This document shows, in pieces, positions 1 to 64,000 of a stretch of DNA of 64,000 nucleotides (position 1 is its first letter; the number at the start of each line of letters is the position of its first letter). The notes beneath the pieces were generated by a model, which saw only the letters and a program-made list of their open reading frames with translations, searched no databases and was not told the DNA's origin. The translations under genes and the position numbers were made by a program. The stretch lies in the NCBI GenBank assembly GCA_036519395.1, contig DATDLJ010000072.1:4893-68892 (forward strand), written 5' to 3'. This DNA comes from Solirubrobacterales bacterium. Lineage in GTDB: Bacteria > Actinomycetota > Thermoleophilia > Solirubrobacterales > 70-9.

Positions 1-955
1 GTTCGTCGGGCCGTAGCTCGATCTCTTCGATCGTTGCCAGGCCCAGCGGGTTCTCCTCGCCTGGGAGAAGTTTGCGGTGCGAGCACCAGCCCTGGAAGTT
101 GCCGCACCACTCGCCGAGGCCCAGTTCCTCTTGGGTCATCGGCCGCGCCACGTGCTCCATCGGGGACATGTGGCCGCTTTCCAGGAGGCGGTCGTAAAGG
201 GCGATGTCGGCCCCTAGGTCGCGGGTGCCGGCGTGGGTTAGATAGCTGACCCTGGCGCAGCGGCCGACTGCAACCTTGACCAACTCTTCAGCCGAGGCGA
301 CTTCCTCACGGTCTTCGGGGCGGATCAGCGGCAGGTGCCAGTCGTCTTCTTGCAGCGGGGTGGGCACGGAAGCGTCGATGGCTTCGCGCATTCTCGTCGC
401 CACCAGCTGGATCTCCGGTTGAGCATCGGGGTGGCAGCGGAGGTTCCAGAAGTTCTCCCAGGTAGTGGAGGAGACGATCACGGTGTGCCACATGAAGGGC
501 TCGAGCAGGCGGTTGGCGACCTGCTTATGCACGTTCAGCCACTCGCTCGGCGGTTCTTTGAGCGAGCCCTGCGTTGCTTCAAGACAGGTGTGGAGATCGC
601 TGTACTCGGCGACCAGCTCAGGGCTGGTGATCAGGCCGAGAACGTGGCGGACGGCATCGTCCCGCGCCTTCAGCCACTCTGCTTCGGCTGCGGCCTTCGC
701 CTTCCCTTGCAATGGTGGCCCGGCCTGCATCCCCGGTTGATTCGACCCGAACTCGACTGGGATATAGGGATCCTCGAGGACGCGGCGCAGCTGTTTGGCC
801 ACCGGGATTGCCCGCGAGCTGGCGGAGTTGCGGGAGAAAACGCGGTGGGTATTGAACTCGGCCAGGATGAAGCGTGGGAACGTGGCCTCAAGCGTGGTTA
901 ACCGCTGCTTGGCGGGGGAAATGGAATCGGCGAGGACTTTGGCTTCGAAACCCAT
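1..955 (-). CDS. ThyX-like (FAD-dependent thymidylate synthase family) protein; C-terminus runs off the window start
   Basis: Own minus-strand translation from ATG at 955: MGFEAKVLADSISPAKQRLTTLEATFPRFILAEFNTHRVFSRNSASSRAIP...HTVIVSSTTWENFWNLRCHPDAQPEIQ...LLESGHMSPMEH... It stays open to base 1, so it is absent from the ORF track. ThyX-type motifs are recognisable. Alternative in-frame starts at 991 (ATG) and 1000 (GTG). Confidence 0.6.
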   Translation of the reverse strand, partial: MGFEAKVLADSISPAKQRLTTLEATFPRFILAEFNTHRVFSRNSASSRAIPVAKQLRRVLEDPYIPVEFGSNQPGMQAGPPLQGKAKAAAEAEWLKARDDAVRHVLGLITSPELVAEYSDLHTCLEATQGSLKEPPSEWLNVHKQVANRLLEPFMWHTVIVSSTTWENFWNLRCHPDAQPEIQLVATRMREAIDASVPTPLQEDDWHLPLIRPEDREEVASAEELVKVAVGRCARVSYLTHAGTRDLGADIALYDRLLESGHMSPMEHVARPMTQEELGLGEWCGNFQGWCSHRKLLPGEENPLGLATIEEIELRPDE

Positions 956-1198
956 CGGCTCGCACACTTTCGCAATCGCTGAAGACGGCATCAGGGTCAC
1001 GACTACCCGGAAACTCCGGCCTCCGGCCTGAAGCCATTATCTTCAATCGAAGCGCGGTCCCGATCCCGCCGACGCAGGCGTCGCCGAAGCACAGCCCCTG
1101 CTATCTTTCCTCGTCGGCCTTGAGGCCGGTTTGGTTGATCCTGCCGTCCGATTCATGGGGCGCGTGGGAGTCCTGTTGTCGATACGAGATCCGGAGCA

Positions 1199-1312
1199 AT
1201 GAAGGTTCGAGCTTCCGTCAAGCCGATGTGCGAGAAGTGCAAGGTAATCCGCCGAAATGGAGCGGTCCTGGTGATCTGCCCGAATCCGCGCCATAAGCAG
1301 AGGCAGGGTTAG
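1199..1312 (+). CDS. rpmJ: 50S ribosomal protein L36
   Basis: Own translation: [37 protein letters not shown] (37 aa, under the ORF-track cutoff). GGAG lies 6 nt upstream. It sits immediately before rpsM, as in most bacteria. Confidence 0.9.
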
Positions 1313-1313
1313 C

Positions 1314-1685
1314 GTGGCACGGATCGCGGGAATCAACATTCCGGTCAACAAACGAGCTGAAATCGGGCTCACCTACATCTTCGGAATCGGCCGTTCGACG
1401 GCACAGCAGATCCTCAAGGAGACCGGCGTCGACCCGGAGACCCAGGTCAAGGACCTGACCGAGGACGAGGTAATCAAGCTTCGTGAGGCGGTTGAGAATC
1501 GCGAGGTCGAGGGCGACCTCCGCCGTGAGCGCTCGCAGAATGTCAAAAGGCTGATGGAGATTGGCTCCTACCGTGGCTTGCGCCACCGGCGCGGATTGCC
1601 GGTCCGCGGTCAGCGGACCAAGACCAACGCGCGCGGCCGCAAGGGCCCGCGGCGCCTCAGCGTCGCCGGTAAGCGCAAGGTATAG
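1314..1685 (+). CDS. rpsM: 30S ribosomal protein S13
   Basis: ORF-track protein [34 protein letters not shown]..., a canonical S13. GTG start. Confidence 0.97.
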
Positions 1686-1694
1686 GCAGAGAGA

Positions 1695-2093
1695 ATGGCT
1701 GAGAACAAACCCTCGAAAGGGCGCTCGCGCCGCCGCGTCAAAAAGAACGTCACCTATGGGCAGGCGCACATCAAGACTTCCTTCAACAACACGATCGTCA
1801 CCCTCACCGACACCGACGGCAATGTGATCGCCTGGGAGTCGGCCGGTTCGGCTGGCTTCAAAGGCTCGCGCAAGTCGACCCCATTTGCCGCCCAGGTGAC
1901 CGCTGACGCGGCCGCTAAAAAGGGCATGGAACATGGCCTCGAGCGAGTCGAAGTCTTCGCCAAGGGCGCCGGCTCGGGCCGCGAGACCGCGATCCGCTCC
2001 CTGCAGGCCGCCGGGCTCGACGTGACTACCGTCAAGGACGTTTCCCCGCAAGCCCACAACGGCTGCCGGCCGAAGAAGCGCAGGAGGGTCTAA
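1695..2093 (+). CDS. rpsK: 30S ribosomal protein S11
   Basis: ...[46 protein letters not shown]... is a canonical S11. Confidence 0.97.
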
Positions 2094-2713
2094 TGGCTCG
2101 CGACACCAACCCCCAGTGCAAGCAGTGCCGGCGCGAGGGCCAGAAGCTTTTCCTCAAGGGTGAGCGCTGCTTCACCGACAAGTGCGGCGTCGAGCGACGC
2201 TCCTACCCGCCTGGCGAGCACGGTCGCGGCCGCCTCCGGCAGTCCGAGTACCGGGTGCAGCTGCGCGAGAAGCAGAAGACCCGCCGCTACTACCAGGTGC
2301 TTGAGAAGCAGTTCCGCGCTTACTACGAGAAGGCTTCGCGCCAGGAGGGCGTGACCGGCGAGAACCTGCTGCGCCTGCTCGAGTCGCGCTTCGACAACGT
2401 CTTGGTTCGCCTTGGCTTCGCCGCTTCCCGGCGCCAGGCGCGCCAGCTGATCACCCACGGGCATTGGCAGATCAATGGCCGGCGGGTGAACATCCCGTCC
2501 TACCAAGTACGACCCGAAGACATCGTCTCGATCAAGGCTGGGTCAAATGCCACCGACACGATCCAGCGGGCGACGGAACTGGTTTCCACGGTTCCCGCCT
2601 GGCTCCAGGCCGATCACGATGCTCTTACCGCCAAGGTCCTGCGCTACCCCGAGCGCTCCGAGATCTCGGCGCCGGTTCAGGAGCAGCTGATCGTCGAGCT
2701 GTACTCCAAGTAG
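2093..2713 (+). CDS. rpsD: 30S ribosomal protein S4 (Cys-cluster/zinc-type N-terminus)
   Basis: [31 protein letters not shown]...[10 protein letters not shown]... The start overlaps the rpsK stop (TAATG). Confidence 0.97.
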
Positions 2714-2750
2714 TCGGAAGATTTCTGAAACACCCCAGAGCAAGGAACTC

Positions 2751-3731
2751 ATGACCACCGATTTCCAGGTCCCCCGCATCACCTCCGAGAAAGTCGACGA
2801 TCGTCGCGGCACGTTCACGATCGAGCCGCTGGACAAGGGCTTCGGCTACACCTTCGGCAACAGCCTCCGTCGCGTACTGCTCTCCTCGCTTGGCGGCGCC
2901 GCTATCACCAGCGTCCGCATCGAGGGAGTAGCGCACGAGTTTTCGACTGTGCCCGGCGTCAAAGAGGACGTCACCGACATCATCCTCAACCTCAAGGACC
3001 TCGTCGTCCGCATGCACACCGATGCTGATGAGGTTGAGGCGCCGCTGGTGGCCACCGGCCCCGGCGAGGTGAAGGCGAAGGACATCGACCTGCCCTCAGG
3101 CGTTGAGATCCTCAACCCGGAGGCGCCGATCGCGACCCTCGAGAAAAAAACCAAGCTCGAGGTCTACCTGACGATTGGCCGCGGCCGCGGGTACTCCCCG
3201 GCGGAAGCGAATAAGTCCGACGAGCAGCCGATCGGCGTGATTCCGATCGACTCGATCTTCTCGCCGATCCGGCGCGCCTCCTACTCGGTGGCCGCCGCCC
3301 GCGTTGGCCAGCGGACCGACTACGACAAACTGACCCTCGACCTCGAGACCGATGGATCGATCGAGCCCGGTGCGGCGCTGCGTGAAGCCTCCGAGATCCT
3401 GATCAAGAGCCTGGCGATCTTCACCGACGCCGACCGCGTCGAGGAGCTGACCGCCCGCGAACCGGTTCCCGCGGTCCCCGCTGATGGCTTCTCCTCTTCG
3501 GCGGGCGACGGCGCTGCCGCCGCCAACGGCCTGGACGAGATCCTGATCGAGGAGCTCGAACTGGGCGTCCGTTCCTACAACTGCCTGAAGCGGGCTGGAG
3601 TCCAGACCGTCGGCGACCTGGTGCGGAAGTCGCGCGCGGAACTGAATGCAATTCCGAACTTCGGCCAGAAGTCGATCGAGGAAGTAATCGAGACCCTGCA
3701 CTCCCGCGGCCTGGATCTGCAGGCGGACTAG
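2751..3731 (+). CDS. rpoA: DNA-directed RNA polymerase subunit alpha
   Basis: ...GTFTIEPLDKGFGYTFGNSLRRVLLSSLGGAAITSVRIEGVAHEFS..., with a C-terminal domain containing ELGVRSYNCLKRAGVQTVGDL. Confidence 0.97.
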   Translation: MTTDFQVPRITSEKVDDRRGTFTIEPLDKGFGYTFGNSLRRVLLSSLGGAAITSVRIEGVAHEFSTVPGVKEDVTDIILNLKDLVVRMHTDADEVEAPLVATGPGEVKAKDIDLPSGVEILNPEAPIATLEKKTKLEVYLTIGRGRGYSPAEANKSDEQPIGVIPIDSIFSPIRRASYSVAAARVGQRTDYDKLTLDLETDGSIEPGAALREASEILIKSLAIFTDADRVEELTAREPVPAVPADGFSSSAGDGAAAANGLDEILIEELELGVRSYNCLKRAGVQTVGDLVRKSRAELNAIPNFGQKSIEEVIETLHSRGLDLQAD

Positions 3732-3762
3732 TCGGGACGAAGCGGGAGCGGGAGCGGAGACA

Positions 3763-4116
3763 ATGCGGCATAAAAAGAAGCGGAACAAGCTCAGCCGCGA
3801 CTCCGCGCACCGCGAGTCTTTGCTCTCGAATCTCTCGAAGCAGCTGATCGAGCACGAGCGGATCCAGACCAGCCAAGCGAAGGCGAAGGCGGTCAAGCCC
3901 GAGGTGGAGAAACTGATCACCCTCGCCAAGCGTGGTGACCTCCACGCCCGCCGGCAGGCCCTGGCCACCCTCCACAACGACAAGTTCATCGTTCACAAGC
4001 TGTTCGACGAGGTGGCGCCGCGCTACGCGACGCGACCGGGTGGGTACACCCGCATCGTCAAGTTGGGCCCTCGGCGGAGCGATTCCACCGAGATGGTCTA
4101 CCTCGAGCTGGTCTAG
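3763..4116 (+). CDS. rplQ: 50S ribosomal protein L17
   Basis: MRHKKKRNKLSRDSAHRESLLSNLSKQLIEHERIQTSQAKAKAVKPEVEKLITLAK... is a canonical L17. Confidence 0.97.
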   Translation: MRHKKKRNKLSRDSAHRESLLSNLSKQLIEHERIQTSQAKAKAVKPEVEKLITLAKRGDLHARRQALATLHNDKFIVHKLFDEVAPRYATRPGGYTRIVKLGPRRSDSTEMVYLELV

Positions 4117-4120
4117 CGGC

Positions 4121-4852
4121 TCAGTAGCTGACTGACTCCAGGTAAAGCCCATGGGGTGGGGCCGTGTCTCCGGCCTCGGTTCGCGGCGCCCCCTCTAGGA
4201 GTTGGAGGAAGTTCTCCACCGTTCTTCTGCCGCTGGCCACCTCCAGCTGGGTGCCGACTAGGACTCGGACCATGTTGCGCATGAAGGCGTCGGCGGTGAT
4301 GCGGAAGCAGAGGATGTCGCCCTCCTGTTCCCAGGAGGCGGCGAAGACGTCGCGTTCGAAGCGGACGTGGTCGGTTTGGGTGGGGGTGAAGGCAGTGAAG
4401 TCGTGGCTGCCAGGGAGCGCGGTGGCGCACGCGTCCAGGGCCGCGCGGTCCACCCGGTGTGGCCACCAAAGCGCGTGGCCTTGCTCGAATGGATTGGGTG
4501 CCGAGCGGGCCAGCAGCCGGTAGCGGTAGCTGCGCGCCTTGGCGTCGTGTCGGGCGTTGAAGCCGTCGGCGACGACCGCGGCGGCGGTGACGGAGACGTC
4601 ATTGGGTCCGACGCCATTGAGCCGGCGGGTCAGATCTCCCGGTGGGTCGGAGGCGGTTTGGAAGCTCGCCACCTGCCCGATCGCGTGGACGCCGGTGTCG
4701 GTGCGGCCGGCAACGGTCAGTTCGACCGGTTCACGCAGGACAGTCGCCAGCGCCGTCTCCAGCTCGCCTTGGACCGTGCGCAGGCCAGGCTGTTTGGCCC
4801 AGCCGCGGAAGCCGGCGCCGTCGTATTCGATCTCGAGCTTGACCGTGGTCAC
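4121..4852 (-). CDS. truA: tRNA pseudouridine(38-40) synthase TruA
   Basis: VTTVKLEIEYDGAGFRGWAKQPGLRTVQGELE...AGRTDTGVHAIGQV... I prefer the GTG at 4852 (GGAGA 10 nt upstream). The ATG at 4894 is an in-frame alternative. The ORF-track extension to 5206 is non-coding-like. Confidence 0.85.
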   Translation of the reverse strand: MTTVKLEIEYDGAGFRGWAKQPGLRTVQGELETALATVLREPVELTVAGRTDTGVHAIGQVASFQTASDPPGDLTRRLNGVGPNDVSVTAAAVVADGFNARHDAKARSYRYRLLARSAPNPFEQGHALWWPHRVDRAALDACATALPGSHDFTAFTPTQTDHVRFERDVFAASWEQEGDILCFRITADAFMRNMVRVLVGTQLEVASGRRTVENFLQLLEGAPRTEAGDTAPPHGLYLESVSY

Positions 4853-4886
4853 GGCGGCAGTATCTCCGACACCTAGAATCGAGTCA

Positions 4887-8946
<4,060 letters not shown>

Positions 8947-9043
8947 CGTCCCTTTCTCATGGGGTGGCTAGTTAGCTCAAACACCGCGGGGGAGGAAGGT
9001 AGCGGCTGGCCACGACCTCTCGCCCTGGAATACTGCATGTTTC

Positions 9044-10291
9044 ATGGGCAAGGTTGTAGACATCGAGTCCAAGCCGCGGCGGCGCCCGCGGCGCAAAAAG
9101 CCGTCGAAGACGGCGCTCGTCCTCGGTGGCGGGGGCTTTACCGGCGGCGTCTATGAGATCGGTGCCCTCCGCGCGCTCGACCTGCTGGCGGTGAACAGCA
9201 CGGTCAACAACTTCGACGTCTACGTCGGCACCAGCGCCGGCTCCTTCGTCGCTTCTATGCTGGCCAACGGGGTGACCCCCGAGGAAATGATGCAGGTGAT
9301 CAATTCCGACGACAACATGGGCCTCGAAGACCTCGACCTCGACAAGGTCCTGAAGCCCAACTACCTCGGCTTCCTCGCCAAAGGCGCGGCGCTGCCGCTG
9401 CGCACGCTCGAGCTGCTGCGCTCCCTGGTGCGGATCGGCGAGTTCTCGGCGATGGACATCGGGGTCGGTCTCGCCGAGGCGCTGCCGACCGGGATCTACT
9501 CCGGCTCCGGCGTATCCGACTACGTCGAAGAAGCGCTCAGCGAAGAGGACCGCGTCAACGACTTCCGCCTCCTCGACCCCGAGCTCTACCTGACCGCCAC
9601 CGACCTCGACACCTGCGAGCGGATCGTCTTCGGCGAGCCCGGCTGGTCGGATGTGCCGATCTCCAAAGCGGTCGAGTGCTCAACCTGCCTGCCGATCGTC
9701 TACAAGCCGGTCGACCTGAAGGGTCGCCAGTTCGTCGACGGCGGCATCCGCTCTACCACCAACGTCGACATCGCGGTCGAAAAGGGCGCCAAGTTCATCG
9801 TCGTCGTCAACCCGCTGGTCCCATACGTCAACGACTTCGAGAAGACGATCCCAACCGTGTTCGGCCGCCGCGTCCGCCGCGTCTCCGACATGGGCCTGCC
9901 GGCGATCGCCAACCAGACCTTCCGCCTGATCGCCCACCAGCGGCTGCACCAGGCGGTTGAGCAGTGGCAGGAGAAATACCCGGGCGTCGACATCATCCTG
10001 CTCGAGCCCGATACCAACGACGAGCTGATGTTTGGGACGCCGATCATGGATTACTCGCGGCGCCTGCAGATCGCCCGCCACGGCTTCGAAACCGTCACCG
10101 CCACCCTCGCCCGCGACTACGACCACTACAAAGAGATCGCCGAGCGCCACGGCCTCGAAATCTCCGAGCGCCGGGTCCGCCGGGTGGTCGAAACTGCCGC
10201 CGACGAGGAGCCTGAGTCCACTTCGGCCTGGCGCCGCGTCCTCGAGCAGACGACCTCAGTTCTCCTTCGCCAGTCCGGCGAAGCCTCTTAG
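9044..10291 (+). CDS. Patatin-like phospholipase family protein
   Basis: LVLGGGGFTGGVYEIGALRALD (oxyanion GGG), GTSAGS (GxSxG), and DGG later in the sequence. Confidence 0.85.
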   Translation: MGKVVDIESKPRRRPRRKKPSKTALVLGGGGFTGGVYEIGALRALDLLAVNSTVNNFDVYVGTSAGSFVASMLANGVTPEEMMQVINSDDNMGLEDLDLDKVLKPNYLGFLAKGAALPLRTLELLRSLVRIGEFSAMDIGVGLAEALPTGIYSGSGVSDYVEEALSEEDRVNDFRLLDPELYLTATDLDTCERIVFGEPGWSDVPISKAVECSTCLPIVYKPVDLKGRQFVDGGIRSTTNVDIAVEKGAKFIVVVNPLVPYVNDFEKTIPTVFGRRVRRVSDMGLPAIANQTFRLIAHQRLHQAVEQWQEKYPGVDIILLEPDTNDELMFGTPIMDYSRRLQIARHGFETVTATLARDYDHYKEIAERHGLEISERRVRRVVETAADEEPESTSAWRRVLEQTTSVLLRQSGEAS

Positions 10292-10293
10292 AG

Positions 10294-12078
10294 CTACGCC
10301 GCGTAAAGCTGCTCGATCGCGCCCTCGTGCTTCTGGGCGACGACCGCGCGCTTGACCTTGAGGGTGGGGGTGAGCTCGCCGTTCTCCTGCGAGAGGTCCT
10401 CGGGGAGGATGGCGATCTTCTTTACTTGCTCGACCCGGGCGAAGTTCTGGTTGATCTTCTCAACGTGGGCTTCGATCGAGGCCTTGACGTCAGGGTTGGC
10501 GGCCAGTTGAGCGAGGTCCTCGGAGAGACCGTTCTCCTGGGCGTATTTGACCGCCTCTTCGGGTTCAAGAGTGACCAGGGCCACCAGGTAGGGGCGGCGG
10601 TCGCCGACGACGACGCACTGGGAGACGAGCGGGTGCTGCTTGATTTCGGCCTCGAGGTTGGCGGGGGTAATGTTCTTGCCGCCCGCGGTGATGATGATGT
10701 CCTTTTTGCGGCCGGTGATCTTGATGAAGCCGTCGGAGTCGATCTCGCCGATATCGCCGGTGTGGAGCCAGCCATTGACGATCGTCTCTGCCGTGGCCTC
10801 CGGGTTCTTGTGGTAGCCCTGGAAGACGTTCGGACCCTTGACGAGGATCTCGCCGTCGTCGGCGATTTTCACCTCGCAGCCGGGGAACGGTTTGCCGATC
10901 GTCCCCACCTTGAAGTCGTCGGGCGAGGAGATCGTCGCCGCGGTCGAGGTCTCGGTCATCCCCCAGCCCTCGAGCACGAGGACACCGGCGGCGTCAAAGA
11001 AGCGCAGGATCTCGGGATTGATCGGGGCGGCACCGGAGACGGCGAGCCGGATGTTGCCGCCGAACAGGCCGCGGATTTTCGACAGCACTTTCTTGTCAGC
11101 GAAGGCGTATTTCCGCTGCAGGAGGAAGCCGGGCTTGCGACCGGAGCGCTCGACTTCGCGCATCTTCGCGCCGACGTTGATCGCCCAGTTGAAGATCGCC
11201 TTTTTTAGGCCGCCCTCTTTCTCCATTGCGCTGGTCGCGGCGGTGTAGATCTTCTCGAAGATCCGCGGCACCGAGGGGAAGTAGGACGGTTTCAGTTCGG
11301 CCAGGTTGGGGAGGATCTTCAGCGGATCCCGCTCCCAGTAGGCGATCGCGGTACCGAGGTCGTAGCTGCCGAGCTGGATCAGCAGAGCGAAGGAGTGAGC
11401 CAGCGGCAGATAGAGGTAGGTGACGTCCCCCTCCTCGATGACGCTGGTCTCCTTGACCATGTCCAGCATCGCCCGGTAGTTGCCGTGGCTGATGATGCAG
11501 CCCTTTGGCGGCCCGGTCGTGCCGGAGGTGTAGATGAAGGTGCAGATGTCCTCCGGAGTGACGGCGCTGTAGAGCGCCTCCCACTCGGAGGCATCGCGGC
11601 TAGCGCCTTTGGCGGCCAGCTCCTCCGTCGAGATCGTGCCCTCGGCGCTACCGGTCATCAGCACGATCTGCTCGAGCTGGGGAAGCTGGTTGTGGACCTG
11701 GCGAACCTTCTCCAGCTGTTCGGCGTCCTCGACGATGACCACCTTGGAGTCGGAGTTCTCAAGGACGTAGCGGCACTCCTCGGGCGAGTTGGTTTGGTAG
11801 ATCGGGACCACGGTGGCGCCGATCGAGAGGGCGGCGAAGTCGAAGTAGGTCCACTCCGGGCGGGTGTTGCCGAGGATTGAGACCCGGTCGCCTTTCTGGA
11901 CGCCAAGCTCGACCAGTCCGAACGCCAGCGGCCGCACGATCTCGCGGACCTCGCTGAAGGTCTTGCTCACCCACTGGTCGCCCTCCTTGTACTGGACGGC
12001 GACGTTGGACCCGTAGAGCTCTGCTGCCTTCGGCAGCAGGTCAGCAAGGGTCTTCGAATGGGTACCTCTCCCCGACAT
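10294..12078 (-). CDS. Long-chain fatty acid--CoA ligase (AMP-dependent synthetase)
   Basis: IYTSGTTGPPKG AMP-binding motif, ...GWLHTGDIGEIDSDGFIKITGRKKD... Confidence 0.9.
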   Translation of the reverse strand: MSGRGTHSKTLADLLPKAAELYGSNVAVQYKEGDQWVSKTFSEVREIVRPLAFGLVELGVQKGDRVSILGNTRPEWTYFDFAALSIGATVVPIYQTNSPEECRYVLENSDSKVVIVEDAEQLEKVRQVHNQLPQLEQIVLMTGSAEGTISTEELAAKGASRDASEWEALYSAVTPEDICTFIYTSGTTGPPKGCIISHGNYRAMLDMVKETSVIEEGDVTYLYLPLAHSFALLIQLGSYDLGTAIAYWERDPLKILPNLAELKPSYFPSVPRIFEKIYTAATSAMEKEGGLKKAIFNWAINVGAKMREVERSGRKPGFLLQRKYAFADKKVLSKIRGLFGGNIRLAVSGAAPINPEILRFFDAAGVLVLEGWGMTETSTAATISSPDDFKVGTIGKPFPGCEVKIADDGEILVKGPNVFQGYHKNPEATAETIVNGWLHTGDIGEIDSDGFIKITGRKKDIIITAGGKNITPANLEAEIKQHPLVSQCVVVGDRRPYLVALVTLEPEEAVKYAQENGLSEDLAQLAANPDVKASIEAHVEKINQNFARVEQVKKIAILPEDLSQENGELTPTLKVKRAVVAQKHEGAIEQLYAA

Positions 12079-12096
12079 CTGCCGGGGGAGTCTAGT

Positions 12097-12288
12097 TCAG
12101 TGCCGCGATTGAGGCGACGTCTGCGGAGGCTTCCCGGGATGGAAGCTGCGCAGCGAAGTTTCAAACAGCGTCCTGTCGATCCGGCCGTGGAAGATCGGGA
12201 CCCCCATCTGGACGCATTTCCCGATCACCTCCCCTCGCTCCATCTGCAGCTGATCGGCGAGCTCGGCGGGCGTCAGGTGATGCGCCAT
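12097..12288 (-). CDS. Small hypothetical protein (possible IF2_N-like helix-turn-helix fold)
   Basis: MAHHLTPAELADQLQMERGEVIGKCVQMGVPIFHGRIDRTLFE... ATG at 12288 preceded by GGGAGG. The ORF-track start at 12354 is less likely. Confidence 0.4.
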   Translation of the reverse strand: MAHHLTPAELADQLQMERGEVIGKCVQMGVPIFHGRIDRTLFETSLRSFHPGKPPQTSPQSRH

Positions 12289-12415
12289 GGGTGACCTCCC
12301 AGGTCGTTGAAAATCGGTAGGACCATGTGTACCGCTACGGGGGGACGGCGTCAAACCGAGTGGGCCGGAGCTTGCGGAGTCGCCGGCGGCGTCAGGTCGC
12401 GATAATGGGCGGCGG

Positions 12416-13144
12416 ATGTCCTCCGAAGTAGCTTCGAGACCCCTGCCGCAGCGGGGCAGGCTCTGGATCCTCGCCCTTCTGGCGATCGCCCTGGCTGCCC
12501 TTGGCTACGCGATTGTCGAGATGTCGACCCAGGAGCCGGGCGACCCGGTCGTCCACGTCGACGGCATCACCGACGCGCAACGGCTCTTCGGTGGGGTGCC
12601 GCAAGAAGGCGATCGCCTCGGCTCCGACAACGCGCCGGTGACGATCCAGGTCTTCAACGACCTGCAGTGCGAGGAGTGCCGCGACGACTTCCTCGCGACG
12701 ATTCCGGAGTTGGCCGAAAACTACGCCCGGCCGGGGGACGTGAAGCTGCTCTACCGCCACTACTCGAACAGCATCAACCCCGAGCAGCTTGGTTTCTACG
12801 GGGCCGAGGCGGCCGCCGATCAGGGCTACGGCTGGCAGTACACCTATCTCTTCTTCCGCAACCAGGACGAAGCCGAGCGCTTCGGGGTCGACCAGGAGTA
12901 CCTGGCTTCGGTTGCGGGGTCGGTGGAGGAACTCGACCTCGAAAAATGGGATGAAGACCTGAAAAAGAACGGCGCCGCCGGCGGCTCGATCGAGAAGCGA
13001 CTCGAAGGTCAGGAGGAGCTGGGGCGCGGGCTGAAGATCCGCACCGGCCAGGGGATGGTGGTCAGCGGTCCGAACGGCACCGTGACCCTGCAAGAGGGCC
13101 CGTCGCTGGCCGAAGTTGAAGCCGCGATCGCCGAAGTCGAGTAG
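12416..13144 (+). CDS. DsbA/thioredoxin-like oxidoreductase with N-terminal membrane anchor
   Basis: TM segment LWILALLAIALAALGYAIV. CxxC motif in VFNDLQCEECRDDF. Confidence 0.75.
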   Translation: MSSEVASRPLPQRGRLWILALLAIALAALGYAIVEMSTQEPGDPVVHVDGITDAQRLFGGVPQEGDRLGSDNAPVTIQVFNDLQCEECRDDFLATIPELAENYARPGDVKLLYRHYSNSINPEQLGFYGAEAAADQGYGWQYTYLFFRNQDEAERFGVDQEYLASVAGSVEELDLEKWDEDLKKNGAAGGSIEKRLEGQEELGRGLKIRTGQGMVVSGPNGTVTLQEGPSLAEVEAAIAEVE

Positions 13145-13155
13145 CGCAGCCGAGA

Positions 13156-13179
13156 TTCACCACAGCGGAGGGTGGTGAA
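13156..13179. terminator. Hairpin between convergent genes (candidate bidirectional terminator)
   Basis: TTCACCAC-agcggagg-GTGGTGAA (8-bp stem). This is the only convergent junction in the window with a real intergenic gap. No clear U-tract. Confidence 0.45.
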
Positions 13180-13185
13180 GGTCGG

Positions 13186-14112
13186 CTAGGCGACGCGGCG
13201 CAGTCGCGCCCGCTGGGCGATCACGTCCCGCCACTCGGAGTCGACGATGTGGGCCGGAGCGGTGGTCGCGAGGAAGTCGCCGAGGATGTCGGCCAGCCCT
13301 GCTGGGTCTTCCAAGTTGGGGAAGTGGGCGGCCTTGGGAAGGGTCTCGAAGCGGCAGTTGGGGATCGATTGCTGGGCCTCGAGGCCGTGGGCGAGCGGGA
13401 TCGTGCGGTCGCGCTCACCCCAGACGATCAGGGTTGGCATCTCCCCAAGTAGGTAGAGGCGGTCGCGGGCGCTGACTTTCTGGCCCTGCACGTCGATCAC
13501 GGCGCGCAGCGTCTGCAGGAAGGCGCGACGCGAGCCGTCGTCCTGTAGCGGCCCGAGGGCGCGAGCGACCGCCTGTAGGTAGACGCCGGTGGAGACGCCG
13601 CGCTCGCGCAGCAGCTTGCCGCCGCCGGCCAGGGCGCCGACCAGGCGGGGGCGCGTCGCCAGCCGCAGCAGAGCCGAGGAGCCGGGTAGGGCGGCACCGC
13701 GCAGCAGTGGGCTGACGTCGTGGCCGAGGCCGCCGCTGGAGATCAGCGCCAGGCGCTCGGTGCGTTGGGGGAATTGGTAAAAGAACTGCATTGCGACGCC
13801 GCCACCGAGCGAGTGACCGACGATCGTCGCCCGCTCGACCCCGATCGTCGTCAACAGGTCCCGGATCGCCGCCGCGTGCGCTCCCAGCGAGTAGTCCCCC
13901 CGCGGCGTCGCCGCTTCCCCGTGCCCGATCAGGTCCGGCGCGATCACTCGGTAGGAGCCGGCCAGCCGCTGGGCCACCGTCTCCCAGTGCCGCGAGGAGT
14001 TGATCATCCCGTGGATCAACACCACGGTCGGTCCGCTGCCGACGGTCCGGTAGACGGCACGGTGCCCGTGCAGGTTCGCCTCGTGAACCTCGAAGGCGGG
14101 GGCGGGAGGCAT
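13186..14112 (-). CDS. Alpha/beta hydrolase fold protein
   Basis: VVLIHGM...VGHSLGGGVA (GxSxG nucleophile elbow)... Confidence 0.85.
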   Translation of the reverse strand: MPPAPAFEVHEANLHGHRAVYRTVGSGPTVVLIHGMINSSRHWETVAQRLAGSYRVIAPDLIGHGEAATPRGDYSLGAHAAAIRDLLTTIGVERATIVGHSLGGGVAMQFFYQFPQRTERLALISSGGLGHDVSPLLRGAALPGSSALLRLATRPRLVGALAGGGKLLRERGVSTGVYLQAVARALGPLQDDGSRRAFLQTLRAVIDVQGQKVSARDRLYLLGEMPTLIVWGERDRTIPLAHGLEAQQSIPNCRFETLPKAAHFPNLEDPAGLADILGDFLATTAPAHIVDSEWRDVIAQRARLRRVA

Positions 14113-14263
14113 GGGGAGACACTAGCGCCGGCGGGAGCGGTGGCAGATCTCCGGTCGGGTAGTCCTAGCTCCGCTACGATTTTCGGCTGGGAAATTGGTC
14201 ATCCAGGCGAGGGAGGCGGAACACGTGGAGTCACGACGCTGGCGAGGCGGGCAGGTCCGGGGA

Positions 14264-15244
14264 ATGTGCATGTGCGCCTTCGCATTGATCGCGACCGTGA
14301 CGCTTACGGCCGTACCGGCTCAGGCGAAGGCGGCCCTGCCGGTACTTGAATACGTGGCTCCGGGATCGGCTTTCCCGATCGACTTCACGGCCAGTGGTGG
14401 GCCGGTGACTGCCGAGCTGGCCGGCTTCGACTCGATTGTGAAATGTGCCGATTCCGAGGGCGACGGCGAGATCATCGGACCGCGCTCGACCGTTTCGAAC
14501 TACGTCTTCACGGGCTGCAAGGCGCAGGGTGGCGCTCATGCTGATCAAGAATGCAAGTCCGAGGGGGCAAGTGCGGAAGAAATCACGGCTGAGGCGATCG
14601 AAGCCGACCTCGTTTACATCGATCAGGCAGATCACGAGGTGGGCATGCTTCTCAACCCGGACGGGGGCGTCTACATGACCTTCGAATGCGGGGGCGAATC
14701 TGTCGAAGCAGTTGGCCCCTTCCTTTCTCCCGTCGGTCCGATCAATAAAGAGGCCACGTCCTTTACGGCGACTCTCAGCAAGTCGGGCGCCGAGCAGACC
14801 CCCAACGAATACGAAAACGCGCTCGGCGAAAAACGTCAGGCGATCCCGATGGGCAAAAGGGAGGGCAACCCCTCGTTTGCCACCACCGGAGTGGAACTGA
14901 GCTTCACGATTGAGACGAGCGCGCCGCTTCAGATCAAGGCCATCACCGCGGCGGAAATCGAAGCCAAGCAGCGTGAGGATGAGGCCGCTGCAGCGGCGGC
15001 GGCAAAGAAGCGTCAGGACGAGGAGGCCGCCGTTGCGGCGGCGACGAAGAAGCGACAGGAAGAGGAAGCCGCGGCAGCTGCAGCGGCGAAGAGGCGCCAG
15101 CGGGACGAAGCCAAGTCAGAACAGCTCCGTCGCGCCCTCCTGGCCGGCACGCTCAAGCAGTGCAGGAAGGTCGGTTCAAAGCCCAAGCGCGTGCGCTGCG
15201 AAAAGCGGGCCAAAAAACAGTACGGCAGCGCAAAATCGCGCTGA
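14264..15244 (+). CDS. Secreted hypothetical protein with C-terminal Ala/Lys/Glu-rich repeats
   Basis: Start chosen at MCMCAFALIATVTLTAVPAQA (signal peptide), in frame with ORF 14195..15244. The C-terminus has AAAAAKKRQDEE-type repeats and a basic tail. Confidence 0.6.
   Translation: MCMCAFALIATVTLTAVPAQAKAALPVLEYVAPGSAFPIDFTASGGPVTAELAGFDSIVKCADSEGDGEIIGPRSTVSNYVFTGCKAQGGAHADQECKSEGASAEEITAEAIEADLVYIDQADHEVGMLLNPDGGVYMTFECGGESVEAVGPFLSPVGPINKEATSFTATLSKSGAEQTPNEYENALGEKRQAIPMGKREGNPSFATTGVELSFTIETSAPLQIKAITAAEIEAKQREDEAAAAAAAKKRQDEEAAVAAATKKRQEEEAAAAAAAKRRQRDEAKSEQLRRALLAGTLKQCRKVGSKPKRVRCEKRAKKQYGSAKSR
14966..15112 (+). repeat. In-frame imperfect tandem repeat (about 39-42 nt unit, 3.5 copies)
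   Basis: Encodes KQREDEAAAAAAA / KKRQDEEAAVAAAT / KKRQEEEAAAAAAA / KRRQRDEA. Confidence 0.7.
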
Positions 15245-15248
15245 ATCA

Positions 15249-15322
15249 TCGGGGCGCCCGGATTTGAACCGGGGACCTCACCGACCCGAACGGTGCGCGC
15301 TACCAGGCTGCGCCACGCCCCG
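15249..15322 (-). tRNA. tRNA-Pro: tRNA-Pro (anticodon CGG)
   Basis: Reverse complement: CGGGGCG-TG-GCGC-AGCCTGGTA-GCGC-G-CACCG-TTCGGGT-CGGTG-AGGTC-CCCGG-TTCAAAT-CCGGG-CGCCCCG-A. Cloverleaf folded by hand. 74 nt, CCA not encoded. Confidence 0.9.
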
Positions 15323-15390
15323 AGAGGGGGTAATTATCCCAGAGCCGGGGGAGGGGCGCGGGGCGGTAGTCGGCAGCGCTACTTTGGGCC

Positions 15391-16560
15391 GTGATGCGGT
15401 TCCAACCGATGACGATGGCGCGCAAGCTGATTCCAATCCTCGTTCTGGTGCTGCTGATGATGCTTCCAGCGGCCGCCCAGGCGTACTTGCCGGCGGGCTT
15501 CGTCGGCGTCTCGCCGCAGAGTTCAGGAACCGCGAAGGACTACGAGCTGATGGCGGAAGCGGGGGTCAAGAGCGTTCGCCAGCCGCTGGTCTGGGCTGCG
15601 GTTGAGCCGCGGAATCCCGCCTTCTCCGAACGTGAGTGGGGGTATTTCGATCACGAGGTGCGGCTTGCCGCGCGGGCGGGGATGGAGGTCTTCCCGTTCC
15701 TCGTCAACTCCCCCGAGTGGGTCGCGCCCGAGGGCATTGACCTGCCGGTAGCGAATGCTTGGCAGCGGGAAGCCTGGGCCTCGTTCGTGCGGGCTGTCGT
15801 TCACCGCTACGGCGAAGAAGGCTCCTTCTGGCGTGGGGAAGAGGAGCTGCCGTACGTGCCGATGCGGCGTTTTGAGATTTGGAATGAGGAGAACATCGTC
15901 AGCTTCACCAGCGACCCGGAACCGAAGCGCTTTGCGGTGCTGATGCGGATCGCCGGCCGGGTGATCCACCGCCAGCAGCCGGGGGCGAAGGTGATCCTCG
16001 GCGGGCTTTTCGGCCGACCGCTGCAGATTCCGCCGAACATCGCCTCGGGCGACTTCCTCAACCGCTTCTACCGGGCCGGGAAGGTGAAGCCCTATTTCGA
16101 CGGCGTTGCCCTGCACCCCTACGTCGCCGACGCGCGGGCGATGGGGAAGCAGCTGGAAAACCTGCGGCGGATCATGCGCCGCAACGGCGACGGCGCCACC
16201 CCGCTCTACCTGACCGAGCTCGGTTGGGGATCGGACAGCGGGCCGACGCGCTGGCAGCGCGGCTTCTGGGGCCAGGCCAACCAACTCTCGAAGGCCTTCT
16301 CGATGCTCTCCGCTAACCGCCTGCGCTGGGGCGTGAGGGGGGCCTGGTGGTTCACCTGGTCAGACGAAGGCGGCAGCTGCGTCTTCTGTCGCTCGGCCGG
16401 GCTTCTGAACGCGAAGCGGGAAGCGAAGCCGGCTTGGTACCGCTTCAACGAATGGACTGGCGGCGACGCCGGGACCGTGCCCCGGATCGGCGCCGGTGAC
16501 CTCGACCCAATCGAAGCAGCCGGGTCGCCGCCACGGGGCGAGGAAGTCGCGCCGGAATAG
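15391..16560 (+). CDS. Secreted glycoside hydrolase (TIM-barrel clan GH-A, GH5/GH39/PslG-like)
   Basis: Signal peptide MARKLIPILVLVLLMMLPAAAQA, so the true start may be 15415. FEIWNEEN motif, LTELGW. Confidence 0.65.
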   Translation: MMRFQPMTMARKLIPILVLVLLMMLPAAAQAYLPAGFVGVSPQSSGTAKDYELMAEAGVKSVRQPLVWAAVEPRNPAFSEREWGYFDHEVRLAARAGMEVFPFLVNSPEWVAPEGIDLPVANAWQREAWASFVRAVVHRYGEEGSFWRGEEELPYVPMRRFEIWNEENIVSFTSDPEPKRFAVLMRIAGRVIHRQQPGAKVILGGLFGRPLQIPPNIASGDFLNRFYRAGKVKPYFDGVALHPYVADARAMGKQLENLRRIMRRNGDGATPLYLTELGWGSDSGPTRWQRGFWGQANQLSKAFSMLSANRLRWGVRGAWWFTWSDEGGSCVFCRSAGLLNAKREAKPAWYRFNEWTGGDAGTVPRIGAGDLDPIEAAGSPPRGEEVAPE

Positions 16561-16614
16561 CGGTAGGGACTAGGCTCCGCTCGGACTTCCAAACCGAGAA
16601 AAGGAGCATTCCCG

Positions 16615-17186
<572 letters not shown>

Positions 17187-17214
<28 letters not shown>

Positions 17215-18812
17215 TCAGGCTGATCTGAGGCTGCGGGGATCTCGCTCATGGCGTGCTCGGCGAGTGCGGTGATCGTCAGGCTGGGGTTGACGCCGACGTT
17301 CGCCGGCACCGCCGAGCCGTCGCAGACGAGCAGGTTCTCGTAGCCGAAGACCCGCTGACGGCCGTCGACGACGCCGTCCTCGGGGCTGTGACCGATCACC
17401 GCGCCGCCGAGAATGTGGGCGGTGGTCGGCACGTTCAGCAGCGCCTCGGTGACCGAGCTCTGGGCGACGCCGCCGGTGCGTTTGGCCAGCCATTCCGCCG
17501 CCTCGTTGGCGACCGGGATGAAGGTCGGGTTCGGTTTCTCCGGGTCCTGTTCGGTCTGCAGCCAGACGTTGCCCGAGCGTTTCAGCTTCGGGCGCAGGGC
17601 GATCGCGTTGTCGAGCGTCTGCATCACCAGGAGGATGATCGTGCGCCGCGACCAGCCTTTTGGCCAGAGCAGTTTCGCGAAGCGGCCGGGGTGGCGGAGT
17701 AGTTGTCCGAGCAGCTTCAGTGGCCGGGTGACGCGGGTGCCGTCCCCGACTAGCAGCGTGTAGAGCATGCTCATCGAGTCGCCGTCCTTGCCGTAGCTGA
17801 CGGTCTCGATGTGAGTGTGGGCGTCGGGGTAGATGCTGCCGCTGATCGCCACCCGCCGGGTGAGGTCGTCCGGGTAGTTCTCGGGAACGGTGACGGCGAG
17901 GATCATCTCGCTGTTGGTTCGCACCAGCTCGCCGAGGCGGGAGGAGATGCGTGGCAGGGCGCCGCCGAGGCGGCAGCGCTGCAGCAGCTTGTTGGTGCCG
18001 AGAGCGCCGGCGGCGACGATCACGCCACGGGCGCGGATCGTCTGCTTGCCGCGGCCGGGGAGGACGCCCGAGCGCTCGCTGGCGATCGTGTATCCCTCGC
18101 TGCCGTCGGCGGCGCCGATCGGCCGGATCTCGGTCACGGTGCGGTCGGCGACCACCTTGACCCCGCGCTGTTCGGCCAGCCAGAGGTAGTTCTTGACCAG
18201 GGTGTTCTTGGCGCCGTGCGGGCAGCCGACCATGCAGCGGCCGCAGAAACTGCAGCCGGTCCGGTCGGGTCCCGCGCCGCCGAAGAAGGGGTCGGAGACG
18301 GTCTTGCCGGGCTCGCCGAAGTAGATCCCCACCGGAGTCTTCTGGTAGCTGTCGCCGACCCCGATCGACTCGCCGTACTCGCGCAGGAGGTTGTCGGCCG
18401 GATCGTCGGTCTGGACCTGGTTGACGCCGAGCATCCGCTGCGCCTCGGCGTAGTGGGGGGCGAGCTCGGCCTCCCAGTCGGCGAGGTCGGCCCACTGCGG
18501 GTCCTGGAAGAACTTCGAGGGCGGCACGTACAGCGTGTTGGCGTAGCCGAGGCTGCCGCCGCCGACGCCGCTGCCGCTGACGACCGAGACGTCCTTGAAG
18601 GTGGTGAGGCGGAAGATCCCGCGCAGGCCGATTCGCGGCGCCCAGAAGTAGCGGCGCACGTCCCAGGTCGACTTCGGGAAGTCCTTGTCCTTGAAGCGCT
18701 TGCCGCACTCTAGGACGGCGACCTTGTAGCCCTTTTCGGCCAGGCGCAGGGCCGAAACCGAGCCCCCGAACCCGGAGCCGACAACCACCCAGTCGTAGTC
18801 AAACTGGCTCAT
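17187..18812 (-). CDS. GMC-family FAD oxidoreductase (cholesterol-oxidase/ChoD-like) with an internal CxxCxxCxxxCP motif
   Basis: [26 protein letters not shown] (FAD fold). [20 protein letters not shown]. The 3' end overlaps sodA by 28 nt (convergent). Confidence 0.85.
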
Positions 18813-18836
18813 CAGCCAGTCAAGCCTACTTGGTGC

Positions 18837-19031
18837 TTAAGCCTCGCCGGGCTCGAGCGGGCGGAAGTCCGTCGTGCGGGCACCGCAGACCGGGCAGAAC
18901 CAGTCTTTGGGGATGTCCTCGAAAGCGGTTCCCGGCGGGATTCCGCCGTCGGGATCGCCGATCTCGGGGTCGTAGATGAACCCGCAGCTGTCGCAGATCC
19001 AGAGGGTCGCGTCTTTGGTCTCCGTAGTCAT
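18837..19031 (-). CDS. Rubredoxin
   Basis: [41 protein letters not shown] (two CxxCG knuckles). Confidence 0.92.
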
Positions 19032-19053
19032 AGCTCGAATGTTAGAGACGCGC

Positions 19054-19617
19054 TTATTTGCCGAAACTCACCTGAGGGGCCTCGCGCTCGCTGGCGTCCT
19101 CGATCTCGAAGAACTCGCGTGCGGTGAAGCCGCCCTGGTTGGCGATGATCGAGCCCGGGAACTGTTCGATGTCCGTGTTGTAGGACTGGACGTTGGAGTT
19201 GTAGATCCGGCGCGAGGCCTGGATTTCGTCCTCGAGCTCGGAGAGGTTGCGGCTCAACTGCTGGAAGTTCTCGGTCGCCCGCAGGGTCGGGTAGTTCTCG
19301 GCAACGGCTTTGACGTCGGCCAGCGCCTGGGTCAGCTGCTGCTCGGCTTTGGCCGTTTCCTCGACCCCCTGGGCCTGCATCGCTGCGGCCCGTGCCTGGG
19401 TCGTTTTCTCGAAGGTTTGGCTCTCGTGCTCGGCGTAGCCTTTGACCGTCTCGACCAGGTTGGGAACGAGGTCGTGGCGTCGTTTGAGCTGGACGTCGAT
19501 CCCGCTCCAGGACTCGTCCACCCGGTTGCGCGCGGCGATGATTGAGTTGCGCTTCGCGATGTAGTAGAGGACCGCGATGATGAGGATCGCGACGACGACG
19601 ATGATGACGATGGTCAT
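19054..19617 (-). CDS. LemA family protein
   Basis: N-terminal TM ([17 protein letters not shown]), ...[33 protein letters not shown]... Confidence 0.9.
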
Positions 19618-19675
19618 GAAGGCTCCTGTGGTCGAACCGGGCTTGAGGGCATCCTAACGCCGTAGGATCGCGGCA

Positions 19676-20365
19676 ATGGGCGCGAAGCAGGAAGCGCAGG
19701 ATTGGGCTGACCTAGTGGGCCGCTACGGCGAGCGCCACGGGCTGACCTACGAGCCGGTCGGCGGGATCAATCCCAAAGACGGGCCGGTGGCCCTCTGCGT
19801 CGGCGGCGTCAACCGGCTAACCGGGCAGTTGAGCGAAGGCTTCTGGGGTTCCTCCTGCGACGCCGACGAAAGGGAGGTGGGCGGCCTCTTCAGCAAGGCG
19901 GTGCTGCCGACGGCGCTCCTCGCCAAGGCCCACATGCCGGATCTGGCGCGGGTGGTGCCCGCCTTCAACGTCGAGTCGATCGAGGGACACGAGGTCGTCA
20001 CCCAGCGCTTCCAGCGCAAGGTCGAGTTTGAGTCGATCGACTTCAACAGGCGCTTCCTCACCACGGTGCCGAGCGAGTACGACCCGGTGGCGCTGCGGGA
20101 GCTGTTCGGGCCCGGGTTCCTCGGCTGGGTGACGACGCTCGGCGGCGAGATCGACTTCGGGGTCAACGATCGCCAGCTCTGGTTCCTCTGGCGGCTGGGC
20201 GAGCGCAGCGAGGCGGAACTGAAAATGGCGCTGAAGAATGCCGGGCAGCTGTTCAAACGGCTGCAGGCGGAGATGGACGAGAGCGGCATCCACACCTATC
20301 CGCCGGGCCCCTGGCACGCGGGCCTGGAGGCCTTCCCCGACGCCCAGGCGCCTCAGGCCGGGTAG
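19676..20365 (+). CDS. Hypothetical protein (DUF3137-like by recollection; such proteins are often next to LemA)
   Basis: ...KVEFESIDFNRRFLTTVPSEYDPVALRELFGPGFLGWV... Divergent from lemA. Confidence 0.5.
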   Translation: MGAKQEAQDWADLVGRYGERHGLTYEPVGGINPKDGPVALCVGGVNRLTGQLSEGFWGSSCDADEREVGGLFSKAVLPTALLAKAHMPDLARVVPAFNVESIEGHEVVTQRFQRKVEFESIDFNRRFLTTVPSEYDPVALRELFGPGFLGWVTTLGGEIDFGVNDRQLWFLWRLGERSEAELKMALKNAGQLFKRLQAEMDESGIHTYPPGPWHAGLEAFPDAQAPQAG

Positions 20366-20997
20366 TCCGGATCGCCCGGGAGGACGACCCGGGGTTCGGC
20401 CCCGACGTCGGCGATCACCTTCGGCAGGATCGGCTCCAACGTCCGCTCGCGGTAGGCGGCCAGCGCCTCGTCGGAGGTGGGGAACTCAGCCAGCCAACGC
20501 AGCTGGGTCTGGGTGGGGAAGGAGAGGAGGATCTCGCCCGCCTCCTGCGCCTCGAGGGCGGCGGCCGGTTCGAACCAGCGGGCCTCGGTGGTCTCGAAGC
20601 CGTCCGGCTGCGGCGGTGTGTGGGCGGGGGCGAGGGCGAGAAAGAACCAGGCATCGAAGCGGGTGGCGATGATCTCGGGCGTGATCCAGCGGCTGAAGGG
20701 GACGAGCTCCTCCTCGGCCGGCAGCTCGATCCCGGCCTCCTCGGCGAGCTCGCGCAGGGCGCAGGCGCGCAGGCCGACTTCCTCGGCGCCGTCGCACTCG
20801 TCCACCGAGCCGCCCGGGAAGACCCAGACGCCGGGCATGAATTTCGCCTCCTCGCTGCGCCGCAGCATCAGCACCTCGAGCGCTCGCTGCGAGTGCTTGC
20901 CGCCGCGCCGCAGGAGGACGACCGAAGCCGCTGGCCGCGGCGTCGAAGGCTCCCCGAAGTTGGGCATCTCCGCCGGTCCCCGTCGCCGCTCCTCCAT
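20353..20997 (-). CDS. NUDIX hydrolase, CoA/acyl-CoA pyrophosphatase-like
   Basis: NUDIX box GGSVDECDGAEEVGLRACALRELAEEAGI, preceded by LRRSEEAKFMPGVWVFPGG (RS-x3-K-x3-G-x3-FPGG). I prefer the ATG at 20997 because the longest-ORF GTG at 21042 lies inside the hairpin element. Confidence 0.8.
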   Translation of the reverse strand: MEERRRGPAEMPNFGEPSTPRPAASVVLLRRGGKHSQRALEVLMLRRSEEAKFMPGVWVFPGGSVDECDGAEEVGLRACALRELAEEAGIELPAEEELVPFSRWITPEIIATRFDAWFFLALAPAHTPPQPDGFETTEARWFEPAAALEAQEAGEILLSFPTQTQLRWLAEFPTSDEALAAYRERTLEPILPKVIADVGAEPRVVLPGDPDYPA

Positions 20998-21018
20998 CGC
21001 CGCAGGGTACTCGCGGCT

Positions 21019-21068
21019 GACGTGTCTGAGTATTTCCCCCACATATGACGGGAAAACTCAGACACGTC
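21019..21068 (-). promoter_or_regulatory. 50-bp hairpin-forming element, copy A (function unknown)
   Basis: GACGTGTCTGAG-TATTTCCCCCACATATGACG-GGAAAACTCAGACAC-GTC. 12-bp perfect outer inverted repeat plus inner stem TTTCCC/GGGAAA. Second copy at 48299..48348. Confidence 0.6.
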
Positions 21069-21071
21069 GGG

Positions 21072-22223
21072 TTAACTGAGGACGCGGCGGCGCTCGCGGC
21101 GGACCCAGGCGCGGTGGGTGAGCCAGGCGAGCAGGGCGATGAGGACGATCGGGCCGAGGATCGCGAGGGCGACGACGGTGACCGCGGCGGCGACGGCGAG
21201 GATCTGGCCGGCATCGTCGAGGGCATCGCCGACGCCCCAGGCGCCACCGCTGTCGGTGGATTCCTCGGCAGCGCCGGTCTCGATCTGGACCAAGACCCGG
21301 GAATAGTCGGCGCGCCGCTGCAGATGCTGGAGCTGGGAGCGTAGGAGTGCGCGGTGGCGCCGCTCCTGCGTCAGCTCGGCTTCGACGGCTTCGCGTTCGG
21401 ATTCGGTTTCCGACGCTTCGAGCTGGCCGAGGAGGCTGTCGATGCGGGCGTTGGAGTCCTGCAGCTGCTCGTTGACGTTGACGGTGGGGGCGGTGATGTC
21501 GGCGGTCGCCTCGTGGCGGGAGCGCACCTCGTCGATCGCCGAGAGATCGGCGAGGGCGTCGCCGAGCTTGGCACTTGGGATCAGCAGCGCAAAGCGCGCT
21601 CCGGCCCGGCCCGGCTCGCCCTCGCGGGTGGAGGAGCGCATCACGATCCCGTCGTGAGCGCGGACGACTTCGAAGATCTCGGCCGAGTCGTCGGCGACGT
21701 CGGCGGGCGCGGCGCCGAGGACGAGCGTGGCGGAGCGTTCGACGGCGCGGTTGCGAACGGGGGCGCTGCCGCGGGTGTAGCCACCGCTGCTGTCGAAGTT
21801 GAGGTTGGCCGCACCGGCGGCGCTGCTTGCTTCGGTTTCCATCCCGTTTGACGGCGCTGCCGCCGATTCTGCCCCCGCCGTCTCCGGCTTGACGGGGACC
21901 GCCTTCCCGAAGGTGAGAGGGGGCTTGGACTCCTGTGCTGCCCCTGGGGACGCCGTGACGCCCAGATCCCGGTTTTCGGTGCCGTTGATGGCGACCACCG
22001 CCGTCACTAAGGCGATCGCCAGCATCGCTACCCCGCCGGCCGGGATCAGCAGCCGCCGCGGAGGGATCGCCCGCAGGCGCTCGAGCGAGAAACGCGGCAG
22101 CCCCGAGCGCCGCGGGAATCCCGCGGCGGCGCGCTCGTCGAGCTCGGCGGCGAACTCGGGGCGCGGCGTTGCCCGCAGCGCCCGCAGGTCCTCGGCCAGT
22201 CGGTCGTCTCTAGGCGTCTCCAT
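21072..22223 (-). CDS. Anti-sigma factor-like membrane protein with DUF4349-type extracytoplasmic domain
   Basis: Overlaps the upstream ECF sigma gene by 14 nt. Has a TM after about 65 aa, coiled-coil-like region and C-terminal TM (ILAVAAAVTVVALAILGPIVLIALLAWL). Confidence 0.7.
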   Translation of the reverse strand: METPRDDRLAEDLRALRATPRPEFAAELDERAAAGFPRRSGLPRFSLERLRAIPPRRLLIPAGGVAMLAIALVTAVVAINGTENRDLGVTASPGAAQESKPPLTFGKAVPVKPETAGAESAAAPSNGMETEASSAAGAANLNFDSSGGYTRGSAPVRNRAVERSATLVLGAAPADVADDSAEIFEVVRAHDGIVMRSSTREGEPGRAGARFALLIPSAKLGDALADLSAIDEVRSRHEATADITAPTVNVNEQLQDSNARIDSLLGQLEASETESEREAVEAELTQERRHRALLRSQLQHLQRRADYSRVLVQIETGAAEESTDSGGAWGVGDALDDAGQILAVAAAVTVVALAILGPIVLIALLAWLTHRAWVRRERRRVLS

Positions 22224-22746
22224 TGCAGGCCTCCCTCAGCTTGGTCATCGCTCGGTGCAGCTTGGTGCCGGCGTTCGACTCACCGATGCCCAGCACCCCG
22301 GCGATCTCACGGTTGTCCAGACCGGCGAAGAACTTGAGCGCGATCAGCTCGCGCTCGCCCGGCTCGAGCCGTTCCAGAGCCGCCGAGACCGCCAGTCGCC
22401 GCTCGCTGTGCACGGCTCCCTCGTCGAGGCCGGCGTTGTCGAGATCGGCTGGCTCCGCCGTCAGCTCGGCCTGGCGGCCGCGGCGGCGCAGCTCGTCGAG
22501 GGCAGCGTTGCGAGCGATCCCGAACAGCCAAGCGCGCGGTTCGCCGCGCTCAGGGTCGAAGCGATGGCGCTTGCGGTAGGCGCGCTCGAAGGCGGTGGCG
22601 GTGACTTCCTCGGCCGCGGGGGTGTCGCGCAGCAGGCTGGCGACGTAGGCGTAGACGTCGTCGCGGCTGGAGCGGTAGAGGCGGTCGAAGGCAAGATCGG
22701 CGGCTCGCGGCGCGTCTTTGGCCTCTGCAATCAACGTCTGCTCCAT
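22210..22746 (-). CDS. ECF-type RNA polymerase sigma-70 factor
   Basis: MEQTLIAEAKDAP...DVYAYVASLLRDTPAAEEVTATAFERAYRKRHRFDP...RELIALKFFAGLDNREIAGVLGIGESNAGTKLHRA. ATG at 22746 preceded by GGGAGG. Confidence 0.88.
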   Translation of the reverse strand: MEQTLIAEAKDAPRAADLAFDRLYRSSRDDVYAYVASLLRDTPAAEEVTATAFERAYRKRHRFDPERGEPRAWLFGIARNAALDELRRRGRQAELTAEPADLDNAGLDEGAVHSERRLAVSAALERLEPGERELIALKFFAGLDNREIAGVLGIGESNAGTKLHRAMTKLREACNGDA

Positions 22747-22795
22747 GTCCCTACTACGGGGGACCTCCCGATCCGTCACAGGACGGAGTATCGGC

Positions 22796-24112
22796 TCAGG
22801 CGGCTTGCGGCAGCTGCGAGAGATCCCCGGGCGCTGAGGCGACCGCCGCGTCGATCGATTCGGCCGCGATTCGGACCAGGGCACGGAGCTCGCCGGGGGC
22901 GATCGAGAGCGGTGGCATCAGCACGATCGTGTTGCCGAGGGGGCGGATGAAAGCACCGCGCTTCCGCGCCTCGACCGTCACCCGATGCCCCATCCGCAGG
23001 GCGGCGTCGTGGTCGCCGAGGTCGATCCCGACCATCACGCCCTTCTGGCGCACCTCGGCCACCTCCGGCATCGCCGCCACCTCGGCCAGTAGCTCTTCGA
23101 AGAGGGCGATCTTCGGCTGCAGCCGCTCCAGCGTTCGCTCTTGCTCGAAAACGTCGAGGTTGGCCAACGCCGCCGCGCAGGCCAGCGGGTTGCCGGTGTA
23201 GGTGTGGCCGTGAAAGAAGGTTTTGAACTCCTCGTAGTTGCCGAGGAAGCCCGCGTAGATCTCCTCCGTGGTCAGCGTCGCCGCCAAGGGTAGGTAGCCG
23301 CCGGTGATGCCCTTTGCCAGGCACATCAGGTCGGGCACCACGCCTTCCTGTTCGCAGGCGAACATCGTCCCGGTGCGGCCGAACCCGGTTGCCACCTCGT
23401 CGCAGATCAAGAGCACTCCGAACTGGTCGCAGAGCTCGCGGGCGGCGCGCAGGTAGCCGGCTGGCTGGATCAGGATCCCGGCTGCGCCTTGGACGAGTGG
23501 CTCGATCACGACGGCCGCGACCTCGTCGCCGTGCGCCTTCAGCACCCGCTCGAGGTCGGCAGCGTCGCCGGGATCGGCGACGTGGGTCTCGAACAGCAGC
23601 GGCCGATAGGTCGAGTGGAAGAGGTCGATGCCGCCGATCGAGACCGAGCCGATCGTGTCGCCGTGGTAGGCCTCGCGCAGGCGTATGAACTTGGTCCGGG
23701 TGGCGTGCTCACCACCGCGCTGCTGTTGGTACTGGAAGGCGATCTTCAGCGCGATCTCGGCCGCAGTCGAGCCCGAGTCCGAGTAGAAGACCCGGGAGAG
23801 CCCCTGCGGCGCGATCTCGACCAGGCGCGCGGCCAGCTCCGTCGCCCCCGGGTGGGTCAGCCCGAGCATCGTCGTGTGGGCGACGCGGTCGAGCTGCTCG
23901 CGGACGGCGCGGTCGATCGCCGGGTGGCGGTGGCCGTGGACGTTGCACCAGAGCGCCGCGGTCCCGTCGAGGTAGCGCTTCCCGTCGGTGTCGTAGAGGT
24001 AGGAGCCCTCGCCACGCTCGATCACCAACGGCGCTTCCTCGCTCCAACCCTGCTGCTGGGTAAAGGGGTGCCAGATGTGTTCGCGGTCTAGCTGCGCGTA
24101 GTCCACGGGCAT
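22796..24112 (-). CDS. bioA: Adenosylmethionine-8-amino-7-oxononanoate aminotransferase
   Basis: ...HIWHPFTQQ...LICDEVATGFGRTGTMFACE...CLAKGITGGYLPLAAT... Confidence 0.92.
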   Translation of the reverse strand: MPVDYAQLDREHIWHPFTQQQGWSEEAPLVIERGEGSYLYDTDGKRYLDGTAALWCNVHGHRHPAIDRAVREQLDRVAHTTMLGLTHPGATELAARLVEIAPQGLSRVFYSDSGSTAAEIALKIAFQYQQQRGGEHATRTKFIRLREAYHGDTIGSVSIGGIDLFHSTYRPLLFETHVADPGDAADLERVLKAHGDEVAAVVIEPLVQGAAGILIQPAGYLRAARELCDQFGVLLICDEVATGFGRTGTMFACEQEGVVPDLMCLAKGITGGYLPLAATLTTEEIYAGFLGNYEEFKTFFHGHTYTGNPLACAAALANLDVFEQERTLERLQPKIALFEELLAEVAAMPEVAEVRQKGVMVGIDLGDHDAALRMGHRVTVEARKRGAFIRPLGNTIVLMPPLSIAPGELRALVRIAAESIDAAVASAPGDLSQLPQAA

Positions 24113-24167
24113 GGGCGGACGTTAGCCCCGGCGGCGGCGGCAGCCAGCGTGATATGGATCACACGAA

Positions 24168-24210
24168 CAACTATTGCTCTTTTGAAATGGTTGCGCGTAT
24201 GCAACTATTG
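24168..24210. promoter_or_regulatory. Direct 9-bp repeats CAACTATTG (24168-24176 and 24202-24210) in the low-GC bioA/marR divergent region; candidate MarR operator or promoter
   Basis: Read directly in the intergenic sequence ...acgaaCAACTATTGctcttttgaaatggttgcgcgtatgCAACTATTGtcgtcATG. Confidence 0.35.
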
Positions 24211-24215
24211 TCGTC

Positions 24216-24752
24216 ATGCATGCGACTGACGTAAAAGCGATTGCCGAGGCCACTCGCAAAGAGGTCGGCCCAGCCGAAAAGGAAACCGCGGCGCGAATCA
24301 CCGCGCTGATGCACCACGTCTTCCTCTACGACCGCGGCAACCAGCTGCGGGTGATCGAGGAGACCGGTCTCTCGATGACCCAGTGCAAGGTCCTGCTCGA
24401 GCTCGGCGGCCTCGGCCACGACGACCGCGCCTGGCAGGTCTCGGACCTGGCGGAGCTATTCGGCGTCTCGGTTCCCTCGATGAGCCGGGCCGTCGACGCG
24501 CTGGTCAAGGCGAAGCTGGCGACCCGGGTCGAGGACCCGGATGACCGCCGGGTGCGCCAAGTGCAGATCACGACCAAGGGCAAGGACCTGGTCGCGACCA
24601 TCGTCACCGTCCGCATGACCGGAATTGAGGCCTTCGTGACCACGCTCACGGCGACCCAGCGCCGCAAGCTTGACGCTGCGGTGGAGGCGCTGCTGGACCG
24701 CGAGGACCTCGCGCAGACCTACGAGCACCTGAAGGGAAGTGATCGCGCTTGA
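24216..24752 (+). CDS. MarR family transcriptional regulator
   Basis: ...GLSMTQCKVLLELGG...VSDLAELFGVSVPSMSRAVDALVKAKLATRVEDPDDRRVRQVQITTKG... Confidence 0.88.
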   Translation: MHATDVKAIAEATRKEVGPAEKETAARITALMHHVFLYDRGNQLRVIEETGLSMTQCKVLLELGGLGHDDRAWQVSDLAELFGVSVPSMSRAVDALVKAKLATRVEDPDDRRVRQVQITTKGKDLVATIVTVRMTGIEAFVTTLTATQRRKLDAAVEALLDREDLAQTYEHLKGSDRA

Positions 24753-26368
24753 CCCGTTACCGGCACCTGATCACCGACGACAATCGCAAGTGGTGGACCC
24801 TCGGCGCGATGTGCTTCGCGCTGTTCATGATCATGCTCGACAACACGGTCGTGAACGTCGCCCTGCCCTCGATCCAGCAGGACCTGGGGGCCTCGATCAG
24901 CGGGCTGGAGTGGACGATCAACGGCTACACGCTCTCCTTCGCGGTGCTGCTGGCGACCGGTGGTCGGCTCGGCGACATCTTCGGCCGGCGCCTGATGTTC
25001 ATGATCGGCGTCGTCATCTTCGCCCTCTCCTCGGCGACCGCCGGCTTCGCCCCCGACCAGACCTCGCTGGTGGTCAGCCGCATCGTCCAGGGTGTCGGCG
25101 CGGCGCTGATGATGCCGGGGACGCTCTCGATCATCACCGACGCCTTCCCCGCCCACGAGCGCGGTAAGGCGATGGGCACTTGGGCCGGTGTCTCCGCCCT
25201 GGCCCTGGCGGTCGGGCCGGTGCTGGGCGGGTTCCTCACCGAGCACGTCAGTTGGCGGGCGATCTTCTACATCAACATCCCGGTCGCGATCGGCGCCGTG
25301 GCGGCGACCCTGTTCGCGGTGCGCGAGTCGCGCGATACCTCGGTCGGCCGCGAGGTCGATTACGCCGGCGTCGCCGTGCTGACCGTCGGCCTGACGGCGC
25401 TCGTCCTCGCCCTGGTCGAGGGCAACGCTTGGGGCTGGGGCTCACCCCAGATCATCGCCCTGCTGGTTGGCGCCGCGGTGGCGCTGCCGGCCTTCGTCTT
25501 CGTCGAGAACCGGGTTAAGGCGCCGATGGTCCAGTTCGACCTGCTCAGCGATCGCAACTTCCTCGCCGCGGTGGTGGTGGCGCTGATCATCACCTTCGCG
25601 ATGATGGGCGTGTTCTTTTTCCTCGCCCTCTATATGCAGGACATCCTCCATTACTCGCCGCTGGAGGCGGGGGTGCGGTTCCTGCCCTCGACCCTGATGA
25701 TCGTCGGCGTGGCGCCGGTCGCGGGGCGGCTCTCGGACCGCTTCGGACCGCGCTGGCTGATTGCCGGCGGCTTGGTCCTGGTCGCGGCCTCGCTGTTCAG
25801 CTTCAGCCGCATCGCGGTTGACTCCGGATACCTCGACCTGCTGCCCGGATTCATGCTGCTGGGCATCGGGATCGCGATGACGATGTCGCCGATGACCAGC
25901 GCCGCGATGAACGCGGTGCCGGTGCAGAAAGCCGGGATCGCCTCTGGGGTGCTGTCGATGTTCCGCATGGTCGGCGGTAGCCTCGGGATCGCCGTCACCG
26001 GCGCGATCTTCCAAACCCTGGTCAGCTCGCGTCTGGAGACGCTGCTGGGCGGGACCGGGGTCAGCACCGCGCAGCAGGAATCGATCTCCGACCAGCTCGG
26101 CGGCGGCGGGGTGCCGCACGTGCCCGGCCTCGATCCGGGGCAGGTGAACGAAGTCGCGGCGGCGGGCAACGAAGCCTTCGTCTACGCGCTCAGCCACGCG
26201 ATGACCGTCTCCGGCTTCGTCGCTCTGCTTGGGGCGATCATCGGGGCGACGGCGATCCGGGCCAAGTCACGGGACTCGGTCAGCCCCGAGGCCGCGGTGG
26301 CCGAGGCAAATCCCGGCGGCGAGGCGCTCGCCGGCGAGGAGGCTCGAGAGGCGGCGCAGCCCGCTTAG
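24749..26368 (+). CDS. MFS transporter, DHA2 (EmrB/QacA, 14-TMS) family
   Basis: ...WWTLGAMCFALFMIMLDNTVVNVALPSIQQDLGAS...GRLGDIFGRR... TTG start overlaps the marR stop. Confidence 0.9.
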   Translation: MTRYRHLITDDNRKWWTLGAMCFALFMIMLDNTVVNVALPSIQQDLGASISGLEWTINGYTLSFAVLLATGGRLGDIFGRRLMFMIGVVIFALSSATAGFAPDQTSLVVSRIVQGVGAALMMPGTLSIITDAFPAHERGKAMGTWAGVSALALAVGPVLGGFLTEHVSWRAIFYINIPVAIGAVAATLFAVRESRDTSVGREVDYAGVAVLTVGLTALVLALVEGNAWGWGSPQIIALLVGAAVALPAFVFVENRVKAPMVQFDLLSDRNFLAAVVVALIITFAMMGVFFFLALYMQDILHYSPLEAGVRFLPSTLMIVGVAPVAGRLSDRFGPRWLIAGGLVLVAASLFSFSRIAVDSGYLDLLPGFMLLGIGIAMTMSPMTSAAMNAVPVQKAGIASGVLSMFRMVGGSLGIAVTGAIFQTLVSSRLETLLGGTGVSTAQQESISDQLGGGGVPHVPGLDPGQVNEVAAAGNEAFVYALSHAMTVSGFVALLGAIIGATAIRAKSRDSVSPEAAVAEANPGGEALAGEEAREAAQPA

Positions 26369-26379
26369 GGACGCCGGCG

Positions 26380-26408
26380 CATCGGGCGGCATAGGCTGCC
26401 GCCCGATG
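26380..26408 (+). promoter_or_regulatory. 11-bp GC-rich hairpin whose 3' arm contains the yaaA start codon
   Basis: CATCGGGCGGC-ataggct-GCCGCCCGATG. The final ATG (26406-26408) is the YaaA start. Confidence 0.5.
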
Positions 26409-27059
26409 CTGATCCTGCTGCCGCCGTCCGAAGGCAAGGCCCGCCCCGAGACGGGTGCGCCGGTTGACCTTGGATCGCTTGCTTTCGCGACGGAGCTGGG
26501 CAAAAAGCGGGAGGAGCTGATCGCGGCCTTTGACCCGGCGTTGCGGAAGGCGCCGGCAGCACCTGCGGCCGAGGTCTACACCGGGGTGCTGTTTGGGCGG
26601 CTGGAGCTGCCGAAGCTGGCGGCCAGGGCTCGGCGCAGGGTGCTGATCGCGAGCGCCCTCTGGGGGATGGTGCGGCCGGACGACCGCATTCCCTATTACA
26701 AGTTCCCGCCATCGATGCGGCTGGATGGGATCGGCGCGCCGAATGCCTTTTGGCGACCGGCCCTGACCGAGGCGCTGCCCGACGAGAAGGGCGACCTGGT
26801 CGTCGACATGCGCTCCGGCGCTTATTCGGCGGCCTGGAAACCGAAGCGGGCAACGCTGCTGGCAGTGCGCGCCTTCAGCGAGGAGGGAGGACAGCGCAAG
26901 GCGGTCTCCCACATGGCGAAGGCGGTGCGCGGAGATGTGGCCCAGGTGCTGCTGACGGCGAAGAAGGCGCCCGGCGACCCAGAGAGCGCGGCGGCGATCG
27001 CCGAGGCGGCAGGCTTCACCGTCGAGCTGACCGACAGCAGCCTCGACGTCATCGTCTAG
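26406..27059 (+). CDS. yaaA: YaaA-family (DUF328) peroxide-stress protein
   Basis: MLILLPPSEGKARPETG...ALWGMVRPDDRIPYYKF... The N-terminal 59 aa of ORF 26229..27059 overlap the MFS gene and were trimmed. Confidence 0.8.
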   Translation: MLILLPPSEGKARPETGAPVDLGSLAFATELGKKREELIAAFDPALRKAPAAPAAEVYTGVLFGRLELPKLAARARRRVLIASALWGMVRPDDRIPYYKFPPSMRLDGIGAPNAFWRPALTEALPDEKGDLVVDMRSGAYSAAWKPKRATLLAVRAFSEEGGQRKAVSHMAKAVRGDVAQVLLTAKKAPGDPESAAAIAEAAGFTVELTDSSLDVIV

Positions 27060-27706
27060 ATCGCCAGCGCTGGCCAGCTCTCCGAGTTGGAGAGGTCGAT
27101 TCGAGGGAGGGTGAGGACGGGCACCTCTGCGAGGTTCGCGATCGTCTCGCGGTTGGAACGCTCGATCGCGGTCGGCTTCTCGGGCCAGGGGTTGAGGACG
27201 ATGGCGGCGACCTCGAGCCCGGCGGCGCGGGCGGCCTCGACGGTCAGCAGGGTGTGGTTGATCGTCCCCAGACCGGGGCTGGCGACGACGACCAGCGGGT
27301 AGCCGAGGTCGGCGGCGAGGTCGCGGACGAGGTAGGTGGGGGAGAGCGGAACGAGCAGGCCGCCGACTCCCTCGCAGACGATCGCGTCGGCGCTATTGGC
27401 CGCGGCACCGGCCGCCTCTCGTAGCCGTCCCGGGTCGATCTCCTCGCCGGCCAGCGCTGAGGCAAGATGCGGCGAAGCCGGCGGACCGTAGCGGTAGGGG
27501 GCGATCTCCTCATCGCTTTGGCTCGACCCCGAAGCGCGGCGCAGCAGCGCATGGTCCGTTTCGACCCCTTCGTCGAGGCCGGTGACGGCGGGCTTGAAGA
27601 CCGCCACCCGCTTTCCTTCGTCGGCAAGGGTCCTGGCGATCGTCGCCGCGACCACGCTCTTGCCGACCTCGGTGCCGGTGCCGGTGACGAAGATTCCCCG
27701 CGCCAC
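27056..27706 (-). CDS. bioD: Dethiobiotin synthase
   Basis: MARGIFVTGTGTEVGKSVVAATIARTL...EGVGGLLVPL... Confidence 0.9.
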   Translation of the reverse strand: MARGIFVTGTGTEVGKSVVAATIARTLADEGKRVAVFKPAVTGLDEGVETDHALLRRASGSSQSDEEIAPYRYGPPASPHLASALAGEEIDPGRLREAAGAAANSADAIVCEGVGGLLVPLSPTYLVRDLAADLGYPLVVVASPGLGTINHTLLTVEAARAAGLEVAAIVLNPWPEKPTAIERSNRETIANLAEVPVLTLPRIDLSNSESWPALAI

Positions 27707-27714
27707 GGTTGGGG

Positions 27715-28899
27715 TCAGGCGGCCAGCGGCTGGGCCGCGACCAGGCCCGCCTCACGGGCGGCGACCCCGACCATATGAGCGGCCGCGACCAGGTCCTCTG
27801 GGCGGTGGGTGGCCATCGCGGTCAGGCGCAGGCGGCAGGAGCCCTCGGGGACCGTTGGCGGCCGAATCCCTTGAGCGAAGACGCCCTTCTCCAGGGCCAG
27901 CTCGCAGAGCCCCATCGTCGCTTCTGCCTCGCCGACGTGGACGGGGACCACCTGGGTCGTCGAAGCCCCTACCTCAAGGCCCTCGGCGGCGAGCGAGCGC
28001 CGCAGCAAGGCGGCGTTTGCCTGTAGCCGCTCGACCAGCTGGGGTTCGACTTCGAGGATCGAAAGCGCCGCCAGCGCTGCGCCGACCGATGGTGGTGGGG
28101 GCGCGGTCGAGAAGATGAACGGCCGCGCCTGGTTAATAAGGAAGTCAGTGATCTCCTCCTTGGCGCAGACGTAGGCCCCGTAGGAACCAAGGGCCTTGCC
28201 CAGGGTGCCAACCACGATGTCGACCTCACCGCTGAGGCCGGCGGCGGAGACCGAGCCGCGCCCGCCCGGGCCGACGGCGCCGGTTGCGTGGGCCTCGTCG
28301 ACCATCAGGCGCGTGTTGTGCTGGCGGGCCAGTTCGAGCAGCTCGGGGAGGGGCGCGACGTCGCCATCCATCGAGAAGACGCCGTCGCTGACGATCAGCG
28401 ACGCCCGCCCGCCGGCTTGCCGCAGGCCCCAGCCGAGGTGGTCGAGGTCGCCGTGGCGGTAGACGAAGGTCTCCGCCCGCGAGAGTCGGCAGCCGTCGAC
28501 GATGCTGGCGTGGTTGAGCTCGTCGGAGAAGACGACTTCGCCGCGCCCGGCAAGCGCCGCGATCGTCCCCGTGTTGGCGAGGTAGCCAGAGCCGAACAGC
28601 AGTGCCGCCCCGTAGCCCTTAAAAGTGGCGAGGCGCTGCTCGAGCTGCCGGTGCGGCTCCATGTTGCCCGAGATCAGGCGCGAGGCACCGGCGCCGGCGC
28701 CCCAGTGCAGCGCCGCCTCGGCGGCGGCGTCGCGCACCTCGGTCCGGTCGGCGAGCCCGAGGTAATTGTTCGAGCAGAGGAGGAGGACGGGCTGACCGCC
28801 GAGGGTGACGGTCGGGCCCTGCGGTCCCTCAATCAGGCGGAGTCGCCGGTAAAGCCCCCGGTCGCGGAGCTCCTCGAGCCGCTCGGCGACGTCGGTCAC
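27715..28899 (-). CDS. bioF: 8-amino-7-oxononanoate synthase
   Basis: ...CSNNYLGLA...DELNHASIVDG...DEAHATG...GTLGKALGSYG... Confidence 0.9.
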   Translation of the reverse strand: MTDVAERLEELRDRGLYRRLRLIEGPQGPTVTLGGQPVLLLCSNNYLGLADRTEVRDAAAEAALHWGAGAGASRLISGNMEPHRQLEQRLATFKGYGAALLFGSGYLANTGTIAALAGRGEVVFSDELNHASIVDGCRLSRAETFVYRHGDLDHLGWGLRQAGGRASLIVSDGVFSMDGDVAPLPELLELARQHNTRLMVDEAHATGAVGPGGRGSVSAAGLSGEVDIVVGTLGKALGSYGAYVCAKEEITDFLINQARPFIFSTAPPPPSVGAALAALSILEVEPQLVERLQANAALLRRSLAAEGLEVGASTTQVVPVHVGEAEATMGLCELALEKGVFAQGIRPPTVPEGSCRLRLTAMATHRPEDLVAAAHMVGVAAREAGLVAAQPLAA

Positions 28900-30020
28900 G
28901 CCGCCCGTGGGTAAGAAGGCGGCTTCTTCGCCTTCTTGACGACCCGCAGTTGGGTGGAGGGATCCCAGAAGTTCGCTTCCTCTTGGCTGTCGACCAGCTC
29001 GTCGATCGGCGTCGCCGGCGTCTCGCCTTCGAGCCAGCCGGAGCGGTTGTCGGGCCGCGGGTTGGCGCCGTTATCGGGTTGGCGGGCGACGTTCAGGCCC
29101 AGCTCTTCAAACATCTCCCGGTCGTCGGCGGGCTCGGCCCCGAGGGTGGTGAGGAAGTTCCCCATCATCACCCCGTTCAGCCCCGCCTTTACGGCAAGCC
29201 CGTGCAGCTCGCCGAGGTTCTCGACCCGGCCGCCGCAAAGACGGAAAAGGGCGCCGGGGATGATCAGGCGGAAGATCGCGATCCACTTCACGACCTCCCA
29301 GGGATCCATCACTTCGCGGTCGCCGAATTTCGTCCCGTCCTTTGGGATTAGGAGGTTGATCGGGACCGAGGTGGGGTTGATCTCGGAGAGCTCGAAGGCC
29401 ATCTCGACCCGCTGCTCCTCGGTCTCGCCAAGGTTGAGGATGCCGCCGACGCAGGTCTCCAGGCCCGCCTCTTTGACCGCTTGGATCGTCCGCAACCGCC
29501 CCTCGTAGCGAACCGTGGTTGAGACCTCCGGGTAGTAGGAGCGGGCCGACTCGACGTTGTGGTGGACCCGCTGGACACCAGCATCTTTCAGCGCTTTCGC
29601 TCGCTCGGTCGACATGTGGCCGATCGAGGCGCAACGCTTGAGGTTGGTTTTCTCGGCGACCAGGCGGGTGCCCTCGAGGATTTTCTGGAAGTCCCGCTTG
29701 GAGAGGCCCTGGCCCTGGGTGACCATGCAGAAGCGGTGGGCGCCGGCGGCCTCGGCCGCTTCGGCGTGTTCGAGGATCTGCTCCGGCTCCATCATCGCGT
29801 GCATCGGCGTGTCGGCCTCGGCGTAGCGGGACTGGGCGCAGAAGCCGCAGTCCTCGGCGCAGCCGCCCGACTTGGCGTTGACCAGCGAGCACATGTCGGT
29901 CGAGTTGCCGAAGTTCTCCACCCGCACCTCCCAGGCGCGTTCGACCAGCGCTTCGATCTCGGCGTGGTCGGTGAGGCGGCCGTAGGCGCGAGCCTCGTCA
30001 ACAGTGATCAGGGAGGACAC
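28896..30020 (-). CDS. bioB: Biotin synthase (radical SAM)
   Basis: ...NAKSGGCAEDCGFCAQS (CxxxCxxC)...HNVESA... Overlaps the bioF start by 4 nt. Confidence 0.93.
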   Translation of the reverse strand: MSSLITVDEARAYGRLTDHAEIEALVERAWEVRVENFGNSTDMCSLVNAKSGGCAEDCGFCAQSRYAEADTPMHAMMEPEQILEHAEAAEAAGAHRFCMVTQGQGLSKRDFQKILEGTRLVAEKTNLKRCASIGHMSTERAKALKDAGVQRVHHNVESARSYYPEVSTTVRYEGRLRTIQAVKEAGLETCVGGILNLGETEEQRVEMAFELSEINPTSVPINLLIPKDGTKFGDREVMDPWEVVKWIAIFRLIIPGALFRLCGGRVENLGELHGLAVKAGLNGVMMGNFLTTLGAEPADDREMFEELGLNVARQPDNGANPRPDNRSGWLEGETPATPIDELVDSQEEANFWDPSTQLRVVKKAKKPPSYPRAA

Positions 30021-30048
30021 GCGGCAAATCTAAGAATCGGGCCGGACG

Positions 30049-30101
30049 CTAGTCCGCCGGAGTTTTTCGTCGCTATGCGGAACAAAAGACCGGCGGACTA
30101 G
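30049..30101. promoter_or_regulatory. 12-bp perfect inverted repeat with 29-nt spacer in the bioB/GH3 divergent intergenic region
   Basis: CTAGTCCGCCGG-agtttttcgtcgctatgcggaacaaaaga-CCGGCGGACTAG, 29 nt upstream of the bioB start (30020) and 12 nt upstream of the GH3 start (30113). Confidence 0.5.
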
Positions 30102-30112
30102 CATCGGAGCCG

Positions 30113-31234
30113 ATGGAACTAACGGTGACGCGGCGACGAAGGATGGCGCTGGGAGTTCTCATCCTGTTGGCGATTGCGGCATTCGCGCTCGGTGTGACCC
30201 TCGGAGAGGACGGGACGGAGGCGAAGTCGCCGCCGGATGTCGCCACCACCCTGTCGGCGCAGCAGCTCGCCGGCCAGCGGATCGTCGTCGGTCTGCCGGG
30301 AACCTCGATCTCGAAGGGGCTGCGCCAGGCGATCGCCCAGGGCAAAGTGGCGGGAGTCGTCCTTTTTGCCGAAAACTTCCCCAGTCGGGCGGCCGGCAAG
30401 CGCTTAATCGCCGAGCTGCAGGGGATCCGGCGGCCGCCAAAGCTGCGCGACCCGCTGTTGGTGATGACCGACCAGGAGGGCGGCTTGGTGAAGCGGGTGA
30501 GCGGCGCCCCCACCGCCTCGGCCAAGGAGATGGGGGACCGCGGCGCAACCTTTAGCGCCCGCCAGGGCCGCGACACCGCCGCCAACCTGCGCGAGGTTGG
30601 CGTCAACGTCGATCTCGCCCCGGTCCTGGACGTGGGACGGCCGGGTGGGGTGATCGCGGAGACGGAAAGAAGCTTCGGCTCGACCGCGGCCGCCGTCATT
30701 TCCACCGCGATCCCCTTTGCCAAGGCTTTGCAGGCCGGCGGCGTGGCGGCGACCGGCAAGCACTTCCCCGGGTTCGGCGCCGCGACCGAAAACACCGACT
30801 TCTCGGTCGAACGGATCGACCTCTCAAAGCGGGAGCTGCGTGCCGTGGATGAGAAGCCTTACGCCGCGTTTGTCGGGGCCGGCGGCAAGCTGGTGATGCT
30901 CAGCACCGCGATCTACCCCGCCTTCGCTGATACCCCTGCCGCCTTCACCCGGGCGATCGTCACCGGTGAGCTGCGCAACCGGCTCGGCTTCGAAGGGGTG
31001 ACGATTACCGACGCGCTGGAAACGCCAGCGGTCGAAGCCTTCGGTGGTACCGCCAAGGTCGCGGTCGCCGGCGCCCGTGCCGGTGCCGAGCTGCTCCTCT
31101 TCGCGCGCCTTGGTCCGGCCGAGCGGGCCTGGAAGGCGCTGGTGGCGAAGCTGCGTTCCGGTGGTCTCAAACGCCAGGAGTTCGAGCTCTCGGTGCAACG
31201 CGTGCTCGACCTCCGCGCCGGGCTGGGCCGTTAA
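30113..31234 (+). CDS. Glycoside hydrolase family 3 N-terminal-domain protein (beta-N-acetylhexosaminidase-like), membrane-anchored or secreted
   Basis: ...LVMTDQEGGLVKR...DLAPVLDV...GKHFPGFGAATENTD... Confidence 0.85.
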   Translation: MELTVTRRRRMALGVLILLAIAAFALGVTLGEDGTEAKSPPDVATTLSAQQLAGQRIVVGLPGTSISKGLRQAIAQGKVAGVVLFAENFPSRAAGKRLIAELQGIRRPPKLRDPLLVMTDQEGGLVKRVSGAPTASAKEMGDRGATFSARQGRDTAANLREVGVNVDLAPVLDVGRPGGVIAETERSFGSTAAAVISTAIPFAKALQAGGVAATGKHFPGFGAATENTDFSVERIDLSKRELRAVDEKPYAAFVGAGGKLVMLSTAIYPAFADTPAAFTRAIVTGELRNRLGFEGVTITDALETPAVEAFGGTAKVAVAGARAGAELLLFARLGPAERAWKALVAKLRSGGLKRQEFELSVQRVLDLRAGLGR

Positions 31235-32706
31235 CGCTGGCTGCGCACGTCTTCCCGCACAGCGACGGGATCGAAGACCCGAACTCCGTCGCGTCCCTCG
31301 TCCTTGGCCGCGTACATCGCCGTGTCGGCTTCGGAGAAGACGGTGGCGGCGCTGGTGCGGGGGTCGTCACCGAACATCGCTACGCCGACGCTGACCGTGA
31401 CCGGCTCGGTCCCCTCCATGGAGCGGTACGCGCGTACCTCGGAGGCGATTGCTTCGGCGGCGATCTGAGCCTCCTCGCGGCTCGACCGCGGCAGGATCAC
31501 CGCGAACTCATCGCCCCCGAGTCGCGCCAGCGTGTCGCTCGCCCGCGTCCGCCGTCGCAACACTTCCGCGACCTCCTGGATCAAGCGATCACCGGCCGGG
31601 TGCCCCTGCGAGTCGTTGACTCGCTTGAAGTCGTCGATGTCGAGGATCAGCAGCGCCCCGGAGGAGCGGTCGCGCCAGCTTCGCGCCATCGCCGTCGCCA
31701 GGTCCCGCTCGAAGCGCCGCCGGTTGTCGAGGCCGGTCAGCGCGTCCTGGGTTGCCTGCCGCTCCAACTCTTGCATCCGTTCTTTTCGACTGCCGGTGAG
31801 GATCAGCGCGGTTAGCAACGCCGCCAGTGAGATTCCCAGAACCGCCAGCGCGATCGGCAGGCTGAGTCCGGGCCCATCGGGGTCCTTCACGGTCAGCGCC
31901 CAGGTGCGATCGGCAATTTTAAGCGGCACCGAAGCGCCGCCGCTGAGGTCCTCGGTCGCGCCGAAGACGGTGATGCCGCCGGCCTGTAGTTGCAAGTGCA
32001 CGCCGGGCGAGACGGTTTCTGCCGCCGCCGTGGCAAGGTCCTCGATCCGGAAACTGCCGGCCGCGAAGCCGACCAGTGCGCGCTGGCGTTGGGCAGCCGT
32101 CTTGACCGGCGCCCCATCGTGGTAGACGGCGCGGAAAACGGCGATTCCCGTGCCGCCGATCAACAATGGGCCGACCGGGGTTGAGGTGGCGACGCCACTG
32201 GAGGCCGCCCGGTCGAGGAAGGCGCCGCGGAATGGATCCTGGCCGAGGTCATAGCCGAGCGCCCGCTCCGTCGATTGCTCGGCGGTCGCGTAGGTGACTG
32301 GGAAGTAGACCGACTGCGGGTCGGCCCGTCGGAATTTGCCTGGGAACACTTTCTCGATGATGCCGATGCCGTGACGTTGTTCGTACATCCCCCGCTTCGC
32401 CCCGGGCACGCGGAGGATGTAGGCGGTTGCCGAGAGCGCTCCTTGCCGCAACAGGGTGTTGCCGTAGACCTGAAACTCGTGGCGGCTGAGGTCGTCCTCG
32501 GCCTTGAAGAAGGCGGCGGCGCTGGAGAGCTGGTCAACCGAGAGCCCGGCCACTGCTTCCATCTGGTGCGCCGCCCGGATCGCCTCGTCCTGCTGCATCT
32601 GATTGAAGTCCTCGCGGTCGTCCTGGTAGACGAGGAAGGCGGCGAGGACCGAGCCGACTGCGACCAGGGTGACCGCGGCGATGCCGAGCCAGAATCGCCG
32701 CCTCAT
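31231..32706 (-). CDS. Diguanylate cyclase (CHASE-like periplasmic sensor between two TMs, plus GGDEF)
   Basis: N-terminal TM, extracytoplasmic region, second TM, then ...DALTGLDNRRRF...RLGGDEFAVILP... Confidence 0.88.
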   Translation of the reverse strand: MRRRFWLGIAAVTLVAVGSVLAAFLVYQDDREDFNQMQQDEAIRAAHQMEAVAGLSVDQLSSAAAFFKAEDDLSRHEFQVYGNTLLRQGALSATAYILRVPGAKRGMYEQRHGIGIIEKVFPGKFRRADPQSVYFPVTYATAEQSTERALGYDLGQDPFRGAFLDRAASSGVATSTPVGPLLIGGTGIAVFRAVYHDGAPVKTAAQRQRALVGFAAGSFRIEDLATAAAETVSPGVHLQLQAGGITVFGATEDLSGGASVPLKIADRTWALTVKDPDGPGLSLPIALAVLGISLAALLTALILTGSRKERMQELERQATQDALTGLDNRRRFERDLATAMARSWRDRSSGALLILDIDDFKRVNDSQGHPAGDRLIQEVAEVLRRRTRASDTLARLGGDEFAVILPRSSREEAQIAAEAIASEVRAYRSMEGTEPVTVSVGVAMFGDDPRTSAATVFSEADTAMYAAKDEGRDGVRVFDPVAVREDVRSQR

Positions 32707-33335
32707 GAGGGCACCGCCGCCAACGACTCCCAGAGGTAGAGCGAAGCGAGGCTGCGGTGCGGCCGCCAGGGCTCGCCGATCTCCAGCACTTGCTTTGGCG
32801 GTGGCATCGCCTCCAAGCCGTACTCGATCTGGATCGCTTTGCGGATTCCAAGATCACCGCCGGAGAGGACGTCGGGCCGTTCGAGGTGGAAGAGCAGGAA
32901 CATCTCGGCGGTCCATTGGCCGAGGCCGCGGACGGCGACGATCTCCTCGATCACTTCCTCATCGCTGAGCTCGTTGAGCCGGTCCAGCTCGAGCTCGCCG
33001 CTGAGGACGTGGGATGCGAGGTCGCGGATGTATTCGGTCTTGCGACCGGAGAGGCCGGCGGCTCGCAGGTCCTCTTCGCGGGCCTCCAATAGCTGCTCCG
33101 GCGAGGGAGTGGAGCCGTCGAAGAGGTCGATCACCCGCAGGTAGATCGTGCGCGCCGCTTTGGTTGAGAGCTGCTGGCCGACGATTGCCCGCAGCAACGC
33201 TCCGTAGGCGTCGTTGGGACGCTCCTCGCTGCGCCGTTTGAGCCGAGTGGCGATATCGATTTTCCCGACCCGCTCGATCAGCGCCGCCATCGTCGGATCC
33301 GAGGCGGCAAGGGCTTTGCGTGCCTTGGCGTTCAC
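32703..33335 (-). CDS. DNA-3-methyladenine glycosylase II (AlkA-like, HhH-GPD)
   Basis: ...GQQLSTKAARTIY...VRGLGQWTAEMFLLF...GGDLGIRKA... I prefer the GTG at 33335 (GTGA overlap with the upstream stop). The ORF-track start is 33347. Confidence 0.8.
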   Translation of the reverse strand: MNAKARKALAASDPTMAALIERVGKIDIATRLKRRSEERPNDAYGALLRAIVGQQLSTKAARTIYLRVIDLFDGSTPSPEQLLEAREEDLRAAGLSGRKTEYIRDLASHVLSGELELDRLNELSDEEVIEEIVAVRGLGQWTAEMFLLFHLERPDVLSGGDLGIRKAIQIEYGLEAMPPPKQVLEIGEPWRPHRSLASLYLWESLAAVPS

Positions 33336-34138
33336 CGTCCCGACCACTGCGGGCGCCGCTTCTCGGCGAAGGCGCGGATTCCCTCGCGGAAGTCGGCCGA
33401 GGAAAAGCAGGATTCCCGCAGAGCGACGAGGCCCGCCTCCTGCTGCTCGGTCAGTTCGGGGTTGTCGTTGAGCAGGTCGATCGCGCGTTTGTTGCCGCGC
33501 ATCGAGAGCGGCGCGTTCTCGGCGATCGCGGCGGCGAGAGAAACCGCGATGTCGCCAACGGCGCCGTCGTCGACGACTTCGGTGACCAGGTCGATCTGTC
33601 CTGCCCGCTCGGCGTCGAGATTGCGGCCGGTGAGGAAGAGCTCCTTAGTGTGAGCGAGGCCGATCGTGTCGAGGAACTTGCGCAGCCCGGTATGGCCGTA
33701 GATCAAGCCCAGTTTTGCCGGCGGCATCCCCAGCTTGGCACTGCGGGCGCAGATCCGCAGATCGCAGGTGATCGCCAGCTCCAACCCGCCGCCGAGGCAG
33801 TGACCGTTGATCGCGGCGATCACCGGCCAGGGGTGGTGGGAGATCGCCTCCATCGCGGCGTGGAAGGGGTGAGCGACCAGTGCCTCGGCGTCGCGTTCGA
33901 AGGTTTCCTCGGGAATGCCGGCGATGTCGTAGCCGGCGGAGAAGAGCGGCGGGGCGCCGGTAATGACGATGCAGCGGGTCTCGATCCCCCGGTCGAGTTG
34001 CGGCAGGACCTCGGCGAACGCGTCGAGAATGTCGTGGTCGAGGGCGTTGCGCCGCTCCGGATTGGAGATCGTCAGTCGAGCGACCGAATCTGCCGGCCGG
34101 TCGAGGAGGAGCTTGCCGCCAGCCAGCTGCTCGTCCAC
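33332..34138 (-). CDS. Enoyl-CoA hydratase/isomerase (crotonase) family protein
   Basis: ...ARLTISNPERRNALD...FSAGYDI...AAINGHCLGGGLELAITCDLR... GTG at 34138, 4 nt after the carrier-protein stop. Confidence 0.85.
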   Translation of the reverse strand: MDEQLAGGKLLLDRPADSVARLTISNPERRNALDHDILDAFAEVLPQLDRGIETRCIVITGAPPLFSAGYDIAGIPEETFERDAEALVAHPFHAAMEAISHHPWPVIAAINGHCLGGGLELAITCDLRICARSAKLGMPPAKLGLIYGHTGLRKFLDTIGLAHTKELFLTGRNLDAERAGQIDLVTEVVDDGAVGDIAVSLAAAIAENAPLSMRGNKRAIDLLNDNPELTEQQEAGLVALRESCFSSADFREGIRAFAEKRRPQWSGR

Positions 34139-34142
34139 GTCG

Positions 34143-34355
34143 CTACTCCAACACCACCAGGACGTCGCCTTCGCTGACTGACTGACCCTCCTCGCAGCGG
34201 ATCTCCTTGACGACGCCATCGTCTTCGGCCTCGACCGGAATCTCCATCTTCATCGACTCAAGGATGACGACGGTGTCGCCGTCGGAAACCTCGTCCCCGA
34301 CTTTGACCTCGATTTTCCAGACGTTGCCAGTGATGTGTGCCTCGATGTCTGCCAT
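34143..34355 (-). CDS. Stand-alone biotinyl/lipoyl carrier domain protein (BCCP-like, 70 aa)
   Basis: MADIEAHITGNVWKIEVKVGDEVSDGDTVVILESMKMEIPVEAEDDGVVKEIRCEEGQSVSEGDVLVVLE, with the ESMKME biotinylation motif. The rest of ORF 34143..34841 is not coding-like. Confidence 0.85.
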   Translation of the reverse strand: MADIEAHITGNVWKIEVKVGDEVSDGDTVVILESMKMEIPVEAEDDGVVKEIRCEEGQSVSEGDVLVVLE

Positions 34356-34377
34356 GGCCGGGGACAATAACCCGACC

Positions 34378-35094
34378 ATGGGACCCGAACAGGCGGCAGG
34401 GACTGAAGCGACGCTGGCGGCAATCGTCGCGGCGCGCAACGAGGCCGATCGGATCGGGGAAACGGTGCGATCGTTGCGGGCAGTTTTCCCCCGGGCCCGG
34501 ATCTGGGTCGCCGACGATGCCTCCGAGGACGGCACCGCGGAGGCGGCGCTGGCGGCTGGCGCCGAGGTGGTGAGCCGCGGCCGGCCGCACGGCAAGGGCG
34601 CCAATGTCACCGCGGCGGTGGCGGCGGCGCTTAGCGTCGAGGAGTCACCGGCGATCGTGCTGCTCTGCGACGGCGACCTGGGCGAGACGGCGGCGAGGCT
34701 GGCGCCGCTGGTGGCGGCGGCGCGAAACGACGAGTGCGATCTCGCCGTAGCTGCCTTCAGCCGGCGCGTCGGTGGCGGCTTCGGTCTCGCCCTCGGGTTC
34801 GCCCACTGGGCGATCCGCCACCTTTGCGGGGTGAAGACCACCGCGCCGATCTCCGGCCAGCGTGCGCTCCGCGTCGAGGCCCTGCGCGCGGCCCTGCCCT
34901 TCGCCCGCGGCTACGGGATGGAGATCGGGATGACGGTTGATGTGGTCCGCGCTGGCTACCGCTTGCGCGAGTACGAGTTGGACCTCGAGCACCGGGCGAC
35001 CGGGCGCAATCTCGCCGGTTTCCTCCATCGCGCCAGGCAGCTACGGGACTTCCTCCGTGTCTTCGTCACGCGGCGCCTTGGTCGCGCCTCTTAA
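34378..35094 (+). CDS. Glycosyltransferase family 2
   Basis: ...LAAIVAARNEADRIGETVRSL...WVADDASEDGT...LLCDGDLG... Alternative ATG at 34354 shares CCATGG with the divergent carrier-protein start. Confidence 0.75.
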   Translation: MGPEQAAGTEATLAAIVAARNEADRIGETVRSLRAVFPRARIWVADDASEDGTAEAALAAGAEVVSRGRPHGKGANVTAAVAAALSVEESPAIVLLCDGDLGETAARLAPLVAAARNDECDLAVAAFSRRVGGGFGLALGFAHWAIRHLCGVKTTAPISGQRALRVEALRAALPFARGYGMEIGMTVDVVRAGYRLREYELDLEHRATGRNLAGFLHRARQLRDFLRVFVTRRLGRAS

Positions 35095-35104
35095 AGTGGT
35101 TCTG

Positions 35105-35899
35105 ATGTTGGGTCGGGGAAAGAGAGTCGTAACGGTCGTCGCTGTGACGACCTTCCTCTGCGTGGCCTCGCTGGCCAACGCCGAGCTGATCGAGCGCGGC
35201 GATCTCTTCGTCAAATTCAGCGGCGGGATCGCGCCGACGACGCTTCCCAGGCAGGAGAAAGCGCCGATCGAGGTCAAGGTCGCCGGCACGATCAGATCGC
35301 TCTCGGGGGAGCACCCGCCGGCTCTGCGCTGGATCGCGATTGCGATCAACCGCGGTGGCGAAGTCGACACCCGCGGGTTGCCCCGCTGCGATCGCTCAGA
35401 GATCGAGCCAGCCACCGGTAAGCAGGCGCTCGACGCCTGTGGGAAGGCGCTAGTAGGCGTCGGCCGCTACCGGGGGGCGCTGGCGCTGCCGGAACAGAAC
35501 TCTTTCCCACTGCAGGGCCGGATCCTCGCCTTCAACGCGATTGTCGATGGCCAGCGGGCGATCCTCGCCCACATCTACGGCAGCTATCCCGTGCCCAACA
35601 GCCGCATCATCGTCTTCCGCATCCGTCGCTCCAGCGGCACCTACGGGACGATCCTCACCGCGGCGCTGCCGGCCCGACTCAACCGCTTCGGCTACCTGAA
35701 GGAAATCAGCCTCAACCTGCGCCGGACTTTCACTCAGGGCGGTCGCACCCGCAGCTATCTCAGCGCCGCCTGCGGAGCGCCCCCGGGCTTCACCGTCGGC
35801 GTCTTCCCCTTCGTCCGCGTCTCGATGACCTTCTCCGACTCGCGCAAACTGTCCTCGACCCTGATCCGCACTTGCAAGGTCCGGGGCGGGCGCCGGTGA
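35105..35899 (+). CDS. Secreted hypothetical protein
   Basis: MLGRGKRVVTVVAVTTFLCVASLANA signal peptide. No recognisable family. Alternative GTG at 35096. Confidence 0.55.
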   Translation: MLGRGKRVVTVVAVTTFLCVASLANAELIERGDLFVKFSGGIAPTTLPRQEKAPIEVKVAGTIRSLSGEHPPALRWIAIAINRGGEVDTRGLPRCDRSEIEPATGKQALDACGKALVGVGRYRGALALPEQNSFPLQGRILAFNAIVDGQRAILAHIYGSYPVPNSRIIVFRIRRSSGTYGTILTAALPARLNRFGYLKEISLNLRRTFTQGGRTRSYLSAACGAPPGFTVGVFPFVRVSMTFSDSRKLSSTLIRTCKVRGGRR

Positions 35900-37344
35900 T
35901 CCTGGCGATCGACCAGGGGACGACGGGTACCACCTGCCTCGTCTTCGACCGCGAGGGGGCGATCGTCGGCCGCGCCTACTCCGAGTTCCAGCAGTTTTTC
36001 CCCCAGCCGGGATGGGTGGAGCACGACGCCAATGAGATCTGGGAGGTAACGCGGCGGGTAGCGGGCGAGGCGATCGCCGCCGCCGGGATCGCGGGCAGTG
36101 AGCTCGATGCGATCGGAATTACCAACCAGCGGGAGACCGTCGTCGCCTGGGATCCGGACAGCGGCGAGCCGGTCCACCGGGCGCTGGTCTGGCAGGACCG
36201 TCGCACCGCGGGGCGCTGCGATGAGCTGCGCGAGGCGGGGCACGGGCCGCTGGTGCGCGAGCGGACGGGGCTGACCATCGACCCCTACTTCTCCGGGACC
36301 AAGATCGAGTGGCTGCAGCGGAACGCTGAGGGCGCAGAGCGGGCGGTTTTTGGCACGGTCGACTCTTGGCTCCTCTTCAAGCTCACCGGTGAGCACGTCA
36401 CCGACTACACGAACGCCTCGCGGACGATGCTGTTCGACATTCGCCGCCTCGACTGGGATCCGGAGCTCTGCAACCTGCTTGGAGTCGACCCGGCCCGGCT
36501 ACCGCGCCCGCGACCGTCCAGTTGTGTATTCGGAACTACCACCGAGTTCGGTGGCGAGGTGCCCGTGGCGGGTGTGGCGGGCGACCAGCAGGCGGCGCTC
36601 TTCGGCCAGGCCTGTCACCGACCCGGGATGGCGAAGAACACCTACGGCACCGGCAGCTTCGTCCTCCTCAACAGCGGCTCGGAGCCGCCGCCGGTCTCCG
36701 AGGGGCTGCTCGGCACCGTCGCCTGGGGCTTGGGCGACAAGGTCACCTACGCGCTCGAGGCCTCGATCTTCGTCACCGGCGCCGCGGTCCAGTGGTTGCG
36801 CGACGGCCTCGGGATCATCGAGGCGGCGGCGGAGACCGAGGCCCTCGCCGCCTCGCTCGATTCCAACGATGGGGTCTACTTCGTCCCCGCCTTGACCGGG
36901 CTTGGCTCGCCCCACTGGGATCCCTACGCGCGCGGCACGATCGTCGGCCTCACCCGCGGCAGCGGCCGCGCCCACTTGGCCCGGTCGGCTCTGGAGGCAA
37001 TCGCCTACGAGACGGTCGATGCGGTGCGCGCGCAAGAGGCTGCTGCCGGCGAGCGGCTGGAGTTGTTGCGGGCCGACGGCGGTGCCGTTGCCAATCGTTG
37101 GCTGATGCAGTTCCAAGCGGACATCCTTGGTGTACCTGTCTCTGTGCCGGAGATCGCCGAGACGACCGCCCTTGGCGCCGCCTACCTGGCCGGCGTTGCG
37201 ACCGGGACCTGGACGGTTGACCAGGTGGGGGAGATGTGGCGCGAGGCCGATCGTTACGAGCCGACGATGGCGGCGGGCCAGCGCGAAGAGCTACTGGCGG
37301 ATTGGAGACGAGCATTGGAGCATTCGCGCGAATGGGCGAGATGA
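35896..37344 (+). CDS. glpK: Glycerol kinase
   Basis: VILAIDQGTTGTTCLVFDREG...GITNQRETVVAWD...GDQQAALFGQ... The GTG overlaps the previous stop (GTGA). Confidence 0.93.
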   Translation: MILAIDQGTTGTTCLVFDREGAIVGRAYSEFQQFFPQPGWVEHDANEIWEVTRRVAGEAIAAAGIAGSELDAIGITNQRETVVAWDPDSGEPVHRALVWQDRRTAGRCDELREAGHGPLVRERTGLTIDPYFSGTKIEWLQRNAEGAERAVFGTVDSWLLFKLTGEHVTDYTNASRTMLFDIRRLDWDPELCNLLGVDPARLPRPRPSSCVFGTTTEFGGEVPVAGVAGDQQAALFGQACHRPGMAKNTYGTGSFVLLNSGSEPPPVSEGLLGTVAWGLGDKVTYALEASIFVTGAAVQWLRDGLGIIEAAAETEALAASLDSNDGVYFVPALTGLGSPHWDPYARGTIVGLTRGSGRAHLARSALEAIAYETVDAVRAQEAAAGERLELLRADGGAVANRWLMQFQADILGVPVSVPEIAETTALGAAYLAGVATGTWTVDQVGEMWREADRYEPTMAAGQREELLADWRRALEHSREWAR

Positions 37345-38033
37345 AGCCGCAGGTCTACAAGGACCCGCGCCCCGCCGAGTACTTTCAGCAGTTCCACGCA
37401 GCGGCCCGCAAGGGAGTCGGCTGGACCTACACCTTCGCCCGCATCATCCTTACCTTGCCGACCTTGCTGATCTGGCGCGTGCGGCAGATCGGGGTCGAGA
37501 AAGTGCCCAAGGACGGACCGCTGGTCCTCGCCCCCAACCACTTCAGCCAGATGGACCACTTCTTCGTCGGCGTCTACCTGCGTCGGAAGATCCGCTTCAT
37601 GGCCAAATCGCAGATGTTCGGACCGCCGGTCCTCACCTACATCTACAAGCACGGGGGTGTCTTCCCGATCCGGCGTGGGCACCACGACGAGGAAGCGATT
37701 GAGACCGCCCGGGTCTTGATCGACCAAAGGGAAATGCTGCTGATTTATGCCGAGGGAGGACGCTCCCGCTCGCAACAGCTGGGGGAGCCGAAACCGGGGA
37801 TCGGCCGGATCGCGCTGGAAACCGGGGCGCCGATCGTCCCGGTTGCAATCTACGGCTCCGAGCGGGCTCGTCAGTGGAAACGACTGCGCTTCCCCAAGGT
37901 CACGGTCCAGTTCGGCGAGCCGGTCAGCTTCCCGGTTGAAGGGTCGCCCAGTAAGGAGCGCCAGCTCGAGATCGCGGGCGAGATCTTTGCCCGGGTGCGG
38001 GAGATGTACGAAGCGCTGGCCCGGAAGGACTAG
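37332..38033 (+). CDS. plsC: 1-acyl-sn-glycerol-3-phosphate acyltransferase
   Basis: NHFSQMDHFF (HxxxxD), YAEGGRSR, PIVPVAIYG. An ATG at 37341 (ATGA overlap with glpK) is an equally good start. Confidence 0.85.
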   Translation: MGEMKPQVYKDPRPAEYFQQFHAAARKGVGWTYTFARIILTLPTLLIWRVRQIGVEKVPKDGPLVLAPNHFSQMDHFFVGVYLRRKIRFMAKSQMFGPPVLTYIYKHGGVFPIRRGHHDEEAIETARVLIDQREMLLIYAEGGRSRSQQLGEPKPGIGRIALETGAPIVPVAIYGSERARQWKRLRFPKVTVQFGEPVSFPVEGSPSKERQLEIAGEIFARVREMYEALARKD

Positions 38034-38954
38034 CTACTCGTAGCGCTGCTCGATCCCGGCGTAGAAGTCAGGATCGTGCCCCGGCGTGATCACCGCGTCG
38101 GGGAACTGTGAGCGGAAGAGGCGCAGCTCCTGCAGCGAGCGGCGCATGTTGTGGGAGTCGTAGGGGCGTGGGGGTGGCGGAACGCTGCCGTCGAGCTGGT
38201 CGATCAAGTACATCGTGTCGCCGCCGATGACAAAGTCGCGCTCGGCGAGGCGGCAGACCACCGACATGTGGCCGGGGCTGTGGCCGGGGGTGTAGGCGAG
38301 GTGGATCGAGCCGTCGCCGAAGAGGTCAAAGGTGCGGCCGAAGCTGGCGTAGGAGTCGATCCCGGCGCGGTCGAAGTCGACCGTGCGGTAGTCGAAGGCG
38401 TAGTCGTAGTGGGCGCGGCGGTAGCCGTTGAGGAGCGCGTTTACGCCCCCGGCGGCGGCCTCCCACTCGGTGGCGCTGATGACGAAGGTCGAGTCGGGGA
38501 ACTCGGAGATCCCCGAGGTGTGATCGAGGTGGAGGTGGGTCATCACCACGATCGGCAGCTCGCTGGGCTCGAGGCCGCGTTTGCGCAGCTGCGAGGGGAC
38601 GTCTTCCCCCGCCTCGAGGACGGGCTTGCCGATGCGGGCGCTGAGCGAGCCGAAGTTCTGGCGGGGATCAGTGGCGATTGACGGATGCAAGCCGGTGTCG
38701 ACGAGGATCGCGCCGGCGCTCGGGTGGCGGATCAGGAAGGCCGGCACCGGGACCACGTTCTCCTTCGATCCCAGGAACAGAGCCTTGGCCAGCTTGGCGG
38801 TGATGAAGCGGCCGCCGGGGCTGACCATCATCTCCCGCGCGAAGTCGACGTGTCCGGCGATCAGCGGTTCAACCGCGACGGTGGCGCGCGGAGTGCCGCC
38901 GGCAAGCGGCTCGTGCAGCGGGGTGGGTTCGACGGAAAGGCCCATCGGCGGCAC
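38034..38954 (-). CDS. MBL-fold metallo-hydrolase (N-acyl-homoserine-lactonase-like)
   Basis: VVMTHLHLDHTSG (HxHxDH), ...TPGHSPGH... Confidence 0.85.
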   Translation of the reverse strand: MPPMGLSVEPTPLHEPLAGGTPRATVAVEPLIAGHVDFAREMMVSPGGRFITAKLAKALFLGSKENVVPVPAFLIRHPSAGAILVDTGLHPSIATDPRQNFGSLSARIGKPVLEAGEDVPSQLRKRGLEPSELPIVVMTHLHLDHTSGISEFPDSTFVISATEWEAAAGGVNALLNGYRRAHYDYAFDYRTVDFDRAGIDSYASFGRTFDLFGDGSIHLAYTPGHSPGHMSVVCRLAERDFVIGGDTMYLIDQLDGSVPPPPRPYDSHNMRRSLQELRLFRSQFPDAVITPGHDPDFYAGIEQRYE

Positions 38955-38992
38955 ATTTACGCAGTTCTGCTCGCCTATAGGCTTGCCCCTCG

Positions 38993-39850
38993 ATGGCTGA
39001 AAGCTCCCATTCGCAGGTGTTCCGGGACGGTTTGCTCGAGGGCCAGGTCTGCGTGGTCTCCGGCGCCGGCAGCGGCCTCGGCCGCGAGACGGCGCTGGAG
39101 CTGGCGCGCCTTGGCGCGACCGTCGTCGCCTGCGGCCGCCGCGAGGAGCCGCTGGCCGAGACCGCTGCGCTCGCCGCCGGGCTGCCGGGGCGCTTCGAGT
39201 TCGAGACCCTGGACATCCGCGAGGAGGAGCCGGTCGGGCGCTTCTTCGATGGCCTGTTGGAGCGCCACGGCCGCCTCGACGTGCTGGTCAACAACGCCGG
39301 CGGCCAGTTCCTCAGTCCGGCCGAGGCGATCAGTCCCAAAGGCTTCAAAACGGTGATCGACCTCAACGTGCTGGGCACCTGGTTGATGACCCACGCCGCC
39401 GCGACCAAGGTCTTCATCCCGCAGGGGAGCGGCAAGGTCCTCAGTGTCACCCTCTCGCCGCACAACGGGATGCCGGGGATGGTTCACTCCGGTGCCGCCC
39501 GCGCCGCGGTCGAGAACATGATGCGGACCCTGGCCATCGAGTGGGCCCGGTTCGGGATCAAGACCGTCGCCCTTGCCGCCGGCCAGTTCGCGACCGAGAC
39601 GCTCTTGACCAAGTATCCGCAGGTGGTCGTCGACAACCTCGAGCGCTCGATCCCGATCGGCCGCGCCGGGCGGCCGGAGGAGATGGCCTGGCTCGTCGCC
39701 TATCTCGCCTCGCCGGCCGGGGACTTCTATTCAGGGACGACGATCACGCTCGATGGCGCCCGCGACAACTGGGCCGGCCCCTGGCCGCCGGAGGCGATCG
39801 CCACCGAGTCGGGCGACCCGGTGGCGGAGGAGCGCAAGCCGCGCGGCTAG
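38993..39850 (+). CDS. SDR family oxidoreductase (dienoyl/enoyl-CoA reductase-like)
   Basis: VCVVSGAGSGLGRETALELARLGATVV..NNAGG... Confidence 0.88.
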   Translation: MAESSHSQVFRDGLLEGQVCVVSGAGSGLGRETALELARLGATVVACGRREEPLAETAALAAGLPGRFEFETLDIREEEPVGRFFDGLLERHGRLDVLVNNAGGQFLSPAEAISPKGFKTVIDLNVLGTWLMTHAAATKVFIPQGSGKVLSVTLSPHNGMPGMVHSGAARAAVENMMRTLAIEWARFGIKTVALAAGQFATETLLTKYPQVVVDNLERSIPIGRAGRPEEMAWLVAYLASPAGDFYSGTTITLDGARDNWAGPWPPEAIATESGDPVAEERKPRG

Positions 39851-40332
39851 CGCGGCTCGAGCACGACCAGCGGAATCTCGCGGCCTTTGCTGCGGACCGC
39901 GTAGTCCTCGTAGCCGTGGTAGGCCTTGACGGCCATCGCCCAAAGGCGGTCGCGCTCCTCCGGTTTTGCCACCCGCGCATGCACTGGCCGGATCTCGCCC
40001 TTAACCTGCACCGCGGTGTCCGGGTTGGCCATCAGGTTGTGGTACCAGGCGGGATTCTTGGGGAAACCGCCTTTGGAGGCGACGATCACGAGGTCCTTGC
40101 CGTCGGGTACGTACAGCAGCGGCGAGGTGCGCTTGATCCCGCTCTTCGCCCCGACGTGGTCGAGCAAGAGCATCTTGCCCGGCACGCCGGGGATGGTGTG
40201 CCCGAGGCGCCCACCCGTGTGCTTGTAGAGGAACGTGTGGGCGCCCATAAAGCGGCGGGTAGCAGGCCAGATCTTGTCCGCTACGTCTAGGTAGCGGGGT
40301 GGCCGCCTGCTCCCTGCCGCTTGTGAGCTCAT
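39847..40332 (-). CDS. Deazaflavin (F420)-dependent nitroreductase family (DDN-like) oxidoreductase
   Basis: ...LLLDHVGAKSGIKRTSPLLYVPDGKDLVIVASKGGFPKNPAWYHNLMANPD...ERDRLWA... ATG at 40332, 1 nt after the upstream stop. Confidence 0.8.
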   Translation of the reverse strand: MSSQAAGSRRPPRYLDVADKIWPATRRFMGAHTFLYKHTGGRLGHTIPGVPGKMLLLDHVGAKSGIKRTSPLLYVPDGKDLVIVASKGGFPKNPAWYHNLMANPDTAVQVKGEIRPVHARVAKPEERDRLWAMAVKAYHGYEDYAVRSKGREIPLVVLEPR

Positions 40333-40333
40333 C

Positions 40334-41164
40334 TCAGGTGTACATCCCGCCGAACATGCCACCGGTCACGTTCAGAACCTGGCCGTGCATGTAGTTGGCA
40401 AGGGGGGAGGAGAGGAACAGGACCGGGCCCGAGGCCTCCTCTGGGGTGGCCGGACGGCCGAGCGGGATGATCGCCGAGGCCATCGCCCGCATCTGCTCGG
40501 GGATGCCCAGCTCGATCTTCTCGCCGGTCGGCGAGGTCATCTCTTCACCGGCCTCTTTGGCGGCGGTAAGGCGGGTTTCGACGAAGCCGAAGGCGACCGC
40601 GTTGACGTTGATCTTGAACTGGCCCCACTCCTTGGCGAGGGTTTTGGTCAGGCCGACGACGCCCATCTTCGCGGCCGAGTAGTTGACCTGGCCGGCGTTG
40701 CCCATCATCCCGGAGGTCGAGGAGACGTTGACGATCTTGCGGAAGACCTCTTTGCCTTCGCCGCGCTCGGCCTTGGCCGCCTCACGCCAGGCCGGGGCCA
40801 GCGCCCGGGCGACTCGGAAGGGGACGATCGTGTGGATGTCGAGCATCGCCTGGAACTGCTCGTCGCTCATCTTGTGGGCGACGCCGTCCCAGGTGTAGCC
40901 GGCGTTGTTGATGCAGATGTCGACCGCGCCGAAGGCGTCCTGGGCGGCCTTGACCAGCTCGTCGGCGGCGCCCTCCTTGGTCAGGTCCCCGGCGAAGACG
41001 GCGGTCTCGCCGTTGATCTCGCTGGCTGCCTGCTCGGCGACGTCGGCGTCGAGGTCGTTGATCAGCACCTTGGCGCCCTCGTTGATGAACATTTCCGCGG
41101 TCGCGCGCCCAATTCCGCGCGCCGACCCGGTGACGATCGCCGCTTTCCCGTCCAGAAGTCCCAT
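40334..41164 (-). CDS. SDR family oxidoreductase (3-oxoacyl-ACP reductase-like)
   Basis: GKAAIVTGSARGIGRATAEMF...NNAGYT...YSAAKMGVVGLTK... Confidence 0.9.
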   Translation of the reverse strand: MGLLDGKAAIVTGSARGIGRATAEMFINEGAKVLINDLDADVAEQAASEINGETAVFAGDLTKEGAADELVKAAQDAFGAVDICINNAGYTWDGVAHKMSDEQFQAMLDIHTIVPFRVARALAPAWREAAKAERGEGKEVFRKIVNVSSTSGMMGNAGQVNYSAAKMGVVGLTKTLAKEWGQFKINVNAVAFGFVETRLTAAKEAGEEMTSPTGEKIELGIPEQMRAMASAIIPLGRPATPEEASGPVLFLSSPLANYMHGQVLNVTGGMFGGMYT

Positions 41165-41232
41165 TACTCCGTCTCTCCTTCGCTCGATGAAAAGTCGGCT
41201 GGGGAGGCTATCGGGATTGAGCGATCCTGGTT

Positions 41233-41244
41233 GACTGGCCAGTC
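41233..41244. promoter_or_regulatory. 12-bp perfect palindrome GACTGGCCAGTC upstream of the SDR/DDN operon
   Basis: ggTTGACTGGCCAGTCgg lies 3 nt past the VOC stop and 69 nt upstream of the SDR start. It shares the 8-mer TTGACTGG with the palindrome at 57566..57579. Confidence 0.35.
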
Positions 41245-41247
41245 GGC

Positions 41248-41667
41248 TCAGTTGAGGCGCGTGCCGCCATTCTCCGTGATCGTCCAGTGCGGGTTGTGCG
41301 CGATCTCCCAGGGATGGCCGTCGGGGTCGAGGAAGACGGCGCTGTAGCCGCCCCAGAAGGTTTCGGCCGGCTCGCGCCCGATTGTCGCGCCGGCGGCGCG
41401 AGCTTCCTCGATTGCCGCGTCGACCTCAGCGGGGGAACCGAAGTTGAGGGCGAGGGTGGTTCCACCCCAGCCACCACCGTCCGTGATGCAGCTGTCCTCC
41501 GCCAGTTGCGCCCTGTCCCAGAGCGCGACCACCATGTCCCCGGCCTGGAAGAAGACCACGTCGTCGTCGGGCCCGGCTCCGGTGCGCCAGCCGAGAGCTT
41601 CATAGAAGCGGCGCGAACGCTCCAGATCGGCGACGCCGAGGGTGATCAGGCTGACCCGTTGCTTCAT
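41248..41667 (-). CDS. VOC (glyoxalase/bleomycin-resistance/dioxygenase) family protein
   Basis: MKQRVSLITLGVADLERSRRFYEALGW...FLDPDGHPWEIAHNP... Confidence 0.85.
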   Translation of the reverse strand: MKQRVSLITLGVADLERSRRFYEALGWRTGAGPDDDVVFFQAGDMVVALWDRAQLAEDSCITDGGGWGGTTLALNFGSPAEVDAAIEEARAAGATIGREPAETFWGGYSAVFLDPDGHPWEIAHNPHWTITENGGTRLN

Positions 41668-41786
41668 CCTGCTTCAAAACCGTAGCGGGCCGTTTCGGTA
41701 CGACAACGGTTCCGTGATCGACCCCCTGATGTTCTGTGGCGAATGCACGATGACAACGTGTCCAAAGACAGGCACAATCGGTAGCG

Positions 41787-42293
41787 ATGACGGTTCTCAT
41801 TGCGTACGCGTCGAAACGCGGTTCGACTGCCGAGATCGCCGAAACCGTGGCTGCGACGCTGCGTCGCGAGGGGCTCGGCGTCTGCCTTGAACCGGTTGAC
41901 AAGGTCCAGAATCTCGAGCGCTACGACGCCGTCGTACTTGGAAGCGCTGTCTACTTGAAGCGCTGGCGCGGTGATGCCAAGCATTTCCTTAAGAAGCACC
42001 GCAAGGCCTTGCGGCAGATGCCCTTCTGGGTTTTTAGCTCGGGGCCGGTTGGCGATCCGGCCAGCGACAATCCGGATTGGCTGGAGCCGCCGAAGCTGGC
42101 GGAGAAGATTGAGGACCTGGGGGGAAGGGGGCACGTCGTCTTCGGCGGTTGTGTGCCGGCCGAGCCGCAGGGGGCGATAGAGAGGGCGATGGTCGACGGG
42201 GTTCCGAAGGAGTTCCGCGACCGCCGCGACTGGGACGAGATCCGCGCCTGGGCCAAGCAGGTCGCGTCTGATCTCGTCCCGGTCCCTTCCTAG
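41787..42293 (+). CDS. Flavodoxin-domain protein (HemG/flavodoxin-like)
   Basis: MTVLIAYASKRGSTAEIAETVAATLRREG...YDAVVLGSAVY... Confidence 0.8.
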   Translation: MTVLIAYASKRGSTAEIAETVAATLRREGLGVCLEPVDKVQNLERYDAVVLGSAVYLKRWRGDAKHFLKKHRKALRQMPFWVFSSGPVGDPASDNPDWLEPPKLAEKIEDLGGRGHVVFGGCVPAEPQGAIERAMVDGVPKEFRDRRDWDEIRAWAKQVASDLVPVPS

Positions 42294-42727
42294 TCGCTCG
42301 CGGCAAGTGCGACGAGGTCGCTGGGGCGCAGCAGCGCCACCAGCGTCGAGCCATCGACGATCGCCAGCCCGCCCTTGCGCATCTTCACCCGGCCGCCGGT
42401 GAGCCGCGCGACCTCGCCGGAAAAGTCCGGCTCGTGGCCGACGAGGAGGACGTCGCCGCGGCCGGCGGCGAGGGAGAGCGAGTCGAAGCTGCCGCCGCGC
42501 AGCTCGCTCGCGGTCTCCGGTTCGATTGAGAGGGACTCGCAAGCGAGCCGCGCGGTCTCGGCCGCCCGCAGCTTCGGGCTGGCTAGGCAGGCGTCGACCC
42601 CGGCGCCCATTGCGGCCAGCGCTTCGCCAGCGGCCCGAGCCTGGCGTTCGCCCTTCGCGGTCAGCCGGCGGGCGGCGTCGTCGCCACGGCCGTCTTCGGC
42701 GTCTCCATGCCTGAGTAGATAGATCAA
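42290..42727 (-). CDS. Phosphohistidine phosphatase SixA-like (histidine phosphatase superfamily)
   Basis: MIYLLRHGDAE (RHG motif)...LVGHEPD... Confidence 0.8.
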   Translation of the reverse strand: MIYLLRHGDAEDGRGDDAARRLTAKGERQARAAGEALAAMGAGVDACLASPKLRAAETARLACESLSIEPETASELRGGSFDSLSLAAGRGDVLLVGHEPDFSGEVARLTGGRVKMRKGGLAIVDGSTLVALLRPSDLVALAASD

Positions 42728-42788
42728 CTTTTCAGTCCATATTGCAGGTCAAACATCTGTTGGCTTCAGGTTTTCGATTTGTTAGCCG

Positions 42789-43520
42789 ATGCACATGTCT
42801 AGTATGCCGCGGATGCTTTCCACCCCCAGTCGCAAGCTGGTGGTTGCCGTGCTCGCAGCGCTTGCCCTCCTGGCGGCGCCGACCGCAGCCGCTCCTGCCG
42901 GCAAGATCGTCATCTACGGCGCCCACTCGGGCTCGACGCTGACCCTGACCACCAAGAACGACAGGATCGTCGTCAAAGGCAAGATGGCTCGCCATCATCC
43001 GCCTGGCTGTCGGTTCACCCGCGGCCACCGGGTCGCCGTCTGTTCGACCCGCAACGCTTCCTCGATCGAGCTCCAGATGGGGCCCTCGGGCGATTTTGTC
43101 CGGGTGGCCGATCGTCTCCCGGTTCCACTGACGATCTACTTGGGCAACGGTTCCGACAAGTTCATCGGCAACGGCGAGCGCGACACCTGCTTCCCCGGCG
43201 GCGCCCGCCGCAACCGCTGCATCGGCGGCGGTAATAACGACACCTGCATCACTGGCCCCCGCAACAGCGACTGCGTCGGTGGCCCTGGCAACGACTACTG
43301 CCGCCACGGCACCGGCAGCGACGGCTGCTGGGGCGGTGAGGGTGACGACATCTGCGTCATGGGTCCTGGCCAGGACGGCTGCCACGGCGGACCGGGCAAC
43401 GATCGCCTCTACGGCGGCCCCCAGCCCGACCAGCTCTACGGCGGCCCCGGCCGCGACTACTGCAATGGCGGCCCCGGCTGGGGTAAGTCGCACACCTGCG
43501 ACACCGGACCCAGGCGTTAG
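42789..43520 (+). CDS. Secreted Cys-rich protein with RTX-like GGxGxD nonapeptide repeats
   Basis: Signal peptide ...VVAVLAALALLAAPTAAAPA. C-terminal GGPGNDYCRHGTGSDGCWGGEGDDICVMGPGQDGCHGGPGNDRLYGGPQPDQLYGGPGRDYCNGG. Confidence 0.7.
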   Translation: MHMSSMPRMLSTPSRKLVVAVLAALALLAAPTAAAPAGKIVIYGAHSGSTLTLTTKNDRIVVKGKMARHHPPGCRFTRGHRVAVCSTRNASSIELQMGPSGDFVRVADRLPVPLTIYLGNGSDKFIGNGERDTCFPGGARRNRCIGGGNNDTCITGPRNSDCVGGPGNDYCRHGTGSDGCWGGEGDDICVMGPGQDGCHGGPGNDRLYGGPQPDQLYGGPGRDYCNGGPGWGKSHTCDTGPRR

Positions 43521-43535
43521 CTCTAGATTGCAGCG

Positions 43536-43694
43536 GTGCCGTTAGGCGCCAAATTCAACGCCTTCAGCCAGCTGCTGGAAGACGGCTGGCCGGTGATCAT
43601 CACCTTCATGGCGATCATTGTGGTCGCCCTGTTGATCGTTTACTGGCCGCGGGTTGCGGCGCGGATCGAGCGACGCTGGTTCCGTAGGCGCTAG
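43536..43694 (+). CDS. Possible small membrane protein (52 aa)
   Basis: Own translation: VPLGAKFNAFSQLLEDGWPVIITFMAIIVVALLIVYWPRVAARIERRWFRRR. One strong TM followed by a basic tail. Below the ORF-track cutoff. Start uncertain. Confidence 0.35.
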   Translation: MPLGAKFNAFSQLLEDGWPVIITFMAIIVVALLIVYWPRVAARIERRWFRRR

Positions 43695-44206
43695 TTGCTC
43701 TCGCCCGCAGGGGAGAGCTGGAGGATCGGGATCGTGCGATTGGTGTTGGCCGCACGCTCGCGGTAGGAGGCGAAGGGAGGAAAGACGCGGTCGGCCAGCG
43801 CCCAGATCCTCGCCCGCTCTGCCTCGTCTTCGATTACCTCAACGCGGTACGGCTCACCGTTCAGCTTCACCTCGCGGTTGGCGCGGGCGTTGTAGAACCA
43901 GGACGGGTTCTCGGGTGCACCCGCCTTGGAGGCGATCAGCGTCACCTTGTCGCCGTCGTGGAAGTAGATGACCCCGTTGCGCCGCGTCTCCCCCGACCGC
44001 GCCCCGCGCGTCTCGAGCAGGGCGGTTGGTATGACCAGGCCGGTTCCGATCCGGCCGCCGGTCAGCCGCAGGAGGATCGGATCGACCTTCCAGCCAACAT
44101 GTCGCGAGAGCCAGAAACCCAGGCGGGAGGCCACGAGTTGGGCCCAGGCTCGATAGAGATAGCCGCGAGGACGCTGCGGGTCCACGTGGCGGAGCTTGCG
44201 GGTCAT
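43691..44206 (-). CDS. Deazaflavin (F420)-dependent nitroreductase family (DDN-like) oxidoreductase, second paralog
   Basis: MTRKLRHVDP...LETRGARSGETRRNGVIYFHDGDKVTLIASKAGAPENPSWFYNARANRE...ERARIWA... ATG at 44206. Confidence 0.8.
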   Translation of the reverse strand: MTRKLRHVDPQRPRGYLYRAWAQLVASRLGFWLSRHVGWKVDPILLRLTGGRIGTGLVIPTALLETRGARSGETRRNGVIYFHDGDKVTLIASKAGAPENPSWFYNARANREVKLNGEPYRVEVIEDEAERARIWALADRVFPPFASYRERAANTNRTIPILQLSPAGESN

Positions 44207-44222
44207 GACCGTTGACTTCCCG

Positions 44223-45335
44223 CTAGTCCCGGCTGTCTTGGTCGGGTGCCGATCCTGCGCTTGGAGCGGTCGGTGGCTCAGGGTCCGAAGGCGTTCCGTC
44301 TCGCGCCGCATCTTGAAAATCCAGGGCTGAGCGGATCAGCCCTTCGACGTAGAGTTTCAGTGCCTCTCGCGCTTCGGCTTCGGGATCCGTGACATCGGTC
44401 TTCGAGAAAGGCCCTACTCGATCAAACTGCGCCCCGACCTCATGCAGGAGTCCGAACGGGTGATCCCGAACCAGGCGTTCGCGGTTGAAGGCATAACGGA
44501 GGTTGCGGGCCACCACGTTTCCAGCCCCAGTCGCCGCTGCCGCGGGGGCAATCGGGTCGCCGAGGGCGACAGCGCTGGCACCGATCAACGCGTTCCAGAA
44601 GAAATGGACACGATTTTCTTTGAGTGCGGCCTCGAGATCGGCCAGAGCTGGTTCAACGCGATTCACCATTACTGCGCGGGCTTCTTCTGCTGCCGCCGAA
44701 GGAGAATCGGCTTCTATCGATTTGGCCAAATCGATCAGGGCGCTGCGAAACCGCCCCATAAGGGCACGGTTCTTGTCTCGAAAGGCGAGTACGTCTTCGA
44801 CGCGGCACTCGCCGCTGACACGGACGCCTTGAGCAGCGACTTGAATCAGCATTCCCTCTGCAGGGGCGGCACTTTGATCGGCGGCGGGGAGGGTTGCGGC
44901 GCTGGCGGCAATCGGGTCCAGGGCCACCGGGGCCACGCCTCGCTCGACCGCGAGGAGCAAAGAATCTCTTGCGCTGTTCCTCAGGTCCTCCAGTGCGGCA
45001 TCAACAGCGGTTTCAGCCAGCTTTGATGGAAGGTCTGGATCTGGGTAGGCGATTGAGTCTGGACGGGCGATTGACTTCCACGGCAAGGCCATCCACATTT
45101 CCATTGCCTCGGTCGACGATTTCGGCAATTCCGCGGCAGGAGTGCGCGGTTTGAGTCGGATCAGGCCCTCGGATACCAGTTCCCGCCAGATTTCCGCTTC
45201 GACGGAATCGTCGTCGGTATATCGATCAGACGATCTAACGTCGAGGCCGTCCCAAACGAGCAGCATTGATAGGAGCTGCTCGGATTTGGGCCATTTCATC
45301 CCAGGCAGGACGAGTGCTCTGGCAAGCTCAGCCAC
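44223..45335 (-). CDS. Hypothetical protein of atypical composition (N-terminus reminiscent of DUF6236-type proteins)
   Basis: 370-aa ORF. Visibly lower GC than its neighbours and rich in codons rare elsewhere in the window (AGA, TCA, CTA, TTG, AAA, GAT). MAELARALVLPGMKWPKSEQLLSMLLVWDGLDV... Confidence 0.6.
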   Translation of the reverse strand: MAELARALVLPGMKWPKSEQLLSMLLVWDGLDVRSSDRYTDDDSVEAEIWRELVSEGLIRLKPRTPAAELPKSSTEAMEMWMALPWKSIARPDSIAYPDPDLPSKLAETAVDAALEDLRNSARDSLLLAVERGVAPVALDPIAASAATLPAADQSAAPAEGMLIQVAAQGVRVSGECRVEDVLAFRDKNRALMGRFRSALIDLAKSIEADSPSAAAEEARAVMVNRVEPALADLEAALKENRVHFFWNALIGASAVALGDPIAPAAAATGAGNVVARNLRYAFNRERLVRDHPFGLLHEVGAQFDRVGPFSKTDVTDPEAEAREALKLYVEGLIRSALDFQDAARDGTPSDPEPPTAPSAGSAPDQDSRD

Positions 45336-45404
45336 TGGGGTTCCCTTCAGGAATTGCCTGGTCCACGTCGTGAGAATAGTGGTGCGAGGGTTGGCTCCCC
45401 AGGT

Positions 45405-46583
45405 CTACAACCCCATCGTTTTGCCGATGATCTCTTTCATGATCTCGTCGGTGCCGCCGCCGATTGGGCCTAGGCGGGCGTCGCGGACGGCTCGCTCGAT
45501 GCCGTACTCGCGCATGTAGCCATAGCCGCCGTGGATCTGGAGGGCCTGGTCGGCGATCTCCAGGACGGCGCGCTGGGTGACCAGCTTCGCCATCGAGACC
45601 TCCTGGATGCAGTCCTGATCGCTGTGGAAGAGGCGAAGGGAGTTGTAGGTGAGGGCGCGGCTGGCCTCGGCTTGGGTCGCCATCTCGGCGACTTGGTGGC
45701 GAATCGCCTGGAATTTGCCGATCGGGCGGCCGAAGGCTTCGCGCTCGAGGGCGTAGGCGACGCTGACCTCGATCAAGCGCTGCATCGCGCCGACGGCGCC
45801 GATCGCCATCAGCAGTCGCTCCCAGGCGAAGTTGGCCATGATCAGTTTGAAGCCGCCGTTTTCCTCTCCAAGCAGGTTCTCGGCTGGCACCTCAACGTCG
45901 GTGAAAGAGATTTCGCCGGTGTCGGATGAGTGCCACCCCAGCTTCTCCAGCTTGCGGCTGACCTCGTAGCCGGGCATCTCGCGCTCGAGGACGAGGAAGG
46001 AGATGCCGCCGTGGCCGCCCTCCTCATTGGTCTTGCAGGCGCAGACGAGGAAGTCGGCGCGGACGCCGTTGGTGATGAAGGTCTTGGCGCCGTTGACGAT
46101 GTAGGTGTCGCCGTTGCGTACGGCGGTGGTCGTGAGCGAGGCGACGTCGGAGCCGGCGCCCGGCTCGGTGATCCCGAGGGCGCCGATCTTCTCGCCGGCG
46201 ATTCCAGGCACCAGCCAGCGCTGCTTCTGCTCCTCGGTGCCGAAGTTGAAGATCGGTGGCATCGCGATCGAGGCGTGGGCGTTGAGGCCAGCGGCGACGC
46301 CGCCGGAGCCGCCGGAGCGGGCCAGCTCCTCGACCCAGACCGCGTCGTGGAGGTGGGTGCCGCCCTGGCCGCCCAGCTCCTCGGGAAACTTGAGGCCGAG
46401 GAAGCCGAGCTCGGCGCAGCGGGAGTAGAGCTCACGGGGGAATTCCCGCGCCGCCTCCCATTCGTCGACGTGCGGTGCGATCTCCTTGGCGACGAAGCGG
46501 GAGACGGTTTCCCGCAGCTCCTCGTGCTCGTCGCCGAAGGGGGGGAGGGTGGCGCGGGCGCCGCTGTCCTTGACGACGGTCAC
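45405..46583 (-). CDS. Acyl-CoA dehydrogenase
   Basis: VTVVKDSGARATLPPFGDEHEELRETVSRFVAKEIAPHVDEWE...ALGITEPGAGSD...GGYGYMREYGIERAVRDARLGPIGGGTDEI. GTG at 46583 (GTGA overlap with the NTF2-like stop). Confidence 0.9.
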   Translation of the reverse strand: MTVVKDSGARATLPPFGDEHEELRETVSRFVAKEIAPHVDEWEAAREFPRELYSRCAELGFLGLKFPEELGGQGGTHLHDAVWVEELARSGGSGGVAAGLNAHASIAMPPIFNFGTEEQKQRWLVPGIAGEKIGALGITEPGAGSDVASLTTTAVRNGDTYIVNGAKTFITNGVRADFLVCACKTNEEGGHGGISFLVLEREMPGYEVSRKLEKLGWHSSDTGEISFTDVEVPAENLLGEENGGFKLIMANFAWERLLMAIGAVGAMQRLIEVSVAYALEREAFGRPIGKFQAIRHQVAEMATQAEASRALTYNSLRLFHSDQDCIQEVSMAKLVTQRAVLEIADQALQIHGGYGYMREYGIERAVRDARLGPIGGGTDEIMKEIIGKTMGL

Positions 46584-47029
46584 GAAGCACTCTCCTTGCT
46601 CGCCGGCGCTTCCCAGTCGGCGAGCATCCGGTAGCCGCGGCCCTCGTGGTCGAAGCCGAGTAGGTCGCCCTGAGGATTCTTCTTGCCGCCGTGGTGGTAG
46701 GCGCGCACCTCGGCGATCTTGCCGTCGCGGAAGCGGAACCACTCGGTGCCCCGGTCGAGCCGCTGCTCGCCGCTCTTTGGGTCGCGCCAGGTCATCGTCC
46801 ACTCGATCGCGACTTCGTCGTCGGCCACGATCAGGTTCTCGATGTACCACTGGGCGTCGATCGTTGAGACGCCGAGGGCGGCGAGGTCGCCAATGGCCTT
46901 CGATCCCTCATGCGGGCCGAGGCGCGTGTAGTAGTGGGTCGCGTCGTCGGTGAAATGCGATGAGACCGCCGCGGCGTCGCCGGTGTTCAGCGCCTCGTAG
47001 TACGAGCGGACGTGGTCAGCGTGCGACAC
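46580..47029 (-). CDS. NTF2/SnoaL-like fold protein
   Basis: MSHADHVRSYYEALNTGDAAAVSSHFTDDATHYY...EWFRFRDGKIAEVRAYHH. GTG start with GGAGG upstream. Confidence 0.75.
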   Translation of the reverse strand: MSHADHVRSYYEALNTGDAAAVSSHFTDDATHYYTRLGPHEGSKAIGDLAALGVSTIDAQWYIENLIVADDEVAIEWTMTWRDPKSGEQRLDRGTEWFRFRDGKIAEVRAYHHGGKKNPQGDLLGFDHEGRGYRMLADWEAPASKESAS

Positions 47030-47059
47030 CGCGGATGCCTCCTGGGTCGGAGCTGCGGC

Positions 47060-48274
47060 CTACAGCCCGTAGCTCCGCCCGATCACGTCGAGCATCACCT
47101 CGTCGGTGCCGGCGCCGATCCGGTTGAGGCGAACGTCGCGGTAGGCGCGCTCGATCTCGTACTCCTTCATGTAGCCATAGCCGCCGAGGATCTGGATGCA
47201 GTCGTCGGCGACCTCGCAGGCGATCCGCGAGGAGAAGAGCTTCGCCATCGTGATCTCCCGCACCGGGTACTCGCCGTTGCCGAAGCGCCAGGCGGTCGCG
47301 TAGGTGAACTGCTTCGCCGCCTCGGTCTTGGTCGCCATCTCAGCGAACTTGTGGCGGATCGCCTGGAACTTGCCGATCGAGCGCCCGAAGGCTTCGCGCT
47401 CCTTCGCGTACTCAAGGGTCTTCTCGATCATTCGTTCACAGCCAGCGTGGGACCCAGCGGCGGCGACCAAGCGCTCGCCCTGGAGCTCCCAGGCGATGTG
47501 GTAGAAGCCCTTGCCGACCTCGCCGAGCACGGCATCGGCCGGGACGCGGACGTCTTCAAAGGCGAGTTCGCCGGTGTCTGAGGCGTGCATCCCCATCTTC
47601 TCCAGCTCGGCGGAGACGGTGAAACCGGGGACCTTCTCGCCGTTCTCATCGCGCAGGTCGACGACGAAGAGGGTGATGCCGGCGTGGCGCTCCTCCGGGT
47701 CGGTCTTGCAGACGAGGACGATGAAGTCCGCCCGCGGACCGTTGGTGATGAAGGTCTTGGAGCCGTTAATGACGTATTCGTCGCCATCGCGGATCGCGGT
47801 AGTGCGGATGCCGGCGACGTCGGAGCCGGCGCCCGGCTCAGTGATCCCGAGGGCGCCAACCTTTTCGCCCTTGAGGCCCGGTTCGAGGTACTTCTTCTTC
47901 TGCTCCTCGGTGCCGAGCAGGTGGATCGGGGGGAGGACCATGTCGGTCTGGACCGCGAAGCCCATATTGGTGCCGCCGGAGCCGGAGTAGCTCATGCACT
48001 CGGCGCGAACCAGGGAGTAGAAGTAGTCGCCGCCCTGGCCGCCGTACTCCTCCGGGAAGCAGAGGCCGAGGAAGCCGAGCTCGCCCGCCCGCTTCATCTT
48101 CTCGGTCGGCCAGTAGGTGTCCTCCCATTCGTTGCGGTGAGGCCACATCTCCTTTTTCACCCACGACTCCATCGACTCACGCAGGTCTTCGTGCTCCTGG
48201 CTGAAGATGAAGTGCTTGCGCCCAGCTGCGTGGTCAGGCTTGATGACGCTGGAGCCGTTGGTTGCGGTCGCCAC
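47060..48274 (-). CDS. Acyl-CoA dehydrogenase
   Basis: ...ALGITEPGAGSDVAGIRTTA...GGYGYMKEYEIERAYRDVRLNRIGAGTDEV. GTG start with AGGAGAG upstream. Confidence 0.92.
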   Translation of the reverse strand: MATATNGSSVIKPDHAAGRKHFIFSQEHEDLRESMESWVKKEMWPHRNEWEDTYWPTEKMKRAGELGFLGLCFPEEYGGQGGDYFYSLVRAECMSYSGSGGTNMGFAVQTDMVLPPIHLLGTEEQKKKYLEPGLKGEKVGALGITEPGAGSDVAGIRTTAIRDGDEYVINGSKTFITNGPRADFIVLVCKTDPEERHAGITLFVVDLRDENGEKVPGFTVSAELEKMGMHASDTGELAFEDVRVPADAVLGEVGKGFYHIAWELQGERLVAAAGSHAGCERMIEKTLEYAKEREAFGRSIGKFQAIRHKFAEMATKTEAAKQFTYATAWRFGNGEYPVREITMAKLFSSRIACEVADDCIQILGGYGYMKEYEIERAYRDVRLNRIGAGTDEVMLDVIGRSYGL

Positions 48275-48298
48275 TGTTCTCTCCTCTGGTCGTTCTCC

Positions 48299-48348
48299 GA
48301 CGTGTCTGAGCTCGACCCACGAATGCGGTGGGAAAACTCAGACACCCC
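48299..48348 (-). promoter_or_regulatory. 50-bp hairpin-forming element, copy B (function unknown)
   Basis: GACGTGTCTGAG-CTCGACCCACGAATGCGGTG-GGAAAACTCAGACAC-CCC. The flanks match copy A (21019..21068) in 27 of 30 positions (the 3 trailing nt differ) and the spacer is also 20 nt. The inner stem is CCCAC/GTGGG. Confidence 0.6.
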
Positions 48349-48407
48349 CTATGCGAAGTGGACAGTAGCACTTCCCACTTCCAGTGGAAACGCTATGGTT
48401 CGCGGGG

Positions 48408-49199
48408 ATGGCCCAGGGAGATTTCGAGAAGGTTGCTTACGAGGTGGCGGACGGCGTCGCCACGGTGACGCTGAACGACCCGGAGAAGCGCAACATGCTC
48501 TCCGGCCAGATGCTGAGCGAGCTGGTTGAGGCGATGAAGCTGGCCAAAGCCTCCGAGGAGGTGCGCGCCGTCGTCCTCACCGGCTCCGGCGACAAGGTCT
48601 TCTGCGCCGGCGCCGACCTCGGCGGCTTCGCGGCCGACGTGCCGCTGGTCGCCAAACACTTCGCCTCCGACCTCTTCCTCGAATTCTTCCGGCTGATGCC
48701 GCGACTGGGTAAGCCCTCGCTCTGCGCCGCCAACGGCCACGTGTTGGCGGGAGGGATGGGACTTGCCCTCTCTTGCGACCTGGTGATAGCCAAACAGGGG
48801 GCGACCTTCGGTACGCCGGAGATCAACGTCGGCGCTTTCCCCTACATGATCATGTCGATCATCTACCGCAACGTCCCGCGCAAGAAGGTCAACGAGATGA
48901 TGTTGCTGGGGGAGCGGCTCTCGGCGGAGCAGGCGGTCGAGTACGGCCTCGCCAACAAGGTGGTTGCGGCGGGCGAGTTCGACGCCACGGTCTCCGAGTG
49001 GGCCACGAAGCTGGCCTCGAAGAGCCCGGTGTTGATGCGGCTCGGCCACGACGCGATGTACCGCCAGCAGGACATGGCGATCGACGACGCGCTCGAGTTC
49101 CTCCGCTCCCAGCTCTCACTCACCTTCACCACCGAGGACATCGTCGAGGGGGTCACCGCCTTCTTCGAGAAACGCGACCCGCAGTGGAAAGGACGTTAG
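48408..49199 (+). CDS. Enoyl-CoA hydratase/isomerase (crotonase) family protein
   Basis: MAQGDFEKVAYEVADGVATVTLNDPEKRNML...FCAGADL...ANGHVLAGGMGLALSCDL... An alternative GTG at 48384 is in frame. Confidence 0.88.
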   Translation: MAQGDFEKVAYEVADGVATVTLNDPEKRNMLSGQMLSELVEAMKLAKASEEVRAVVLTGSGDKVFCAGADLGGFAADVPLVAKHFASDLFLEFFRLMPRLGKPSLCAANGHVLAGGMGLALSCDLVIAKQGATFGTPEINVGAFPYMIMSIIYRNVPRKKVNEMMLLGERLSAEQAVEYGLANKVVAAGEFDATVSEWATKLASKSPVLMRLGHDAMYRQQDMAIDDALEFLRSQLSLTFTTEDIVEGVTAFFEKRDPQWKGR

Positions 49200-50791
49200 T
49201 GGCGACCGAGGAGAAATCCCCGAACCTGCTGCCGGGCGCGGCTCCGCTCGGCGAGCTGACCGAGCAGCTGCACGAGCGCCGCGAGAAGGCGAAGCTCGGC
49301 GGCGGCGAGGAGAAGATCGCCAAGCAGCACGAGCGCGGCAAGCTGACCGCCCGCGAGCGGATCGACCTCCTGGTCGACGAGGGCACCTTCGTCGAGATGG
49401 GGATTCACGGTCGCCCGCACTTCGCCCAGCGGGCGATGGACGGGGTCGAGGCGCCGGCTGACGGCGTCATCACCGGTTGGGGAGACGTCGACGGCCGGCC
49501 CACCTGTATCGCCGCCTACGACTTCACCGTGATGGCCGGCTCGATGGGGATGACCGGCGAGCTCAAGGTCACCCGCCTGCGCGAGATGGCGCTCTCGAAG
49601 CGGATGCCCTTCGTCTGGCTGCTGGACAGCGCCGGCGCCCGCATCCAGGAGGCGACCGGGTCGCTCTTCGCCGGCTCCGGCTTCCTCTTTCGCGAGGAGG
49701 TCGAAATGTCGGGCGTGATCCCGATGGTCGCCGCGATGATGGGCCCCTGCGCCGCCGGTACCGCCTACATCCCGGCCCTCGCCGACTTCGTGCCGATGGT
49801 CTCCGGGCAGGGCGCGATGGCGCTTGCCGGCCCGCACCTGGTCAAAGCCGTGACCGGCGAGGACATCTCGATGGAGGACCTCGGTGGCGCCAAGGTCCAC
49901 TGCCGCAAGTCCGGCGTCGGCGACCTCGAGGTTAAGGACGACGCCGAGTGCATCGAGGCGATCAAGAAGTACCTCTCCTACTTTCCCTCCGACTGCGAGC
50001 AGAAGCCGCCGGTGCTAGAGACCGACGACCTCGACGACCGCATGTCGGAGAAGCTGATGGAGATCGTCCCCGACTCCTCGCGCCAGCCCTACGACATGTA
50101 TGACGTGATCCGCGAGATCGTCGACGACGGCGAGTGGTTCGACCTGAAGCCAAAGTTCGCCAAGACCCTGATCACCTGCTTCGCCCGCTTCGGCGGTCAG
50201 CCGGTCGGGATCGTCGCCAATCAGCCCAAGCAGCTGGCGGGGATCCTCGACAACGACTCGGCCGACAAGGCGGCCCGCTTCATCAACCTCTGCGACGCCT
50301 TCAACATTCCGCTCGTCTTCCTCCAGGACGTCCCCGGCTTCATGGTCGGCTCGAAGGTCGAGCACGGCGGGATCATCCGCCACGGGGCGAAGATGCTCTA
50401 CGCGGTCAGCCGCGCCACGGTGCCGAAGGTGACGGTGGTCGTCCGCAAGGCCTATGGCGCCGGCTACTACGTGATGTGCGGGAAGGCGTACGAGCCCGAC
50501 CTGATCGTCGCCTGGCCCGGGGCCGAGATCTCGGTGATGGGCGCCGAGGGAGCGGTCGAAATCATCGGTCGCTCGGCGATCGAGGCCTCCGACGACCCGG
50601 AGGCGACCCGCGAGACGATGCTGAACGCCGTCCGCCAGCAGATCGATCCCTACATCGCCGGCGGCAACGCGGTGATCGACGACATCATCGATCCGCGGGA
50701 GACGCGGCCGACGATCGTCAAGGCGCTGCGGATGGCGCGCAACAAGCAGGTCGAGAAGCCGAAGAAACGCCACGGCGTAATGCCGGTCTAA
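49199..50791 (+). CDS. Acyl-CoA carboxylase carboxyltransferase (beta) subunit, PccB/AccD/MCC-beta-like
   Basis: ...QHERGKLTARERIDLLVDEGTFVEMG...AYDFTVMAGSMG...IVANQPKQLAGILDNDSADKAARFINLCDAFNIPLVFLQDVPGFMVG... GTG at 49199 overlaps the crotonase stop. The upstream 142 aa of ORF 48773..50791 were trimmed. Confidence 0.9.
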   Translation: MATEEKSPNLLPGAAPLGELTEQLHERREKAKLGGGEEKIAKQHERGKLTARERIDLLVDEGTFVEMGIHGRPHFAQRAMDGVEAPADGVITGWGDVDGRPTCIAAYDFTVMAGSMGMTGELKVTRLREMALSKRMPFVWLLDSAGARIQEATGSLFAGSGFLFREEVEMSGVIPMVAAMMGPCAAGTAYIPALADFVPMVSGQGAMALAGPHLVKAVTGEDISMEDLGGAKVHCRKSGVGDLEVKDDAECIEAIKKYLSYFPSDCEQKPPVLETDDLDDRMSEKLMEIVPDSSRQPYDMYDVIREIVDDGEWFDLKPKFAKTLITCFARFGGQPVGIVANQPKQLAGILDNDSADKAARFINLCDAFNIPLVFLQDVPGFMVGSKVEHGGIIRHGAKMLYAVSRATVPKVTVVVRKAYGAGYYVMCGKAYEPDLIVAWPGAEISVMGAEGAVEIIGRSAIEASDDPEATRETMLNAVRQQIDPYIAGGNAVIDDIIDPRETRPTIVKALRMARNKQVEKPKKRHGVMPV

Positions 50792-50800
50792 GGAGGCACG

Positions 50801-51694
50801 ATGAGCTCGTTCGACGATCCGGTGATCATCAGCTGCTCGATCAGTGGCGTGATCGCCAACCGCGACCAGTGCCCGGCGATCCCTTACACGCCGGAGGAGT
50901 ACGCGGCGGAGGCGCGGCGCGCGGTCGACGAGGGCGCCTCCCAGATCCACATCCACGCCCGCAAACCGGATGGCACCCCGTCTTATGAGGTCGAGGACTT
51001 CACGGCGATCACCGAGGCGATTCTGGCCGAGGTCGGCGACGTGATCATCAATTACTCGACCGGGGCGATCGGGATCCCAATCGAGAAGCGGATCGAGTAT
51101 CTACGCGCTTGCAGGCCAGACGTCGCCGCGCTCAACATGAGCTCGATGAACTACGCGAAGTACTCGAAACGGCGCAAGGACTTCGTCTTCAAGGCGGTCT
51201 TCGAGAACAGCTTCGACACGATTATCGAGTTCCTCACCGCGATGAAAGAGCTGGGGATCAAGCCCGAGCACGAGTGCTTCGATTCCGGCCACGTCGCCAA
51301 CCTCGATCCGCTGATCGACATGGGGCTGCTGGAGCCGCCGCTGCAGATCTCGCTGGTGATGGGCGTTACCGGCGGAATCCGCCCGACCCCGCGTAACGTC
51401 ACCCTGATGTCGGACCAGATCCCGGGCGGCCCGGAGGGGCCGAACCAGTGGCAGGTGATCGGCATCTCCCGCGACCAGTGGAAGCTGCTCGCCTCCTCGC
51501 TGATCCTCGGCGGCAACGTCCGCGCCGGGGTCGAGGACAACCTCTACCTGCCGAACGGGGAGATGTGCCGCTCCAACGGCGACCTGATCGCGAAGGCGCG
51601 GCAGATGGCCGAGGACATCGGCCGCCGCGCCGCCAGCGTCGCCGAGGCGCGCGAGCTACTGGGGGTTCCCAGGCGTGAGCGCTCTACCGCTTAG
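50801..51694 (+). CDS. BKACE family enzyme (3-keto-5-aminohexanoate cleavage enzyme-like, DUF849)
   Basis: VIISCSISGVIANRDQCPAIPYTPEEYAAEARRAVDEGASQIHIHARKPDGTPS... Confidence 0.88.
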   Translation: MSSFDDPVIISCSISGVIANRDQCPAIPYTPEEYAAEARRAVDEGASQIHIHARKPDGTPSYEVEDFTAITEAILAEVGDVIINYSTGAIGIPIEKRIEYLRACRPDVAALNMSSMNYAKYSKRRKDFVFKAVFENSFDTIIEFLTAMKELGIKPEHECFDSGHVANLDPLIDMGLLEPPLQISLVMGVTGGIRPTPRNVTLMSDQIPGGPEGPNQWQVIGISRDQWKLLASSLILGGNVRAGVEDNLYLPNGEMCRSNGDLIAKARQMAEDIGRRAASVAEARELLGVPRRERSTA

Positions 51695-52910
51695 CGACGT
51701 CAAGGTCCTGGACCTGACCCGGCTGCTGCCGGGCGGGTTCTGCTCGTTGCTGCTCGCCGACCTCGGCGCCGAGGTGCTGAAGGTCGAGGACACCGGGATG
51801 GGCGACTACATCCGCTGGGCGCCGCCCTATTACGGCACCGAGGAGCAGCAAGCGCTCGGCACCCGCTCGTCTCTCTACCTCTCACTCAACCGCGGCAAGC
51901 GCTCAGTCCGGCTCAACCTCAAGAACGACCAGGGGAAGGAAGCGCTGCTGCGCCTGGTCGCCGAGCACGATGTCGTCCTCGACGGCTTCCGCCCCGGCGT
52001 CCTCGACCGCCTCGGCGTCGGCTACGAGCGGATGCGCGAGGCCAATCCCCGGATCGTCTTCTGTGCGATCACCGGCTACGGCCAGGACGGCCCCTACACC
52101 CAGCGGGCAGGGCACGACATGAACTACCTAGGGCTGGTCGGCCTGCTCGGTCTGACCGGCGCCAAAGGCGGGCCACCGGTGCAGTCTGGAGGGCAGATCG
52201 CCGACCTTGGCGGTGGCGCCCTGATGGCCGCCTTTGGGGTGATGGCGGCGCTGCACGAGCGGGGACGCTCCGGCGAAGGGCAGATGGTCGACATCTCGAT
52301 GGCCGACGGCGCCCTCTCCTGGCTGGCGATGGTCGCTGGCCGTTACTTCTGCGACGAAGAGGTGCCGCAACGGGGCGAGCAGCAGCTCGCCGGCGGACTC
52401 GTCTGTTATTTGCCGTATGAGGCCAGCGATGGTTGGGTCACTTGCGGGGCGCTGGAGCCGAAGTTCTGGGCCGCCTTCTGCAACGGGGTCGATCGGCCCG
52501 ACCTGATCGAGAAACAGTTTGAGGCGCCCGGCTCCGAGGCCTGGACCGAGGTCGCCGCCGTCTTCCGCTCGCGCAGCCGCGACGAGTGGCTTGCCTTCAA
52601 CGACGAGCACGACTGCTGCATCGAGCCGGTCCTGGACATCGACGAGGCGCTCGATTCGGAGTTGGTGCGGGCGCGCCAGATGGTCGTCGAGCTGGAGCAG
52701 CCCGAGCTCGGCACCGTCCGCCAGCTCGGTAACCCGGTGAAGCTGAGCCGCACCCCCGCCGACCCCAGCCGCCCGGCGCCCGCCTTCGGCGAGCACACCG
52801 ATGAGGTCCTAACAGAGGTCGGCTACTCCGCCGAGGAGATCACGGCGATGAAAGAGTCCGGCGCCGCCGCCGGTCCTGCCGCCGAGCCGCAAGAGGAGTT
52901 CCGCGCGTGA
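51675..52910 (+). CDS. Family III CoA-transferase (CaiB/BaiF)
   Basis: LSDVKVLDLTRLLPGGFCSLLLADLGAEVLKVE...ITGYGQDGPY..AGHDMNY... Confidence 0.9.
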   Translation: MSALPLSDVKVLDLTRLLPGGFCSLLLADLGAEVLKVEDTGMGDYIRWAPPYYGTEEQQALGTRSSLYLSLNRGKRSVRLNLKNDQGKEALLRLVAEHDVVLDGFRPGVLDRLGVGYERMREANPRIVFCAITGYGQDGPYTQRAGHDMNYLGLVGLLGLTGAKGGPPVQSGGQIADLGGGALMAAFGVMAALHERGRSGEGQMVDISMADGALSWLAMVAGRYFCDEEVPQRGEQQLAGGLVCYLPYEASDGWVTCGALEPKFWAAFCNGVDRPDLIEKQFEAPGSEAWTEVAAVFRSRSRDEWLAFNDEHDCCIEPVLDIDEALDSELVRARQMVVELEQPELGTVRQLGNPVKLSRTPADPSRPAPAFGEHTDEVLTEVGYSAEEITAMKESGAAAGPAAEPQEEFRA

Positions 52911-53611
52911 GTTCCACCGGCACTCCCGATACCCAGAACCAACTGCTGCGAATGGGTGAGCTGGCCGAGGCCTCCGGGGTTCCGGCGCCGACGATCAAGC
53001 ACTACCTGCGCGAGGGCTTACTGCCGGAGCCGGTCAAGACCAGCCGCAACATGGCCTACTACCCACCCGAGTTCGTCGACCGGATCAAGCTGATCAAGCG
53101 CCTGCAGGAGGAGCGTTACCTGCCGCTGAAAGCGATCAAGAACGTGCTCAACGAGGATCCCGACCGAGCCAAGGCGATGCTTGAGCTCGGCGACCAGATC
53201 CTCGATCGCGCCCTTGCCGGCGAGCGCTCCCGGACTAGCGCCACCGATGTCCGCAAGCGCTACGGGTTGCCGAAGGAGGTCCTAGACCGCCTCGCCGAGC
53301 TCGAGGTGCTGACCCCCAACAGCCGCGGCTACTCACCCTCCGACGTGACGATCATCGAGGCGATCAGCCGCTTTCGCGCCGGCGGCTACGACGAGCAGAT
53401 CGGCTTCACCGTCTACGACACCCTCCGCTACAAAGCGGCATTGGAAGAGCTTGTTCGCCAGGAGGTCGACGTGGTGATGGAACGGCTCGCCGGCGAGGTG
53501 CCGCCGGAGCGGGTGGTCGAGATGCTGGAAGTCGGCGCCCAGCCGCTGAAGGACCTGATCGCGGCCCTGCACACCAAGCTGATGGTCGCCGAGCTCGAGC
53601 GGCGAAGCTAG
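52907..53611 (+). CDS. MerR family transcriptional regulator
   Basis: LLRMGELAEASGVPAPTIKHYLREGLLPEP... N-terminal MerR HTH. Last gene of the plus-strand acyl-CoA operon. Confidence 0.85.
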   Translation: MSSTGTPDTQNQLLRMGELAEASGVPAPTIKHYLREGLLPEPVKTSRNMAYYPPEFVDRIKLIKRLQEERYLPLKAIKNVLNEDPDRAKAMLELGDQILDRALAGERSRTSATDVRKRYGLPKEVLDRLAELEVLTPNSRGYSPSDVTIIEAISRFRAGGYDEQIGFTVYDTLRYKAALEELVRQEVDVVMERLAGEVPPERVVEMLEVGAQPLKDLIAALHTKLMVAELERRS

Positions 53612-56600
53612 CCGGCGGCGGAAGCCAGCGCCTCGCGCTCGGCTTCGATCTCGAGGACGCAGGTGACGGCGTTGGTTTCCTCGGCCACCTCCAGCGCTTC
53701 CTCGAGCGCGGTGACCGCGCCCTCCTGGCCGGCGGCGTGTCGCGCCCGGCCAAGCGCCAACAGCGCGATCGGCAGCGACCAGCGCAGCCCGCGTTCGCGA
53801 GATACCCGCACCGCCCATTCCGCCTCGGCGACGGCCTCTTCGGTGCGGCCGACGCCAAGCAGCGCTTTGGCGCGCATCTGCGAGCGCCAGCCCTCCATCT
53901 CGCCACCAATCTTCATCGCCTCGCGGTAGATCAGGTCAGCCTCCTCGATCGAGTCGAGTGCGTCCTGGTATTCCTCGGCCGCCAGCTGCGCCCAAGCGAG
54001 GTTGGCGATTGAGAGGCTGCGTGAGAAGACGTCGCCGATCCGCTCGGTCAGTTCGCAGTTTCGCCGCGCGATCGAAAGCGCCGCCTCAACGTCGCCCCGA
54101 ATCGCCAGCAGTCCGGCCTGGTTGCTGCGCACCCAGCTCGCGGTCTCCGGGTCGTCCGCCGCAGCGGCGATCTCTAGCGCGCGCTCAAAGTATGGGCCCG
54201 CGCCGTCGATATCGCCCTGCTCGCGCAGGACCATGCCTTTGCCCATCTCGGCCCAGGCGAGCGGGGTGTTGAGGATGATCCCGGCCCCGACCGAGAGGTC
54301 GCCGTCGGCGATCTCGATCAGCTCGTCAAGGGTGCGGTCGAAGCCGACGAAGTCGGCGGCGATCAGATATGCGTAGGCGCCGGCGGCGCGGATCGCGACC
54401 TGCAGATGGGGGTCACCGGCCTGGTCCGCGAGCCGGTTCATCTCCTCGACCTGCTTCAGCCACTCGTCGGTGTGGAGCTGCAGCCCCGGGCGCCCTGAAG
54501 CGGACATCTTCAGCAGCACGATCGAGTGAAGGTCGCCGCGGCGATCGGCTATCTCCTCCGCCTCGTCCAGCAGTTTGGCCTGCTCCTCCAGATCCATGCC
54601 GACCCGCCAGGCGAATTGGATCTGGGCCAGCCGGGAGGCGATCCCGAGCGCGTCGCTCTCTTCGTTCACCTCGAGTTCGCCGGACAGCTCCATCGTCTCG
54701 TGCCAAAGGCGCATCGCGTCGCGGGGCCGACTGTGGCCAGCCCAATGGGCGGCCCGGGCGGACCAGCGCGCCGCGTCGAGCGTCTCGCCACCCTGCTTCA
54801 AGTGGTCGGCGATCTGCGCCGCCCGCTCGTCGTGGCGCTCGGGCGGGATCAGCTCGATCATCGCCCGCGCCGCCGCCGCATGGGTCGCTTCCCGCTGGCT
54901 GGCCAGCTGGGTGCCGTAGGCGACCTCGCGGGTCAGGGGATGGCGGAAGGCGAAGCGCCGCTGCGGGTACATCTCGGCTTCGTAGAGGAATCCGGCGTCG
55001 ATCAGCGCCTGCTGGGTGGGCTCCAGCTCGTCCTCCCCAAGCTCCGCGGTCAGCCGCAAGGCCTCCCCGCTCACCTCCTTGCCGACCACCGAGGCGACCT
55101 GCAGGAGGTGCTTGGCTTCGGCGTCGAGACGGTCGATCCGCGCCGCCAGCACGGCCTGCACCGTGACCGGGACGCCGGCGTCCTCGATCGGCCGCGCCAA
55201 TCGGTAGGTGCCCTGCTCTCCTTCCAGATAACCGGACTCATCCAGCTCGCGGACGATCTCCTCGATGAAGAACGGGTTGCCGCCGGTGCGCTCGTGGATC
55301 GGCTCGTCGATCCCGTCCAGCGAGGGGTCGCAGCCGATGATGTCGCACAGCAGCTGCGCGGTGTCGTCCCGATCGAGCGGCTGCAGATCGATCGTCTCGT
55401 AGACCGGTGACTCGCTCCAACCCGGGGTGTGCTCGGGCCGGTAGTTGACCAGCACCAGGGTTGGCGTCCCGCCCATGCCCTCGACCAGGCCGTGCAGCAT
55501 CATCTGACTGCCCTCGTCGATCCAGTGCAGGTCCTCGACGATCAGGACCAGCGTCTTGCGCCGAGCCGGGTTGCTGACCAAGCGGCAGAGGAATTCGCCG
55601 AGAGCTCGCCCGCGGCCCTCGGGGTTCATCTTCGGCACCGGCCGCTCGGGGTCGGGGACGCCGAGGAAGTCGAAGACCAACGGCAGATCGTCGGCGAAGC
55701 CGGGATCGAGGAGCAGCGAGCGGCCGGCGATCTTCTCGCGGGCGGTCTGCTCGGGATCCTGGTCGCCGATCCCATAAAAGGAGCGCAGCATCTGCAGGAT
55801 CGGCATGAAGGGGATCGACTTGCCGTGCGATTGCGCTTGGGCCTCGAACACCTCCAGACCTTCGGCCCGGCAGCGCTGGGCGAACTCGTGGTAGAGCCGG
55901 CTCTTGCCGATGCCGGCTTCGGCAACGACCCCGACTGCAGTGGCCTCGCCATTGCGGGCGCGGGTCAGCGCCGCATCGAGCTGTTCCAGCTCTGCTTGGC
56001 GCCCGACGAACGCCGAGAAGCCGCGGACACGGGCCAGGTCAAGGCGCGAGCGCGCCTGTCCGACCCCGGCCAGCTCGAACACCTGCACCGGCCGGCTCGC
56101 GCCCTTGATCTCGAACTCGCCGAGGTCGCCAAGATCGAGGTACCCCCGGGCGAGCTCGGCGGTGCTCTCGGTCAAGTAGGCCTTGCCAGGCTCGGCCAGC
56201 GCCTCCATCCGCTGGGCGAGTCCTACGGTGTGACCGATCGCGGTGTAGGAGGAGTCGCCGCCCCCGCCGATCGCGCCGGCGACCACCTCGCCGGAGTTGA
56301 TTCCGATTCGGGTCGAAAAGTTGAGTCCCTTCTCCCGCCGCAGCTCGCCCGCGTATTCGGCGACGTCGTCGAGCATCTGCAGGGCGGCGTAACAGGCGCG
56401 ACTGGCGTGGTCCTCATGGGCAACCGGGGCGCCAAAGATCGCCATGATCCCGTCGCCGGTGAACTTGTCGACGGTGCCTTCGAAGCGGGTCACCGTCTCC
56501 GCCAGCAGCGAGAAGAAGCGCTGCATGATCTCGCGCCACTCCTCCGGGTCCTCCTGCTCGGCGAGATCCATCGAGCCGCTGACATCAGCGAACAGGACCG

Positions 56601-56643
56601 TCACCTGCTTGCGCTCGGCATCGTCCTTGACGGGTTCGTTCAC
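53608..56643 (-). CDS. Class III adenylate/guanylate cyclase domain fused to a P-loop STAND-type ATPase and TPR-like repeats (1011 aa)
   Basis: N-terminus KQVTVLFADVSGSMDL...FTGDGIMAIFGAP. Walker A AEAGIGKSRL. Long helical-repeat C-terminus. No LuxR HTH seen. Confidence 0.88.
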   Translation of the reverse strand: MNEPVKDDAERKQVTVLFADVSGSMDLAEQEDPEEWREIMQRFFSLLAETVTRFEGTVDKFTGDGIMAIFGAPVAHEDHASRACYAALQMLDDVAEYAGELRREKGLNFSTRIGINSGEVVAGAIGGGGDSSYTAIGHTVGLAQRMEALAEPGKAYLTESTAELARGYLDLGDLGEFEIKGASRPVQVFELAGVGQARSRLDLARVRGFSAFVGRQAELEQLDAALTRARNGEATAVGVVAEAGIGKSRLYHEFAQRCRAEGLEVFEAQAQSHGKSIPFMPILQMLRSFYGIGDQDPEQTAREKIAGRSLLLDPGFADDLPLVFDFLGVPDPERPVPKMNPEGRGRALGEFLCRLVSNPARRKTLVLIVEDLHWIDEGSQMMLHGLVEGMGGTPTLVLVNYRPEHTPGWSESPVYETIDLQPLDRDDTAQLLCDIIGCDPSLDGIDEPIHERTGGNPFFIEEIVRELDESGYLEGEQGTYRLARPIEDAGVPVTVQAVLAARIDRLDAEAKHLLQVASVVGKEVSGEALRLTAELGEDELEPTQQALIDAGFLYEAEMYPQRRFAFRHPLTREVAYGTQLASQREATHAAAARAMIELIPPERHDERAAQIADHLKQGGETLDAARWSARAAHWAGHSRPRDAMRLWHETMELSGELEVNEESDALGIASRLAQIQFAWRVGMDLEEQAKLLDEAEEIADRRGDLHSIVLLKMSASGRPGLQLHTDEWLKQVEEMNRLADQAGDPHLQVAIRAAGAYAYLIAADFVGFDRTLDELIEIADGDLSVGAGIILNTPLAWAEMGKGMVLREQGDIDGAGPYFERALEIAAAADDPETASWVRSNQAGLLAIRGDVEAALSIARRNCELTERIGDVFSRSLSIANLAWAQLAAEEYQDALDSIEEADLIYREAMKIGGEMEGWRSQMRAKALLGVGRTEEAVAEAEWAVRVSRERGLRWSLPIALLALGRARHAAGQEGAVTALEEALEVAEETNAVTCVLEIEAEREALASAAG

Positions 56644-56680
56644 GACAGCCAGAGATTACGCCCCCGGTAGCCTCACCTCT

Positions 56681-57517
56681 GTGCGATCTGTATTAGTCAC
56701 CGGCGCCTCGACCGGAATCGGCCGCGCCACCGCGCTGCGCCTGGATGCCTCCGGTTGGCAGGTGTTTGCCGGGATTCGCGATTCGGCCGCCGCTGAGAGC
56801 CTCCAGCAGGCTGCCTCGGCGCGGCTTGTCCCGGTCACCCTTGACGTCACCGAGCCCGATCAGATTGCCGCCGCTGCCGAGCGGATCGAGCGCGAGAGCG
56901 AGGGTGGGCTCGCCGGCCTTGTCAACAACGCCGGCGTCGCGATCCCGGGTCCGCTGGAGACGATTCCGCTCGAGGACTTCCGGCATCAGCTCGAGGTCAA
57001 CCTGGTCGCCTACGTCGCCGTCAGCCAGGCAATGCTTCCGCAGGTCCGCCGCGCCGAAGGACGCGTTGTCTTCGTTAGCTCGATCGGCGGCAAAGTCGCC
57101 TTCCCCTTCGCCGGCGCCTACCACGCGGCGAAGTTCGCGACCGAGGCGATCGGCGACGTCTTTCGCCAGGAGCTGCGGCCCTGGGGGCTGAAGGTCGCGA
57201 TCGTCGAGCCGGGCTCGATCGATACCCCGATCTGGGAGCGCGGCCAGCGCAAAGGCGATGAGATCGAGGCCAGATCGCCGCGGACCAAAATCCTCTACGG
57301 GCCGGCGATCGAGCGCTTCCGCAAAGCGATTGAGGACACGGCCGCGCGCGGTATCCCGCCGGAGAAGGTCGCGAAGGCAATCTCGCACGCGCTCGAATCG
57401 AGCCGGCCGAAGAGTCGCTATTTGGTTGGGCTGGACGCCAAGGTGCAGGCGCGAATCCAGCCATTCATCCCAACTCCTCTGTTTGACCGAATCGTCGCCC
57501 GGGGCCTGGGCCTCTAA
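56681..57517 (+). CDS. SDR family oxidoreductase
   Basis: VRSVLVTGASTGIGRATALRL...NNAGV...YHAAKFATEA... GTG at 56681, in frame with ORF 56444..57517. Confidence 0.88.
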   Translation: MRSVLVTGASTGIGRATALRLDASGWQVFAGIRDSAAAESLQQAASARLVPVTLDVTEPDQIAAAAERIERESEGGLAGLVNNAGVAIPGPLETIPLEDFRHQLEVNLVAYVAVSQAMLPQVRRAEGRVVFVSSIGGKVAFPFAGAYHAAKFATEAIGDVFRQELRPWGLKVAIVEPGSIDTPIWERGQRKGDEIEARSPRTKILYGPAIERFRKAIEDTAARGIPPEKVAKAISHALESSRPKSRYLVGLDAKVQARIQPFIPTPLFDRIVARGLGL

Positions 57518-57565
57518 CTTCGGGCGCCGCTGACGCCTGCTGTCGCTCATATACTGAGTGCGCCG

Positions 57566-57579
57566 ATTGACTGGTCAAT
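57566..57579. promoter_or_regulatory. Palindrome ATTGAC-TG-GTCAAT upstream of the nitrilase-TetR operon (candidate TetR operator)
   Basis: Read directly. It lies 4 nt upstream of the GGAGG that precedes GTG 57597. Confidence 0.45.
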
Positions 57580-57596
57580 CAATGGAGGTCTCGGCG

Positions 57597-58430
57597 GTGC
57601 GTGTAGCGGCGGTGCAGCTCAATTCAAACGGGGACAAGGCGCGGAATCTCGCAACTGCAGAGTGCCTGGTGCGCGAGGCGGCCGGCGATGGTGCGGAATT
57701 CGTCGCCCTGCCGGAGAAGTGGAACCTGCTGGCCGGCGGTGAGGAACTCGCTGCCGGGGCGGAGTCGCTGGACGGGCCGAGCTTGAGCGCCGCCCGCGGT
57801 TGGTCCCGGGACCTGGGCATTCACCTGCTGGCGGGGAGCATTTCCGAGCGAAGAGGAGAGGGAAAGAAAGCCTCCAATACCTCGGTCTTGATTGGACCCG
57901 ACGGCGACGATCTCGCCGTCTACCGCAAGATCCACATGTTCGACGTTGACGCCGGCGGCGTTGCCTATCGCGAGTCCGAGCACGAGCAGCCTGGCGACGA
58001 AGCAGTGGTCTCTCAGCTCGGCGACCTCACCGCCGGGATGACCGTCTGTTACGACCTTCGCTTTCCGGAGCTATTCCGGATTCTCGCCCTGCGCGGCGCT
58101 CGCCTAATTGCCGTCCCATCTGCCTTCACCCTCGCCACCGGCCGCGACCACTGGGAAGTGCTGCTGCGGGCGCGGGCGATCGAGAACCAGCTCTTCGTCC
58201 TGGCGCCGAACCAGTGGGGGGAGGCGCCGCCGCACTACAGCTCCTTTGGTCATTCGCTGATCGTTGATCCTTGGGGGGTAGTGCTGGCTCAAGCGTCGGA
58301 CGGGGAGTGCTTCGTGGTCGCCGACCTTGACTTCGCCTCGCTCGACCAGATTCGCGAGTCGCTCCCCTCCCTTGCCAATCGCCAGCCCGGCGCCTATGTC
58401 TGGCCGCAATCGACGGAGAGCCGCGGCTGA
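57597..58430 (+). CDS. Carbon-nitrogen hydrolase (nitrilase superfamily)
   Basis: VRVAAVQLNSNGDKARNL...LPEKW...YRKIHMFD...CYDLRFPELF... (E-K-C triad context). GTG 57597 has GGAGG 8 nt upstream. The ORF-track start is 57558. Confidence 0.88.
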   Translation: MRVAAVQLNSNGDKARNLATAECLVREAAGDGAEFVALPEKWNLLAGGEELAAGAESLDGPSLSAARGWSRDLGIHLLAGSISERRGEGKKASNTSVLIGPDGDDLAVYRKIHMFDVDAGGVAYRESEHEQPGDEAVVSQLGDLTAGMTVCYDLRFPELFRILALRGARLIAVPSAFTLATGRDHWEVLLRARAIENQLFVLAPNQWGEAPPHYSSFGHSLIVDPWGVVLAQASDGECFVVADLDFASLDQIRESLPSLANRQPGAYVWPQSTESRG

Positions 58431-59029
58431 TGGCGCAGGCGCCGCCCGCTGACAAGCGCCGCTTGATCCTCGACGCCGCCGTGCGGGTCTTTGCCCGTCA
58501 GGGATTCCACGCGACCCGGGTCTCCGACATCGCCGATGAGGCGGGCGTCGCCTACGGCCTCGTCTACCACTACTTCAGCTCAAAGGACGAGGTCCTGAAC
58601 GAACTCTTCATCGAGCGCTGGTCGTTGTTGCTGGTGGCGATCGAGGAGGCGGATAAGACGGCCGCCACTCCCCGCGAGAAGCTGGGGGCTGTGGCTACGT
58701 TCATCTTCGATTCCTACCGCCACGACCCGGAGCTGATGAAGGTGATCATCGTCGAGGTGACCAGGGCCGCCAACTCCTTCGGTCGCACCCACCTGGAGGA
58801 AATCCGCCGCGCTTATGAGTCGATCGCCAAGATCGTCGACGATGGGCAGGCGAGCGGCGACTTTCGCGGCGACGTGGCGCCGATGTTTGCCTCGATGTCG
58901 TTCTACGGCGCGATCGAGCAGCTGCTCTCGGGTTGGATCTTCGGCACCATCCCCGCCTCGGACACCGACTTCGATCAGGCGCGGGATCTCCTTGTCACCA
59001 CGATCTGCGACGGCTTGGAGCCGCGCTGA
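58430..59029 (+). CDS. TetR/AcrR family transcriptional regulator
   Basis: KRRLILDAAVRVFARQGFHATRVSDIADEAGVAYGLVYHYFSSKDEVL. The start overlaps the nitrilase stop. Confidence 0.9.
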   Translation: MAQAPPADKRRLILDAAVRVFARQGFHATRVSDIADEAGVAYGLVYHYFSSKDEVLNELFIERWSLLLVAIEEADKTAATPREKLGAVATFIFDSYRHDPELMKVIIVEVTRAANSFGRTHLEEIRRAYESIAKIVDDGQASGDFRGDVAPMFASMSFYGAIEQLLSGWIFGTIPASDTDFDQARDLLVTTICDGLEPR

Positions 59030-59071
59030 CATGGTTTACTGCCGACTCCCCATGGGAAAAGGTTTGAGCTA

Positions 59072-59206
59072 GTGGACAACGAGTTGGTCAAGCGCCTGGT
59101 CTGGAGCGGCCTCCTGGCCGCCACCGGCGCGCTCGCGAGTATCGCCGCCGCGCGCATCGCGGGCCTCGTCTACCGCCGCATCTACAACGAGGACCCACCG
59201 GATTGA
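59072..59206 (+). CDS. Small membrane protein (DUF4235-like, 44 aa)
   Basis: Own translation: VDNELVKRLVWSGLLAATGALASIAAARIAGLVYRRIYNEDPPD. Its position before the Holin-X/DUF3618 pair is typical of actinobacteria. Confidence 0.4.
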   Translation: MDNELVKRLVWSGLLAATGALASIAAARIAGLVYRRIYNEDPPD

Positions 59207-59208
59207 CG

Positions 59209-59658
59209 ATGCCGGAGCCGCCGCAGAACCCACCGCCGATACCGCCCTCCGGGCCCACGCCGCCTGACGATCAGCGTTCGCTCGCAGATCTTGTCGTCGA
59301 CGTCTCCGAAAATGCTTCGACGCTGGTGCGCGAGGAGATCGAGCTGGCGAAGGCCGAGGTTTCCGAGAAAGTCGGAAAGATTCTTCGCGGTTCGGTTGTC
59401 GGCATCGCCGCCGGCGTCTTCGCCTTTCTTGCCTTGATCCTGATCATGCACGGGATCGCCTGGCTGCTCGCCGAAGAGCTGTTTGACGGAAACGTCTGGC
59501 CTGGCTACTTCGTCGAGGGCGCTGTCTTCTTGTTGATCGCGGCCTTGGCCGGCTGGATCGCTTCCAAAGCCCTCAAATCCGGCGCTCCGCCGGTGCCCGA
59601 GCAGGCGATCGAAGAGGCAAAGCTGACCAAGGAGATGCTGGAAAAGGAGGTCTCATGA
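59209..59658 (+). CDS. Phage-holin-family (Holin-X, Phage_holin_3_6-like) membrane protein
   Basis: ...SLADLVVDVSENASTLVREEIELAKAEVSEKVGKILRGSVVGIAAGVFAFLALILIMHGIAWLL... ATG at 59209. The ORF-track TTG is at 59203. Confidence 0.8.
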   Translation: MPEPPQNPPPIPPSGPTPPDDQRSLADLVVDVSENASTLVREEIELAKAEVSEKVGKILRGSVVGIAAGVFAFLALILIMHGIAWLLAEELFDGNVWPGYFVEGAVFLLIAALAGWIASKALKSGAPPVPEQAIEEAKLTKEMLEKEVS

Positions 59659-59882
59659 CCACCGGTGTTCCAGGTCGCTCCCCGGCTGAGATCCGCCGCG
59701 ACATCGAGCTCAAACGCGGTCAGCTCGGCAGCTCGGTCGAAGCGCTGCGAGTCCGCGTTAATGAGCTCACCGACTGGCGTCGCCAGGCGGAGGAGCACAA
59801 ACAGCAGTTGATTCTCGGCGCCGCCGCGGTCGGGTTCGCGATTGGCGTCCGCGCAATGATGCGCCGTCGTCGTCGCGACTAA
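59655..59882 (+). CDS. DUF3618-like protein
   Basis: RSPAEIRRDIELKRGQLGSSVEALRVRVNELTDWRRQ..., with a C-terminal TM and basic tail. ATGA overlap with the previous gene. Confidence 0.75.
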   Translation: MTTGVPGRSPAEIRRDIELKRGQLGSSVEALRVRVNELTDWRRQAEEHKQQLILGAAAVGFAIGVRAMMRRRRRD

Positions 59883-60794
59883 CTAAGCGATCAACTCGGT
59901 GCGCACGCTGCCAACGCCGAGCAGACCGGGACCGACGTGGGCGCCGAGGACGGGACCGACCTCGGAGATGAAAGCCGGATCGCCGCCGAAGATCTCGTAG
60001 CAGTCTTCGATCAGGGCGTCGGCGGTCTCTTTGTCCTGGATGTATTGGACGACCCAGCCGTAAGCGCCGTCCTCCTTGCGCTGGCGTGCGTAGCCGCGCA
60101 GGCGCTCGAGCGAGCGGGCGCGGGTGCGGACGCGCTCGACCGGAGTGATCTCCTCTTCCAGGGTGAGGATCGGCTTGATCTTCAGCGCGCCGCCAATCCA
60201 GGCGCGGGCGCCGCCGATCCGACCACCGCGCCGCAGGTACTCGAGGGTGTCGATCGCGAACCACATTTTCAGGTTTTTGCGGGTCTCTTCCGCCTGGGCG
60301 ATCACCGCGGCGGCGTCCGCTCCGGCCGAGGCGGCCGAGGCGGCACCAAGGGCGCAGAGGCCCATCCCCCCGGCGGCAGTGCGGGAATCCATCAGGTGGA
60401 GCCGCTCGCCGCCCTTGCCCTCCTCGATCAACCGCTCGCGGGCTTGGCCGGCGGCCTCGAAGGTCCCCGAAATGCCGGCGGAGATATGGATTGAGACGAC
60501 TTCCCTGCCTTCGGCCAGGAGCGGTTCATAGACCGCGAGGAAGTCGCCGATCGAAGGCTGCGAAGTCGTCGCGCCGCTTTCTGAAGCCCGCAGGCGCTCG
60601 TAAAACTCGTCGTAGTCGGTGATCTCCGACTCCTTCTGCTGATCGCCGTCAACCGCTACGTAGAGGCTTATCGTCTCGATCCCCCGCTTCGCCAAAAGGT
60701 CGGTGGGGAGGTAGCAAGTCGTATCGCAGACAACCGCGGTCTCGGCGGGCGAGCTCACATTGGCGATTCTAGACGCGGAGACCAACCGGGACAC
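59883..60794 (-). CDS. DegV family fatty-acid-binding protein
   Basis: AVVCDTTCYLPTDLLAKRGIETISLYV...SQPSIGDF...IHISAGISGT... Confidence 0.88.
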   Translation of the reverse strand: MSRLVSASRIANVSSPAETAVVCDTTCYLPTDLLAKRGIETISLYVAVDGDQQKESEITDYDEFYERLRASESGATTSQPSIGDFLAVYEPLLAEGREVVSIHISAGISGTFEAAGQARERLIEEGKGGERLHLMDSRTAAGGMGLCALGAASAASAGADAAAVIAQAEETRKNLKMWFAIDTLEYLRRGGRIGGARAWIGGALKIKPILTLEEEITPVERVRTRARSLERLRGYARQRKEDGAYGWVVQYIQDKETADALIEDCYEIFGGDPAFISEVGPVLGAHVGPGLLGVGSVRTELIA

Positions 60795-60820
60795 CGAACC
60801 ATCCCGCTACACTTTGTGAA

Positions 60821-61195
60821 GTGACGGATTCTCCGCAAGCAGCAATCACTCTCAGTGACAAAGCCGTCGAGAAGATCGGCGAGCTGCTCGGTTCGCAGCC
60901 GGATGGCGCCGAACAGGCGCTTCGGGTCGCGGTCCGCGGTGGCGGTTGCTCGGGCTTCCAGTACGCGCTGGCCTTCGACAAGGCCAAGGATGACGATCAC
61001 GTCTTCGAGGTCGACGGCGTCGCCGTCATCGTCGACAAGGTCAGCATGCAGTTCGTCTTCGGCTCAGAGGTCGACTACGTCGAAGGCCTCCAGGGCGCCG
61101 GCTTCCAGGTCAACAACCCGAACGTGGTTGCGGCCTGTGGTTGCGGCTCCTCTTTCCAGGTGAAAGAGGACGCGGCCGAGCAAGCGGCCGTCTAG
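60821..61195 (+). CDS. Iron-sulfur cluster insertion/assembly protein (HesB/IscA/ErpA family)
   Basis: ITLSDKAVEKIGELL...GGGCSGFQYALAFD...NPNVVAACGCGSSF. Confidence 0.9.
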   Translation: MTDSPQAAITLSDKAVEKIGELLGSQPDGAEQALRVAVRGGGCSGFQYALAFDKAKDDDHVFEVDGVAVIVDKVSMQFVFGSEVDYVEGLQGAGFQVNNPNVVAACGCGSSFQVKEDAAEQAAV

Positions 61196-61582
61196 CTATT
61201 CAATCTGCAGCGGCGGCGACTGCGCCGGGGGTGCAGCCTGCGGCACCTGAGCGTCTGCCGGCTGCTCGACGCCGAGCGCCTCGCCCAGTTCGCCGGACTC
61301 GAACATCTCCTCGATGATGTCGCAGCCGCCGAGCAGCTCGCCGTTGACGTAGAGCTGCGGGAAGGTCTGCCAGTCGGCGATCTCCGCCGTAACTTCGCGC
61401 AGTGGTTGCAGCGCGGGGAGAACGTCGATCGCGCCGTAGTCGACGTCGATCTGGTCAAGCACCTGCACGACCCGCATCGAAAAACCGCAGCGCGGCATGT
61501 CAGGGGTCCCTTTCATGAACAGCAGGACCGGGTTGGCGGCGATCAACTCTTCGATTTTGGACTTCAGCTCTGGGTCGGCCAT
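61196..61582 (-). CDS. Monothiol glutaredoxin (Grx4 family, CGFS) with a C-terminal Pro/Ala/Gln-rich tail
   Basis: VLLFMKGTPDMPRCGFSMRVVQVLD...WQTFPQLYVNGELLGGCDI... Confidence 0.88.
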   Translation of the reverse strand: MADPELKSKIEELIAANPVLLFMKGTPDMPRCGFSMRVVQVLDQIDVDYGAIDVLPALQPLREVTAEIADWQTFPQLYVNGELLGGCDIIEEMFESGELGEALGVEQPADAQVPQAAPPAQSPPLQIE

Positions 61583-61613
61583 GAGATCATTGTATGGAAG
61601 CTGGCCCGCCGCC

Positions 61614-61817
61614 CTAGAGCTGCGTTGCGATCAAGCCGATGATGGCGGCCAGCATCGCAACGAAGGCGGCGAACAAACCACCGCCAACGAGCAGGATCGT
61701 GTGTTGGAGGCTGTCGATCCTGCTGCTGAGCACGTCAAGTTGACCCGCAATCTCGCCGACGCGGATGTTCAGGTCGTCAAGCCGGGAATCGGTCCAGGTG
61801 GATCTCATCGCCTCCAT
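61614..61817 (-). CDS. Small coiled-coil protein with C-terminal TM (hypothetical, 67 aa)
   Basis: MEAMRSTWTDSRLDDLNIRVGEIAGQLDVLSSRIDSLQHTILLVGGGLFAAFVAMLAAIIGLIATQL. ATG at 61817 preceded by GGAAG. Confidence 0.45.
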   Translation of the reverse strand: MEAMRSTWTDSRLDDLNIRVGEIAGQLDVLSSRIDSLQHTILLVGGGLFAAFVAMLAAIIGLIATQL

Positions 61818-61888
61818 GCTTCCGGCGTAGAAGGAAAAAGCGCACACGTGGCTCACGAAAGTGTAACTTTTTGTCGCCAACAATGCGG

Positions 61889-62125
61889 CTAGCGCGGCAG
61901 GCTGGTCTTGACCGACAGCGCGTGGATCGTGCCGTCGTCGAAGCGCTCCTTGACCGCAGCCTTGACCAGGCGGTGCTGATCAATCCGGGAGATGCCCTCA
62001 AACTGCGGCGCGCTCACGGTCGCTCGCAGGTGATCGCCAGTTCCGGTTTCGTCGATCACCTCGACCGTGGCGCCCGGCAGGGCGGCCTCGATCATTCCCC
62101 TCAGCTCGACCAGGTCAGCGGCCAC
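61889..62125 (-). CDS. BolA family protein
   Basis: ...ALPGATVEVIDETGTGDHLRATVSAPQFEGISRIDQHRLVKAAV...IHALSVKT. Confidence 0.85.
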   Translation of the reverse strand: MAADLVELRGMIEAALPGATVEVIDETGTGDHLRATVSAPQFEGISRIDQHRLVKAAVKERFDDGTIHALSVKTSLPR

Positions 62126-62128
62126 TGC

Positions 62129-63535
62129 TCAGCCGGGGAGGCGCTCGCCGATGGTCTCGAGCATCTCCTCGACCCGGACGAACTTGACCCGCGGGCGGCC
62201 GTGGGGCTCGCCGCGGCCGACCTCGGCCTGGTCGATCGCCTGCCAGTCCTCGAAGCTGACGTAGCGGGTGCCCTTCTCGCGCAGCAGGTCCTCGACGGCG
62301 ACCGGGTCAGGGTTCTCCGGGCTCAGCAGCGTCTCGGACTCGACGTCGGCGAAGAGGTGCTGGACCGTCTCCAGGGCATCTTTCTTGTTGGTCCCAATTA
62401 CACCGGAGGGGCCGCGCTTGATCCAGCCCGCGGTGTAATGGCCGACCTTGTGGCCGGAGTCGTGGGAGTCGAGGATGCGGCCGCCCTCGTTGAGGATCAG
62501 GCCGCGCTTGTCGTCGAAGGGGACACCCTCGATCGGGATGCCGGTGTAGCCGACCGAGCGCAGGATCAGGCCGCACTCGAGCTCTTCGCGCTCGCCGGTG
62601 TCCTTGGCGCGCAGGGATCCACCTTCCTCGACCAGCTCATTGCGGCCGATGACGATCGACTCGACCTTGCCGTCACCCTTGATCTCGACCGGCGAGGCGA
62701 GGAAGCGGAGGATGATGCGCTGCTTCTTGTCCTCGGGCTGGCGCTGCGAGAACTCCTTCAGCGTCTCGACGTTGACTTTGGTCGTCTTGTCGGCTTCGTC
62801 GGACTCAAGGAAAGCTTGGCTGGCCGGGTCGAGCTCGACCTCCTGCGGATCGACGATGACATCGGCGTCCTCCAGCTCCCCGAGCTCCTTGATCTCGGGG
62901 TTGGTGAAGGCTGCCTGGGCCGGGCCGCGGCGGCCGAGGACGACAATCTCGCGGATCTGCTTGCGGTCGAGAGCCTCGATCGCGTGGTCGGCGGTATCGG
63001 TCTGGCGCAGCTCGTGGTCGGTCAGGGCCAGCATCCGGGCGACGTCCATCGCTACGTTGCCGTTGCCGATCACCACCGCTCGCTCGCTGGAGAGGTCGAA
63101 GTCGTGGTTGGCGTAGTCGGGGTGCGCGTTGTACCAGCCGACGAAGGAGGTGGCCGCATGGCTGCCGGGTAGATCCTCGCCGGGGATGCCGAGCTGACGG
63201 TCGGTCTCGCAGCCAACCGTGAAGACGATCGCGTGGTATAGCCGCTCCAGCTCTTCGACCTCGATGTCTTGGCCGATCTTGACGTTGCCGAAGAAGCGGA
63301 AACCGTCGCGAGCCGCGGTTTTTTCGTAGACGCGAATTACCGACTTGATCTTCGGATGGTCGGGGGCGACGCCGCCGCGGACCAGCCCGAACGGGGTGGG
63401 GAGGCGGTCGAAAAGGTCGACCTGGGCGTGCAAGTCTCCGTCTTTGAGGATGTGCTCTGCGGCGTAGAAGCCGGAGGGGCCAGCGCCGACGATGGCGACG
63501 CGAAGGGGGGTCTCTTCAGTTCCGATCTTGCTCAT
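62129..63535 (-). CDS. Ferredoxin--NADP(+) reductase, FprA/adrenodoxin-reductase type
   Basis: LRVAIVGAGPSGFYAAEHIL...TPFGLVRGGVAPDHPKIKSV...FVGWYNAHPDY...VIGNGNVAMDVARML. ATG at 63535. The ORF-track extension to 63637 was trimmed. Confidence 0.88.
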   Translation of the reverse strand: MSKIGTEETPLRVAIVGAGPSGFYAAEHILKDGDLHAQVDLFDRLPTPFGLVRGGVAPDHPKIKSVIRVYEKTAARDGFRFFGNVKIGQDIEVEELERLYHAIVFTVGCETDRQLGIPGEDLPGSHAATSFVGWYNAHPDYANHDFDLSSERAVVIGNGNVAMDVARMLALTDHELRQTDTADHAIEALDRKQIREIVVLGRRGPAQAAFTNPEIKELGELEDADVIVDPQEVELDPASQAFLESDEADKTTKVNVETLKEFSQRQPEDKKQRIILRFLASPVEIKGDGKVESIVIGRNELVEEGGSLRAKDTGEREELECGLILRSVGYTGIPIEGVPFDDKRGLILNEGGRILDSHDSGHKVGHYTAGWIKRGPSGVIGTNKKDALETVQHLFADVESETLLSPENPDPVAVEDLLREKGTRYVSFEDWQAIDQAEVGRGEPHGRPRVKFVRVEEMLETIGERLPG

Positions 63536-63566
63536 GGGAGCGCGAAAGAATAGGGAAGTCGGCGCG

Positions 63567-64000
63567 TCAGCCGAGCGCCGGGGCGCTGGTGCCGACGGCG
63601 CTGGGGGTGCCGTCGAGGGCGTCGAGCGCCTTGCCAACGGACATTGCGACGCAGGTAAAGATCGGCGTCTCGCGCTCGGTGTACTCGCTCGACTCGGTCG
63701 GCCGCAGCTCGTTGACGAGGTCGAGGAATTCGCCCGGGTCGTCGCCCTCGAAGCAGACCACGAACTCCTGGTCGTCGATCCCGTAGGAGTAGGTCGTGTT
63801 GATCGTGATCTCGGGATAGCGGCGGCCGACTTCGATGTGGCTTTTCATGATTCGGCCCCGCTCCTCGGGTGCCAGCCCGTACCAGCGGCGCTGCTTGACC
63901 ATCGGATAGAGGAAGAGGTACTTGCGCTCCGAGGTGCAGATCTCCGGTCGCGCGTCCTCGGCGGAGTAGGGCGAGCGTTTGGTCATCGAGAGGAAGGAGT
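63567..64000 (-). CDS. Chlorite-dismutase-family coproheme decarboxylase (ChdC/HemQ); N-terminus beyond window end
   Basis: ...YLFLYPMVKQRRWYGLAPEERGRIMKSHIEVGRRYPEITINTTYSYGIDDQEFVVCFEGDDPGEFLDLV... The frame stays open to base 64000. Confidence 0.85.
   Translation of the reverse strand, partial: SFLSMTKRSPYSAEDARPEICTSERKYLFLYPMVKQRRWYGLAPEERGRIMKSHIEVGRRYPEITINTTYSYGIDDQEFVVCFEGDDPGEFLDLVNELRPTESSEYTERETPIFTCVAMSVGKALDALDGTPSAVGTSAPALG

What the first reader, a model, noticed from the sequence alone, without database searches (positions are those of the whole stretch)
48299..48348. A 50-bp hairpin element occurs twice with near-identical flanks, identical spacing and differently built inner stems; copy B sits in the control region of the acyl-CoA cluster
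The plus-strand sequence at 48299-48348 is GACGTGTCTGAG / CTCGACCCACGAATGCGGTG / GGAAAACTCAGACAC / CCC. At 21019-21068 it is GACGTGTCTGAG / TATTTCCCCCACATATGACG / GGAAAACTCAGACAC / GTC.

- The 12-nt left block and 15-nt right block are identical in both copies, and the spacer is exactly 20 nt in both.
- The outer blocks form an inverted repeat (GTGTCTGAG / CTCAGACAC), 12 bp perfect in copy A and 9 bp in copy B.
- The diverged spacers share only about 8 of 20 positions, yet each forms an inner stem from different bases (A: TTTCCC/GGGAAA; B: CCCAC/GTGGG). That looks like compensatory change, which would favour a transcribed RNA structure. It could also be a bipartite protein site.
- Both copies have the same orientation relative to the next minus-strand start. 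Copy B is 24 nt from GTG 48274, including an AGGAGAG Shine-Dalgarno. Copy A is 21 nt from ATG 20997.
- Copy B lies between the divergent ACAD-NTF2-ACAD operon and the crotonase-carboxyltransferase-BKACE-CoA-transferase-MerR operon. The MerR protein is therefore the obvious candidate binder.

I do not recognise the element as any named riboswitch, leader or operator.
Basis: seen in the sequence. Interest (0 to 1): 0.7.

Follow-up and report, generated by a model that had tools for sequence, protein, structure and literature searches.

The report
Dispersed palindromic hairpin repeat, not operator
The two 50-base hairpins are copies of a palindromic repeat scattered through the genomes of an uncultured group of soil actinobacteria (Solirubrobacterales), so they are not a control element specific to the fatty-acid (acyl-CoA) gene cluster.

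Summary
Both copies exist as described, fold strongly, and no shuffle reproduces them.

The regulatory interpretation does not hold.
- A scan of 185,579 species genomes found the same palindrome (GTGTCTGAG-N26-CTCAGACAC) in 91 stretches from 48 assemblies. Nearly all are Solirubrobacterales MAGs, with 1-6 pattern-exact copies each.
- The copies lie next to about 35 unrelated locus types (rarA, pstAB, thiE, purN, hemC, bioB and others).
- One copy class sits in frame inside a GH15 gene.
- The element is absent from all ~29 metagenomic orthologues of the ACAD upstream region. Those regions conserve a different 25-bp palindrome next to copy B (window 48357-48383), which is the likely real operator.
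- At copy A's site, close relatives either carry the element or have an empty site. The promoter-like -10 box of the Nudix gene is conserved in both cases.

The inner stem, and in one variant family the outer stem, change by compensatory substitutions. Copies within one genome resemble each other more than orthologous copies in other genomes do.

Best reading: a lineage-specific REP/RPE-like hairpin repeat, with incidental effects on its neighbours. It has one unusual trait: a strong bias to promoter-bearing (divergent) intergenic regions, with none between convergent genes. A host function at the DNA level is therefore not excluded.

The parts
48299..48348 (.). Copy B of the palindromic repeat. 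The core is 48302-48345: outer stem GTGTCTGAG/CTCAGACAC, inner stem CCCAC/GTGGG, centre GAATGC.
   Evidence: The covariance model R1 scores it 57.7 bits on + and 43.7 bits on -.
21019..21068 (.). Copy A of the palindromic repeat. The core is 21022-21065, with a 12-bp outer stem and centre ACATATGA. It starts 6 nt after the TAA stop of the DUF4349 gene and ends 12 nt before the -10 box of the Nudix gene.
   Evidence: R1 scores it 61.4 bits on + and 56.2 bits on -. Orthologous copies are in L020, L040, L046, L176, L178 and L179; L175 is an empty site.
30036..30114 (.). A 79-nt hairpin of similar layout but with different arms (TCCGCCGG..CCGGCGGA, T-run/A-run, centre GCTATGC). It lies between the divergent bioB and GH3 genes. 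It is probably a relative from the same wider family of hairpins.
   Evidence: I1. DNA fold -27.3 kcal/mol, z -5.4. The orthologous site holds the GTGTCTGAG element in L178, a GTGGTTGAG/CTCAACCAC arm variant in L179, CCGGTCATTTG hairpins in L176 and L177, and nothing in L175.
48357..48383 (.). Neighbouring conserved palindromic box (on the minus strand GGAAGTGGGAAGTGCTACTGTCCACTT). It is not part of the repeat. It is the likely real operator and promoter core of the divergent ACAD and crotonase operons.
   Evidence: The box is conserved upstream of ACAD orthologues down to 59% amino-acid identity, while the hairpin is absent there. It contains the -10-like hexamers TACTGT (minus strand, 48367-48362) and GACAGT (plus strand). 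The promoter reading is an inference.
21004..21009 (-). Putative -10 box TACCCT of the apparently leaderless Nudix gene (ATG 20997). It lies outside the element.
   Evidence: A TA(C/G)(C/G)(C/G)T hexamer sits 6-8 nt before the ATG in all orthologues, with or without the element. The leaderless reading is an inference; no transcript data are available.
47060..48274 (-). ACAD gene, with its Shine-Dalgarno AGGAGAG 16 nt from copy B. If transcription starts at the conserved box, copy B would be a hairpin near the 5' end of the leader.
   Evidence: The transcription start site is inferred only.
20353..20997 (-). Nudix hydrolase gene downstream of copy A.
   Evidence: Pfam PF00293. There are 120 homologues of 85-92% identity, almost all of the same length.
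21072..22223 (-). DUF4349 gene (the anti-sigma position in the ECF sigma operon). Its stop codon is 6 nt from the core of copy A.
   Evidence: Pfam PF14257. Synteny is shown.

Best explanation
Both copies belong to a lineage-specific family of roughly 50-bp palindromic repeat elements. These behave like REP elements or Rickettsia palindromic elements (RPE), and they are carried by an uncultured clade of Solirubrobacterales with genomes of about 2.4-3 Mb.

The unit consists of:
- a G(G/A)(C/G) foot;
- an outer stem GTGTCTGAG/CTCAGACAC that is identical in every copy found without the search pattern;
- a T-run/A-run segment (TTTTCCC or CTTGACC opposite GGGAAAA);
- a 3-5-bp GC inner stem whose sequence varies freely as long as it pairs;
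- an AT-rich centre, CAYATRTG.

Shown:
- The family is dispersed next to unrelated genes.
- Copies are present, absent or inverted between close relatives. Some sites instead carry a different hairpin of similar layout.
- One copy class sits in frame inside a coding gene.
- An arm supplies the stop codon of another gene.
- Its variable part is homogenised within genomes.

Inferred:
- It persists and spreads as a DNA hairpin (single-stranded or cruciform). A protein not yet identified would recognise it through the constant outer stem. A hairpin-specific HUH/RAYT-type enzyme is the obvious model.
- Self-correction of palindromes by template switching may help keep the arms paired.
- Its effects on the window's genes are by-products of where it landed. 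Copy B would be a stable hairpin close to the 5' end of the ACAD leader. Copy A is a hairpin just after the DUF4349 stop codon and upstream of the Nudix -10 box.
For: Distribution
- 91 stretches in 48 assemblies, nearly all Solirubrobacterales MAGs, with 1-6 pattern-exact copies each.
- No match in viral contigs, plasmids, phages or Rfam.
- Neighbouring genes fall into about 35 unrelated locus classes.

Gain and loss
- The ACAD locus lacks the element in all ~29 metagenomic orthologues, including ones with 89-90% identical ACAD.
- At the Nudix locus, L175 is an empty site; L177, which lacks the DUF4349 gene, also has no element. L176, L178 and L179 are filled.
- L120 carries a half remnant.

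Coding contexts
- An in-frame copy lies inside a GH15 gene and encodes DVSEFSRHIWGENSDTP. It is present in 60 of 110 homologues.
- The arms are exact at the DNA level in L172 and L173 despite the rare codons TCT and TCA.
- An arm provides the hemC stop codon TGA.

Hairpin pairing is maintained
-.
- Three different inner-stem types sit between identical arms at the same site.
- An arm variant, GTGGTTGAG/CTCAACCAC, occurs at two loci.

Concerted evolution
- Inner 26-nt identity is 0.76 for copies in the same genome, 0.68 for orthologous copies in other genomes, and 0.62 for other pairs. In a permutation test, 0 of 2000 reached the observed value.
Against: - Copy number is low for a REP-like family, and closed chromosomes have only 1-2 pattern-exact copies.
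- No transposase was found. A crude HUH-Y1 motif scan of the flanks gave nothing, and whole genomes could not be searched.
- There are no target-site duplications.
- The location bias is the opposite of classical REPs. 55 of 77 copies lie in divergent intergenic regions and none in convergent ones. REPs lie mostly downstream of genes (PMC3733652).
- Different hairpins occupy exactly the same sites in different genomes. That is hard to explain by random insertion. It fits either site-specific targeting or selection for a hairpin at those sites.
Confidence: 0.55

Rival explanations
1. It is a host-functional DNA element of promoter regions. A cruciform-prone palindrome, or the binding site of a global hairpin- or duplex-binding protein, sits just upstream of the -10 boxes of mostly leaderless genes, often between divergent promoters. 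There it would absorb negative supercoiling or insulate and tune the two promoters.
For: - Strong bias to divergent intergenic regions: 55 of 77 copies, against 15% of gene pairs or 28% of intergenic length (p about 3e-15). No copy lies between convergent genes (p about 4e-6).
- The element ends 2-21 nt from a TANNNT box in most of the 55 flanking genes that look leaderless.
- The AT-rich centre and the T/A runs suit cruciform nucleation (sequence).
- The same sites keep some hairpin in most genomes even when the arms differ.
- Orientation does not matter.
- There is no strand bias in wobble pairs.
Against: - Promoters at the same sites exist without it. L175 shows this at two loci, and the ACAD orthologues show it at a third.
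- The distance to the -10 box is not fixed.
- Copies also sit inside a coding gene and between cistrons such as pstA-pstB and hemC-cobA.
- The neighbouring genes have no common function.
- No binding protein is known.
Confidence: 0.22
2. It is a transcribed RNA hairpin that acts in cis. It could be a 5'-terminal stem-loop protecting the ACAD mRNA, or a 3' or intercistronic stem-loop that stabilises or terminates the upstream transcript, as described for many REPs.
For: - Very stable RNA folds on both strands.
- Compensatory changes.
- Some copies must be transcribed: those between pstA and pstB, the one inside GH15, copy A 6 nt after a stop codon, and copy B and the nitronate monooxygenase copy right next to a Shine-Dalgarno sequence.
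Against: - No T-run follows the stem, and the terminator scan finds nothing at the element.
- Most copies lie upstream of the -10 boxes of apparently leaderless genes, so those genes would not transcribe them.
- On the sense strand, A-C mispairs are at least as frequent as G-T: 21 vs 10 in tandem contexts and 11 vs 9 in coding sequence.
- Orientation flips between orthologues.
- No Rfam family matches.
Confidence: 0.12
3. This is the first reader's reading: a cluster-specific operator or leader of the acyl-CoA genes, bound by the MerR (52907-53611) or TetR (58430-59029) protein.
For: Copy B lies in the divergent control region, and the element is palindromic. The MerR and TetR genes are confirmed.
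Against: - It is absent from all ~29 metagenomic orthologous control regions, which conserve the adjacent box at 48357-48383 instead.
- The same element lies next to about 35 unrelated locus types and inside a GH15 gene.
- It is inverted in L086.
- The half-sites are 35 bp apart centre to centre, and the inner part covaries rather than being conserved.
Confidence: 0.03
4. It is an intrinsic, possibly bidirectional, transcription terminator.
For: It is a GC-rich long hairpin. Copy A lies directly after a stop codon, and several tandem copies lie 5-9 nt after stop codons.
Against: - There is no U-tract.
- No copy lies between convergent genes, and 71% lie between divergent starts where nothing needs terminating.
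- One copy class lies inside a coding sequence.
Confidence: 0.03

Closest known systems
REP / REPIN elements mobilised by RAYT transposases (Proteobacteria)
   Same: - Short palindromic repeats that fold as hairpins.
- A constant stem base with a variable upper part, and compensatory changes.
- Vertical persistence combined with within-genome homogenisation.
- Several sequence classes among related strains.
- Occasional intragenic copies, and stop codons supplied by the repeat end.
(PMC3116915, PMC3686654, PMC3733652; here.)
   Different: - Here there are 1-6 pattern-exact copies per genome, probably tens at most, rather than dozens to hundreds.
- There is no GTAG tag.
- It is one two-tier 44-50-nt hairpin rather than 20-40-nt units in inverted pairs.
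- Its location bias is to divergent, promoter-bearing regions, whereas REPs lie mainly downstream of genes (PMC3733652, section read; here).
- No RAYT has been identified (weak test).
Rickettsia palindromic elements (RPE) and other intragenic REPs
   Same: Palindromic repeats found both between genes and in frame inside protein-coding genes, where they add a short peptide. They are kept in orthologues of many species (PMC3733652; here).
   Different: - RPE-1 is longer (about 100-150 bp, from my own knowledge).
- It occurs in an unrelated lineage and has no sequence similarity.
- Here only one coding locus was seen, and most copies are promoter-proximal.
CGTC-tagged REP super-family (Di Nocera et al. 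2013)
   Same: About a third of the arms end in ...CACGTC (GACGTG... on the other strand). The CGTC families have 8-9-bp stems and apparently lack a dedicated transposase (PMC3733652).
   Different: - In CGTC REPs the tag is unpaired, the loops are 4-5 nt, there is a CCA tail, and A-T pairs open the stem.
- Here GAC/GTC is only one of three foot variants (GGC, GGG, GAC) on each arm, which assort independently.
- The stem encloses a 26-nt second tier.
Integron attC sites (works-like comparison only)
   Same: Imperfect palindromes with constant outer boxes and a free inner part, recognised as folded single-stranded DNA (my own knowledge).
   Different: There are no cassette arrays, no R''/R' core sites (RYYYAAC/GTTRRRY), and no integrase nearby. 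Copies are solitary and lie at promoters.
Neisseria Correia (NEMIS) elements
   Same: Small repeats with terminal inverted repeats. They are often found upstream of genes, are co-transcribed, and can alter promoter or mRNA behaviour (my own knowledge).
   Different: Correia elements are 100-155 bp with a TA target duplication and their own promoter boxes. No duplication and no sigma-70-like promoter were found here.

Membership tests
REP/REPIN-RAYT system | Short imperfect palindrome able to form a hairpin, repeated in the genome | tested here: met
   Folds. 94 copies in 49 sources counting the window.
REP/REPIN-RAYT system | High copy number (dozens to hundreds per genome) | tested here: not met
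   1-6 pattern-exact copies per assembly, and 1-2 in closed 2.4-3.0 Mb chromosomes. The pattern misses some copies: it caught 1 of 3 in one genome. The true number is therefore higher but unknown.
REP/REPIN-RAYT system | Conserved GTAG (or CGTC) tag at the foot of the hairpin | tested here: not met
   The foot is G(G/A)(C/G), with three variants that assort independently. There is no GTAG.
REP/REPIN-RAYT system | Cognate single-copy RAYT (Y1 HUH transposase) gene flanked by the repeats | not testable with these tools
   Only 8-20 kb around each copy could be read. A crude HUH-Y motif scan of those flanks found nothing.
REP/REPIN-RAYT system | Predominantly extragenic, downstream of genes (unidirectional or convergent contexts) | tested here: not met
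   55 copies in divergent, 22 in tandem and 0 in convergent contexts, compared with PMC3733652.
MITE | Terminal inverted repeats plus a target-site duplication | tested here: not met
   The whole unit is a palindrome, but the flanks show no direct repeat. Comparing the empty site (L175) with filled sites gives no duplication.
Rickettsia-type palindromic elements in coding genes (behavioural class) | Palindromic repeat inserted in frame in a conserved protein and also present between genes | tested here: met
   GH15 locus. Other annotators call the gene across the element (Pfam PF00723, NCBI and JGI names).
Cis-regulatory RNA (riboswitch or leader) | Conserved in the 5' UTR of orthologous genes of one functional group, in one orientation | tested here: not met
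   Absent from ACAD orthologues. Neighbouring genes are unrelated. Orientation flips. No Rfam match.
Intrinsic terminator | GC-rich hairpin followed by a T-run, downstream of genes | tested here: not met
Transcription-factor operator of a regulon | Conserved half-site sequence upstream of functionally linked genes, retained in orthologous promoters | tested here: not met
   The outer half-sites are constant, but the inner part covaries. The neighbouring genes have no common function. One copy class is inside a coding sequence. Orthologous promoters lack the element.

The most novel reading that the evidence does not exclude
The hairpins could be a previously undescribed kind of promoter-proximal DNA element in a Solirubrobacterales clade. 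Two versions fit the data:
- a domesticated cruciform or protein-bound palindrome that the host keeps just upstream of leaderless promoters, where the site retains a hairpin even as its arms are exchanged;
- a non-autonomous hairpin element with an unknown enzyme that targets such sites, and one protein loop, with high precision.
Probability: 0.2. Interest if true: 0.65.

Novelty: new variant of a known kind. Interest (0 to 1): 0.35.

Why it matters
For annotating this window, the result removes a tempting but wrong regulatory assignment. It points instead to the conserved box at 48357-48383 as the real control site of the acyl-CoA operons.

More generally, it documents a palindromic repeat family in a poorly known, uncultured actinobacterial order. 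The family is low in copy number, keeps its hairpin through compensatory change, and can sit in frame in a protein. Unlike classical REPs, it concentrates at promoter-bearing regions.

If the site constancy reflects targeting or selection, the family would be a handle on how DNA hairpins interact with leaderless promoters, or on a new hairpin-specific mobilising enzyme.

Tried and rejected
- Rfam at gathering and permissive thresholds on the window, 18 loci and the three hairpins gave only tRNAs and one TPP riboswitch next to a copy. Nothing matched the element.
- A literature search for the arm sequences returned only primers and shRNAs.
- Viral contigs, plasmids and phages gave no match.
- The sigma-70 promoter and terminator scans found nothing at either copy. 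I looked for a -35/-10 pair inside the palindrome (TTGACC in the left arm, TGACGG in the inner stem, the AT centre) and found no consistent spacing, so I dropped it.
- I considered resemblance to a K-turn or a tandem G-A motif in the internal loop. I dropped it because many copies are fully paired there.
- I also considered resemblance to NrdR boxes, HspR HAIR, CIRCE and the mycobacterial RecA-NDp motif, all from memory. I dropped these because the spacing and gene sets do not fit.
- Basal 3-bp covariation looked real by eye but is not. The foot variants assort independently.
- My first GC3-only gene caller mis-assigned strands. I replaced it with a codon-model caller.
- The look-up of the window's ACAD protein in public assemblies found nothing, so the source genome remains unidentified.
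- I tried to show from solved GH15 structures that the GH15 segment is an insertion. The homology is too distant to align the loop.
- A simple hairpin scan of all window intergenic regions added nothing.

Full report
**1. The observation**

Both sequences are at the stated coordinates and read exactly as quoted. GTGTCTGAG-N(15-30)-CTCAGACAC occurs twice in the window and never in 100 dinucleotide-preserving shuffles. Relaxed searches for either block find no third copy. As RNA, the energies are -23 to -34 kcal/mol with z-scores of -4.2 to -6.8. As DNA, the z-scores are -3.9 and -7.6. The gene assignments around both copies hold: MerR, TetR, ECF sigma, DUF4349 and NUDIX.

**2. The element is a dispersed family**

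I scanned one genome from each of 185,579 species for GTGTCTGAG-N(14-30)-AAAACTCAGACAC. The scan found 91 stretches.
- They come from 48 assemblies, nearly all labelled Solirubrobacterales, Conexibacteraceae or unclassified actinobacterial MAGs.
- Each assembly has 1-6 copies. Closed chromosomes of 2.4-3.0 Mb have 1-2.
- The total length is 44 nt in all but three copies.
- Viral contigs, plasmids, phages and Rfam hold nothing similar.

The aligned copies give this unit:
- a foot G(G/A)(C/G);
- the outer stem GTGTCTGAG/CTCAGACAC;
- a T-run/A-run tier (TTTTCCC or CTTGACC opposite GGGAAAA);
- a short GC inner stem;
- an AT-rich, itself palindromic centre, CAYATRTG.

**3. The pairing is maintained**

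On 91 copies the inner pairs 21-36 and 22-35 are C-G in 68-71 copies and G-C in 14-16, with only 3-8 unpaired. The three foot pairs that looked covarying by eye are not; each arm takes GGC, GGG or GAC independently.

Because the scan pattern fixed the arms, I collected copies without it, through protein homologues of flanking genes.
- All six such copies of this family have exact arms: L172, L173, L176, two in L178, and L179.
- Their inner parts are of three unrelated types that all pair:
  - TTTTCCCGTC..GGGGGGAAAG
  - TTCAAGGGTC..GACCCCACCAG
  - GAGAAGGGGTC..CCCCCCGTCTC
- A variant family changes two adjacent outer-stem pairs on both sides (GTGGTTGAG/CTCAACCAC). It occurs at two different loci in two genomes, and each of those genomes also carries the standard form.
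- On a 20-sequence set, 12 of 22 pairs change on both sides. The covariation score is 0.212 against 0.115 in shuffles, and 0 of 500 shuffles reach it.

**4. Where the copies lie**

I used a self-trained codon-model gene caller.
- 55 of 77 placeable copies lie between divergent genes, 22 between tandem genes and none between convergent genes.
- Divergent pairs are 15% of gene pairs and hold 28% of intergenic length in the same loci (p about 3e-15). The depletion of convergent contexts has p about 4e-6.
- The copies are not independent, because they fall into about 35 orthologous locus classes. The bias still holds by class, on my own rough count.

The neighbours share no function. They include rarA, a GT39-like membrane protein, pstA/pstB, thiE next to a TPP riboswitch, a 5'-3' exonuclease, purN, hemC/cobA-hemD, ispH, fpg, xerD, a histidine kinase, sigma factors, bioB and others. 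The asymmetric side of the element points either way in orthologous loci.

Many flanking genes look leaderless: a TANNNT box lies 5-9 nt before the start codon. For 55 such genes the box lies outside the element, mostly 2-21 nt from its end. Other genes have a Shine-Dalgarno sequence directly after the element, so there the element must be transcribed or must overlap the promoter. The leaderless reading is an inference from sequence.

**5. The acyl-CoA locus**

Eighty metagenomic loci encode relatives of the window's ACAD. In the ~29 that include the upstream region and are at least 52% identical, the hairpin is never present. Model R1 finds only the two window copies in those 468 kb at E up to 5.
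- L094 (ACAD 89% identical) has an unrelated short hairpin at that place.
- L092 (90% identical) has a different 50-nt palindrome there: GACGTGCCGTGAG...CGACGGCACGTC.
- L120 carries half a copy.
- L086, the one genome that has the element at this locus, carries it inverted relative to the flanks.

What is conserved, down to 59% identity, is a 25-bp palindromic box, AAGTAGGAAGTGCTACTGTCCACTT. It lies at window 48357-48383 and contains -10-like hexamers on both strands. That box, not the hairpin, is the candidate site for the cluster's regulators. If TACTGT is the ACAD -10 box, transcription would start a few bases before copy B. Copy B would then be a hairpin near the 5' end of the leader. This is an inference.

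**6. The Nudix locus (copy A)**

Five syntenic loci were reached through Nudix homologues of 87-91% identity. The element is present in three (L176, L178, L179). In L175 the DUF4349 stop codon and the Nudix ATG are only 16 nt apart, so that is an empty site. L177 lacks the DUF4349 gene and also has no element. A TA(C/G)(C/G)(C/G)T box 6-8 nt before the ATG is conserved in all of them. The Nudix promoter therefore does not depend on the element. Copy A is probably not in the Nudix 5' UTR; it lies 6 nt after the DUF4349 stop codon and 12 nt upstream of that -10 box.

**7. Signs of a repeat element rather than a regulatory site**

(a) In six genomes the element lies in frame inside a GH15 gene. 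The protein sequence is conserved on both sides, and the element encodes DVSEFSRHIWGENSDTP.
- Among 110 homologues of 69-100% identity, 60 carry a VSE...SDT segment. The inner peptide switches between forms that correspond to different paired inner stems.
- 41 homologues carry a shorter segment, GE(V/P)AI(K/D)HLYGAKLP. The one case read at the DNA level (L174) is itself a different 36-nt palindrome built of AT-rich codons.
- 7 carry a third form and 2 have deletions.
- These states are interleaved in a similarity ordering of the rest of the protein. That ordering is crude UPGMA and should be treated with caution.

(b) The arm supplies the TGA stop codon of hemC in three genomes.

(c) The variable inner 26 nt are more alike between non-orthologous copies of one genome (0.76) than between orthologous copies of different genomes (0.68) or other pairs (0.62). 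In a permutation test, 0 of 2000 reached the observed value. This points to homogenisation or recent spread within genomes. Co-evolution with a trans-acting factor of each genome would give the same pattern.

(d) At the bioB-GH3 divergent region, six genomes show five states:
- the standard element (L178);
- the arm variant (L179);
- a CCGGTCATTTG hairpin (L176 and L177);
- the window's own 79-nt hairpin at 30036-30114;
- no hairpin (L175).

All hairpins there share the layout of outer stem, T/A runs and a CTATG/CATATG centre.

**8. How it most likely works**

I take the family to be a REP/RPE-like palindromic repeat. What persists is the DNA hairpin, with a constant outer stem that some protein must recognise. 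The rest is free to vary as long as it pairs. The recognising or mobilising protein is inferred, not found. A crude motif scan of the flanks saw no Y1/HUH gene, and whole genomes were out of reach. Template-switch correction of quasi-palindromes (my own knowledge) could also keep arms paired without selection.

The literature on REPs gives precedents for several of these traits:
- compensatory stems, several classes among related strains, intragenic copies and stop codons donated by the repeat (PMC3116915, PMC3686654, PMC3733652);
- but REPs sit mainly downstream of genes and in high copy number, which this family does not.

That difference, together with the constancy of the occupied sites, keeps alive a host-function reading: a cruciform or protein site upstream of leaderless promoters. 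I rate that reading at about 0.2. An RNA-level role is less likely. Most copies appear untranscribed by their neighbours. Sense-strand G-T mispairs are not favoured over A-C: 10 vs 21 in tandem contexts and 9 vs 11 in coding sequence. There is also no terminator tail.

**9. Verdict**

The proposed link to the acyl-CoA cluster and its MerR protein is not supported. The element is a new, lineage-restricted variant of a known kind, bacterial palindromic repeats. It has an unusual promoter-proximal distribution that deserves a whole-genome census.

Noticed in passing
window 48357-48383: A palindromic box (minus strand GGAAGTGGGAAGTGCTACTGTCCACTT) is conserved upstream of ACAD orthologues down to 59% identity. 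It is the probable operator and promoter core of the divergent ACAD and crotonase operons, and a better target for the MerR or TetR protein than the hairpin.
   Followed up: partly
window 30036-30114: A 79-nt hairpin lies between bioB (28896-30020, -) and a GH3 gene (30113-31234, +). Its 3' arm overlaps the GH3 -10-like box TAGCAT. The orthologous site in other genomes holds the GTGTCTGAG element, an arm variant, other hairpins, or nothing.
   Followed up: partly
L011, L017, L032, L036, L042, L081, L172, L173 (e.g. L017 6176-6219): The element sits in frame inside a GH15 glycoside hydrolase gene. Homologues carry at least three alternative segments at that position. One of them (L174 11082-11116) is a different palindrome made of AT-rich codons.
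   Followed up: partly
L012 6791, L030 287, L074 3104: The outer arm of the element provides the TGA stop codon of hemC (GT GTC TGA G). The element then separates hemC from cobA/hemD.
   Followed up: no
L038 4171-4335; also L010 7172 and L066 3965: The element lies between thiE, which looks leaderless with a GATAAT box, and a TPP riboswitch that heads the divergent thiO operon. The riboswitch match starts within the last bases of the element.
   Followed up: no
L092 2922-2977: A different 50-nt palindrome (GACGTGCCGTGAGTTAGC...GCTAATCGACGGCACGTC) occupies the position of copy B in a genome whose ACAD is 90% identical. It may belong to a sister family.
   Followed up: no
L179 3577-3619 and L070 7591-7633: An arm-variant family, GTGGTTGAG...CTCAACCAC, has two compensatory changes in the outer stem. 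It co-exists with the standard family in the same genomes.
   Followed up: partly
window 20995-21009, 30020-30113; many loci: Genes in this clade often look leaderless, with a TANNNT box 5-9 nt before the start codon and no Shine-Dalgarno sequence. About 55 of 129 genes flanking the element show this signature.
   Followed up: partly
window 26379-26409: A perfect 13-bp GC-rich hairpin (GCATCGGGCGGCA/TGCCGCCCGATGC) lies directly after the MFS transporter gene. It has no T-run, and looks like an ordinary actinobacterial terminator-type stem-loop.
   Followed up: no
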